DNA of 64,000 nt from Gekko japonicus (Eukaryota): positions 769,988 through 833,987 of the forward strand of contig NW_015159726.1 in assembly GCF_001447785.1 (NCBI RefSeq). The letters are read 5' to 3'. The notes under the pieces were generated by a model. The model had not been told where the DNA came from. It did no database searches and saw only the letters and a list, made by a program, of their open reading frames with translations. Below are positions 1-64,000 of the stretch, in pieces (the stretch's first letter is position 1; each line of letters starts with the position of its first letter). Made by a program: the position numbers and the translations under genes.

Positions 1-389
1 GGATATGTGATGTTTCACTTAGCGCAAAGGTGCTAACATGAGCTTCTGTTCATATTTCCACTTGTTCAAGGACCCTGGTGCATATGGAACTCTTCCGGTG
101 AATCCAAGCCTTAGGGACTGGCATCTGCAGGTGCACTACTGAAATGGACTGCAAAATTCGGTAGTTTTACTGAACTCTTTACAAAGATGTGTTCTGGCAG
201 TCTGTCCACTACGCAGCTATAGGCCTTGAGTTCCAGAGGCAGACTGGCACCCACAAACTGTGCCGCCCTCCCACCCAGCTCCTGCTGCATCTGGGTCTGC
301 TGCAGTAAGCAGCAGCACAAGAGGTGCAACTGGCCCCCGTGGGCAGCCATGAGGAGCCTTATCTCTTCCTTCCCTCCATTGGGGCTGAC

Positions 390-1090
390 GTAGAATTACA
401 GAATGTTAGTGCTGGAAGGAACCTTGCAGGTCATCTAGTCCAACCCCCCTGCACTCTGCAGGAGCGTAGCCGAAAGATAGCCCTACAACATACCGGAAAG
501 ATGGTCGTCCAGCCTCCACTTGGAAACGTCCAGCGAAGGAGCATCCACCTCCTCCCAAGGCAGTCTGTTCCACTGCTCAACCACTCTGACAGTTAGGAAG
601 ATTCTCCTGATATTTAGCCGGTATCGACTCCCTTGTAGTTTCCACCCATTAGATCTAGTCTTGCAATCCGGAGCAAGAGAGAATAGATCCCCTCCATCTT
701 CTACATGACAGCCCTTCAAATACTTGAAGACTGCAATCATATCCCCTCTAAGCCTTCTTTCCCAGGCTAAACATCCCCAATTCAGCCTTTCCTCACAAGA
801 CTTGGATTCCAACCCTCTCCCCATCCTGGTTGCCCTCTTCTGGACACGCTCGAGCTTGTCAACATCCTTCCTAAAATGTGGTGCCCAAAACTGGACACAG
901 TACTCCAGGTGAGGCCTGACCAAAGCAGAATAGAGCGGGTCTACCACCTCCCTTGAGGAAATCTCAAAGATTAGAGCCAGAGGCTCTGAAATAACATCTG
1001 CAATTTCTTTTAGCCCCCTGGGATGCAAGCCATCCAGCCCTGGAGATTTGAAAGTGATTAAGGCAGCTAGATGCTCTCTAACCATCTCCT
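390..1090 (-). mobile_element. CR1 LINE fragment (ORF2 with internal deletion plus 3' end)
   Basis: KSPGLDGLHPRGLKE...EPLALIF fused to [19 protein letters not shown]...WNRLP; CR1 3'UTR motif GGTCATCTAGTCCAACCCC. Confidence 0.9.
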
Positions 1091-1673
1091 TACTTACTCT
1101 GGACTGGCAGTTCCTCCTTCCTTCATATGTCCTGCATTCTTCAGTTTGTATACAGCTCGCCTTTCGGTTAAAGACCAACGCAATGTGAGAATTAAGTAAT
1201 AACTGACACAGTGGGTCTGGCCCTCTTCCTCCTTCCCTAGCCCCCTCACCCCTGCACAAGAGGATGAGATGGGCAGGTCATGGATTTCTGCCCTGCTTTG
1301 ACCTAGTGTGGGAGAGGTGAGGAGGGCAGCAACGTCTGTGTGGTGCCTCCACGGGGGGCGGGCAAGGAAGGCAAGCACTACTGCAGGGCAGATGGGAAAG
1401 TAAGGAAACGCAGTGGCTTCTCAATGTGCTTTGGTGCAGAAGGTGGAGGATGAGTGGTTGCCTATGGTGCCAAAAGTGCTTGGGCTGGCAAGGTGTTCTG
1501 GATTTCTGTGCCTCTTAGGCACACAAAGGCCTAGTTCAGACTAAGACCGCTACACACAGGGAAAGGGTGTTTAAACCTTCTTCTGCAGCTGTGGCTCAGT
1601 GGAAGAGCTTCTGGGGCATTTTTTTTAACCTTGATACATAACATTTTCTAGGGCAAAAAACTGCTCTAACTGT

Positions 1674-1975
1674 AAGGTAAAGGTTTCCCTTGCTCGAAAG
1701 CCAGTTGAATCCTACTCTAGGGGGCAATGCTCATCTCCGTTTCCAAGCCAAAGAGCGAGTGCTGTCCGAAGACGTTTCCGTGGTCATGTGGCCAGCATGA
1801 CTAAATGCCAAGGCCCACAGAACACTGTTACCTTCCCACTAAAGCGGTACCTATTTATCAAATTGCAATTTCTTGCTTTCGAACTGCTAGGTTGGCAGGA
1901 GCTGGGGCCAGAGATGGGAGCTCACTCCGTCACATGGCACTTGGGTCTCAAAACTGCTGAGCTACAGACCTTCCA
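1674..1975 (-). mobile_element. Sauria SINE
   Basis: AAGGTAAAGGT tail (ACCTTT on -); body CTCATCTCCGTT...GTCATGTGGCCAGCATGAC...GTACCTATTTATC. Confidence 0.8.
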
Positions 1976-3327
1976 GTCTCCAACTGTACCCAACCACAAA
2001 GTTTAAAAAATCTAGTCCAAATGCAAAAATCAGCTGATTTGGCTGGTATTATTTTATATTCCAGGTGCTTTTTGTTTACGGGGGGGGGGGGGGGATGTAG
2101 TACTAAGAGGAAAGTGATATTCCTATAAGAGGAAAGTTACTTTGGGGATATTGTTTACTAATGTGCAGGAGTGACAGGTCCAAACAGAAGAAAGTTGTAG
2201 AGCTACTGCTTTATGCATTCTGAAGGGGGGGGAAAGGTAACTGGGGAGGAATTTCACCCCCGTAGGTTGCTAAACGAGTATTTTACCTGTATAATTGGGT
2301 TATAGGAATCTCCACTAATGCCCATAGTGTATTTACTTTTTCCCCTTTGAAGAAAAGTATATCGATGGTATATCATATATAATTAACAAAGGGATTTAGT
2401 AAGTTTTTCTTAAGTGTGAATGCTACAATTATGTAAATATATTGAGAAAGAAATCTTGAATGTAGGTGTAGGCTGCACATTAAACAAAAGCCCAGAGATC
2501 TCTTCTGTCTTGATTATTAACTGTGAACTGCATGTGAAAATATTATGGGATTAAAAACAACAATAATAGCACTTATACATTTTATTCATCAAAGATATTT
2601 ATAGCCCAGTCCTCCACCAAAGAACTTTTGCAATAATCAAACGGGGCAATTGCTGCTGATTCCTGTTTTGTGTTCTGCACATGCAAACCAAGGAGGGGCC
2701 AAAACTCACTGGTCAAGGGTCAGGTCATAGGTAATACGAAAGGCCCTGGAAAGGCCTATGACCCTGGAAAGCCACTACCAGTCTGAGTAGACTGTATTGA
2801 CCTTGATGGACCAATGGTTTGAATAAGTACAAGGCAGTTTCATGTGTTCAACAGGTCCCATTCTGCTGTTTTTCCAACAAGCCCCCCCCCCAATCTTAGG
2901 AGCAGCTTTTGGGTGATGCCTAGGAGTCTGTTGCCTCCTGGCACTGAGTAGAACCCCTTCTACTCATAATTCCTAGGAGTCAAGCCACTGTGTGCTCCCC
3001 TCTAGAATACTGGGTTTCTAAATGCCTATCCTACACTTCATCAAGGATATCAAAGAACTGAAGGAGGTAGGCCATTTTTTCAATTGATATAGTGTCATGC
3101 TGACATTCTTATTTCTCACAACGGTGAAAATACGAATGAATAAAACTAAGAAAATCTGAATCATCAATCCTGAGACTGATTTTCTTTATGACAGATTGAA
3201 ACTGTATTTTGTATGTACTTCAAATAGGCACTATTCATTGCATTTACAAGTTGTTTGACTGTTGATACTTTGGGGTCTGATGTTCACGCTTGTTTTTTGA
3301 TTCTGTCTGCAACAGGGAGGGAAGGCG

Positions 3328-3512
3328 GCATAGTGTAGCCCGAACTCTGTGGGTCTTGGTAGCTAAGGAGGGTCAGTACTTGGCTAGGAGACCACCAAGG
3401 GAGGGGCTTTGCAGAGGAAAACAATGGCAAACAACCTCTGCTTCTCACTTGCCTTGAAAGTCTCTCGCCGAGGCTACCATAAGTCAGTTGCAAGTTGACG
3501 GCACTTATGTAC
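3328..3512 (+). mobile_element. 5S rRNA-derived SINE, degenerate
   Basis: AGCTAAG..GGGTC..AGTACTTGG..GAGACCACC head plus AATGGCAAAC..CCTCTG..TTGCCTTGAAA body. Confidence 0.65.
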
Positions 3513-4370
3513 ATAACAGATGTCCAACTGGTTCTCAGGGCAGTTTACAGAAATAATCAGATCCAGATTACAAAATCAACAACAGGGAAGGGCATTCCAC
3601 ATTTAGGGTGTCAACACTAGAAGGCCCTGCTCTGGGTGTCCCCTGACCTGTTCCACTTCAGAAAACGAAGGAATATAAAGCAGTCTCCACTGAACTTCGT
3701 GAGTGTCCCAAGCACTTCAGGTGTATATACTCAGTAATCATTACAACCACCCTGTAAGATTAGCCAGTATTATTATCCCCATAATGCAGACAGGGAGAGC
3801 AAAAGCTGAGGCTGGGAAGCAACAGCTTGCTTAAGGACACCTACACAAGTTTATGGCTGAGGTGAGACCTGAGACTTACCTGTTTGGTTGTCATACTCTA
3901 CCTCCACACCATGATGATGATGATAATCTGCCTGGCTGATTTCCGTACCTCTGTGGTGAAGGTTTTCAGTGAATGACAGGCAAGATACAGCATTAGTGGA
4001 TCCTGAGCTATAATGGTTGTGTTCTGGAGATTGGGTGGAATCCTATGAACTGTGACCAGAGGGAGTTCATTGAATGAATCCCCCTCCCTGCAGCTTTTTG
4101 ATATGACTCTTGAGAGTTGGGGAAGCCTCAGGAAAGGAGTGAGAGGCAAAGGGAGGGGCTGCACCAAGGAGGTAGAGCTTGCAGAAGCCTTCCCTTGCCC
4201 CCACCCACACTTCTTCTTTTGCATGAACTCTTGTTCTTTTGAAAGAAAAGCCCACACAATTTGAGAGGGTGTATGCTTTTCTGCCCCCATCTCTTACAGG
4301 AGCCTGCAAGGAGAAGGGGGGGAGAGCCATCCTGTCCATTTCTTCCAATCCAGGCCCACAGGATCCAATC

Positions 4371-4903
4371 CAGGCCAATAGCTACTGCAGGGCCCACAGG
4401 GCCTGGCCACGTAGTGGTTTTTATGGGCTTCCCTCCCTGAGCCTTGGCTCCCCCTCCCCCCGGATTGCCTGTCGGCGGGAGGATGAGAGCGGCACAAGCA
4501 GCAACAGAGGCGGCAAGGCTGGGCTGAGAGATGCTTGCCACCTAGCCCACCAGCAGCAGGTAAGCCCAGCCAGGCAAAGCAAGGAGGCAAGCGGGCACAT
4601 TATCCAGCCTTGGCCAGGCGCGCCCGGCTGTGCTTCTGTGTGCCAATGCACCCACACACCGCCCCTTTGTGGCCAGGCCAGCCACCACACGCCTCGCCTC
4701 CACCGGAAGGGAGCTGAGGGGGGAGATCAGGCTGCCCCTGGTGTGCCAACGCGGGAAGGGGCACTGGGGCTCCTCTGGGAGGGAGGGAGCCAGATGCTGT
4801 ATGCACCAGCCCTTGCTGGGGGGGAGGGAGGCTGCCCCCCGATTTAATTAGCTGGCGGCTCCCCCAAGGCCCCCTCACAAAAACGTCCCTAGCTACAGGA
4901 CTG
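4371..4903. mobile_element. GC-rich non-autonomous hAT-type DNA transposon
   Basis: Perfect 8-bp TSD ATCCAATC (4363-4370 / 4904-4911); imperfect TIR CAGGCCAATAGCTA / TAGCTACAGGACTG. Confidence 0.75.
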
Positions 4904-7900
4904 ATCCAATCCATCATTATTTTTGGACCTAGGTTCTGTGTATCAGTTTTAAGGGAGAATGATATGTTGCTGTATGCACCGGGCTATAGTTCACAATGAC
5001 CCCAAGGGGCTTAGGATCAGGTCCTACGACCTAAGGACCTTGCAGAGGACTTGCTCAGTGTCCTACAGCCGTATGACTGACCCGTTGCACAACTCCCTCT
5101 GCTCCTCCCAAACTACCATATAGAGAACAAGTCCTCTCCCACGCACATCCATTTCACAAGGAGGCTCTCTCCCCACTCACTCCCTTCTTAGCCACTCCAC
5201 CCCAGGGCGAGATTAACCATCAAGCTGGGAAAGCAAGACAAGGCTGTACAAATGGCATTTGTTGAGCAATATCCATATAGTTGAATTGAAATGGATTTCA
5301 AAATAGCTTCTGTACTGGCAATGACCACCTCCACCACCTCCTTCAGCCACATGGTGAGTATCAAGGGATGCAGAGGAAGGGAGGATACAACCGCAGGCAA
5401 AACAAAAACAACATCTAGGTCTGGCAGGCCAGAAAGAAGGGAACAAGGGTTTAAATTAAAACTGGTTAGGCTATCTAAGGTAGGAGAACTGCCAAGTTAT
5501 CATCTTTTTTATAGACAGAAGCTTTCTACCTTTTAAAAGCAGGACATCTGGTTGAAACAAAGGGTGCAGGGTTTTTTCCAATGCAGGTACGGCTTTGTTG
5601 GGAAATCTGTCTGTTGTGCAATTGTTAGGAAGAGGAGAGAAACAACAGTGGGGTTTGGTCAGGTAAGAGTCACTAAAAAAGTAAATGTCGAAGAAGGAAA
5701 GGAAGACAGCCTAATAGCCAGAGGAGAAAGCTATCACACGGATGATCCAAACAGTCCTCCAACTTTTTTTTTTTTAGTGTGATAAAAGCAAGCACTCTGG
5801 AAGGCAATAAATCACATGATAATAAATGTTGCTATCCAGTTAAGAAAGCCTGCTTCTTTTATTCCAGCATCATCTTAAAAGTGTCTACTGCATTTCAGCT
5901 GAGCTGAGCATGGTCCAAAACAATGCTGAGCTGCCCAATGACCTCTTCATAAGCCTGTCAGAAAAGAAATATGTCACCTACTTACCGTCACCCTACGGGT
6001 AAGCTAATCTTCAGGTTGCTCAGAGGTAAAATATCTCTTAACAAAGAAACAATTTACCAAAATTTCTGCAGCACCCCAAACTGAAAGGGTGGGTAACTGA
6101 GAAAGAATCTACAGAGCATTCTTAGAGATTATCATACCCGGTGTCCAATGTCTCCAATAGTGTGTATGGATGAATACACCACTGGGAGTTTCTGAAATAA
6201 TTTTTCTAAACAAAACCAGGTACCAGTAGGTATGGATAGTAATACATAGATACCTTCCTCTGATCCATTCTTCATCTTCATAAAGTTCTGTGGAAATAAA
6301 TAGGATACTTCTACATCAGCACCCCAAAGCTTGCTGGAACAGGACATCTGATGCAAACCCAGAAACTCCCTCTTCTAATGAGAAGTTCTCTGTTTACTTC
6401 AGTAGAGAGGAAACTCCAAAGACCTAAAGCAAATTAAGATTTATACCTCCGCTCAAGTGAACCAGGACACACAATCCTGATTGTGTATCACAGTGTGCAT
6501 AAACATTCAACAGAGTCAATGTACTTTAAAAAGACGGGTTGTTAAGAGCAAGAGTCTACAATGTTCGAGTCACACATTTAGTCTCGCAAGAGATTATGAG
6601 TGTCCAAAAAGTCAAGATAGTTGAGGTCTCTAGGAGACCCTGGGTCATTCACACACACACTCAGTTTAACTTACCTCGCAGGATTGCTGTGAGGACAAAA
6701 TGGAGATGGTGGAAGCTGCTTTGGGTCCGCATTAGGGGCAGAGGTTGCAAGTAAGTACAATTAGATGCTAAATGATGTTGGAGATGATAGCGACTGCCCA
6801 GCTGTTACCAAATTATTCAGCAAGATAAAATCCCACACAGCATGTGAAAAATCTTCAAAAGACATTGAGGGGCAATCAGTATAGCGGCTAGAGTATTAGG
6901 TCAGGATGGGCAAGATTTAGGCTCAAACTTTCATTCAGCCATGAATCTCAGTGGAAGACCTTGGGCCTGTCTCTCACAGCCAGAATTGTTCTAAAGATAG
7001 AACGGGGAGAGTTGTGTAGCCTGAGCTCCTTAGAGGAAGGACAAGTGCAAGATATAAATGTAATAGGCTGCTGAACTGGGAAGTATCTTTTCAACTAGCA
7101 ACAGAGCAACAATAATTTATGGTATTACATATTTAATGTCTGCAGAATTTACATTAACTCTCAAGTGTAAATAAATCTACGTACCAAATAATGGAGATAG
7201 GAAATTTTGTCCTAACCTTTTGAGTTGCACAATCGTGAAGTAAAACCCAAGTGTCCACCCTGGAAACGCCTCAAGGTCTTAGGAGAAAGCACACTAAGAA
7301 TGTTGTATCAGTGTGCTGCAGGAATAAAGAGGGAGAAAGGAAAATAACATGCTTACAACTAGGAACTAGAACTATAGAATATCACAATTCCATTGCATTA
7401 GATATGAGGCTGGAGCCTATGAAGCAAGCACATGAGGCGTTCACACCAGCTCTTCCCCCTCAGCACCCTGGAAAGCTGATTCTGTGGATCAGGGGACCCT
7501 CAGGAACACAGCAGTGTGCTGTACAGAGGGAGAGAGTGTGTGTAAGCTTTCCCACAAGCATTAAGCTTCAACCGTATCCCATGACACATCCCAGTCTTGG
7601 TGCCAGCAGCCCTCAAGCCTCAAGAACAGCTTTTCAGAGGGAGGTAGGAGGCTACTGGGGGAAGAAGGCAAGGTATGCCCCATGACCTAAAGGAGCCAAG
7701 CAACAGCACACTGACCACAAAATATTGTACACTTATTAGTTCATCAATTCAGCAAAGCATGTTAAAGAATTTATATTTTGTTTTTTGAAGTATGTACCAT
7801 CACACCAGCATCCTTACTTCTCACAGCTGTGAAAATACAAATGACTGGAGAAAATCAATCATAAACCTAAGAACTTAAAACATTTTTCGTGCTTGGTAAC

Positions 7901-8664
7901 AGGCTACATTGCCATTATATTGTTGAAATTTATACCAGAATTGTGTATTATCAGGCTATTTAAATTTTAAAGTAGATGGGAAACAAGAATAGGTTTTCTT
8001 GGCCTGGCAGTGGACAGAATAGAGATTTACATATTGGTTTTAAAGATAATACCAGGCCTGATGTAAAAACAAAGCCAGTCATCTTACCTGGACAGAGATT
8101 TAAGATACCTTTTAAACAACTAATCTCTGTGGCCGCATTTTCCTTTTTAGCAGAAATGTTAGAAGATTTGATGTATGCCTTTCCCCAACTGTAACAGACA
8201 CAATCTTACACATCAGAATGGGGGAGGGGGGAATGCAGTCCATTTCACGGGTTGAACTTGTCACAACAAGCACTATGTATCAGTAAGAGTAGAATTACCA
8301 CACACTCATTGAAAGGACAGGGAACTATGGTAGGGAAATGTCATCATTCTGTGATGTTACAGGTTGCAATAAGCACTGAATGATTACCAGAATGTGTGCA
8401 AAGAATGGAAACCCCATCAGCACATCCTCCATTTGTAGCAAATCAGTGCGGGTTACTTAACATACCCATTTCCTATTTTTTACTCCCCATCTCCCCCACA
8501 AGCCAAGCTCTGCAGAACCAAAACTGCATCAAGAAGTCACCACAATACAGTGTGTCAATAAGCTGCCCACCTAGTAGTAATTTTCTGATTAGGAGGAGTT
8601 AGTGTCTTGAGCAATGGAGCACATTAGTTTTCATCCAAATGCATACCCCCATCTCTTTTTTTTT

Positions 8665-8806
8665 TTGCCAAGTAAGTCTCAACTGATTTATGGTGACCCC
8701 CATAGGATTTTCAAGGCAAGACACATTTGGAGGTGGTTTGCCATTGCCTGCCTCCATGTCACAACCCTGGTATTCCTTGATCTCCCATCCAAATACTAAC
8801 CAGGGC
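8665..8806 (-). mobile_element. 5S-derived SINE fragment
   Basis: TTTCAAGGCAAGA...GTTTGCCATTGCC...CTCCCATCCAAATACTAACCAGGGC. Confidence 0.65.
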
Positions 8807-9288
8807 CCTGTTAATGAAAGAAAACATGAAATACTTATATTTTTTTCTCACGGTTGATGGCAACAGCAGGTCTGTTCCATTACAGAACAGCTATGGAAGA
8901 GTAGCATAATTTAATAAGCATTTTGATTCCAGCTTAACTGGTTTGCTTATCAGGTACTAACTTTAGTTGCCTGGTACCTGTGTATAGTTGTTCTAAAGAA
9001 CCAGCTGCACAGACAGCAGTATAATAGAGCCAGAGAAGGGCCTGGGTGATTAGAGTTGTACTCTGTTCCTTTGAGGAGTTCAGTACCTTAAACTGTGGGG
9101 ACTACAGTTTCACATACAAGCAATGATGAGAGCCAGATGTTTACCATATTCTTTTAAAGTATTCCCTAGATGTAAGACAGGTCAGAACTAGCATTCTTCT
9201 GCTGAATATGAACAACAGGACTGACAACAATCCACTATTTTGTCTTAATGAGTGTACCAGAGAAGTTTTTTCTTAAATCAGGCATATG

Positions 9289-9491
9289 CAGTGTTCCTTC
9301 TAAGCTGTGTTAGTGTGAACAAGCTCAGTTTTTTAGCCTACAGCTCACACATTTTTGTCTCATTCAGAAAGGATGGCTCCAGAGCAAACAAATTTATGCA
9401 GCAGCCAAATAGCTCACTCACAACTTTAATGCCAGTAGCACACAAAGTAGAATTTTTGCCCACAAGACTCCACAGTTTAGAGGGAGCATTG
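9289..9491. mobile_element. hAT MITE (~200 bp), same family as 28687-28890
   Basis: TIR CAGTGTTCCTTCTAA / TTAGAGGGAGCATTG; TSD GGCATATG / GGCGTATG. Confidence 0.85.
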
Positions 9492-9713
9492 GGCGTATGT
9501 ACTTATTTACAAGCTTGAAATACTGGCTGTGCATCCATCTGTAAGACCAATTTTGGAGAACCACGTCTATTGTTAATGAATCAGTCTTGAAGATATTTCT
9601 GCTCACCAATATTCTCCTATGATTCTAAAGAAGGTAGCTAGAAAAGACAACCTTACTTGAAAAGTATTTTGATTTAAATCACTTACGAAACTTCAAACAG
9701 ATTTTTAAAGTAA

Positions 9714-9719
9714 TTTATT
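9714..9719 (-). terminator. Candidate distal polyadenylation signal of SERP1 (proximal candidate at 10847-10852)
   Basis: TTTATT on + strand (AATAAA on -) downstream of the SERP1 stop, in AT-rich UTR-like sequence. Confidence 0.45.
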
Positions 9720-11060
9720 GGAAATAGTTCTTCAATTACAAACAAGCTTTCTCATTTACAGAATGCGCTGACAGCAAAGGGTAAGAAATATAGCCTCCCA
9801 GTCACTTGCCTATGACAAACATAACCCTGCAGGATCACAGAATTGCTTGCCTTTTTAACCTTTCACTCAGCCCTTTGAATTGTGTATTTCCGTGGTCCGG
9901 TTAGCTGCTTAAAAAGGCATTCTCTGAGAGAGTACCTGACTTCATCTTTACCTTGTTATGCTTTGCAACAAGGAGATGTTCTTAGTGTGGCAAAGACATA
10001 TCAATTTTATGTCTGCTACCCTGTGAAAACGCAACTCATTTAGTCTTTTACACTGTTCTGCTGACTTCTATGAAATTCACATGCTGTACAGGCTAAAGAA
10101 ATAAGCTTGAGTCACAGCAATATAAAAATGTGGATATAGCAGTATGTTTTTAACCTGCTAACTTGTTCAGCTGAACTGTGGTACACCAGGCTGCATGCAT
10201 GTTAATGCTGTCTGGACTACTATGAATTATAGTATTATGGCACAAGTCACCATGTGATATTTTGCACTCACACCCCACCTTTGTTCAAATTGTTCCTGAA
10301 GGTTCCAACCACCCCAACCAAGGAATGACGATGTAAGAAACATCAACAGTGAAATACAATATACAACAGCTAAACATTGTGAAACGTCAGTCTCAAATGC
10401 ATCAGAAAAGTTTGCTCCTTTGTGTAATCTATGGTCAATTAAAAGCATTGCTTTTACACTAAACTGCTTCAATAACCAATGTCCCAAGAAGCATAGGATA
10501 AGGTCTTCCACTAGTAACCATTTGAAAGTTGAGATGCCACATGCTAGAGTAAAACTAAGCTACACATACATAAGATGTTCTTTTCAGATAAGCAATAACA
10601 CAGCACACATCCGTTAACCAAGCTGCATGAGTGCGCTTTGAACTAGTCATACAATCACTATCGATAAGCTTAACTTTTCCATTTTAAATAAAACCACTTC
10701 CATCTATACAGAAGATTAACAAAGATCAGTGTTTACATATGATGCAGTTACTAAGTATCTACACTGCCTATGCTTTCATATTAACATAAAGCATGAGTTT
10801 GATTCACAGAATAAGTAGGTCCACGATTGTAAGTTAACAATAACTCTTTATTGCTTTATACATGTGACGCTTTTTCAAGGCACTGTGGCATGGACTAGAA
10901 AACCTGGAATGACTTGTGAAGGAACCTGGAATGACATATGGTCAATATGGAAAGTTCTTCATAAGCAAGACGACAGCAAATTTAAATTCCAAGTTATCAA
11001 ACATCAGGAATGAGAGTTCATAGTTCACAGGAGAAAAGTCTTGTTTAAAGATCAGCTTCT

Positions 11061-13715
<2,655 letters not shown>

Positions 13716-13898
13716 CTAGGGAAGCTGTTCCGCCTCCTCTCCCCCGACCCCTCCCTTAAGCTTCTACACGTCATGCGGAGAGAAGCTTCCGCTTTTGAGC
13801 TGGCTGCGGAGGACGAGGAGACGTGTACGATTTATAGTCGTAGTCAGTGACCTACCTTCCCGTAACCCGGAAGGAGAGAGGTCGGGGTCCGGCTCAAG

Positions 13899-13926
13899 AT
13901 GGCGCCTCCCACTCCACTGCTGGCAG
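13899..13926 (+). CDS. EIF2A: EIF2A exon 1
   Basis: ATG GCG CCT CCC...GCA G|gtgggt; MAPPTPLLA. Confidence 0.9.
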
Positions 13927-16900
13927 GTGGGTTTGCTGTAATCGATAAGGGGCTCTCCCCCCGGTGGGACCAATAGAGCGAGGTCCTTGTGAGGTCACGG
14001 TTGCCGCGCGGCGGAGTCCTTTGGAGCTCTTGCGTTGCGTCATGCGCAGCACGATCCTAAACTCAGAAATAAGCCTACTGTCTTGGGTTCAATGGAGATC
14101 ATTTTCTATTAAGTACACACACACGGGATTGCAACCGTTAGGCGTGTTTACTCCAGAAATAAGTGATGTGGAATCTAGTGCAAGTGAGCCGGTGGCCCTG
14201 CTCATATCAGTTTGGGAGAACGTCCCGTTCGTACAGCTTTTCTAAGCCTGGATCGGTCTTCTGTAGGGTTTGGGTGGTGTATAAAAAATTGTACGCATGA
14301 CCCAGATCATCAAACTGTGATGTTCTTTATCCAACGGAGAGTGCATGAATGCTTCAGAGGGACTGTGTTGCATACAGTTGTGTAAAAGGGGTGTTGTTTT
14401 GGTGAAATTCTTTGTGGAGACTTAGCCACAGAAAAGTTGTGCATTCTTAAATGCCTCCTTTTACGTAATTGTTAAAGATGATTTTTTATCAGGTGTGTTA
14501 CAGCAATAGAGTCGGTAGCATGCTGTCTGAAAAGACTGTATTTTACTTGACAAAATACAAAGCTGTGGTGACTGTGGAGCTGCTCTGATTTCTTCTGTTC
14601 TCTTCTCCCACCTGCTCTTGCAACTTGGACATCTCTGGACTTGCCACTGAGAGGGTTTCTATAAGACAGGCATTGCTTGGAGTTCTACCAGTTATGCAGT
14701 TCTTGTTTTGTAGAGTTATGATCCACATGTATCTAGGATTCGTGTCAGAGGTTTGTCCCTTAAACTGAGTTGAAAATATTGTGATCACTTAAAAAATAAC
14801 AGTACATTAGAGTTGTAAATGCCAAAATTATTTGTTGAGGATATTTTAATTTTGAACACCTGTAGTGTCATTAATGTGTTTCCTACTTGCTTCATTCAGT
14901 GTTCTGCTTGCCAATTTTGTGGACTGCTTGGGTCCTAATGGCATTGGTGATGAACTTTTTTTAAGCAGTGTTAATGTAGAGTAAAGATGATTGCCAGTCA
15001 CAGTTTTCGTTCTGCTACACATAACACTAAACATATTATAATGTAAGAGTATTGTAGGACAGTACAAATCTGAACTTTTGCATAGGTGATTAAACTGGTT
15101 AGAGGTAGAGATGTGAAGTCCCGGAAAAATTCGGGAAAAACCTGTTTTTTGTCTGTTTTTTCCCTGAAGCCTTTTTTGTTTTTTCCAAAAAACTGAAAAA
15201 ATTGAAAAAAGAAAAGGAAAAAAATTGATTATGGAACATTTTATTTTAACATGATTAATAAAATATTTTAAGACAAGGAGTTCAAATATTTTCCAAATCA
15301 TTTCTAAAAAATATGTATGGTCTAATTTCTGTGCACTGAGGACAAGCAAGTCCTAGGTTACAAACTGAACTCTCTAATGCAAGAACAAGATGCATTTCTT
15401 CCTTTAAGAGGTGCTATTGTCACAAGTAAAGAAAAAGGTTTCAGCTTTGTTTTTGCATGTGGGTGGGTATTCTGTTTGTAATAATTGTTTGGATACACTA
15501 TATTTTTAATATGCTAGTTGTGATAATTTCATGCCAAATAAAAATGTCCATAGTCATATTTTATGTTCCTAAAGTAACAGAATGACTTTCAATCTGGAAA
15601 AGAAAAAAGAAGTGCTAATGTGGAATTTTTTCCAATTTTTCCAAAACTTTCCATTTTTTTCCGGAAAATTTCTGGAAATTTCACATCTCTAGTTAGAGCT
15701 TGCTAAGAGGCACTTGAGGTGGAGTTTGAATCGTATACTGTACCTTGTGCAAACTGGTCTGTATTTCAGGCTGCCTTTTTAGTGTCACTGTGTAAATGAT
15801 ACCTTGGTGTTGGGTATATTCATCTGAGCCCTCTGTGCTTTGCCAGCAAGGTCTGTCCTTTTGTTGGTAACTTGCTAAGTGGAAATTGCTAAGGAGTGTG
15901 GGAGAATTATTTCTCCAAGACCTTTTCTTGAGGTGAAGTGGTTTATGGCACTGCTTTGAGATAAAGTGACAAATGTGGGAGATATCTAAAAATGGTACAT
16001 CTTTTTCTTCTCCCTGCCTCTGCAGTATGACAGTTCTGAGCAAAACCGAGTAAATCTGAGACTGGCATGAGAATTTGAAATTGAAAATTTGGCAGAACTA
16101 TGGTTCAGCCGTTTTTCCATAGCTGTAGAAAGGGAGTAGTTTGTTAGGATACCATGACCACTGAATTTGTTTCATTGATGTGGGATGAACGTTGTGTGTT
16201 AATTCACGGATTAGAATTGTGTAAGTATTTATAACATTGTGGTAGGAATTAGGGAGTTTTCATGCAAGAATTAGTGATAATGTAAGATGACCATTTTAAT
16301 GCTATTGTTTTTCCTCTCTTTTCAGTGACGTATAAACTAATGTTATTCACACAGCACACTCTGAAAAAGCTGTTATGTGAAACGGTATTATATGTTTTTT
16401 CCCATAGCTGGCAGCAGTGCAGCTGCACCATTTAAGTTTCTTGATCTGTCTGCTCCAGTAGTCATGGATTTCAGCAAACTTGGAAGGGTGTAATTCCATT
16501 TAGGATGATGCTGTTGGTTGCCACCTTATCCAAGTCAGTTCCTTGCCAGTGTTAAGGGATCAAAACCAGTATATTTGATGACAACCATAGATTCAAATTT
16601 GATTACTCAGTTCTCAGGCCACAAACATTCCTTTAATGTGAAAATCAGTATAAATTCCACTGTATATCAAAAGCAATCAATGCTGTTTTCCCTACTAGTG
16701 CGAGGATCTGAAGGACTCTATATGGTGAACGGGCCTCCTCATTTTACAGAGAATACAACATTTCAAAGGTATGTTGTTTTTCAGTTCCATTCAGTATTGT
16801 AGCTTGTGGATTATAAGGAGTAAAAATATCACAGAAGTGTGTGTTTGTCGTTATGCTGTAAATTAGAACTTTTATTCTGTGAACAAAGAAGCATGTTTCT

Positions 16901-19900
16901 GGTTGCCATTTGAAAATACCCCCCCCCCAAACACAAGGTTTTTAAGTGTATGAAAAGACATCAGAACCTCTGTATGGTTTGGGTTCCTCTCTGCTGGAGT
17001 GCTGAACTCTGTTTTGACCATCAAGTGTAAAAACAAACACCCTTGCCTAGTAACTGGAAGGTCTTGAATTAGGCACCTTCCAGATTCCAGCTTTGTAAGT
17101 AATGTGGAATAATGACCTCCATACTCCATTGCCAATTCCCTCCCACCACAATCACTGCCCATGGGGCAGTCTCCCTTGCATCTTAAAAGGACAGGAGGTC
17201 AGTAGGTTAATGAAGATACCCTGTTTGAAAGTAGAAGTTATAAAGGTCTTTGGGTGTCACTTGTAGGGCTATCAAATTAGAGTGCTTTCAAATGAACTAG
17301 AATCTTGAAATCCATGTGTAGTCCAAGGTGCCCCAGTTACAAGAAAAATCTGAAAATGGGATATTGGTACATTTATCCTTCATTAGGTAGGGACTCAGGT
17401 TGCATTATAAAATGGTCAAGTACTTCCAAACCACATGGAATGCTGAAATTTGGCACCCACATAACACAAGACATACTGAGGTCCCTGCCACACGGGGGGG
17501 GGGATGCGCGGGCAAAGTGCGGCTTTTGAAAGCCGCACCAAAATAGGCACACAGCGGCGGGATCACACAGATCCCGTGAGCTGCCGCACACTTGCTCCCC
17601 AGCACGATCAGATGCCGGGGAGACCGGGGAGAAAGCCACGAAACAGAGAGGGAGGCTGCTGAAGTGCGCATGATTTGGAGATGGGAGTAAGCAGTGAAGT
17701 GGCTAAATTTGCGGATGATACAAAGTTGTTCAGGGTGGTGAAAACCAGTGAGGATTGTGAGGCACTCCAAGGGGATCTGTCAAGGATGGGCGAGTGGGCG
17801 TCAACATGGCAAATGGGGTTCAATGTGGCCAAGTGCAAGGTGATGCACATTGGAGCCAAAAATCCTAAATATAAATACACATTGATGGGGTCTGAACTGG
17901 CAGAGACTGAGCAAGAGAGAGATCTTGGAGTTGTAGTAGATAACTCACTGAAAATGTCGAGACAGTGTGTGACTGCAATAAAGAAGGCCAATGCTATGCT
18001 GGGGATTATTAGGAAGGGTGTTGAAAACAGATCAGCCAATATAATAATGCCCCTATATAAATCAATGGTGAGACCTCATTTGGAATACTGTGTGCAGTTC
18101 TGGGCACCACACCTTAAAAAGGATATTATAGCTTTGGAAAAAGTGCAGAAAAGGGCAACTCGAATGATAAAAGGGTTGGAACACTTTCCCTATGAGGAAA
18201 GGTTAAAGCGCTTAGGGCTCTTTAGCTTGGAGAAACGACGACTGAGGGGTGACATGATCGAGGTTTATAAGATTATGCATGGGAAAGAGCAGGTAAAGAA
18301 AGAGGTACTTTTCTCCCTTTCTCACAATACAAGAACTCGTGGGCACTCCATGAAACTGCAGAGCGGTCGGGTTAGAACGGATAAAAGGAAGTACTTCTTC
18401 ACCCAAAGAGTGATTAACGCATGGAATTCACTGCCACAGGAAGTGGTGGGTGCTACAAGCATGGACGGCTTCAAAAGGGAATTAGATAAGCATATGGAGC
18501 AGAGGTCCATCAGTGGCTATTAGCCACAAGGTATAGCTAGGGGCTCTGGGGCAAGTGATGCTCTGTCTTCTTGGTGCTTGGGGGGGGGTCAACAGTGGCT
18601 TCTAATGTCCTGGCCCCACTGCTGGACCTCCTGATGGCACTGGTATTTCTGGCCACTGTGTGACACAGAGTGTTGGACTGGATGGGCCTTTGGCCTGATC
18701 CAACATTGGCGTCTCTTATGTTCTTATGTGTGAGCATGCGCAGTTCAGCCAGGAGCCTCGGATGCGCCGGCAGAAGGACACGCCGGCAATCCCACGGCCG
18801 CGCTTGCCACGGCCTTTCTGGTAAGTCCACCTCTAGGGGTGGTTCTTTTTTGCAGCGGGTTTTCGGCCTGAAGGGCTGGATCGGGGACAGGTGCGTGCCG
18901 CTTCCCAGATGTTGCGGTGTGATTGCGCCTGTTTTCTGCGCCCCCGATCCGTCCCTCTCCCGGCCCAAACCCTTACGTGTGACCGGGGCCTGACAGTTAC
19001 TGAATATTGGAAGAGACATCTTTTAAATCTCCTCCTACAAATGAGGGCATCAAATAGACCCTCAGGTGACTAAAGTGTACGTAAACCATCTAGAAAATTG
19101 AAATTTAATAGAGAAAGTAGAGTAAATGGAACCATTTCTGAAACCTAACATAAAAAATGGGCTGTATATCTAATACATGTTAATGTTGTGTATAATTTGG
19201 TGAGATTTCAAGTCTCTAGTTTGCTTCTCTGCAACATTCTTACATATTTTATTTTTATAATCTTTAACTAAAGGGAATAGCATTGAAGTTTCATAGAATA
19301 ATCCTAAATAGGTCTATTCAGTGGGGCTTACTCCAAGGAAAGCATTCTTAGACTTGCCTCTGAAAAAATGTAGGCAATTTTCATGGTATTGTATGCATCA
19401 TACTATTTATTTTATTGTGTCCTGAATTTGTAACCCAGCTTTACTACACTGTTTCTTCTGTGTATTGTACTGTTCTTATTGTACTGAATCCTCAGGTTTT
19501 ATTAATCCTGTTTTATTGGATCGTTGTAGACTTTATACTGCCATTTTTGCCTTGTTCTCTAATTTTGTAATTCTCATATAATGATTGTTTGTGTAGTACT
19601 GTTCTTTATTACATTTTTAATGATGTAATCCACCTTGAGTCTCAGAGATAATGGCAGACTATAAATGAGCTAAGTAAATAAATCTTCAAGTGATAATTTT
19701 CAACTCAGTCTAATGTTTTTCTTCTTGTTTTGTGTGATATATTTGAACAGTAATAGGAATGTGTTATATTTTCAGGGATTCTGGGAGAAACTGCAAGGTT
19801 TTTGCTTTCAGCAAAGATGGTTCCTTCTTTGCTTGGTGCAATGGAGAACAGTCAGTACATCTTTTATTATTTCTTACCCTTGTTAAGATGTGTGAGGCTG

Positions 19901-22900
19901 TGCATTTAGTTATACATAAAGCGTGTATACAAAATTGGTTAAATAAATATTCCAATTGTTTTACATTCTTCAGACTATTTAAAACTTTCCAATCAATTCT
20001 TCCAGCTGTAAACATTTCATAGGCTGAAGCCCTATAAAATCAGTTACTGAAAATTCTGCATGTAGAATAATGTAACAGGGCCTGATCACTTAGTTTCCAG
20101 TGGATTTGGAAAGTGCTCTGGAAGAAGAAGGAGGAGGAGGAGGAGGAGGAGGAGGAGGAGGAGGAGGGATTGAATCTATACCCCGCCCTTCACTACCCAA
20201 AGGTGTCTCAGAGCGGCTTACAAACTCCTTTCCCTTCCCCTCCCCGCAACAGACACCCTGTGAGGTAGGTGGGGCTGAGAGAACTCTTGACAGAAACTGC
20301 TCTTTTTCAAGAACAGCTGTGCCAGAGTTATGGCTTGTCCAAGGTCATCCAGCCAGGTGCAAGTGGAGGAGTGGGGAATCAAACCCGGTTCTCCCAGATT
20401 AGAGCCCGCGCACTTAACCACTACACCAAACTGACTATCATTCAGAATGTATTGGAAACATTTTTACAGTAAAAATATCAGTCACAGAAGGTCATAAGAA
20501 GGAGTCCACATATGCATCACTGTTGCATTTTTTGGGGGGGGTAAGATTTCTCCCGTCCTTCTCCTAAGCCCTGAGAAGGGTAGAGTAATTGTCACACGAG
20601 ATGTCTTGCTGCTTATTTATTTATTTAGGAAATTTCTGTGCTGCTTCTCTGGTGTCCTCTTTATGCTCGCTCACAATTAAAATAATAAAATATCAGTGTA
20701 AAAACAAACAAGCTTTTCATCAGTTTGAAATTTAGAAGATTCCTGTAGCCTTCTCTTGAGCTTGGAGAACGTCTTAGGTCATTAGACTGTGCCGAAGAGG
20801 CTCAGCATGAGAGACATGAGCACTCCCCCCTGGGGGGAGCTTGCTCCTGCTGTTTGGATGATGGCCCTCAGAAATATTTCTGATGCTGACTGTGACATTA
20901 CGATCAACACCTGTCCCCATTGGAGGCAGGAAGCAGGGTTGTGGAGGAAGCGTAGTTTTGTGCCCAGATTTGTTGACCCTTCTTCATAAGCAAAAGCTGT
21001 TTGAGCAGTCTCTCAGATTGTTACCACAGTCAGTGGCAAATTTTCCTTGTGTCACACGTGTCATGATTCTATAGCGTCTCAGAAGTAAATGATACTGATA
21101 TCAGTGGGAGCTGCTGTTAAGTGTGCTTAGGACTGTAGTGGTGTTATGACAATTCACTACAGTTCAGTAACCCTTTGTGCACCACTTGGGTAGTTAGCTT
21201 ATTCATCCCTTGCTGAAGAACCTTAAAGGATTTTTAGTGTTGTAGACCTAAAGTGCGTGGACTCCAATCTGGGAGAACCGGTTTTGATTCCCTACTCCTC
21301 TACTTGCACCTGCTGATGTGATTGTGGGTCAGTCACAAGCTCTGGCACAGCTGTCCTTCAAAAGGAGCAGTTTCTGTCAAGAGCTCTCTCAGCCCCGCCT
21401 ACCTCCCAGGGTGTCTGTTGTGGGGAGGGGAAGGGAAAGGAGTTTGTAAGCTCCTCTGAGACTCCTTTGGGTAGTGAAGGGCGGGGTATAAATCCAATCT
21501 CTTCTCTTCTTCTTCTAAATGCCTTTAGTCCTGCCTGCAGTCTCATTGAAATAAATTGATTTAAGCATGGGTGAGGTTGTAGTTTTTGAACTTTGAATGA
21601 ATAATTATGATGCATCCCCCCACCCCCCCCTGTGCTGTCGAGGGGAGATATTACATCATTCTATTTTGCCCCCCATATGTGCATGTGAGTGCACCTGGAA
21701 GTCATGGCAACCTCTGGTGACTGACCCCTAATGGGGGCTTGGAGAATATTCAGAGAGGTGGGCTGGATAAAGCCTGCCCCCGCCTCCCGACTGCTGGTAT
21801 TCCAAGGAGGTCTCCCATCCAAGTACTTGCCAGAGTCGACCCTGCTTAGCTTCAGAGATCTGATGAGATCGGGATTGCCTGGGCTATCCAGGTCAGGGCC
21901 ATTCTGTGTTTGTAAGGAAGTTATGTGATATACACAGGGCACCTTTAATCTCAATTAACATACAGTATATTTGGCTATGTGCCAGCTTGAAATGTGCTCT
22001 TGGTCTACTTTTCTGGAGAGATTTGGGGATGGAGGACAGATGCTTAAAGGAAAACTTTCTTGTGACAGTCCATTGCAATGCGACTTTTGCATGTGCTCTG
22101 TCTCAAGGACACAGTAGTGAAAATATATGCCCAAATATGTGTACCCAAGCATTTGGAGGCTTGGGGCTCAGTGATATCTCATGAACCATTTAATTTTCTA
22201 ATGTTCCAGAATTTAGTTGTGCTATGAAATGAAAAATTGTGCTTTTGTGTTGTTTTAAGACTGAAAAGATTTAGAACGGCACAGCTAAAACATGGCAGGT
22301 CTAAGACTGAAATCTGGCTATTAATTAACCAGTCTAATCAAGCTATGTTGAAGTGACCTCTCTCTTTTTTTGGTTCCAGAATAAACATTGTGAATGTCAC
22401 CAGCAACAAATTACTGCACTCTTTTGATCTGCCAAAGACCGTTTGCCTTGAATTCTCTCCAAAGGGCAATGTCCTGGCAACATGGCAGCCCTACACAAGT
22501 GAGTGCATCAGACGTCTGCCATAGCTGCCCTCGTTGCTACAAGCATTCCTGGGTTGAGCTGTAGGACAGGAAAGAGCCTTCTCCTGAAGGATTTAGCACA
22601 TTGTTAGTATACCACTCTGGCGCCTCCCTTTTCTTCCTTCCCATTGCTATCTTCTGCAGTAGCAAAATTTAGAACATCAATAACTCAATAATGTATGATG
22701 AAAGCATATGTGCCAGGAATTTCCTCTCTGACTTATGAGACTATTGTTATAATACAGAAAAGAACCATAACTGTTGAAAGGGGCCCCAAAACACTATATC
22801 CAGAATCCATACTCATCTGTGCATCCCTCCTCCCATGTCACCCCAGCATACAATGAATGGAAAACAGGTTCACTATGACACTAGTAACCGCATGTGAAAA

Positions 22901-25900
22901 CAGGCAAACCATGGAAGGATTTGTGCCAAAAAAATAAGCCTTTACATAGGGCTGCCAAGCCGCGGCGGGGGATCCGTGCGTCGTCACAGGATCCCTGCCA
23001 CAGGGGGACAGCACAACGCCGGTGCAGCGCGTATCGCTGTCCCCCCGCGGCAGGGATCCTGTGACGATGCACGGATCCCCCGCCGCGGCTTGGCAGCCCT
23101 ACCTTTACATCAGAGTTTTAGTTTCTGGTTTTGTTTGTTTTTGTCAACGAATGGTGCTCAAGGCAGTTCTCAAGGAGGAAAAAATTAACTACCTCTCCCT
23201 GAAAAATATATTAAAATCCTGAGAGCAATTCGTCCTATAACAAACAGCAATCAGTATGTATGAAAAAAGAAAGTCTTCAGGCTGCTCTGGAAGGCCTGAA
23301 GGGATGGTGTGAATCTCACCTTCTGGCAAAAGGAGGTCCACATTCTCTCGCACTGGTCCCCACCAGCCTAACTTCAGATAAAACAGGTTCTTATAAAAAG
23401 GCCCTGCCTTGAGGGGAGGGGGTGTTAGACCTGGGAGTGGTGAGGGTAGTAGCAGAACCAGCCTTGCTAGCATGCATGTTCATTAAGGCATTTAACAGTT
23501 TGCATCAGGCTGGGAAAGGCGACTGAGAGGCGATTGTAGAGGCCACTGGTACCATTGCTGCCTGTTTATTGCAGCTGGTAAAGATGGTGCAGCTGGGGTG
23601 CCCAACCTCCAAGTGTTCGATATGAAAACTGGCAATTCTTCGAAGTCCTTCATCCAGAAGAAGCTGCAAAACTGGTAAGGGAGCATCTCCAACAACGTAT
23701 TAATAAAACGTGGTTTGAAAATGCATGCTTAGTATCTGCTTCAGTTGTGCAGTTTGTCATATCCAAAATCAGTGGTCATTTTAAATGGTTGTGCATTCAC
23801 CGCCAGAACCATGCTGAGGTTGTGTATTATATTTTTGATTTACTATATTTTTATCCTGCCCTTACTCCAAGGAGCTCAGGGTGGTGTAGTCTCCTCCATT
23901 TTACCCTCACAGCAGCCCTGTGACGTAGGTTAGGTAGAGAGTTTGTGACTGGTCCAAGATCACCCGGCAAGCATCCATAGAAGAGTGGGGCTTTGAACCC
24001 AGATCTTAGTCTGACATTTTAACCGCTGTACGATATTACTAAACATAAAAGTGTGGGAACAATATTCTTGAGGCCCAGATAACAACTGCTACTTTCTTGG
24101 GTTTTTATATTCTCTTCCTTCTTTTTGTTTTCCCCCCTTCTCTAATCATTAGGTGTCCTTGCTGGTCAGATGATGAAAGCATATGTGCCAGGAGTGTTAA
24201 CAATGAACTGCACTTTTTTGAAAACAACGACTTCAGTACGCAACACCCTTTCTTGTACTCTAGATAAGCTTTCCCCTAAGTCTTCTCTTTTTGCTTTCTT
24301 TCATTTTCATTAGTTCTCTTGTGTGTGTTTTTTGCTACTGGCTTGTAGCTTTCCACTTCTAAGATTTGAAAGAATCAGAGCATTCCTTCGGCATGTGGGT
24401 ATAACTGTGAAAAGCTCCCTTGGCTTTCTAAGATATTCACATCTGCTTTTTCTTAGTGGCTTGGCTGGAAAGATTTCAGCCAGGTGCGATTTCTCCACTT
24501 CCCCTCTCCCGCTGTAGCCCAGAATGCTCCCTTGAAGTGCTGCTGGTGGGGGGAGCAGGGGGAGCCCCAGGAACAGCATTGGGGGGGGGGTTGGAGATCT
24601 GCCAGGGGAAATCAGTGACAATCCACCCTCACTTGTGCATGAGGAAATGATCATCAGGATCCAACTCAGTGTATATTTGGGAAACGCTGGGAACATTGGA
24701 AATGTTCTAGCAAAGTTCCTAGAAAATGAGTGTCACAGGGGGCAACACATGGCCAGGGAGGTAGAAGAATATCTTTAGCTACGGATGCTTGAGGCATCAA
24801 GGCAGAAAAACTGAAGGGGAAAACTTGAGATTGACAACAGAGGCCTGAAGGAGAAGCTGCAACTAATCATGGCTGTGATGCTTAAACAGGGAGGGACACC
24901 AGACAGCTCAGGCCCAACCAAACCTAAGCTGCCAGAGAGGTGTGTTAGCTAAGCAGCGAACAGTCACTGAGGGTGCTGCTGCAGCTAAATGGACCTGGTG
25001 CAGCTGCTCTGACCGTGTCTGCTGCAGTACCAGTGCCTGGATACAAATGGATTTGCGAGGCCTGACTGCATGGTGCGGCGGAGTAGTGGATCATGCTCAG
25101 AGATGGAATTATGTGTATCTGTTCTAGCATTAGCTTTTGTTGGGAGTTGAGGGAGGAAGTCGCTTGGTGCTTGAAGAGTGAATTTAGGAGCAGAATGTCC
25201 TATATTCTGGGTCTCTAAAAAGCTAGAGCACTTGGGTTACCAGAGTAAAATCTGCTTGAGGGGTGGGGGGTGGGCTTTTGGCCTACTTCTGAACATAGCT
25301 GAGCACAGATAAGACAGAGCAAAGGCCTTGGTTTGACTTCCTGTGGTGCTTTAAGTAGCAGCTGAATATTTTTTGTGTTTGCTTTCATGATGAAGATGCT
25401 CTCCTAAATCTAGCCAGTTTGGTTGGCTCTTTAAAGACTTAAGGAAAGCTTTTGGTATATTTCTAATAATTTAGCATTGGGGAATATAATCATATTTTAA
25501 TGTATCACATTTGCATAATCTTGAGAATATCTAGTGTTTGGATACACTTGCTTCAAAGTGGGTACTCTACCAAGAGCTGCTTTACAATGATATAATTTTA
25601 CTTCTAGGTAGTGTAGGCTTCTTAACACGATCTAGCAAAGCACCACTTCATAGGCAGTGTTATTAACCCGAGTACAATTATGTTGTTGCAGGTACAATTG
25701 CAAATAAACTGCATTTGCAGAAAGTCAGCGATTTTGTGATATCACCAGGAGAGCAGCCGAGCAAGGTGCCTTCATTGATTTTTTTTTAAAAAAAATTCAA
25801 TTCCGCTTTTGTTGAGATGTAAGACTTTTGATGTTATTGCACTACTGAAGTGAAACATTTGTTGGTACAGGTGGCAGTCTATGTCCCTGGAAGCAAGGGG

Positions 25901-28900
25901 GCTCCGTCTTTCGTCAGACTCTATCAGTATCCTGTCTTTGGAGGCCCGCAAGCTGCACTGGCCAACAAGAGTTTCTTTAAGGCTGATAAGGTGGCACTGC
26001 TGTGGAATAGTAACGGTATTACAAATGTCACATTTTCCCCCTTTTATCCATCAGCTTAAGCCTATCAACTCTCTGTGTTATCCAGCTGTATAACTAATAC
26101 AGATGTCTTTGTGTGTAATCTCAAACACCAAAAGCAGTGTTTTAATATGGGTTTAACATCCTAGCAGAATTAGTAACAAGTGAATAACCCGGAACCCCAC
26201 TCCCCTGGCTTGACTTGGGGGGAAATTATTGTTTGTGACAATTCCTGTCAAATGCTATGAAAATGTTGAGGGTTTTTTTTTGTTTTTGTGCTCATGGCAG
26301 CAGTGCTCACAAAAAATGAAAAGGGGAAAACTGTGGTCCCCACCTTGTTTGAGAGGTTCTCTTCCCCTTTTCAAACCAATTACAAAACCTTACCTTTGTG
26401 AAAGAGGAGGGGGTAACTGGTGGCAAGGAACACTTATTAGACATAAGAGAGCCTATTTTCTTCCAGGGATTATGGGATTTGCAGTTTTCTGTGCCTCCCG
26501 ATTCAGTTCAGGAACAAAAGGGTCAGAGATCCCTTCCTTTCATGTCCCAGAGATATGTTATGCATGGCTGGAAGGTGCTACTTACAAAGTAGAGCTAGTC
26601 CAGTGGCTACATCCTGTAGTTTGTCTTGAATGTTCAAATATCCCTGTTGGAATCACTACCCTGATCTAAGTTTTCATGACATCTAAATTGCCCTTTTCTG
26701 TACAGACTTAAATTTCAGAATGTTATTGAATAGCTTTGTTTATAAATCTAGTTATATTTTCTACCTGAATAGCCACAGCTGTGCTCGTAATCGCCAGTAC
26801 AGAAGTTGACAAAACAGGAGCCTCATATTACGGAGAACAAACTTTGCATTACATTGCAACAAATGGGGAAAGCGCTGTCGTACAACTACGTAAGTGATCG
26901 TTCTCTGAATTGTATGGCGACCTTGAAATTTTTCTAATGTGGATAAAGCAAACCTTTCTCTGCTGTGTTTGCTCTCACTACCAACCTGCACTGACAACAT
27001 TTCTGTGGAGACTCAAACATGTGGGCTATTATGCTGATTCACATGGAATGAGGTGTGTAAGAGGTGAAACTGAAGTTGTGATTCATAGAAAGGAGATGGG
27101 AAGCATGGGGCACTGAACCCAGGAGCTTGTTCCCTGGGGCGTGGTTGAAACTGGGGGTCGGCCAAGTAGAAGCACTCCCCTGTGGAACACTTGCCAAGTG
27201 TCTCTTTTAACAAGGGCTGCTAGTGTAGCTGCTTTGCATGGGTCACATCCCAGTTTAAACAAGATTCTGCACGAGTCAAAATCCTGCACTGGAGGGCCTC
27301 AGCTGCCATCATGCTTCAGCTGTGCCTGAGGCTTGAACTCGGAAATACTTGGTTCATTAGGGCATTCAGTTGATTAATGGGTTCGGCCCCCTCCGTAACT
27401 TTCCTTTAAGCAATGAATTCAATGTGACAATAAAAATGTACCTTGCAGGGCCTCAGTAAAACTGAGATTTTGAGCATGTGGTTCAGGTTCTATCTGACAG
27501 GTATGTCTGGACAGGCTGCAGGACCTTCTGATGCCCCACAGCCTTTTGCTGCTTGTCAGACTTACTGGGGGCACCTTTTAACCTTAGAACCAAAGACCTG
27601 GAAGGGGCCATACAGCCCAACTAGTCCAACCCCCTGATCAATGCAGGATTAGCCTAAAGCGTCCCTGACAAATGTTAGTCCAGCCACTGATTGAAGATTG
27701 CCAGTGAGGGGGAGCTCACCTCCCTAGGCAGCCGATTCCACCGCTGAACTACTTACTGTAAAAAAAATAAATCCTTAATATCCAGCTAGTACCTTTCCGC
27801 TCATGATTTAAACCCATTATTGCAAGTCCAATCCTCTGCCTGCCAACAGGAACAGCTCCCTGCCCTTTCAAATACTTAGAGAGCAGTCATGTCCCCCCTC
27901 AACCTCCTCCTCTTCAGACTGAATATTCCCAAGTCCCTCAATTTTGCCTCTTAGGACTTGATCTCCAAACCCCTAAATATCCTTGTCACTCTCTTCTGCA
28001 CCCATTCAGTTTTGTCAGTGAGGCCTCCAGAACTGTAAACTTAAACTTCAGTGAATTCATTACAGTGACAAATCTGTACCCAGCCGTTCTTAAGTAAGAT
28101 TTCAGGACTAATGGGGCTGAAAGCAGCTTGGGATAGTCTTTGTGCCACATGATATTGTTAAACTGGTGCTTTGCCCATCATTGGTTGGTCTGGCTGCTGC
28201 TCTTAAGCAGACTTTAATTCATTTGTTGGGCTTGTTTGTTCCATTGATGAAATGTTCGCTGACTGCTTGCCAGCCCAAAGCAGCCAACAGCAGTGCTTTA
28301 GGATCCTTGCCAATCCACACCATTTATTATATAGCCCAGGCAGGCAGCAAAAAGAGGAGGTGGCTGAGTTCATGGTAAGCAACCATACATGGCTGGAAGG
28401 GGGAATCTGGCTTGGCAGGTCACAAGTGGGTGGTGGCTTGGCCTTAAAATCTGGCACCCCCAAGGATCTTCATGCATCCTTCTTTTTTACACCACCAAAA
28501 TAAATTCAGGGAGTCTCTCCAAGGAATACTCTGAGGAGAGATTTCTTGTTAGCAGAACATTGTGTGTGCGCATGTGTGTAGTTTTGATCTTAATGCCAAA
28601 CATTTTTTAAAAAAACACCTTATAATACCACAAAATGAAAGATGCTTAGCAGGTAACAGAACTTGCAGTGAAGTTCCATTGGAATCCAATGTTCCCTCTA
28701 AGATGTGGAGTCTTGTGAGCAAAAATTCTGCTTTGTGAGCTACTGGCATTAAAGTTGTGAGCGAGCAATTTGGCTACTGCATAAATTAGTTTGCTCTGGA
28801 GCCATCCTTCCTGAGCTAAGACAAAAATGTGTGAGCTGGAGGCTAAAAAACTGAGCTAGCTCACACTAACTCAGCTTAGAGGGAACACTGATTGTAACAG

Positions 28901-31900
28901 GAGTTTTATAAAGCGAGAGGACTCTCCAACAGTGCAGTCCTGTGCAGAGTTTTACTGCAGTCTAAGCCCACTGGTTTCAGTGGATTTAGACTGGAGTAAT
29001 TTTGTCTAGAATGGATGGCATTGCAAGTTTTCTAGGCTTCCATTTGAACACTGAGACAAGAAAGTGGCATAACGGAACATGCTAAAAAGTATACATTTTT
29101 CTTTAAGATCTTCCTTGGCTTTGTATACCAAGCTGTTTGGGGGCTAATAACCCCCAAAGAAATCTCTCTTTTCTAATTTAGAGCAGTGCTTGCCTTCAGA
29201 GAAGAGTGAGACAAAACGTCACCTAGCATGTAGAGTTACATTGCAGTCTCTCTCCCCACCCCTTTAGGAATGAAAAGATACATATATATATATATAGTGT
29301 CTCAGACTAATATGGATACAGGGTTGGATCCAGCCAGCTTTCCAGTTACAAAGGGAAGGAAGGATGGTTCCTTTTGACCACCAAAAAAGGCTATGCTAGG
29401 GATTCTGGGACCTGTATTGACAAAAGCCATGTGGAACGGGGGCTGTAGTAAGGAGGGGAATTCAGCAAGATAGAACAGAAGTTTGGTTGGATCCAACCCC
29501 ATGGTTTTATAACCTTGACTTTTTTGTTTTCCTTTAGCAAAAAATGGACCTATATATGATGCAGTGTGGAATCCCAGTTCCACGGAGTTCTGTGTCGTAC
29601 ATGGTTTTATGCCCGCCAAAGCAACTATCTTCAACCTAAAATGCGATCCTGTTTTTGACTTTGGAACTGGTCCTCACAACGCTGCCTACTACAGCCCGCA
29701 AGGACATATCTTAGTACTCGCTGGATTTGGAAATCTCAGTGGACAACTGGATGTGTGGGATGTTAAAAACTACAAACTGATTTCCAAACCTCAAGCCTCA
29801 GATTCCACATATTTTGCATGGTGCCCTGATGGAGAGCACATTGTAACTGCTACGTGTTCTCCTCGGCTGCGAGTTGGGAATGGGTATAAGATCTGGCATT
29901 ACACCGGGTCAGTCCTCTACAAATATGAAGTCCCGCCAAATGCAGAGCTCTGGCAAGTTGCCTGGCAGCCCTGTTTGGAGGGAACATTTCCAGTAAAGGC
30001 AGTCAAGTACAACACCGTTCCAAGCAAAGTGCCGAATGATGAGCCAAAGGCAGCCCAAGCTTATAGGCCCCCAGCTTTGAGGAACAAACCTGACACGAGT
30101 TCTAAACTTGTAAGTAGCAGTCGTTTCCATTGTAGGATATGTTATTACAAACTGTTGTCTCAGTTTTGGGAAAGGGTAAAGGAGAAAGTACTGGATCTGT
30201 TTTTCATATCAGCCTTATGGAGAATAGCAAACTAATTTTAAATTTTCACCTGTTTTATATTCTTTTCAGACCATGCATTAAAAACAGAGTTTTCTTTTCC
30301 TTTCCCTCTCTTCCCCACAGCTGCATTTTTGACACAAAGACGTTTGGGTACCTGAAAAATCTGATATGTCATTTAACATAATGAACACGTGCATAAGGTT
30401 GACATATGGAATGCAGCTAGTGGGCTAATTTTTCTACTTGTTTAGCTGTTAGCCTCATCTCTTGGGATGAGGCAAGTTGCAAACCTTCATTTAAAACAAA
30501 GCAAAACATGCTGGCAATATAAGAGGGCTTGCTAGCTGAGTATCAGAACAAAAAAAAATTCTGTCACCTACTGTCACTGAACAATAAGAGTCATAGGGTT
30601 GGATCCCGGCTAAACTGGCATTTCTACTGATACCCCCTCCCACTGCAGACTTCCTGGTGGGTATCCTTCTCCCCAGGGAGCAGCATTTTGTGGTGATCAT
30701 TGGATTGTAGTAGGAGTTGGGGAGGCAATAAAGCTCTCTTCTGCAGATGAAAAATTTAGTCTGGATCCAGCCTGTAGCTTGGACTCTCTCACTCGCTCTC
30801 TCAAATCTAGGTTACCGTTTCTCTGTATTTTGAGAATGAGCCAGGGGGAGCAATGCCCACTAACTGACCACCACCACCCCCCCCGGATATTTTGAAATTG
30901 TTCTATGATGATTTCCGTACTTCTGCTGACTCTTCTGTCCCTCTTCATCTCTATGTCCATTCTCCACCTTCATATTTCATGGGAACCTGTTCCATGATTA
31001 AGTGGGGCATACCTGTTGTTCTGCAGAACAGGAATGGGTCACAGGAGAGATGCCCAATATCACAAGAGAATTCTTGTGATGAACTCTTTTCTCCTGAGGA
31101 TTATACAGTTATGCACCTGTCCCTGATGAGTTCGGTCTGAAAGATGATGTCTTAAAGTGGAAAAGACGCTCCCCCCCCCCCTTACTAATAACACCTTAAA
31201 GACCTGAGACATGCAACCAAAAGAAGAGTTAAACCGTGTTGATAGAAGGCTTGATCACAAGTTACGTTTTATTCCTTGGTTATGGTTCTAAGAGCTAATC
31301 ACGCAAATTATTGGTTACAAAGAGCTGCAAGCCTACCTATAAACAGTATTAACAGGAGACTGCCATGGGAAGCATAAAATATAGAATGGGGTATCAGTCA
31401 TAGTCAAACATATTTTGAGAGGTTCTTTTAACTATTTAAGGTACAGTGCATCAAAAGAAAGCCATAGGAACATGCATGCAGACTTACAAGCATATGCTGC
31501 TTCTCCCATGGGGTGCCCTGACTGCAGTGCAGCATGTTGAGTATTGGACCCCAGAGTCCTCGGTTGATCTGTTAGGTTTCTGCCTGTCGACACCATCACT
31601 GAAGTCCTTCCAGAAGAAAATATAATGTCCCTGTGCTACTTCTAGTACAGTATGGGATAAATGACGCCTACCTAGGCATAAATACAGAATGAGAAAGCTT
31701 GCAGATACAATGCAAAAGCAGACACTTGGAGGTTACAAAGTTGCTGAGGCCGAATCTCAGCTGCAGTAACGGGAGTGGTTCTTTATACCCTTCTGTTGTG
31801 CAATGCTGTGTTTCCCCCCCTTATGTGTTGTTCTGGCTAACTTAGTCTCTGATAGTCGTATCTTGCACAGCCGCATCCCTAATTGCAGGGCTGTTTTTCC

Positions 31901-34900
31901 TTTCCTTCATTTCCACAAAACGAGGCCCAGCTACTCTGAACTTTAGCTCCACTTTGAGTTGCTGACATGGTCTTGAATGGCAGTTGAAGATGGGAAGGAG
32001 CTGCAGGTGGGAGAATCCCATCTCTTAACCATGATTAAAAGAGAGCCACCATTGCATCTCCGATGGCCCTTTATGTGTGGTGGCTCTCATTTCAGATATT
32101 TGTTTCGTAGTCTTCAAAAGCACATTTGTAAGTCAAGCCCTTTGTTTTCTCCCCGTTTTTTCTTCTAAAAAAATGTAATTGTGAGACTACAGTACCAAAA
32201 GAAGTGTTGTCTTCTCCCATGCAATTGGGTCATTGCTGGTGTCTTACTCTTCACTAACCATGCTTAAGTGGAGTTAATAAAAGAGAGTCATTATGTAAGA
32301 TGGCTGATGCAATTGCAGCCTCTGTCTCTGTGACTGGAAAACAAAATCAGATTTGCAGACAAAAAACATTGAAAACTTCAAATCTTCAATCTGTGTCACA
32401 TGCAAATGTTAAGTCTCTAACAACTTGGTACAGTAGGGGATTTTGTCTACAAAGGATTCCGAAAATTAATAGGTATGATGAAAAAAAAGCTGCTTGTTCT
32501 TTTTATGAGTTTTCATATCAAAAGCTTTTTAAAAAATCTTTCAGCATTCTTTTAGTCTTCCCATGTGGCATTTGACTACATAGTGTTCTGCCACAATGTA
32601 GCCCTTATTGCAAAGCTGAGCTTAAGCCAGACTGATATTGAATATAGTAGTGGATGTGGAATGGGCAGCACCTAAAATGAAATTAAGGAAAAGAACATCA
32701 TGGGAAGAGGCTGGTTTCCCATGCTTTCTTTAGTCTTAGGGCTGCTTCACAAATTAAAGATTCTTTACCCAAAAGTGACATCCATGCAGGGAGTACTAGA
32801 AAACCTGCATTTCACATAGATCAGATACGGCCACCTGGTGGCTTGTGAGTGGGATCAGACTCCCAAAGCAATTTTAGCTGCCTGCTGGCAACTCAACCAA
32901 GTTTTAATCAAGGTATGCTAAAAATAAACAAACTACCATTTTCACAAGCAGCAAGAAAGAGAGATTTCACATTTGAAAGCTGCATCTCTCTGTAGGTTTC
33001 ATCTGTGATGCCTGAGGCATGCTCGGACATGTGCCTTGTAAATGTGAAGCCCTTAACTGCTTGGAAGTGGTTTTTATTAGAGTTTTACCACCTGTGAAGT
33101 GGCTGCTTTATGTGCCAAAATATGCATCCCAACACCCAGGTTGCTGGCTAAAGGCTAGCATGTCCTTCCGGAATAGAGAAGTTGGCCAATTTTGATATGG
33201 ATCATCACGTGTGATGTATAGTTATGCTACCCTGGGTGACAAGGTACATGGGTTTTACACCATTTCTTAACATCAGTGAAAGTTCTCTTCTGTATAGAAA
33301 TTGTATAATGTATGGCTTGAACCTAAGTAATGATAAGAAAAATAGCACAAGCTGCTTTTTTGTCACATTTTTTATTGTGAAGTATGATCATGCTTTTTAG
33401 TAACACTTCCTCTCTCTGCTTCCTTTTAGCATGAGAATGAGCTACCACAGAACATGAGGCCACAGTCAAAAGGTAGTGATAAGCCATTATCTAAAACAGC
33501 GCTCAAGAATCAAAGGAAGCATGAGGCAAAGAAAGTTGCTAAACAGGTACAGCTGGTGCTTAATCCTCTTAGGGACAATGTTGCCTTGTGTTTGTCAACT
33601 TGTTTACTGGGATGCTGCACAGAATTTTCACGTATTCATGAACAAAAGTTGCAGATTTATGAGATTATGGAGGGTTTGTCTGAGTCAAAACAAAATCATT
33701 GTTTTGGCTGATTTAATAGAATGTAGCAGATTCTGTTCAAGCATTGAGCAAGTTTACATGATAGATTTTTATCATGGCCAGCAACACAGGGTGGCATATG
33801 TGGTTCCTCTCCCCTTTGATCCTCACAACAGGTCTGTAAAATAGGTGAGGCGGAGAGATACTACCTACCTGAAGATCACCCCAAGTACATCATGGTAGAA
33901 TTGGGATCTGTACCCACTCAAATCATTATACTTAACTGTCTCATCCTACTCAGCTTTGAGGGGAATCAAATAAGTATTCTGGGAAATACAAATCCACAAA
34001 ACCACATTCTAAGTTAGGGGTGAGCATGTGTAAAGAAGATGTACAGCATTTTAGAAGAGTATGCGTATGACTTCATTAAATTTGCAAAACGCAGAATGAT
34101 TGCAGAAAAAATTCAAGGAATAAAACACTCTGCTCTTAAATACAGAGCAAATCAGGATTAAAGGGGGAATGTAACATCATTGGGAGGGGGAGTTTGCCAT
34201 ATTTTAAAAAACAAAATCTGTTATAATAGTCGACCATGATGCTGAGCTGAAAAATGATTCATTTTCCTATTTAAAGGAAGCTAGAGCTGAAGGGAACCAA
34301 GAAATTGCTCCAGGCTCACCTGTGCTGAATGAAGTTCACACTGTGGTACCCTCCGTAACATCAGGAGATCCTGAAGTAGACAAGAAGATAAAGAATCTAA
34401 AAAAGGTAGGGAGGTTCTCCACTGAAAAAGTTTGCTTGTTCTGATGGTCCTTTGCTGCTTCATGACAGCCCTGTGGCTTGTGGGATCTTGTGGAATGGTA
34501 GCCATTTAAAATGTGTTCTCTGCTTCTAAACTTACTGTCCTTTACCTGGACCTCTGGGTACGTTGTGAATTTTCAGGAAGGACAGCAGGTGCTACCACAA
34601 AATGGTTGCCATGGAGGGCAAGAAAAGCATTTGGAGATTCCAAGCTAAGCATTCTCTTTCAGAAGTCACAGTCTTCTCTACTGCAACAAAACAGACAAGA
34701 TAAGCATCCACCGGGCAATTGAGTCCCAAGTGGCTTTGGCAGCCTCCCACCTGTCCTGCCGTGTAGTCAATGGAGTAATGCTGGCAAGAAGGTGCTAGAA
34801 CTTTAAATAAGGGATGCTTTTACCCAAGCCTTGCAGTCCTTACAGTAGTCTGACCAGACTACATGAGATATGGGAAGTCTCATGAGCAGTCTCTTAGCCT

Positions 34901-37575
34901 TTAAAGAAAACAAAAACAAAATGCAGCCATGTGGATCTGCAAACTTGATTATCATGCAAAAGAGGTGCATAACCACAGAATCATAGAGTTAGAAGGCCAT
35001 CTAGTCCAACCCCTTCTCAATGAGGATCAGCCTCGAGCATCCCTGACAAGCATTTGTCCAGCCGCTGCTTAAAGACTGCCAGTGAGGGGGAGATCACCCT
35101 CCCCCAGGCAGCTAATTCCACTGTTGAACAATTCTTTACTTTTAAAAAGCTTTTCCTAATATCCAGCTGGTACCTTCCCGCCCTTAATTTAGACCCATTA
35201 TTGAGAGCCCTATCCTGTGCTGCCAACAGGAACAGCTCCCTGCCCTTTCAAATACTTAGAGAGAGCAGTCATGTCCACCCTCAGCTTCCTCTTCTCTAGA
35301 CTGAACATTCCCAAGTCCCTTGGCCTTTCCGCATAGGGCTTGGTCTCCAGGCCCCAGATCATCCTCGTCGCTCTCCTTGCACCCGCTCCATTCTGTCCAA
35401 TTTCTGCCTACTGGCCACTTCTTCAATTGGATGTGCACTCAGCTACTTTTCTCATATTGGTAAAGATCTAGGGACCTTGTATCTTCTCCTTTGTGGGTGG
35501 GAAAGAAGCTGCAAGGATGATGTTGATTGGAAAACAGCCTGGGCAGAGGAGTTAAGCTTGCATACCTTCTGTTCACCACCACTATCTCCATCAGATTCAG
35601 AAGCCTCTGCTGCTGCTTTTCTCTTAGTTTTAATTTTCTTATCAGGAAATAATCGACAGGTAAATAACAGGTACACCCAGCATCAAGCTGTAAGCTTCCT
35701 CCCCCCCCCCCCCCACCCACCCGGGGCCTGGAACTTGGACCAGGAACGCCATGTCACATGGTGTGTAGAAAAATATTACTACAAAGGAAGGGACAACTTG
35801 CCATAGGCCAGGCAAAACATCTGGTCCTGTTCTCATTCTTTTCTCCCAGTGGTTCAGTATGGCAGAGGCAGTATTGGCAAGAAGCAGGTTTTTAATATTT
35901 ATCATGTTATTGGTTCTATGGGAGTTCAATAGCCATTGTACAAGAAAAAGTGACATTAATCTTATTTGAATGACTTTTTAAAAACTGGGGTCTAAACCAG
36001 AACTGAAGTATAAAATGAAAGGAAAAGATGAACCAGAGTTGAAGTGAACTGAATAATGTTGGCCCACATACCCCCTCCCCAGCTTGCTGATCTGTGGAGT
36101 GGGGCCCACAGCTTGAGGTTGGGTAGGAGCATAAGGGCATCACACAAGAATCCTTGGGGAGTGTCCTTAGAGAGCACGCTTGCTTTTTTTTACACCATGG
36201 AAAGCTTTTAAAACTTGCTGCTGCCTCTTTGTCTTGAACATGTTTGTCTTCCCCACAGAAACTAAAAGCAATTGAGCAGCTGAAAGATCAAGCAGCCACA
36301 GGCAAACAACTAGAGAAAAACCAGGTATGCCCACTAGGTTACATTAACATCAGGTTACATTAACCTGGATTACACTAGTAGATAGTTTTTTAAAGATCAT
36401 ACATTTACCCATTAGAACAGGGGTGTCAAACTCATTTGTTATGAGGGCCGGATCTGACATAAATGTCACTCTGTCAGGCCGGGCCATGTGTGCCATAAAA
36501 TGTAATGCCAGGTACTGGAGATATAAACTTTATAAAGGACACAGGCAAACCCAATTAACAATCAAAAGCAATTGATTCCTAGCAGTGAAAGTAATTGATT
36601 TATGGGTGTCAGGCTCCGTCTGTGGCCCGGGAGCTGACCTGGCCGTGGCGTCTGGCTCCCACCAGGGCAGACGGTCCTGGGAGTTGGAGGAAGTTGTTAA
36701 GGAGGAGTTTGCCGTGGGGCTTCAGGCAGGGGATGGTTTAGTCCCTCTGCCGGCGTGCGCAGGACACCTCTTGCTCCCCCCCCTCGGCTCTCCGTTTCTC
36801 TCACCTCCATTCTGTTGCACGTTTCTCCTCCCTGGCCCCTCTGCATCTCTCTCCTTTTATTCCCTCTTCTCCACTCCCAGCACTGCCTGTGTTTCCCGCC
36901 CCCTCTACTCCTAATCTGGCCCCGCCCCCGGTGATAAGAACAGACACCGTCTGGGCTCCTCACCGTGTCCACCCTTAGCTCTCCCTCTGTGACGTCCGCG
37001 CCGCTGCTTGCTGGGGCGGGGTTCCAGGGTGCACACTCCAGGGGCCGTGCTCTGCCGACGCTACTGCAACTCTCTGGGTCGCCAAAGGTTGTCTTTGGCG
37101 TCGTGGTTACCATGGTCTTTGGCCACCGGTTGCCATGGCGTCATGGTTGCTCCGCTCATCTGCTGGTTCCCGGGTGAGTTGGGCGGTTGGGGTGTCTCGG
37201 GGGGGTGGGGTATACATCCTGCGGCCACCAGATCAGGACAGTGGTGGAGCCCACAAAAGCCTCAATAAATGTATTTAATCATATGCAAACTAGGGTTTTT
37301 CCAAGGGATACCATAAAAGGGGGAGAACCTTATATTTCCATACATACCAGTTGCTTGTGGGCGGGTAAGGGCCCTGGATGGGCTGGTTCTGGCCCCTGGG
37401 CCTTATGTTTGACACCCCTGCATTAGAATGTTATTGCACTGTGCCCTTGGCTTAATTCTTTGTTATGTGCTATAAACATCTGACAGTGTCCTCTGTGTGT
37501 ATATTCTAGCTGGAGAAGATTCAGAAAGAAGCTGCCCTTCTGAAGGAGCTAGAAGATTTGGAGCTGGGCATTTAG
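13899..37575 (+). CDS. EIF2A: Eukaryotic translation initiation factor 2A, 14 coding exons, 1761 nt, 586 aa
   Basis: Exon lengths 28,70,75,119,100,83,74,145,117,572,117,129,66,66 sum to 1761 with GT-AG junctions and a continuous frame. Peptides include [58 protein letters not shown] and [11 protein letters not shown]. Confidence 0.97.
15106..15691. mobile_element. AT-rich non-autonomous hAT element
   Basis: TIR TAGAGATGTGAA / TTCACATCTCTA; TSD GTTAGAGG / GTTAGAGC; subterminal CCGGAAAA repeats. Confidence 0.85.
16699..16768 (+). CDS. EIF2A: EIF2A exon 2
   Basis: ctag|TG CGA GGA...CAA AG|gtatg; [23 protein letters not shown]. Confidence 0.95.
17480..18990. mobile_element. PIF/Harbinger-like MITE interrupted by a CR1 insertion
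   Basis: Imperfect TIR GGTCCCTGCCACACG / CGTGTGACCGGGGCC; 3-bp TSD TGA on both sides; CpG-rich arms. Confidence 0.65.
17673..18729 (+). mobile_element. Young 5'-truncated CR1-clade LINE with uninterrupted RT C-terminal ORF (17675-18523)
   Basis: [10 protein letters not shown] motif, [23 protein letters not shown]; 3' tail TCTTATGTTCTTATG. Confidence 0.95.
19776..19850 (+). CDS. EIF2A: EIF2A exon 3
   Basis: ttcag|G...GAA CA|gtcagt; [24 protein letters not shown]. Confidence 0.95.
20121..20436 (-). mobile_element. tRNA-derived Squam3-like SINE with (GGA)n/(GAA)n microsatellite tail
   Basis: Reverse complement of CAGTTTGGTGTAGTGGTTAAG...GGTTTGATTCCCCACTCC; tail at 20121-20167. Confidence 0.85.
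21236..21514 (+). mobile_element. Squam3-like SINE
   Basis: GGACTCCAATCTGGGAGAACCGG..TTGATTCCC...GGGTATAAATCCAATCTCTTCTCTTCTT. Confidence 0.85.
21690..21898 (-). mobile_element. 5S rRNA-derived SINE
   Basis: GGTCTCCCATCCAAGTACT...CCCTGCTTAGCTTC.GAGATC is the reverse complement of the 5S internal control region, joined to a non-5S body. Confidence 0.8.
22380..22498 (+). CDS. EIF2A: EIF2A exon 4
   Basis: ccag|A...ACA A|gtgagt; [39 protein letters not shown]. Confidence 0.95.
22947..23101. mobile_element. Palindromic hAT MITE (155 bp)
   Basis: 66-bp inverted arms (63/66 match) beginning TAGGGCTGCCAA; perfect 8-bp TSD CCTTTACA. Confidence 0.9.
23575..23674 (+). CDS. EIF2A: EIF2A exon 5
   Basis: gcag|CT...AAC TG|gtaagg; [32 protein letters not shown]. 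Confidence 0.95.
24153..24235 (+). CDS. EIF2A: EIF2A exon 6
   Basis: ttag|G...TTC A|gtacgc; [27 protein letters not shown]. Confidence 0.95.
25692..25765 (+). CDS. EIF2A: EIF2A exon 7
   Basis: gcag|GT...AAG|gtgcct; [24 protein letters not shown]. Confidence 0.93.
25871..26015 (+). CDS. EIF2A: EIF2A exon 8
   Basis: acag|GTG...AAC G|gtatta; [21 protein letters not shown]...[12 protein letters not shown]. Confidence 0.95.
26773..26889 (+). CDS. EIF2A: EIF2A exon 9
   Basis: atag|CC...CTA C|gtaagt; [38 protein letters not shown]. Confidence 0.95.
27590..28035 (-). mobile_element. CR1 LINE 3' fragment
   Basis: CTAGTCCAACCCCCTG...AAATACTT...CATGTCCCCCCTCAACCTCCTC; similar to 34975-35400. Confidence 0.8.
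28687..28890. mobile_element. hAT MITE, inverted relative to 9289-9491
   Basis: TIR CAATGTTCCCTCTAAG / CTTAGAGGGAACACTG. Confidence 0.85.
29320..29500. mobile_element. MITE with GGGTTGGATCC terminal inverted repeats (related copy about 30596-30775)
   Basis: GGGTTGGATCCAGCCA ... TGGTTGGATCCAACCC. Confidence 0.6.
29538..30109 (+). CDS. EIF2A: EIF2A exon 10
   Basis: ttag|CA AAA AAT GGA...AAA CTT|gtaagt; [12 protein letters not shown]...[16 protein letters not shown]. Confidence 0.97.
33430..33546 (+). CDS. EIF2A: EIF2A exon 11
   Basis: ttag|CAT...CAG|gtac; [39 protein letters not shown]. Confidence 0.95.
34277..34405 (+). CDS. EIF2A: EIF2A exon 12
   Basis: aaag|GAA...AAG|gtagg; EARAEG...[16 protein letters not shown]. 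Confidence 0.93.
34975..35400 (-). mobile_element. CR1 LINE 3' fragment
   Basis: AGAATCATAGAG..CATCTAGTCCAACCC; minus-strand ORF remnant RYQLDIRK...VFKQRLD. Confidence 0.85.
36259..36324 (+). CDS. EIF2A: EIF2A exon 13
   Basis: acag|AAA...CAG|gtatg; [22 protein letters not shown]. Confidence 0.95.
36418..37420. mobile_element. hAT (Charlie-like) non-autonomous element with GC-rich internal insert
   Basis: TIR CAGGGGTGTCAAAC / GTTTGACACCCCTG; perfect TSD CATTAGAA. Confidence 0.9.
37510..37575 (+). CDS. EIF2A: EIF2A exon 14 (terminal coding)
   Basis: ctag|CTG...ATT TAG; [21 protein letters not shown]; AATAAA signals follow at 37631, ~37785 and ~37862. Confidence 0.95.
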   Translation: MEKIQKEAALLKELEDLELGI

Positions 37576-39328
37576 AGCTTTATGGAAAACAAATCTTACG
37601 GTTTTGTCCTGAAACCTAATTTGATTTAATAATAAATGACTAAAATGCACACTTTAAATATTTGCTACATTTTCTCTCCCTGCCTCTACTATCTGAACCC
37701 AGGTACAATTTTGAATACAAATATTGTAATTTGGAACTATACACACATTTGCTATGTTTCAAAACAGTATTGCCTAAATACCAAAATAAATCATGTCAGT
37801 TTCTTATTAATCTTTTGCAAGAATTCACTTTCACCTACACATGAGATATTAAGGTGTTAAAAATAAAATGTTAAAAACGGTGAAGTCCTATGCAGGGTGA
37901 CTCCAAAGTAACTCTGCATGGGATTGCATTGCAATTTTCTGGTTAAGTGGTGCAAACATTGAAAGTAAATGAGCATCTAGGGGAAAAGATAGAAACCAAT
38001 TGCTTATCAAGTGCAAAAGTTCTAGAGTTTGTGAAGTATCAGTTACAATGTGTACTCTGGCCCATCATGTATAGATTGTTCTGAATGGAATGCCATTGAG
38101 GCTCTTGGCCAGGATCAGGAGAGCTGCTGAAGGCCGGGGGAATGCCCTGTAGAATATTTGAATTGTTTCCTTGGAGTGCCATATTACAAACTGCTTAGGA
38201 AGCTCTTCTTGGCATCAGAAGAAGTTTGGTAGGGGAGCTGGGTGTCCAAGAAACAAGTCCAAATTTCCTTTGTATGTACATAATTAGACATGCAGTTCTT
38301 TGGATCCAGATTATTGGATTTGATTAGGTCTAGGGCTGGAAGGAGTAGATTCGACTTACATACAGCCCTAAAACAGATATAGAACACTGATAATTCTGTT
38401 GTTCAAATTTGCAGAACAGGAAAAATGATGCATGTCAAAATGCATTTTGTGTTTTGATTCCAGTTTTTCAGAATTTGTATTTTTTGAAAAAAAGACAAAA
38501 GGAATAATGGAAAAGGAATGATCAGATACATGAACTTGTTGGGGACAGTGGCTGTGGAGAGGTTACACGTGGGTGGATGGGCCCTGTCTTGCTGGGATCA
38601 GAAAGCTTAAGGCAATAAACATGCGTGAACATTTTCATGTTCTTTGTGCTAAAATGTTTTTCGTGAGTGTTAGAAACATGCTTTATTTCTGAAGACACTG
38701 GAGTTTCTTGGGCTCTCCAAGCTAAATGAGACTCAAGCGTCAGGGCTCCACCATGTGTAGTTTCTGGGCTTTGGGTGGCATTTCATAGCTCAAACAGGCT
38801 CAGACATTGGTATAGTACACAACAGCCTATATTGCAGTTGAATACAATTAACTCTGAAATAAATGTAGATACTACAGACATGGCCTTAATATGATTTACC
38901 TTATTTCCTTGCACCTACAAATTCATTCATTGAATGTTGCAAATAGTTCTGACAAATAAGCAGTGTCATGCATGATCTCTTTGAATGCATCACTGAACAA
39001 AGCATTCATGTCAAAACAGTGTCAAAGGTCATAAGTGCATCTCACATAGTTGCCTTTTGATAGCCAACAAATTCAGTATGAAACAGGAATAAAGAAGATG
39101 ATTTTAATGTACTGCCTCCTTTTAACACTTTTTACCCTTCCATTTTATCACTGCAATTCTAAAGAAAGTGAATATATTTTCTTTTTTAAAGTTTGCCTTA
39201 AAAATTATTTTTGATGAAATATACCCACATTTATCCTCAATATTTATATTTATTTACCATATTTTTTCTTATCATTACTGAATTTTAAACTTATTTATAC
39301 CCTACATTACCAAATATTATTTATACGC

Positions 39329-39441
39329 CTCAGTTACCAAAATTTTTCCTCCTACACCTTAATTTTTTTCTTAAAATAATTCTTTTTTCTCAGTTACCAA
39401 AATTTTTCCTCCTACACCTTAATTTTTTTCTTAAAATAATT
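39329..39441. repeat. Tandem duplication, 53-bp identical unit at 60-bp period
   Basis: CTCAGTTACCAAAATTTTTCCTCCTACACCTTAATTTTTTTCTTAAAATAATT at 39329 and 39389. Confidence 0.95.
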
Positions 39442-40210
39442 TTTTTCCTTTTTGAAAACAGTTACTGAGAAGTTTTAAACCCTTATGTAACCTAAGAATG
39501 TTAATATTGGGAGGGCTGTAACAAAAATAACAGAGGCAGCGCATTTCACAATCAACAGGTACAGTAACTGAGAATACAGGAAAATAAAATACCACGTTCA
39601 ATACTATTATTTCAATAGCTTACCAGCAAAAACTTGAAAAATGACAGACAAAAACACGTGCCGACAAGTTTCTCAAAATACAATATTCTGGTCTGACTAG
39701 AGCTCTAGTGGAATATTCACTAAGAATTCTGATAGTTTCCACCAGATTTCAGCAATATGCAGAGGAAGAAATTCGCAGTGTCATTTGCAAGCATGGTGCA
39801 GTAGCCTAGTCCATTGTAAATAACACAGTCGAAGGGACCCATCTCTAGTTCCTCCCGTACCCCAACCCCTTGCCTCTCAGTGCTCCCTTAGGTAACCCCC
39901 CACCGGGGGTACCACCCACTTTAGGAACAACTGCTGTTGCCCACAGGCTGAAAAACATTGGGAACCCTTGGTGTACATGACGTCGAATCACTTTTACTGC
40001 CTTGCTTTTGTATTATGCCGCATTTGCTTTAAAACAATGGACAGTTTTGTGCTCTGCTCTCACTGCAATAGGGAATGGGTGAGAGTTGTATAATTAGTAA
40101 AATAAATGAAGAACATTAATTTTATATGTACCTGGGGCTTTCTGAAGGTTTTAATTGTAACAGTTGTAATTTTATGAACCTGTAGACAGAAATCTAATGC
40201 CGCTATAAAA

Positions 40211-40275
40211 GACACCGTGTATTGATTCAGTCCTGGATTTTAATAAAATCCAGGAGTGAATCAATACCTGGTGTC
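40211..40275. repeat. Near-perfect palindrome (32-bp arms, 1-nt spacer)
   Basis: GACACCGTGTATTGATTCAGTCCTGGATTTTA A TAAAATCCAGGAGTGAATCAATACCTGGTGTC. Confidence 0.9.
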
Positions 40276-43179
40276 ACTGGATAATGGAAAGGATGAGCTG
40301 TTTTACCAAACTGATTTTATTTTGTGTGTGTGAGAGAGAAAGACAGAGAGACTTGGGTGGGGGAGCTAGAAGCGTAATTTTATTTTTGAAGGCAGAAAGC
40401 AGAATAGGACATTGTTGTTCCTGATATACTCTGCTGCTATCCCAATTGAAATTAAAATGGCAAGGAGCATCAAGCCAACAATAAAACTTACAGATAAAAA
40501 CTGTCCAAATTCTTCTGGCTCAGTATTCTGCCCGCTGGTGTGCACTGTAAGCATAAGAGAGGCAGCTGGTGTGAACTGGTTCTCCTCCCCTCCCTTATGA
40601 ACAGGCCTAATTAGCTGAGATGACCCTGGGCTGTAATGCCACATGGTACTTGCTTTGTTTGATGCCAGATTTTCAGAGGTGAAGCAATCAAGAAAGGAAA
40701 AGATGAAGTCATTAGGTGCCCTCTAGTGGAACAGTCATGCAGTCTTCATTTTAAAGCAATGGGAGTCCACAAGTGTTTAAACAGGAATTGATACATTTTG
40801 CAGCCCACTCCAATGGTGCTTGCAAAAAGTGTTTGGTGCTGCAGCACTTGCATGGGTGCCAATGCCTCAGCATCCTGTGATGGACTGCTGGTATTGCTGA
40901 TGCAGGTCCAGGGTTCAAGCCCCCCTCACTCTTCTTTCTCTGTCCTCATTCCAACTTGTATTTATGTGTTTACCTCACCCACCTTCCTTCCCAATGGGCT
41001 CCCAGAGCAGCTTACAACATTCTCCCCTTCTCTGTTTTATCCTTAAGACTACCCTATGAGGTAGGTTAGGCTGAGACTGTGTGACTGACTCAAGGTCACC
41101 CAGCAGAGTGGGAATTCGAACCCAGGTCCTCCAGATTCTAGTCTAACACTAACCATTACACCACAGAGGCTTTTTTACAGAAATATGGGTATTGGGGAGA
41201 CGTCTGTAACATGTTGCTGATCATGAGGGTGGGAGAGGGTTCAGCATTGCCCCTGGCCTTGCTGATGTGTTGTGAGAACTATGGTATGTAGGCTATGACA
41301 TCTGGCATGTCTCTGAGTATGCCTTTGTGGATTTTTGGCTCCAACAATAAATTTCTGTGGCCGTGAAGGCTGATACATTTATAGGGGATAGTGTTTAGTG
41401 TCACCCTTCTCATTCCCCCTCATAACCCTCCTTGTGATCCGCTCTAGAGTGCAGCAACTGTTGAAGCTGAGAAACATCCCGAATATTTTTCTACATTAAC
41501 ACAAGACCATGGACCATGGACATTAACACAAGACCTATTGCATCAGTACAATAGTATGACAGTCATTATATGTTTTAATAGTTAGCTGCCTGGGTGGCCC
41601 CAAGTCCCACCTGCAGGCTGACATCCTGTACGGAAGCAATATGTGGTATTTTTCTTTGCCTTCTAGATGATTAACTTGCAATAGAGACTGTAAGTTGTTC
41701 CCGCTTGACCCCTGTGAAAGAGTGCTAATTTAACATCTGTGAACTGTTCCAGTTGAAGCCCTTGGTGTTTTTTCTTTAAGCGCTCTACACCTCCAAATAA
41801 TAATTAGTTATTTGGACTTGATTGGCTGGCAGGTTGTTTAATATCAGGCGCCTTTCTTTAGAATGGTACCCACTCACCTTCCAGATCATGTGGGTCTGAG
41901 AGCACAAAACTTTGTGAACTGTTGGTATGCTGGTATGTTTGTTTTCTCACTGTCGCCATACAGTGATTTGTTATTTTTCTTTTAATGATCTTTATTACAT
42001 TTTGTCAGGCTTTCTAAAAGCTGAAGTGTGGAGCAGCGTCGTTAATGGGTGCTTCCCTCCCCTACCCCAGAGCCGAACCAGAGACTGAAGAGGTGAACCT
42101 TTAAAGAGCAGAGTGCCTTGAGTCCTGCTAAAGTGAATAAGCTGTTCCTTGCCAATTTGAGGTCTGGAGCCCCTGTAGAAGAACCAAGAGAGAAGCTCCC
42201 AGGTCATACACATCCCTATAATCACATTGGAGGGCATGAGAGGATAAGGAATATTTCAATGCAGTGTGGTTTTCCCCTGGGTCAGTGAATGTTTTGTTCT
42301 GTCTGCATTTTTACCCTATTTATGTATTTATTTAGGAAATGTACATGTTGCTTTTCCACTAAATGTACTCACATAGACTTAAAACCCTCTTGTGATAGCC
42401 TTATATCCTTCTCTTAGCTGTCAATTCAGTTGCACAACTACCGGTCCATGTGTAATGGACTGGATTTTATTTTCATATTCGATTGATATATAGGCTGCCT
42501 TTCTGCAATATACTCCAAAGGCATGTTAAATGAAATAAAACCACAAAAACACAATAAAACAGAAAATAATACTGGCAGCATATAAAAGTACCATTCACCT
42601 TTTTAAAAAAAAGCCAAGATGACATTGAAAGTGAATGGCTTGCAAGATAAGGACAGTGTGTGCTGTGGGAAAGAGGCTTTTAAAAAGGTTTAGATGCATG
42701 TTCCTGTTCTAGAATGACACAGGGGAGTGCTCAACTGATAAGACATTTTTTAAAAGCTCACAAAATTGCATGGGCACAGAGATTTGCTTGTCACTGTTTG
42801 CATCCTATGTTGTGACTTAATGTCAATCAAGTATGCTATGTAGCCTGTATGGTTTTTCCCCCCATAGGTTTGATTTGATTAAGTTTGCATAAGACTGCTT
42901 GAAATTGCAAGGGTTCATAAAATTGGCTTGTGGGATTCCCTAAAAAGTTACATTTTCTCTCGCTCCAGCAGTTTTTGTCCTTGAGAGACAGTTACTTGGC
43001 CAGCAAAATCCAGTTTTTGTTGTTTCTTATGAACAGCTGGTCATCTGCCGACATAAATCCCAGCACAAAGTACAATGACACTGTGAATAGTTACTTCTGC
43101 TGTGTTTAAGGTATCATTTGTATGCTCAGAGGAACATCATGTTTTAGATGCTATATATTGTCTTGTTAACCCCAGAGAG

Positions 43180-43667
43180 TAGGTTTGTCAATCTCCAAGT
43201 GGGACCTGATATTTTCCTGGAATGACAAATGATCTCCAGATTATAAAGATCTGTTCCCCTGAAGAAAACGGCAGCTTCAGAAGGTGGGCGCTATGGCATC
43301 ACATCCCTGCTGAGCTCCTTCCCCTCCCCAGGCTCCATTAATTTCCCTACTTGGAGTTGGCAAGCCAAGGGGCTGGGAGGGGAAGGGTTGCCAGATCCTG
43401 TGCCACGGAAGTTCCCTGAGGCCAGGGTTGCCAGGTCCTCCTGCCCACCGGCAGGGGATTGTGGATAAGGTTGCCAGATCCTGATTAGGAAACTCCTGGA
43501 GATTTGGGGACGGAGCCTGGGGAGGACAGGGACCTCAGTGGGGTACAATGCCAAAGAGTCCATCCTCCAAAGCATCCGTTTCCTCCAAGGGAACTGATCT
43601 CTGTCGTCTGGAGATGAGCTGTAACTCCAGGGGCTCCCCAGGACCCACCTGGAGGCTGGCATCCCTA
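43180..43667. mobile_element. Cluster of AGGGTTGCCA-type hAT MITEs
   Basis: Repeated AGGGTTGCCAG / CTGGCATCCCTA termini; two related bodies in opposite orientation. Confidence 0.65.
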
Positions 43668-43839
43668 CCGTGACCCCTTATGGGGATAAAATGGAGAGGA
43701 TAAAGGAGGAGTGTAAGCGAAGTAATTACATGCGTTTAAGGAGACGTATAGATACCTATCCCTATACCCGTGTACTGCAAATTTCCCCCTTCCCATCAAC
43801 CAAGACCTGACCAGGCAACGTGAGGTCCAACGACGTGTA

Positions 43840-44800
43840 CGTTAGAGGCGATGTCTTATGGACTGCGCCGCCACCCGCCCGCAGGTCGCGCTAAGGAAGC
43901 CGCTCAGCGCCGCTCGGCTCTGCCCTCCAGAGGCGGTTGGGGGCGTGTTTGCCGCCTGTCGCGGGAATAGGCGAAGCCTCGCGCAGGCGCACGGCGGCGG
44001 CAGCAGCAGCTCCTCGCGTGATCTCGCCCGCTGTGCCGTCAGGAGAAGGACCCACTTTCGCGACCGGCTCCTGAGGCTCTTTCCCGGCGCCGTTGGCTGG
44101 GAGGGGGAGGAGGTGGGGCCCAGGCAGGACAAGATGAAGCGGGCGCTGGCCTTGCTGCTGCTGCTGTCGGTGGGGCTGGACTGGGCCTCGGCCCAGCCGG
44201 GTGGGCTGCCGCCGGCCAAGAAGCTGCGCATGGCCTACGCCACGGGGCCGCTGCTCAAGTTCCAGATCTGGTGAGCGCGGCGGCGGGGGCGAGGGAGGGA
44301 GGAGGGAAGGAAGCTCCGCCGAGGCCTGCTGCGCTGCCCGCCCGCCCGGTCTTGCCGGTTTGGCGCCTTTCGCTTTCCCTCACGGAACCTTCCCGGCTGG
44401 CTCCTAGGGAGCACTTAGGGCCTGGAGGGGGAGCGAAATAGTAGAGGGGGGAGAGACTAGGCCCCCCCGCGAGGCGGTGGGGGCTCGGCCTGTCGCTGCC
44501 TCCAGGTGAACAGCAGGCCCTGCATTCACTCGACGGGGAAAGGGGAAGCCGTGAGGCTTGGGGGAGTCGTGCAGCACGTTGGACTTTGAACGAGCCTGTC
44601 GGCATTTTTATGTTGCCCGTCGAAGAACCTGAAGAGCGCCGTGGGTGGTCCCAGCCCTCTCTCCGTTCGCTTCACTTACACAGCAGTCCTGTGAGGTGGG
44701 CTAGGCGGAGAGACCCTTGACCTGGCCGAGTCGGCTTCCTTGCTGAGCCGGGTGTTTGAACCCCGCCCTGGTCTGCCAGCCTGTACGGCTCCTCTCACGC
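43840..44800. promoter_or_regulatory. CpG island promoter of SELENOT
   Basis: CpG-rich block spanning exon 1; NRF1-like GCGCAGGCGCA at 43981. Confidence 0.8.
44134..44270 (+). CDS. SELENOT: SELENOT exon 1
   Basis: aagATGAAG...ATC TG|gtgag; MKRALALLLLLSVGLDWASAQPGGLPPAKKLRMAYATGPLLKFQI. Confidence 0.95.
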
Positions 44801-47800
44801 TGTGCGTGAAATAAGAAAGGGGGGGAGGGTTGAAGGAAAGAATCATAGACAGTGTCGTGTCAGGAATATTGGCAGATGGGAAGGCCTTGATGATAGAACA
44901 AGTGATGGGGGGGGGGATGGTTGATGGGAGAAGAAGTATAGGCTCCTCTGTAGGAAGATACCACCTGGTAGGGAGAATAGGGACGCCAGCTTTGATAAGG
45001 TAAGGCAGCATCTGTATGGTAGGGATTTCCATGGTGGGGTGAAGTTCCATGGAGATGAGGAGGGAATGTGCAAGCCTTGAGAATTTGAGGAAGAGAGCAT
45101 GGGATGCCCCAGGTCCCAGTAGTGCGTGTTTATAGGATCATACACAGAAGGACTTAATTGTAAGAATCTGGTGATATTTTAAACTTTCTTTTATAGTGAC
45201 TAAGATAAGGTGAGTAAGATAAGGCTGGAGAGCCAGTTTGGTGTAGTGGTTAAGTGTGCGGACTCTAATCTGGGAGAACCGGGTTTGATTCCCCACTCCT
45301 CCACTTGCACCTGCTGATGTGACCTTGGGTCAGTCACAAGCTCTGGCACAGCTGTCCTTGAAAAAGAGCAGTTTGTGTCAGAGTTCTCTCAGCCCCACCC
45401 ACCTCACAGGGTGTCTGTTGTGGGGAGGGGAAGGGAAAGGAGTTTGTACGACGCCGCCGCTCTGAGACTCCAAGTGAAGGGCGGGGTATAAATCCAATCT
45501 CCTCCTCTCCTCCTTCTCCTCCTTTACTTGGTGCTGAAAACTGCACAGCGTATTGCTCTGCCACAACTGGACCTGTCAGATAGGTGTTGCTCTAACTGTT
45601 CTGCGTTTTTCATTCAGACCTGCAGTCACAAGGTTGTTGTCCTAGTCAGGGAAAGATCATGTAATTTGCACCTCTAAGTATGATAAGAAAGTTTGTATGG
45701 AATTTAGGAATGTAAGGTGTAGTTGGTGATGGATTTTCCTGAGGCATTTCTAGGTTTCCAGGGTCTTAGCTATTGCTGCAGTGTCAGAAACACTTATTTG
45801 TGATTTAATTTTGAGATATTGTACAATATGAATAAAATTATTAAATTTGTGTGGCCAAACATATTTTTGGAACCAAAGTCTAAATCTGGTTATGAATTCA
45901 GCAAAATTACCAGAGCTGTTAAAAATCTTGCCCATAAAGTGTTGCTGCTTTTCTTTAATCCAAAAGGGGTTAGCTGCGTCAGTCAATCATAACAAAATTA
46001 AAGAGGAATCCTATAGTGCCTTTAAAAACTAACAAAAAAAATTCAGCATAAGCTTTTATGAGTCAGAAATTCATAATTTCAGATGTAGTCTTCTATTAAA
46101 AAACACTCTCATGAGGAACAGCAGCTGAAATTGGAGCACTGTTTTGATTTGTGTATTTCTGATTCATGATCTTTAGAGCTTTGTAAACTTGTGACAGTGA
46201 AGCTTTTCAAATCAAGAATGTTTCCACTTACAGCTATTTTTAACAGGCATCATTGCTGCTCTTGTGTACCAATGTTACATCAGCATAGCAACACATCACA
46301 GCTGGGACCAAAGGGAAGGAAAGCTGGATACATTTTGCATTTGTCTTATAAATTCCCAATTTTGTTACTTATAGAAATCCAAGTTTTTGTTATCATTTTT
46401 TAAAAATGACTGTTTTGGTTGAAGAGGGTAACTTAAAACAACATATCGCAACAATGTGAAGGCAAAATTTGTAGAAGAAATCTTTCTAACTGGCCTACTG
46501 TTGCAGTCCTAAAGATAGTGATTTGGAAGTAAGTCTTGTTGATACTGAATACATGTTGATACATATCCACCCCCATCCATCTTTGGGCATCGGGCTGGTT
46601 CTTGTAAATAACTTCCAAGTTAGGTTCATTAACAGGCAAATAAAATGTATTTCTGTTTCAGATGGTAGATATATGTAAATGTTCTGGATGGAGTTGACTT
46701 CTTTTGTACACAGGCGTTTAAATATTTGCTAGATGCAAGTTGCAATCATATTGGGTTTTGTTAGAGGTTTGCTATTAGTGGATTTGTAGCTGTTGGATAC
46801 TGTAATATATTCCATTATTATTAGTGCATAGTTAACCAATAAGCTGCACTGTATGAGCCAGCTGCAGAAATCCACACCTTCTCAATAACTACTACAAATG
46901 GACCAAAGAAGATAGAAGGCCACTGTACACAGTAGGAGCACCCAAACACAATAGAATTGTGTACAGCATTTGAATCTCTAAAAGATATTGCTGCACGAGA
47001 GAAGACATTTTTACCTTGTTGGAAAGTTCTTCAGTATGATCCTGGCTGCTTTTAGTTTTTGCAAAGGTTAACTTGTGGGCTGATAAGATCCAAAATGCCC
47101 TTTAAAAAAAAAAAAAGTTGAGCACCATCAGTATACATGGCACTTTACAGTTTTGCATAGGCAAAAATAGACAGGTTCCTGCCCCCTAAGGAGTCTGTAA
47201 CCTAAAACAGACCATTGGGAAAATGGAGAGAGGAGGAAGAGTTGAATGTAGGTAAATCAGCATGCTTACAATTTGTTTGCAGTTGGGTTTGAGTATTAGC
47301 AATATGAGGACTCTGTGGGGAAGGATCAGTGTGGAGGAAGTACTTGAAGACAAAGGGGTGGTATCACATACTTCTTCAGTGGGAAGGGATTTTCAAGCAT
47401 AGACGATGGAAAGGAAGACTCGGAAGAGANNNNNNNNNNNNNNNNNNNNNNNNNNNNNNNNNNNNNNNNNNGCTTTATGTAAAATGTTCTTAGAATCGTT
47501 TTGATGATTGATGAGCTGAAACTAGTAGTGAGTTTAATAGTGATAAAATATTTCTGTTCAGTGTTTCCTGAGGATACAGGCGGGTGTTTGAGGAGTACAT
47601 GCGGGTTATTAGCCAGCGGTACCCAGACATCCGCATTGAAGGAGAGAACTACCTTCCTCAACCTATTTATAGGTAAGCTAATTATGTGCTAACATACAGT
47701 CGCTAGTAGTTTGGATAGATTAAAGTCTGTAACATGAGGAATTAGCTAACTTAATATCTGTGACAAGAGCTGAATTGCAGGAGCACACAGATCTGTGAAC

Positions 47801-50800
47801 TGGAGCAATAGGCCTCATGCAACCAGAGCGTGCAAACTAATAATGATGTACTATTTTTGCTGTGCCGTGACCTGGATAGTTCAGGCTAGCTCAGTCTTGT
47901 CAGATCTCAGCAATTAAGCAGGGTCAGCCCTGGCTAGTACTTGGATGGGAGGCCACCAAGGAAGTCCAGGGTTGCTGCTCAGAGGCAGGCAATGGCAAAA
48001 CCACCTCTGATTGTCTCTTGCCTTGAAATCCTTGTAGGATTGCCATAAACTGGCTACAGCTTGATGGCATTTTACACTCACTTTCTGTTGTTGTTGTGGT
48101 TACAGGATAAAAGTATCTTTCAGAATGTTCACAGTAATGTAGAATAAATGTAGAGAGCTTTTGGCATTCTAATACTTTGAAAAAATATGTTCATCTGTTG
48201 TAATATTACAGTGCTGTCTCTTTTGTTGTTGTTCAGTCGCACAGTCGAGTCCGACTCTTCGCGACCCCATGGACCAGATCACGTCTCTTGTGTAGATTTA
48301 TGTTAATCTGAACCCAGTTGATTTCGATGGGTTTTATGCCATATTATTTATGTGTAAGATTGAACTGTTTTTTAAATGTAACATCTTCAAATAGTGTTTG
48401 TTCAGAAAACTAGTGACCTCTTCAGTGATTGATGTCTTTNNNNNNNNNNNNNNNNNNNNNNNNNNNNNNNNNNNNNNNNNNNNNNNNNNNNNNNNNNNNN
48501 NNNNNNNNNNNNNNNNNNNNNNNNNNNNNNNNNNNNNNNNNNNNNNNNNNNNNNNNNNNNNNNNNNNNNNNNNNNNNNNNNNNNNNNACTTTTTCCCTTT
48601 AAAACATACTGTGTGATGTGCAGACTGTGGTGGAGCGGGCTAAGTGCATCCACTTTCCCCTTTATTATCCAGTGCCATTTTGGTGCAGTGGAGAAGCCAG
48701 AAACAACCAGTCCTTGGAACCTTCAGAGGGAGATGGGAGGGGGAAGTTGCTGTAAGAAAAGGACCATTTAACAGATGCCCTGCACAGTTGGGGTCTCTAG
48801 ACCCTCTAGCCGGCAGGTTAGAAGTATTCCTGTCTCATCATCTGTCTTCAAGGACAAGCAGGCTGGGTGTAGTGTGGTGGCCTGGCAGGGCACACACTAA
48901 TGTGTAAGCTTTCAAACTCAGTATTCCTGGGAGGGGAAAGCTGAAGGCAGCAGGAAAAGAGGGAGACCCAACATGAGATGGATTGACTCTATAAAGGAAG
49001 CCGCAACTCTCAGTTTGCAAGACCCTGAGCAAGGCTGTCAACACTAGGACATTTTGGAGGTCATTAGTTCATAGGTCGGAAGTGACTATACATGTTCCTG
49101 GGAAGAGGGACTCTTAAGGTGCAAATTGACATCTTTATGGTAAAAGCTCCAGAAAACTTAAACTAAGCTGGGAAACCAGGGAGATATTTGTCTGTCTTAG
49201 CTTTCTGGCTGACTCTCTCGGTCTTGGTAACATTGTATCGATTAGTGACACTGTTTCTCCAAGTTAAGTCTCCCCCACAACTACAATTCTATGTCGTTTA
49301 TTCCTGAACACCAAGACCTTTGTTTTTGACTGCAGGAAAGTAAGTAAAGTTCAGTTCTTTGGTATATACAAGTAGACAAAGTTATAAAAGGTTAAATATC
49401 AGGGCAGTAGTGTCTCCACGGTGTGCTGGAGTCAGGTGTAATCAGCATCTGTTATTTACATCGCAGATGGCTAACATTACCAAATATTAACAGGCCGTTC
49501 ATAATCAAATCTTTGAGTTCTCAGGGTATTTTGAATTTGCCTGGTGGGTAGTACAGAGTGGCATGGGAGTTAATCCTCTTCACAATCTAATGTGCTACCA
49601 GTGTGGATCTTCCCGACAAAACCTAAAAGGCCTTAGGGTTAAGTTCACATACATAAACCTGTAATCATAACTGTGAAAAAACAAGACCCACAAAGCCAGA
49701 TGCAGAATGTCACACATACCATCTTCACTGCATAGCTGCTCAGTTGAAGACATGCTCAGGCTGATACTTCAGCCTAACATACCTTTAACATGCTTTACTT
49801 TTTGCTGTCACTGAGAATGTGGTTCACAAGAAGGGAAAATGAAAATGGAAACCTTTCTCTTCTCTACTCGAAATGCTAATAAAACCAAAATATTTGAGAG
49901 GTGGGTGAGTATGGGTCTTGCTACTTGAAAGTTATGAGCTTTTTCTGAGCTTTTGCAAATAAGAATTTGGGTCTTGGATTTTCGTGCCCTTTCCTGCTGC
50001 TGCCAAAAAACAATGACCCCACTGGGGCTGTTGGGAGAAGTCCTGAAAGAGCAGAATGCAGTTACACTGCCGAGTGAGTAGTTTGACTGCTTTGCTGTTG
50101 AACTGGGACGGTGATCCAAAAAGCATCCTGAGTTTTAGAAATTCTGAACAATTTATTTGAAATAACTGGGGTAAGGAATGGGTTGTATGATATCCTGGAC
50201 CTGTATGTAGCTTATCTAAGGAGCTATAGCCTTGTTATGATTAGCTGAAACTTAACCGTTGACTGTGAGATCTTTGAGTGCCATGTTGCCAAGGATTGCA
50301 TCATTTTTCATCCTTGGTGTATGAGAACAAAAGCATATCTAACTGGCTTGTGTAAAGGGAGCAATACCGCTAGGGCTTAAAGCCGAACCTGTAGTGAGTC
50401 ATGTTGACAGTAGTCTGGTTGTGAATATATATTATGGGCATTTGTTTATCCACTTAGTAAGGGAGACTATATATTATAAACGGTACCTTTCTTGTAGTGT
50501 ATTTCCTGTTGGAGTGCATCTTCTGTTATGTTTTTATGATAGTAGGGCAGCTACTGAGTTCAGTTGCATAATTTGAACACAGCAGCTGAGATTAATACTC
50601 CTCACTTCTAGGTCTATGCTTGTATGATGGTTTTCTTCCTGAGCAACATGATTGAGAACCAATGTATGTCAACAGGTGCATTTGAAATAACTTTAAATGG
50701 TAAGTTTTGAACAGCTTTTTAGCCCATGAACACAGTCCTCTTGTCTGTAGGGTCTATATGTGTATGTATAGGGGGTCAAGATACATGTTACCCGGGAGGA

Positions 50801-51556
50801 AGAAGTAGCATGAGGCTTAGGCTTGTTGTGCCTCACAGCACAAAAGAATTGTTCATTATGGAAGTCATGAATGAACTCCCTTAAATGTTGACAGATAACT
50901 ACATGTGAACTAAAACCTAAACTATTAAAACATTTCTATCCCGCCTTAGCTTCTTGGACTCAAGGTGGTGAACAGTGTAGCACCCAAATTGCAAAGGCAT
51001 AAACACAATTTACCAATTTAAAAACTTTCAGACTTAATACTCCTAAAAGTACACAGGGTTGGCAGACTTACAGCCAAATCTGCTGGAAAGGTTTGCCCTC
51101 CACCCAATCCTTTCTGTAAGAGGGCTACCTTACATTCCTTGCTCAACTTGGAAAGGGAAGATCACCTTTCCAAAGGGCTGGGCTCACCACAGGAAAGGCC
51201 CAGAAAGTGTTGGTCAGCATTAAAGTTCAAAGTTTTGTGTTGAACTTTCTCCAGGAAGTGTTTTTGAATCTTTGCTTAGTAGAGATGGAAGCACTGTATC
51301 TTAGTTGAATATAGTAAAACTAAAAGCTTATAAAAGTAGTTTTGTTTTTGGGAACAGTTGGCTATGCCTGCACCATAGGAAAGCAGACAAGTTATTAAGG
51401 ATTTTCTCTTCCTTCCTGTCTTTCTCCTTAGATGTCCCAGTATGGTCTAAGTTGGAGTCTGGTCACCTTCCTTCCATGCAGCAGCTTGTTCAGATCCTTG
51501 ATAATGAAATGAAACTCAATGTGCACATGGAGCAAATACCGCATCATCGATCGTAG
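44134..51556 (+). CDS. SELENOT: Selenoprotein T (thioredoxin-like, CxxU): join(44134..44270, 47562..47672, [exon 3 in gap], 50612..50699, 51432..51556)
   Basis: Signal peptide + ATGPLLKFQIC|VSU GYRRVFEEYMRVISQRYPDIRIEGENYLPQPIY; VYACMMVFFLSNMIENQCMSTGAFEITLN; DVPVWSKLESGHLPSMQQLVQILDNEMKLNVHM. In-frame TGA at 47569-47571 and a SECIS downstream. Confidence 0.96.
45227..45522 (+). mobile_element. Squam3-like SINE (full length)
   Basis: GGAGAGCCAGTTTGGTGTAGTGGTTAAG (A box)...GGTTTGATTCCC (B box)...(CTC)n tail. Confidence 0.88.
47430..47471. other. Assembly gap (42 N)
   Basis: Run of N. Confidence 1.
47562..47672 (+). CDS. SELENOT: SELENOT exon 2 with Sec codon TGA at 47569-47571
   Basis: ttcag|T GTT TCC TGA GGA TAC...TAT AG|gtaag. 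Confidence 0.96.
47869..48076 (+). mobile_element. 5S rRNA-derived SINE
   Basis: TAAGCAGGGTCAGCCCTGGCTAGTACTTGGATGGGAG head plus GCAATGGCAAAACCACCTCTG body. Confidence 0.8.
48223..48285 (-). mobile_element. RTE/BovB-type LINE 3' end
   Basis: TTGTTGTTGTTCAGTCG...GTCCGACTCTTCGCGACCCCATGGAC. Confidence 0.7.
48440..48587. other. Assembly gap (148 N), probably containing SELENOT coding exon 3
   Basis: Run of N; the expected exon is absent from all readable sequence between exons 2 and 4. Confidence 0.9.
50612..50699 (+). CDS. SELENOT: SELENOT exon 4
   Basis: ctag|GTC TAT GCT...AAT G|gtaag. Confidence 0.95.
51432..51556 (+). CDS. SELENOT: SELENOT exon 5 (stop); exon continues to donor at 51584, 3'UTR exon starts 51954
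   Basis: ttag|AT GTC CCA...TCG TAG; ctctt|gtaagt; tttcag| acceptor at 51953. Confidence 0.95.
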
Positions 51557-51976
51557 CCCCATCCATCAGTACTGAAAACCTCTTGTAAGTTTGGGTTGAA
51601 GATTTCTCAGTGAGGCATTGATCTGGGGTATAAAATACATCATAAATGTGCTGTAAATAAGTTCTGTTTCAGATAAAGCACCATGTTTCTGATCAGAAGG
51701 AGCTTTTAGAACATCCTGGGAGGCAGCATTTTCCTTTATTTAATTGTCCTCACTAGTTTCTTAAGGGATTTGTTTCTTGTAGCATTTTCAGTGTGTAGGA
51801 GTTCATTATTTAGCTTTCAGGCCTTCTGTTATTAATTGAATATTGTGTGGCTTCCTTGGCGATGCTGGGGTATAGAACATATTTGGATTTTTTCCCATTG
51901 ATCTTTCTTTGTTTATGGAACTTCCTGGTAAGTTTGTTTTGCTGTGTTTTCAGACATTAAGAGACACTTTCCAAAG

Positions 51977-52063
51977 GCAGCATGAACGAAATGAATGATG
52001 GCCTGTACTGAAGACAGCAAGCTGTTGGTACAGACTGGATGCTCTCCTCGCCTTCATGTTGTT
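51977..52063 (+). promoter_or_regulatory. SECIS element (type 2) of SELENOT
   Basis: AUGA core at 51995; helix II GGCCUGUACU/GGUACAGACU; unpaired AA; ministem GACAGC/GCUGUU; GA at 52038-52039; lower helix GCAGCAUGAA/UUCAUGUUGU. Confidence 0.93.
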
Positions 52064-54578
52064 CTTCCAGAAAATCTTAATGCAAGACTCCTTTCAGTGC
52101 TGGAATATTACTGCACATTCATGGAGTGCAATAATACTGTATAGATTTTTTTTTAAGTTAATTCAACCAGTTTGGCACTAGACAATGCAGGCATTAACAA
52201 CTTATGTTTTTTATTTACATCTAAAAAGATGGCAAAATGAGTTAGAATCCTAAGTTTTTCCTTGGGGAAGGAAAATGTCTGATATGCTATATATAGAAGT
52301 TATGTTCTATCTGTAGTTTAAAATGGATCTGTAGGAGTATTGGTTGTCTCTTAAACTGGTTTGGATAATATGATGACTGTCAGACATTGCTGATTTGGCT
52401 ATGTAATTTTTGTATATTTTCAGAGTATATTGCTGAGTGAATGGTGCAATGTATACTAAATTATATAAACAAAAAAATATGCAGAGTAACTGCCCTAAAC
52501 TTTGTGACTTTAAAGAAGACCAACTGCTCTTCAGATTCCCTTGATAATTTGACGTTTTCTTTGTGGACCAGTCTAAGCGGTCAGATAGCTGGGCCTTTAT
52601 ACTGTCCTGAATATAAACTAAGCAAACCAATTTAAATAAAGAAATTTCATTTATGTGTGAAGTATCTTGAATCATAAATAAATTTGACCAGTTACCAGAC
52701 CAATCTTTTTGAAGGTAAGTGAAGGTAAAAGAAAACTGCTTTTACTTTATTTATGAAACCTCAACTTTCTCAGTCCTTGGGAGTTCTCAGAAGACCATCA
52801 TGTAACAACTGAATACTATCCTAATAATCTGCAGAGTTACATTTAATCTAGTTCTCAAAATGAGCACCACCCTACTCATTCCTTCTTGGCTGCATACAAA
52901 AGAAGGGAAAGCTTTTTGTTTGGCTGGACGGGAATGGAGGTTCATGCAGAACCAGAACTTAACTGTTAAACAATACATAAAGCATTAGCTCTCTAGCAAG
53001 AAGCAGGGGAGTCACAACCCATCCTTTTTTCAAGTATCGGTAGATTCAGGTTAAAAAGGGAGAGGCAGAAAACTTCTTCAGATGCTTCATTACTATTAAT
53101 TAAAACTTATCAATATTTGAAGGCTGTAATAGGTGTGTGCATGCACTTCCCCCCTCCCCCAGCCTTTTTCCTACGTAGCATGGGGAGAAGGTTTAGTGTA
53201 GCCAGATAAAGAGTTACAAGTAGCATCTTTACTTAAAAAATGAATACGCTTACAGTTTTGAGCAGGTAGGCTGGTAAGAGTGTGTTCACCAATGGCATAT
53301 TTCACTGTGAATCCTAAAAGTTAATCTACAGTTGCTTTCTCTCTGTGTGAAACAACCATGTGGCAGAAATCTAATCACAGCAAAACAGCAGACTCTGATA
53401 CAAGTGAGAACTGGATTACTAGCCATTTTAATCAGAAAAATCTTCCTAGCATACTACAAATTTCTCCTGCAGCTCAAAATGGATATGGTAGTGTTCAAGG
53501 ATAGTCATAGTACGTTACTCCCTTGATCATGCAACTTGGCTGTCAGTAACAGAGACTTTGTTCATCTTAAATACTGGTTGTAAAGCCTCTGTTGATGTAT
53601 TGTCAGTTGTAGGAATTCTGTTTTGTCCATCAGTCAGGTAAAAGGAATGTAGACATTTATTCGCAGTTGTATGAACTCCTTTCCACTAGGTTAGGGTATG
53701 AATGCAAACACAGGAAAAATGATGTTAACACTATATGCTTGACCCAGTATTCTCAGTTATGAACTTATGATCTTTTAATAGTTTTGTTGCCAGCTTGTGT
53801 GCATGTTTTAATAAACTTGGTTGATTTAAAAAATTTTGGTTTATATCCTGAGGCACAATATATACACAGCTGGACCTCTATCTAACAAGATTGTAAGGTA
53901 CAGACCACTAAAATACTCTTACGTAGTTATCTGTTGACCAACTCTGGAGCCTTTTGAGTAACCCATTAAATACCTTCAGGCTTGGGGGGTGTAATTTATA
54001 GAATCTTTTACTGATCAAACTTTTCATCCTGTTCTTCCAAGTTCAGGGTGGTTTCTGTTTCCCTTCCCTCCATTCTATCATTCAGCCCTGACAGACAAGT
54101 TGTGCTGAAAGAGAGAGCATGATTGTTCCAAAGTAATCAAGTGAACAGAACGGGGATTTGAAGCTGGGTGTCTCCTATCCTAGTCTGATACTAATCTCTT
54201 TAGTACGCTGGCTCTCTAGGAGTTCAAATACATCCACTGCGGTTCTTAACCTGCACATCAATCATGTGCTTTCAAACTAAGAAAATGAGAATGTACCTGT
54301 GTTTATAGTTCATTATGTTGCTAGGTGATGAATTTTCACAAGCTGTTCCTGTACAGGATATCTAATCCACAATGCTTTTCCTAGCCTTCCTGCCTAAGTG
54401 GACAGTGACTGTAATAGGCACTTCAACATGTGCGCGTAGTGTGGCTACTGTTTGAGAAGAGTTGGTGGCTTGCAGCATCTGGTCAATGAGTAGTGCTGCC
54501 ATTGCCGTTCTGCTCCACTCAGCAGTCCAGGGTAGCGACTCAGGTGAAAGCTTGCTGCTTGGCAGGTAGTTTGAGTAG

Positions 54579-55011
54579 AGAAAGAGGTACTTTTCTCCCT
54601 TTCTCACAACACAAGAACTCATGGGCACTCAATGAAATTGCTGAGCGGTCGGGTTAGAATGGATAAAAGGAAGTACTTCTTTACCCAAAGAGTGATTAAC
54701 ACATGGAATTCACTGCCACAGGAGGTGGTGGCGGCTACAAGCATGGACGGCTTCAAAGGGGAATTAGATAGGCATATGGAGCAGAGGTCCATCAGTGGCT
54801 ATTAGCCACAAGGTATAGATAGGGGCTCTGGGGCAAGTGATGCTCTGTCTTCTTGGTGCTTGGGGGGGCCAACAGTGGGAGGGCTTCTAATGTCCTGGCC
54901 CCACTGGTGGACCTCCTGATGGCACCTGGTATTTTTGGCCACTGTGTGACAGAGTGTTGGACTGGTTGGGCCTTTGGCCTGATCCAACATTGGCGTCTCT
55001 TATGTTCATAT
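54579..55011 (+). mobile_element. Second, shorter copy of the CR1 family at 17673-18729
   Basis: High identity to about 18297-18729, including the TCTTATGTTC tail. Confidence 0.92.
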
Positions 55012-55069
55012 GCTGCCCGTATGGTTACAGCCACCGTATGCTGACCTTTTATGTAGCAACCTTGGGGTT

Positions 55070-55316
55070 AACCGCTTGTTGTAGTGGTTAGGAGCGCAGA
55101 CTCTAATCTGGGAGAACCGGGTTTGATTCCCCACTCCTCCACATGCAGCTGCTGGTGTGACCTTGGGTCAGTCACAGTTCTCTCAGAGCTCTCTCAGCCC
55201 CACCTACCTCAGAGGGTGGTTGCTGTGGGGAGGGGAAGGGAAAGAAGATTGTAAAGTGCTCTGAGATTCCTTCAGGTATTAAAGGGTGGGGTATAAATCC
55301 AATCTCCTCTTCCTCC
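55070..55316 (+). mobile_element. Squam3-like SINE
   Basis: TGTAGTGGTTAGGAG...GGTTTGATTCCCCACTCC...GGTATAAATCCAATCTCCTC. Confidence 0.85.
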
Positions 55317-55354
55317 TTAATATGACAGCTTCTATTTGTTAGGAGTGTAACGTA

Positions 55355-55545
55355 GATGGCCTGGGCTAGTCCAATCTTGTCAGATCTCGTAAGCTAAGCA
55401 GGTTCAGCCCTGGTTAGTACTTGGATGGGAGACCACCGAGGAAATCCAGGGTCGCTATGCAAAGGCAAGCACTATTCTGAATGTCTATTGCCTTGAAAAC
55501 CCTACAGGGTCACCATAAATCAGGTGCAAGTTAATGGCATTTTCC
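55355..55545 (+). mobile_element. 5S rRNA-derived SINE
   Basis: GATCTCGTAAGCTAAGCAGGTTCAGCCCTGGTTAGTACTTGGATGGGAGACCACC followed by a non-5S body. Confidence 0.8.
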
Positions 55546-58387
55546 ATCATCAGTCTTATGTCTGTTGCAAATTGAAACAATGTTACTGCCTTCATTCTGC
55601 ACATCTTAGTTTGGGTGCATGTTGGGTTTATTCCCTTGCTCTTTTGATAAGGACATTTTGGAATTCATTAATTCATAGGGTCTCCATAAGTCAGAGTGAC
55701 TTGCACTTGATCCCTTCTACTTTTTTAATTTATGAAATGTTTTTTTAAATAGGAAAACAGTTGATTAAAAAAAAGTTTGGTGGAGAGAAAGAGAAAACAT
55801 TCACAGTTGGCCAGTAAGCCACTAGAACCTAGGTGGCACATTAACAAAAAAGGTTTCTTATGAGTGAGAGAGGAAAGAACGTTGCTTTGAACTTGGTGAG
55901 GATTGGAGTGAAAGTATTTTAGAGCACCTGAGAACCTTTACCATATAACATTCTTGGATGTTCATAGTCAAGGTGTGAAGTAATAAGCACTCTAAATAAA
56001 AGATGGCTTTTAAATTTTTAAGGACTTTGTACTCGGCCCCGTTTTTCACTCTACAAAGAGCTTCATCTTTTAGACTACAAAATTAATGTTGGGCTTCTAA
56101 AATACAAGGCTAACATGTTAGACCAGAGACATCAAACTCTTAAATTTTATACCTAGGAAATAGTTACCTTATTTCACTTGTTGATACCACTAAGTGGCGG
56201 TAACTATTTTCCTGCTCAGAAAACCAATTTCTGTAATTCTGTGCACTGTCTCTTGTGATTGCATCTCATTGCTCTTTAAAAACACAGGTAAAAGCTTCTG
56301 GCCCTAAAAGGTTGGCAAATGTTCTGTGTGAATTGCTTAGAAACAGCCAAAAGGTAACAAACCCCTTTGGAGCAGTGTTTGCAGAGCTATTTTTGGATGC
56401 TGTCTTGGTAGTTATTAACAAGAAGTCACTAGTGATACCAGTCTTGTAGTGCTTGACATAATATCAGAATCTGCAATAAATGTAAAGTTAATGAAAGCAG
56501 ACTGTTTGGACAGAGGATAAATTGACAGTGTACTGGAGTGAGTCTCAGTTGACCAGTTTCATGCAGCTAGCTAAATATAGCAGAGTCAAGTACATCGTAT
56601 ATTTGTGTCTATATGCTGTAATACAGAAAACACTTAAAATTCAATTGTTCACATATGCAAAAGCCTGGACGCTTGTTTTGCTCAACATAGCAAGCTATTT
56701 GTGTGAGAAAGTTCACCTCATGGTCACCCTCAGGAGCCAGTGCTTTAGGGGGAAAGGGGATTACAGTGAAGTGGTTGTAGTTGTATGGGAATGCGCTGTT
56801 AAGGGATAAAAGATACTATCAAAAAAGTCCATCTTGTACTCCCTACCCCTAATTAATATACACTTATCAAAGGATGAGCATAAAGGACATGAATAATTTG
56901 TTTAACTATAGCTGCTGCTGTTTACTTCATTCTAGAAAACTGAAAATTTGCTTTTCTACTAAAGGAAGTTTCTGGTATTTTAGAAGTGTACCTGTTCCCA
57001 CCCTCCTCATTTTTGCTTCGGTATTTTTCCATCGGAAGTGTAATAACAAAATTATAATGTTCTGTCACTGGTGTTGGATGGATTTGGGTGTCTTTTTTTA
57101 AGTAGTAAGGTATATCTCAGCTTTCTTAGCGCTACCATCTCTTCTCTTCCTGCCATTTCACCAGCACCTTTAAATCATAGTGTAGTTAGAGGGAAAAGAG
57201 AGCTTTTTGTGATTGAGATATATATAAGTATCACAATAATAACTTTCAATTTCCAATGTCTTTATGTGCTCTGAGTTCAAAATAGTTCAAGCCTTGGACT
57301 GGAGTCAAGGATGCTCTTCTGCAAGCAGGAGGCAAGGAAACATCTGTGCTTCTATGGGTGGGAGGTGACTGCTGGTGGTGAGCAAGCAAGTGACTCCTGC
57401 CTTCCACCCATACCATGTCTGTTTCTGGTGCAAGAGAACTCTCCCATTCAGGTTGTCTCACCACCCTGCCTATGACTGTGTCACCAAGATGCCCTAATTA
57501 ACTTAAGTCTCCCTGGTCCTTTTACCCAGTCATCTATCCAGCCACCCCCATGGATTGACTCTGTGTTTATAAATGTCTCCTTACCATCATGGCATACATC
57601 CGGGGACCATCTTGTTTTAATTGAGTATTATTGTTGTTGTGATTAATTGTTATTAATGTTTTTATTGCTTTTACCTTGTTTTATATGGGCTTTGCCCCTT
57701 GTAAGCCGCCCTGAGCTCGCTTTGCGGGGAGGGGGGGTAAAAATCCCAATAAATAAATAGTGATATGCAACCCATTCAACAAAATAGCACAATTTCAACA
57801 AACCCCTGACCCAGACTTCTAAGGGCTCCCAAACTGCCAGTACCCTTAATCTCTTTATCAACTGTGCCCTGGAGGGTTGATTCTTCTCAAGGCCCAGTAG
57901 GATAGGAAGTTGTATCCTGACCGCTGGGGCTACTGTCTGGATAGAACCCCACCAGCCAGGTGGAACTTACTGGCCCAGGCTAGAAGCTGGGTGTGGATGA
58001 TAAAAACCAGGAAATGTTCTGGCAGACTCATGCAGTACAACTCCCTTATCTATCAGCAAAAGAGAAAAATGGCATCCTAATTTTTCATAGTTGTGGGGAA
58101 AGTTAGAACAAATGTAAATAAAATTGCAAGTTACTGTGATTTCAGTAGGGATCCAAATCAAAGGGCAGGTGAGGTGGTCAAATCGGTAGAAATGGAATTA
58201 ACAGCTTTGTTTACTATATTGCTTACATCACGGCTCAGGAGGAAAAGTGAATGTGGTTCTCTTAAACCGTAACAGGTGAACAAACACTGCTGGCTGTATA
58301 TGCACACACATGGAGAGATCATGCACTTTCCCTGCGTTTATCACATGCACTTCTTTTCTGTAGACAAATGCAAAAACATTTAGGCTT

Positions 58388-58670
58388 TCATAGAATCAAA
58401 GAGTGGGAAAGAACCTCCAGGGTCATCTAGTCCAACCCCCTGCTTCCTGACCCCAAAGTGGTGATCAGCATTTCCCTGGGTGTGTAAGAAAGGGCCATGA
58501 GATCTAAGCACTGATGCAACCCTTCCTGCCCTCCCTTCTCGTGATCTGCCTAAATTAACAGAATCAGCATTGCTGTCAGATGGCCATCTAGTCTCTCTTT
58601 AAAAACTCCAAAGAAGGAGAGCCCACCACCTCCCGAGGAAGACTGTTCCACTGAGGAACCGCTCTAACAG
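58388..58670 (-). mobile_element. CR1 LINE 3' fragment
   Basis: CATAGAATC...GGTCATCTAGTCCAACCCCCTGC; minus ORF TVRAVPQWNSLPREVVGSPSLEF. Confidence 0.8.
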
Positions 58671-59587
58671 TGGGAATGCACACCGATATTCTGCCACTAT
58701 GCTTGTTCCCTCTCCTGTTCATGTGCATGTGAAGGCAGGCCAAGGGAGTGGGAGAGAAGAAGAAATGGTCTGTAGTCAACCAGAACAGATCTAGTTGCTC
58801 ACACCAGGGAGAAAACGACCCAAAAGCTTTCCAAAGGAGTCAGGGAATACTGTCAGATCCACTTCACGTTTCCAGACATCAGGCAACTTTCCTGGATTGG
58901 TGTGGTAGCCGCTTAGCTGGGGTGGGTGGGTAATGAACGATTGCAATTAAGACCTGTTTTCCTCCTGGGATCAAACAATCAGTTACTTCTCATTGACACG
59001 CTTTATATGTCGATAGCATCAACACATGGAGTCGTTTTTCTGCATGGACAAGGAAAACACCGTTTATTGCATTGACTCATTTTAGAAGCCTAATAGGAAG
59101 GGCTAGAATGTCTCTCTGCTTTGTTTGCCCAACTCCTTCCTTATCTTTATGCGTCAAAGACACTTTCAGAAATTGATTGAACAAGCCTGCCTTCCCAGCT
59201 GTTCCCCTCACCCATCTGAGCCAATGAGTTCCTTTTGCCTGGAGCCTTCAGTTGGGGGAGGACTTTGGTCTCCCATGCATCTCCAAACACATCCCTGCCA
59301 GGTGAAGAACAAAGGCTACAGGTGAAGGCTGTAATCACGGAGGGAAAAGAAATAAGGAACTGGGAGCTTCAATTATGTTGGCGACGGCTCCTGGTACAGG
59401 CAGTTTGCAGCCATTCCAGATGGTTTGACAGCAGGACCAAGCCAAAGGATTCCAGCCAAGAGATCTTTTTCTTTCTGCAGGACCTTTGGCAGTTTGCAAA
59501 CAGAACAGCATGTTTGCTTCTAGCTTGATGGCACCTCATGTAGGTACACCTTGAAGCCAATGTTCCTATCCCTGTCTCATAACAAAG

Positions 59588-60643
59588 ATGCCCAATGTTA
59601 CGTATGCGGTGCTTCATTTCCTCTTGTGCATCCTCATCCCCTCCACCAACCTGCTGGTCATCAGAGTCCTTTGGCAGCTGAGGAAGAAGAAGCCAAGCAG
59701 AAACTATATCTTCATCCTTAACTTGGCAGCTGCTGATTTACTGGTCGGTGTGATGTGCTTCGGGGAAGCACTGGATGATGCCATAGACATAGCATTGGAC
59801 AGAAACCAAACTGTTTGTCTCTTGAGGATCTGCATGAGCATTACTCCTTGCATTGGCTCCATATTGACCTTGCTCTTGGTTTCCCTGGACAGGTACTTGG
59901 CAGTGAAGCTGCCTCTTTATTACCCTACCCTCATGAGGAAGAAGCCGATCATCTTCTCTCTCGTTGTGCTGTGGAGTGTTTCCTTATTGGTGGGGAACAT
60001 GCCACTTATTTCCTCCTACCTGCAGCAGGGCAATTTCACGGGTGAGTGTGGGCTCTTGTCTGCCACCAAGAGTGACTATCTGTTCATAATCTGCTTCGGC
60101 ATCTTCATCCCTGCTTTGTTGACCCTCGTCTGTTTGCACATTTCAGTGGGAAGGATTGCCTACCTACAGCACAAGAGGATCCGGCATGCCTTCCTGCACA
60201 TGGACACCTCCTCTGCTCATTTCCGCCATTTCAAAGCACTGAGGACAGTTCTTGTTGTGATCATCTGCTTCATTCTCTTCTGGGGCCCTTATTATGTGGC
60301 AGCCATTGTGAAAGCGACCTGCAGTTCCTGCATTCTAAGTCCACTGCTGAAGGATTTACTATTCATTCTAGGAGAAACCAATTCCCTGGTCAATCCTTTC
60401 ATCTACTCACTATACAGCAAAGATATAAGAACTCAGCTTTCCAAACTGATAACGTGCAAGACCAAAGGCCAAATAAAACCATGTAGGGCTAATGACCTGG
60501 CTCGGATCCATTTCAATATGAGGGCTCAATGTAACTTAGCCTCTGGAGGAGCCACAAAACGAGATTCGTCTGGGGAGCAAGCTTCTAACTCTCCTACCTT
60601 CAAGAGTTCTTCAGACTTCAAAACAGTGTTCTCAGTATCTTGA
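59588..60643 (+). CDS. Single-exon class A GPCR, GPR119-like (glucose-dependent insulinotropic receptor-like paralogue), 351 aa
   Basis: Seven hydrophobic segments; TN in TM1, NLAAADL in TM2, C + DRY in TM3, W in TM4, FKALRTV...FWGP in TM6, CxxC in ECL3, NSLVNPFIY in TM7. Very short N-terminus as in GPR119; AATAAA at 60711. Confidence 0.92.
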   Translation: MPNVTYAVLHFLLCILIPSTNLLVIRVLWQLRKKKPSRNYIFILNLAAADLLVGVMCFGEALDDAIDIALDRNQTVCLLRICMSITPCIGSILTLLLVSLDRYLAVKLPLYYPTLMRKKPIIFSLVVLWSVSLLVGNMPLISSYLQQGNFTGECGLLSATKSDYLFIICFGIFIPALLTLVCLHISVGRIAYLQHKRIRHAFLHMDTSSAHFRHFKALRTVLVVIICFILFWGPYYVAAIVKATCSSCILSPLLKDLLFILGETNSLVNPFIYSLYSKDIRTQLSKLITCKTKGQIKPCRANDLARIHFNMRAQCNLASGGATKRDSSGEQASNSPTFKSSSDFKTVFSVS

Positions 60644-61212
60644 TCTGTACTTGATTAAACAAAAACCTGGCCTTAAGAGAGGCGAAGAGGTTTCTTGTGC
60701 ATTGGCAATCAATAAAGAGGTAATGTAGGAAACGTTCCCTTCTGCAATCAGGGTTTGGAACCAAGATTTGTGTTGCCTCTCTCATAAGTTGATCTCCTGG
60801 ATAGACAATGATCTGGTGATCCAAAGATCACCATAAGTGGGTTAACTAATATGTTATATATATATTTACAGCTAGCCAGAGTGTTAAACTACAACTACAA
60901 ATGCCATGGATATCATATATTTCTTGGTCATCCAGGGAATGGTTTATATGCGCTATTCTGAAACCCGTAAATGGGATAATGTCTTGGAAGTGGCATATTG
61001 GGCAGAATGCTTTGAATTACCAAATAAAGGGCTAAAAACAATCAATTTTTTAAAAGTCCTCTTTGTTTCTAGCAAGCAACTGAGTCTGATGTTCTAACAC
61101 TCCCTCTTTATACTACAGCAGGGGTGTGGGTTGAAATCAATGTCTTGTTTCATCAAGTTTTGCCTGACTGAGAGTTTAGAGAAGGACAAATGCCTGCCTA
61201 CTTTAATTGACA

Positions 61213-61398
61213 AGGGAGGGGCTGTGGCTCAGTGAAAGAGCCTCTGCTTGGCGTGCAGAAGTTCCCCTGTTCAATCCCTGGCATCTCAAGTTCAACGGGT
61301 AAAGTAGTAGGTGGTGTGAAAAAGACCTCTGCTTGAGAGCCTCTGCCAGTATGAATAGACAAGACTGACCACGATGGATCAGTATAAGGCAGCTTCAG
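61213..61398 (+). mobile_element. tRNA-derived SINE (Squam2-like)
   Basis: GGGGCTGTGGCTCAGTG (A box)...GTTCAATCCCTGGCATCTC (B box)...GTATAAGGCAGCTTC; a related 3' fragment lies at about 2760-2850. Confidence 0.75.
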
Positions 61399-62699
61399 GT
61401 ATTCCCACAAAGGGCAATTTGTGAGAGTAATTCCTACTATAAACACTGTAGAGATCCTTGAATTATTTCCCATTAATCAGGGGTGGTTTTTTTATTGCCG
61501 TTTCCATCCTGAGTTTGTTAATTTGTTGAGTTTTGGATTTTCAGATACAGGGGGTGTCACTCACTCCCTGTTTCCTGTAGCCAGAAGAGTTTTGTAGGTC
61601 TCTGGATGTGTAACCTGACTGGAAAGTCTTTTCTTCAGATCTTAGCTCTGTCTTCAGTAGTCTTTAGCCAACTTGTATTCTTTGGGTTTCAGCCATCCAC
61701 CAAGCTGATTTATGCAAAGGACTCTGAGCATTTAGGAAAAGTGCTGTGTGAATGGGTGATTATTTTATGTAAAAGTCTGAAGATGATCCTTTAAATTAAA
61801 CCAGGATGAGAAACTAGGAAAAAACAGCTGAAGTTTCTCCAAGTAACACTGAACCCACCGACAGATTTCTGGTCATGCTTCGCATGTCTTTTTTGTTGTT
61901 GTCATTTTAAGGTTTATGTTATCTTCTATAAGCAAATATATCAGTTTCCATCAGTGCAATCTTAAGAAGATTTATATCTTTCTAAACCCACTGATGTCAA
62001 CTGACTTAGAAGATACAACTCTTCTTAGGATTACACTGCATATGTTGTCTAGATAAGGGGGGGGGAGAGAAAGAGAAGAAAAACTGAAATGAGCGAAACA
62101 TTCTACAGTGTGCATTTTGATGCTGCTCCTTTTTAATTGAAGCATCAATAAATAATGTGAAATAAAGATGTATCTTTGTTATGTGTTATTCTGTCATGCT
62201 TCTTGTAGTTCAGTGTTACTTATTCCAGTTGTTGGGTTTAATCTGTAGCTATTGTTCTGTTGAAGTTATTAATCCCACACATCTGTTGCTGGTAGTCTGG
62301 ACAGGCATGGATCACTAGTTTAAAAACTGGGTTGTAGAATTTTAGCCCTTTCCAATTTGAATATCTATGCAATTAACTCATTCCACAGATAAATCCCACA
62401 GATGTTCTCTGTCATGCTAATGGGTCCATTACATAAGGATGGAGTCAAAGTAAAAGAGCAGGGAAACCAGAGCTGAATTAACATAAAACGAAGGTGTATA
62501 ACACTAAGCTCAAATGTGGACCCATATCTTTTGTGTCACTGGACCTGGTAACAGCTGCATCTTGGAAAAAGTTGGAGGATATTTCCGTTGGTGCAGAATG
62601 CTGAACCTCAAATGGTACCAGGAGCTAGGTGGAGCACGCACGTTACTCCCATTCTGCAGTCACTCCATTGGCTGCTCAACAGTTACTGAACTCAGATCA

Positions 62700-63248
62700 A
62701 GGTATCAGCTGTCGTAGTTCTTCATGGCCTTGGAGCCTCATATCTTGCAAGACCACTTTTTAACCTGTGTCCTGCCACGACAGCTTCACTCATCTGAGCA
62801 GGGCTTTCTGCACATGCCACCCTACAGGTGGGCATGGTCAACAACTGCCTGTACACAGGCCTTCCCTGTAATGGCCCCTGCCTTGTGGAATGGCCCGCCT
62901 GAGGAGGTCAGGAAGGTTCCCACGCTCCTGACATTTTGCAACCTATGTAAAACGGAATTATTCAGGGCATTTTTGTAATAAAACCAGAGGTACACTGTAA
63001 GAGGTTGGTTCAGTAAAATGTACTATATGCCTACTGATGTAATTATGTTTCTGCATTCTTTAACATATCATGTACATTGTTCACCTATGCTTTGTTCAGA
63101 TGACAGCTCCATTTCAAAATTTCTGCAAGTCCTAGTGCTATTACATTGCTTATTAGATGTATAATCCTATTGATTGCATTGATTTTACATTGCATAATCT
63201 GCTTTGAGTCTCAGTGAGAAAGGCGGTCTATAAATAACATAAATAAAA
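62700..63248 (+). mobile_element. L2-type LINE 3' end
   Basis: AFPVMAPALWNGPPEEVR...CKTELF remnant; TGAGTCTCAGTGAGAAAGGCGG.CTATAAAT..AAATAAA tail. Confidence 0.7.
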
Positions 63249-64000
63249 GGCTAGTGTTTGATCTCCTGCCCACCAGAGGTTCCCAGTTCCTCTTCTAGCC
63301 TGAAAGTTATCAGGTTGAGAGGGGAATGAATAAGAATGGTAATTAATGAACATGAACACAGTTACTGTTATAGCAGGACAAATGCAGTGAATTTAATAGA
63401 ATAGTGTAAAAAGATTTCATCAAATGTAGCTGGTGAGTCTTCTAGAGATTTCCTTCCGTGGCCGGACATATAGATAAGTTCTGGAGGTATCTTCTAAAAT
63501 GACAAATGAACCCAAATTCTTCTGTCTTAGCACCATTGGACAGCACTCTATCTCATCCTCCCCCAGCAACAGCAACTGACCAGTCATGGCTGGAAGAAAG
63601 ATTTCATCACCTTTTTATCTTTTGAGTAGGTTTGCAATGATGAAATATAGGAATTAGTCTCGGTCATTGTTATTTTTTTTTAGCTAAATATAGACATTCT
63701 GCTACACCATCTTTTTCCTAGACGGCATTTCATGATTTCATTAGTTAGTAGCAAAACCTAGTAAAAGCTATCCTAACAAAAATGGGTATTTTTCTGAAAT
63801 GGCTTTTTCATTTAAAAATATGGATGCATGGTACAGGCCTTTCTAAACAGTCTGAGAATGACTGCTAGCAAACAAGGAGAACCAAGAAGATGCAGCATAT
63901 TTTGTGCAAAGCATAAGTAGACCAATTGCTAAATGTATATCTGTATACTAATTCCCAACTGTCCCTTCTGTGTGCAGATACTTATTTCCACAGATGGGGG

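Follow-up and report, generated by a model that had tools for sequence, protein, structure and literature searches.

GPR119 is a much-studied diabetes drug target, and structures of the human receptor have been solved with Gs and lysophosphatidylcholine (LPC), oleoylethanolamide (OEA), AR231453 or MBX-2982 (e.g. 7XZ5, 7WCM), so that both lipids and synthetic agonists have been seen in its pocket. Activation of human GPR119 is abolished by alanine at F157, W265, F241, M82 or R262, and weakened by the mutation E261A (PMC9671963). A second clade of receptors was named GPR119B in a 2019 survey in Sci Rep (PMC6504862), where the relevant passage is a single sentence, 'found in gar/sauropsids(5)', and where GPR119 is listed under the same heading as MC1-5R. 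In RefSeq, its orthologues carry the name "glucose-dependent insulinotropic receptor-like". The gene studied here is another gecko's copy of this named family, from which it does not differ in any essential respect; the novelty that a preliminary description of the locus had attached to it was overstated, given the RefSeq entries and the sentence in PMC6504862. Since the gene itself was already known, the value of the present analysis lies not in the discovery of the locus, but in what is added to that sentence: a distribution extending to amphibians, lungfish, bichir, sturgeon and bowfin, and a pocket signature.

Taken jointly, the data are best explained, with a probability of roughly 0.85, by a gecko GPR119B that arose as an early-vertebrate duplicate and is a working receptor, presumably of the Gs type, with a rebuilt pocket and, by implication, a different ligand.

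The gene and its neighbourhood

The window, by which we mean the whole 64,000-nucleotide stretch of Gekko japonicus DNA analysed, has the gene order EIF2A, SELENOT, GPR119B and contains the following features:

29564..30235, plus strand: EIF2A exon (Pfam eIF2A, 2.3e-51)
44128..51556, plus strand: SELENOT coding span, the upstream neighbour, with first and last coding exons readable and exons unjoined
51994..52045, plus strand: SECIS-like element in the SELENOT 3' UTR (RF00031, sub-threshold)
59466..59480, plus strand: candidate splice acceptor (pyrimidine tract and AG) for a possible 5' untranslated exon, motif only
59552..59554, plus strand: in-frame TGA, 36 nt 5' of the ATG, read from the sequence
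59588..60643, plus strand: GPR119B coding sequence in a single exon, 351 amino acids plus stop, from the open reading frame, Pfam 7tm_1 and ML trees
60711..60716, plus strand: candidate poly(A) signal AATAAA, 68 nt past the stop, motif only

The reading frame begins with ATG, runs through 351 codons with 0 internal stops, and matches Pfam 7tm_1 over residues 21-273 of its product (4.1e-37), in agreement with the uninterrupted seven-helix frame of the preliminary description. Its start codon is fixed, because the in-frame TGA sits 36 nt upstream, and gecko orthologues, likewise of 351 amino acids, align across 100% of the protein. The acceptor ending at 59480 and the AATAAA after the stop, both pointed out before, are indeed present as motifs, and a second poly(A)-type motif, ATTAAA, occurs at 60654.

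SELENOT lies 8 kb upstream of the frame, and both are on the plus strand. In this window, the adjacency reported earlier rests on two readable coding exons, a weak Rdx match and a sub-threshold SECIS match. The exons, which we take to be those of SELENOT, are the first coding exon at about 44128-44274 and the last one, which extends to 51556 and yields the Rdx match (E 0.0078). No exon with the Sec codon was found in the readable sequence of the span, which includes two masked runs of N (47430-47471 and 48440-48587). The RF00031 match, the only one in 3.85 kb, scores 24.3 bits (E 0.16), below the gathering score of 35.

The encoded protein is a class A (rhodopsin-type) GPCR, with D50 (2.50), the cysteines C77 and C154, D101-R102-Y103, W232-G-P234 and N269-P270-x-x-Y273 all invariant or nearly so. 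Its AF2 model comprises seven helices plus helix 8 (pTM 0.75), and GPR119 accounts for each of the five best fold matches (TM-score 0.86-0.89). Human GPR119 is also the best solved relative in a HMMER search against the PDB (1.9e-39, 139 bits), 47 bits ahead of the next family (92 bits, 4e-25). The hallmarks previously recognised in comparison with human GPR119, i.e. CxLR, DRYLA.K, FKALRTV, the CxxC of ECL3 and NSL.NP.IY, are reproduced by the HMMER alignment.

Family placement, constraint and distribution

In ML trees, the family splits into two sister clades, A with the true GPR119 sequences (support 100/99) and B with the window gene (93/98 with 59 rows, 100/100 with 43 rows). Together, A and B separate from amine receptors with a support of 100/99 to 100/100, in trees that held no S1P, LPA, CB, MC or adenosine receptor sequences, and their nearest outsiders are invertebrate GPR119-like proteins. 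Within clade B, the window protein is sister to a Paroedura sequence (100/96 to 100/99) and sits on a very short terminal branch (0.03-0.05); its identity is 88-89% to the RefSeq proteins from Paroedura picta and Eublepharis macularius, and 88-93% to the proteins of other geckos.

One could ask whether the gene is simply the 1:1 orthologue of mammalian GPR119, moved beside SELENOT, as the RefSeq entries of frog, gharial and skink might suggest by calling the B gene glucose-dependent insulinotropic receptor. However, mammalian GPR119 falls into clade A together with squamate, bird, salamander and fish GPR119 (100/99), and the related geckos Paroedura, Eublepharis, Euleptes and Sphaerodactylus own a separate clade A gene (including sequences P0133 and P0139). 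Both genes occur side by side in Paroedura, Eublepharis, Polypterus, Acipenser, Ambystoma and other species, and within one species they share just 30-34% identity. The trees and the separate clade A gene of related geckos refute a translocated GPR119, to which we attach next to no probability, and the earlier assignment as a paralogue is upheld by the support for A (100/99) and B (100/100) as separate clades and by their co-occurrence. On this evidence, the window frame is the gecko orthologue of GPR119B, the sister gene of GPR119, which senses lipid amides and lysolipids.

It also appears very improbable that the Gekko japonicus copy is silent or decaying and its open frame a leftover. Such a copy would have to combine 351 codons free of stops with the short terminal branch and the high identity to other geckos given above. 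It would also have to match, as the window protein does, each of the 76 alignment columns in which conservation within clade B reaches 95% or more. Among the sequencing runs on record, none of those containing the stretch is an RNA run; contig runs cover up to 0.97 of its words, and three raw RNA-seq runs exist for the species. Judged by protein identities, clade B evolves no faster than GPR119: for most same-species pairs, identity in B equals or exceeds that in A, with 83% versus 74.5% between two geckos.

Ray-finned fish and tetrapods are found in both clades. Clade B covers sauropsids, amphibians, lungfish and, among non-teleost ray-finned fish, bichir, sturgeon and bowfin. A search of 5.8 billion protein clusters and a full HMMER scan revealed no clade B copy in mammals, teleosts, sharks or lampreys. 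The absence from mammals proposed in the preliminary description is borne out by these searches, and the gene appears, from its distribution, to have been lost in mammals and teleosts. Three teleost sequences (P0238-P0240) with higher full-scan scores than tetrapod GPR119 were considered as teleost B genes and rejected, as their pocket states are those of clade A, into which they also fall in the tree. Sequence P0083, 52% identical and considered as a shark B gene, was likewise discarded, as it nests with birds in the tree.

Relatives from amphioxus, starfish and mussel fall outside A+B, and the protein searches yielded no shark or lamprey sequence able to narrow the date of the duplication. 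The sequence distribution fits a duplication later than the divergence of amphioxus but earlier than the last common ancestor of bony vertebrates, a timing that would be compatible with an origin by whole-genome duplication; the paralogy between Xq26 and 3q25 (MBNL, RAP2, ZIC and others) may provide a paralogon link between GPR119 and GPR119B. In frogs, the gene named gpr119 is of the B type, and no clade A gene was seen among the frog sequences found; therefore, work on the frog gene should not be transferred to mammalian GPR119.

The ligand pocket of clade B

The pocket was compared between 81 clade B and 117 clade A sequences. The codons of the window gene that matter most for this comparison are:

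59765..59767, plus strand: Glu60, codon GAA, position 2.60, a buried acid specific to B
59825..59827, plus strand: Arg80, codon AGG, position 3.28, common to both clades and invertebrate relatives
60350..60355, plus strand: Lys255-Asp256, codons AAG GAT, positions 7.35/7.36, charge reversed relative to human Glu261-Arg262
60374..60376, plus strand: Glu263, codon GAA, position 7.43, a buried acid specific to B

The by-eye pairings of LERYLWLLGVG with LKDLLFILGET in TM7 and of GLLTDQ with GEALDD in TM2 recur unaltered in the HMMER alignment, and the pocket substitutions prove to be conserved among orthologues across the whole of clade B. At position 2.60, where L61 of human GPR119 touches agonists and the OEA head group, clade B has Glu (69) or Asp (10 of 81), while 116 of the 117 clade A sequences have Leu, Ile, Val or Met. 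At 7.43, Glu is found in 78/81 B sequences, compared to Val (58) and Leu (55 of 117) in A and Phe in the invertebrate relatives. Position 7.35 is Glu in 113/117 A sequences, but Lys (57) or Arg (14 of 81) in B; its neighbour 7.36 is Asp in 72/81 B sequences and variable in A, and the Trp of clade A at 7.39 is replaced by Phe. Arg 3.28, on the other hand, is shared by A (105/117), B (75/81) and the invertebrate GPR119-like proteins (5/5). Position 3.32 in B is mostly Ser (40) or Thr (30 of 81), with Ser84 in the window protein.

The acidic, charge-inverted pocket put forward in the preliminary description is thereby confirmed in part: the changes at 2.60, 7.35, 7.39 and 7.43 are clade-wide, but an acid at 2.64 does not set B apart, with Glu in 57/117 sequences of A, and Arg 7.36 is not general in A. 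A signature of nine B residues (Cys 2.57, Glu 2.60, Cys 3.36, Ile 3.37, Tyr 6.51, Lys 7.35, Asp 7.36, Phe 7.39 and Glu 7.43), each of which occurs in 57 to 81 of the 81 B sequences, is complete in the window protein. Over seven pocket positions, B has on average 4.7 acids and a net charge of -2.8, versus 2.4 and -1.0 in A. Over 16 positions of the activation cavity and gate, side-chain volume is 186 cubic angstroms greater in B; swaps in the tunnel include Gly 5.47 to Ile/Val and Ala 3.37 to Ile from A to B. The lower pocket of B is still fully hydrophobic.

All six positions critical for activation of human GPR119 differ in B. F157, W265, F241, M82, E261 and R262 correspond clade-wide to L, F, Y, I/L, K/R and D, and in the window protein to L156, F259, Y235, I81, K255 and D256. 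In place of the aromatic gate of GPR119, formed by the ECL2 Phe, Trp 7.39 and Phe 6.51, B has Leu, Phe and Tyr. Bulkier side chains are likely to occupy part of the deep acyl-chain tunnel, and the upper pocket gains the near-invariant Glu 2.60 and Glu 7.43, plus Asp 7.36, beside the retained Arg 3.28. Such rebuilding of the orthosteric site suggests that the ligand of GPR119B probably differs from that of GPR119.

Signalling, ligands and comparison with known receptors

GPR119B is most likely a working class A receptor of the cell surface that would signal via Gs like GPR119. This coupling is suggested by the Gs-interface residues of human GPR119, which are changed conservatively in clade B (K35, F111, H195, I199 and W282 to K/R, L, Q/H, I/L and Y), and by the retention of DRY, of K-A-x-R-T at the base of TM6 and of NPxxY. 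The literature searched contained no ligand or signalling assay of GPR119B.

The closest fold being that of GPR119, it is conceivable that GPR119B responds to the same ligands, OEA-type amides or LPC, and differs mainly in its site of expression. A and B do have in common Arg 3.28, Trp 6.48, Phe 5.48, Leu 3.41 and the two disulfide pairs, and with the hydrophobic lower pocket and Arg 3.28, a lipid ligand is conceivable. We nevertheless regard identical ligands as doubtful: the six residues needed for full activation of human GPR119 all differ across clade B, the tunnel is bulkier by the volume given above, and two buried glutamates have been added. For the reading that we prefer, a GPR119B with a ligand of its own, our guess would be a shorter ligand whose head group is positive or zwitterionic and is bound by Glu 2.60 and Glu 7.43, and Arg 3.28 would take any anionic part.

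The new acids may also be structural, forming Glu 7.43-Arg 3.28 and Lys 7.35-Asp 2.64/7.36 pairs or a metal site, and thereby set constitutive activity or create an ion-dependent site. In rhodopsin, a 3.28/7.43 pair exists, of which Arg 3.28/Glu 7.43 in B would be a charge-reversed echo, and in MC4R Glu 2.60 helps to hold a metal ion. In B, Glu 7.43 and Glu 2.60 are new neighbours of the conserved Arg 3.28, as far as general knowledge of class A receptors tells how Glu 7.43 points and how far it is from Arg 3.28. GPR119 is, moreover, described as constitutively active in the title of a reference listed by PMC9671963. However, Arg 3.28 is conserved to the same degree in clade A and the invertebrate relatives, both of which are without an acid at 7.43, and therefore needs no such partner. 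A purely structural role of the acids thus seems unlikely to us.

More specifically, the different ligand of GPR119B could be cationic, as supposed in the preliminary description: a lipid with an amine or a zwitterionic group, a basic peptide, or a small amine. Glu 7.43 and Glu 2.60 would then serve as counter-ions, instead of the Asp 3.32 of classical amine receptors. As deduced from the pocket residues, this is a tentative proposal and, in this specific form, a rather improbable one. If true, it would represent an independent invention of cation recognition inside a branch of lipid receptors, in a signalling system of birds, reptiles, amphibians and basal fishes that was apparently lost in mammals and teleosts. 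Whatever the ligand, a sister receptor kept for more than 400 million years offers a natural comparison for the evolution of the GPR119 pocket, as merely conservative changes on its Gs-facing side contrast with a rebuilt ligand gate and an acidic upper pocket. In chicken and Xenopus, GPR119B makes a clean target for deorphanisation.

Compared with human GPR119, GPR119B likewise has a tiny N-terminus and a single coding exon, the disulfide between Cys 3.25 and ECL2, the CxxC of ECL3, Arg 3.28, DRY, K-A-x-R-T and NPxxY. It differs by its 30-34% identity, its separate clade, the bulkier tunnel and Glu at 2.60 and 7.43. The next-best sequence matches are aminergic receptors (HRH2, 5-HT, adrenergic; E 1e-25 to 1e-21), with which it has the general class A scaffold in common. 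Among the 127 nearest class A representatives, aligned in a fast MAFFT mode (anchors: D 2.50 in 127/127, C 3.25 in 127/127, W 6.48 in 125), Asp occupies 3.32 in 73 and Tyr 7.43 in 76, while Asp or Glu at 7.43 occurs in 0/127. The aminergic pair of Asp 3.32 and Tyr 7.43 is absent from the window protein, which has Ser84 and Glu263 instead. Should GPR119B bind an amine, the position of its counter-ion, judging from these residues, would differ from that in aminergic receptors. Lysophospholipid and melanocortin receptors belong to the same MECA branch as GPR119. In S1P and LPA receptors, Arg 3.28 binds phosphate and a nearby acid binds the amine; in MC4R, Glu 2.60 acts with Asp 3.25 and 3.29 on calcium and the Arg of the ligand. 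GPR119B combines Arg 3.28, as in the former, with Glu 2.60, as in the latter. Since it keeps Cys 3.25 with its disulfide and has Ile at 3.29, however, it lacks both the S1P-type Glu 3.29 and the acid triad of MC4R.

Gene model and genomic neighbourhood

The GPR119B gene of the window had been described as an uninterrupted 351-aa 7TM receptor, and both the ORF reading and a Pfam 7tm_1 match of its product (4.1e-37) confirm this observation. An in-frame TGA precedes the ATG by 36 nt, and the acceptor and polyadenylation signals of the preliminary description are both there, as motifs only. With HMMER, human GPR119 scored 1.9e-39 (139 bits), the next family, histamine H2, reaching 92 bits, and this alignment reproduced the TM2 and TM7 pairings made earlier by eye, together with the shared GPR119 hallmarks. 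An AlphaFold2 model built from a 59-sequence alignment (pLDDT 79, pTM 0.75) comprises seven helices and helix 8, with a tail disordered from residue 294 on; its five best solved-structure matches are all human GPR119, at TM-scores of 0.86-0.89.

Features of the receptor locus
Upstream of SELENOT and the receptor, same strand as the receptor: EIF2A exon, Pfam eIF2A 2.3e-51
3' of the EIF2A exon (+): first and last SELENOT coding exons, readable in ORFs, searched separately, unjoined
47430-47471 and 48440-48587: masked N runs within SELENOT
51994-52045 (+): SECIS_1-like element, single match, 24.3 bits, below the Rfam gathering score of 35
Ending at 59480 (+): putative splice acceptor, pyrimidine tract plus AG, motif only
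59588-60643 (+): receptor ORF, 351 codons, ATG start
68 nt past the receptor stop (+): AATAAA, motif only
35017-35226 (-), 58588-58779 (-), 62724-62978 (+): short ORFs sharing peptide motifs of the type '...WNSLP.EV...PSL..FK..L...'

The exons that, by comparison with the human protein, we take to be those of SELENOT have weak but consistent profile support: the last one gives a weak Rdx match, and the SECIS_1-like match, which lies 440 nt 3' of the SELENOT stop on the correct strand, is probably the real SECIS of this gene. No exon bearing the selenocysteine codon turned up in the readable window sequence; it may be hidden under the N runs. From the SELENOT stop to the receptor ATG the distance is 8.0 kb, and the gene order agrees with that of human 3q25 (SERP1, EIF2A, SELENOT), a region paralogous to Xq26. 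The three short ORFs appear to belong to an interspersed repeat that is widespread among squamates, and one of them lies 0.8 kb 5' of the receptor start.

Distribution, phylogeny and constraint of GPR119B

A word-index protein search with the window protein retrieved clear orthologues, which share 83-93% identity with it in geckos, about 70% in other squamates, about 62% in turtles and crocodilians, about 60% in birds and 50-56% in frogs, salamanders and caecilians; lungfish, bichir, sturgeon, gar and bowfin have orthologues as well. Below these, identity falls sharply, to 33-35% for squamate proteins named GPR119. Searching with squamate GPR119, we obtained true GPR119 from mammals, birds, turtles, tuatara and squamates, as well as from salamanders, a caecilian, sturgeon, bichir and teleosts. 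Many species thus own both genes; the squamates with a true GPR119 include four geckos, relatives of the source species. In a full HMMER scan of 1.84 billion cluster representatives, only nine clusters reached E <=1e-30, comprising GPR119B (clade B), GPR119 (clade A), teleost GPR119 and a starfish GPR119-like protein. Neither the word-index search with the window protein nor the HMMER scan found a GPR119B protein in mammals, teleosts, sharks or lampreys, in line with the proposed loss in mammals.

Maximum-likelihood trees (IQ-TREE, LG+C20 PMSF; 59 and 43 rows), with amine receptors and invertebrate relatives as the outgroups, recovered A and B as sister clades, with support of 100/99* for A, 93/98 (59 rows) or 100/100* (43 rows) for B, and 100/99* or better for A+B. 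The window protein falls within B, apart from A and sister to a Paroedura sequence, as expected of the GPR119 paralogue it had been taken for. Just outside A+B lie GPR119-like proteins of starfish, amphioxus and mussel (P0241, P0387, P0247, P0243, P0244), which group with the vertebrate clades to the exclusion of amine receptors. Arg 3.28 is present in every one of them, and the family seems to predate vertebrates. Because these proteins fall outside A+B, the duplication would have occurred after the amphioxus split and before the bony-vertebrate ancestor, a timing that fits an origin in 1R or 2R without proving it. The evolutionary part of the preliminary description is supported.

The presence of B in bichir, sturgeon, gar and bowfin (P0072, P0074, P0079, P0082), while the teleost sequences found (P0228-P0240) are all A-type, suggests that B was lost in the teleost stem, as it apparently was in mammals; teleost matches were rejected as B genes, being A-type in pocket and tree. 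An unnamed protein, P0083, was likewise rejected as a possible shark B gene, since it is avian in the tree. P0080, a partial Tauraco erythrolophus '5-hydroxytryptamine receptor 7-like' entry (56% identity to the window protein, E 9e-84), is a B-type receptor with a misleading automatic name. Frog genes plainly named 'glucose-dependent insulinotropic receptor' in RefSeq are B-type as well (P0036, P0038, P0040, P0045-P0049, P0052-P0054, P0059, P0066, P0068). No frog A-type sequence was found among the best 120 GPR119 matches, although salamanders and a caecilian have both; frogs may have retained only B, so that Xenopus 'gpr119' is not the orthologue of mammalian GPR119.

Of the alignment columns, 76 show at least 95% conservation within clade B, and the window protein conforms at every one of them; its terminal branch is short (0.03-0.05). 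With protein-level identity standing in for dN/dS, B is in most comparisons of the same two species at least as similar as GPR119 (83% versus 74.5% for two geckos; 53-62% versus 44-49% for tetrapod-to-bichir pairs). What the gene encodes is an intact class A member of the GPR119 family, evolving under constraint. As a gene it is not a discovery, as its orthologues are annotated in RefSeq as "glucose-dependent insulinotropic receptor-like" and the clade is already named GPR119B in PMC6504862 (Sci Rep 2019), which places it in gar and sauropsids. The full-text literature searched held no functional or structural work on GPR119B, and the clade-wide pocket signature and wider distribution appear undescribed there.

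Ligand pocket and candidate ligands

We compared the pockets of 117 A and 81 B sequences in Ballesteros-Weinstein numbering, which agrees with two structure papers on human GPR119 (L61 = 2.60, Q65 = 2.64, M82 = 3.29, E261 = 7.35, R262 = 7.36, W265 = 7.39).

Pocket residues in clades A and B
2.57: A Ile/Val; B Cys 81/81
2.60: A Leu/Ile/Val; B Glu 69/81, Asp 10/81
3.28: A Arg, kept; B Arg, kept
3.32: A Val/Ile; B Ser/Thr
3.37: A Ala; B Ile
5.47: A Gly; B Ile/Val
6.51: A Phe 116/117; B Tyr 81/81
7.35: A Glu 113/117; B Lys 57/81, Arg 14/81
7.36: A variable (Arg 47, Asn 29, His 14, Lys 13); B Asp 72/81
7.39: A Trp 117/117; B Phe 74/81
7.43: A Val/Leu; B Glu 78/81
ECL2 (human F157): A Phe 113/117; B Leu 70/81

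Conservation of the pocket substitutions across clade B is supported, although acidity at 2.64 is also common in A (Glu 57/117). Of the proposed charge swap at 7.35/7.36, the B half stands, Lys or Arg being followed by Asp, but Arg 7.36 is not general in A (47/117). The more acidic pocket holds: at seven upper-pocket positions, B averages 4.7 acids and a net charge of -2.8, versus 2.4 and -1.0 in A. At 16 activation-cavity and gate positions taken from PMC9671963, the side chains of B take up 186 cubic angstroms more than those of A, and at seven extracellular-cavity positions 113 cubic angstroms less. In the invertebrate relatives, 7.43 is Phe, 7.39 Val or Leu, 7.35 Gln or Gly, 6.51 Phe and 3.29 Ile. 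By this comparison, B seems to have acquired Glu 7.43, Lys 7.35 and Tyr 6.51, whereas A seems to have acquired Trp 7.39, Glu 7.35 and Met 3.29; Glu 2.60 of B has a counterpart in the starfish protein alone.

DRY, the TM6 base and NPxxY are retained in B, and the Gs-coupling residues of human GPR119 (K35, F111, H195, I199, W282) correspond to K/R, L, Q/H, I/L and Y, from which we infer that B probably couples to Gs. All six human residues whose mutation abolishes or weakens activation are replaced in B. Because of these replacements, the narrower acyl tunnel and the acidic upper pocket, the ligand of B would differ from those of GPR119, although the same lipids may be bound in another way. We tentatively propose a shorter ligand whose head group is positive or zwitterionic, for which Glu 2.60 and Glu 7.43 would serve as counter-ions, while any anionic group would be taken by Arg 3.28. 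Alternatively, the acids of B may form salt bridges within the protein or make up an ion site. An acid at 7.43 occurs in 0 of the 127 nearest class A representatives. The aminergic Asp 3.32, present in 73 of these 127, is absent from B, whose pocket has parallels in the S1P/LPA receptors, MC4R and rhodopsin.
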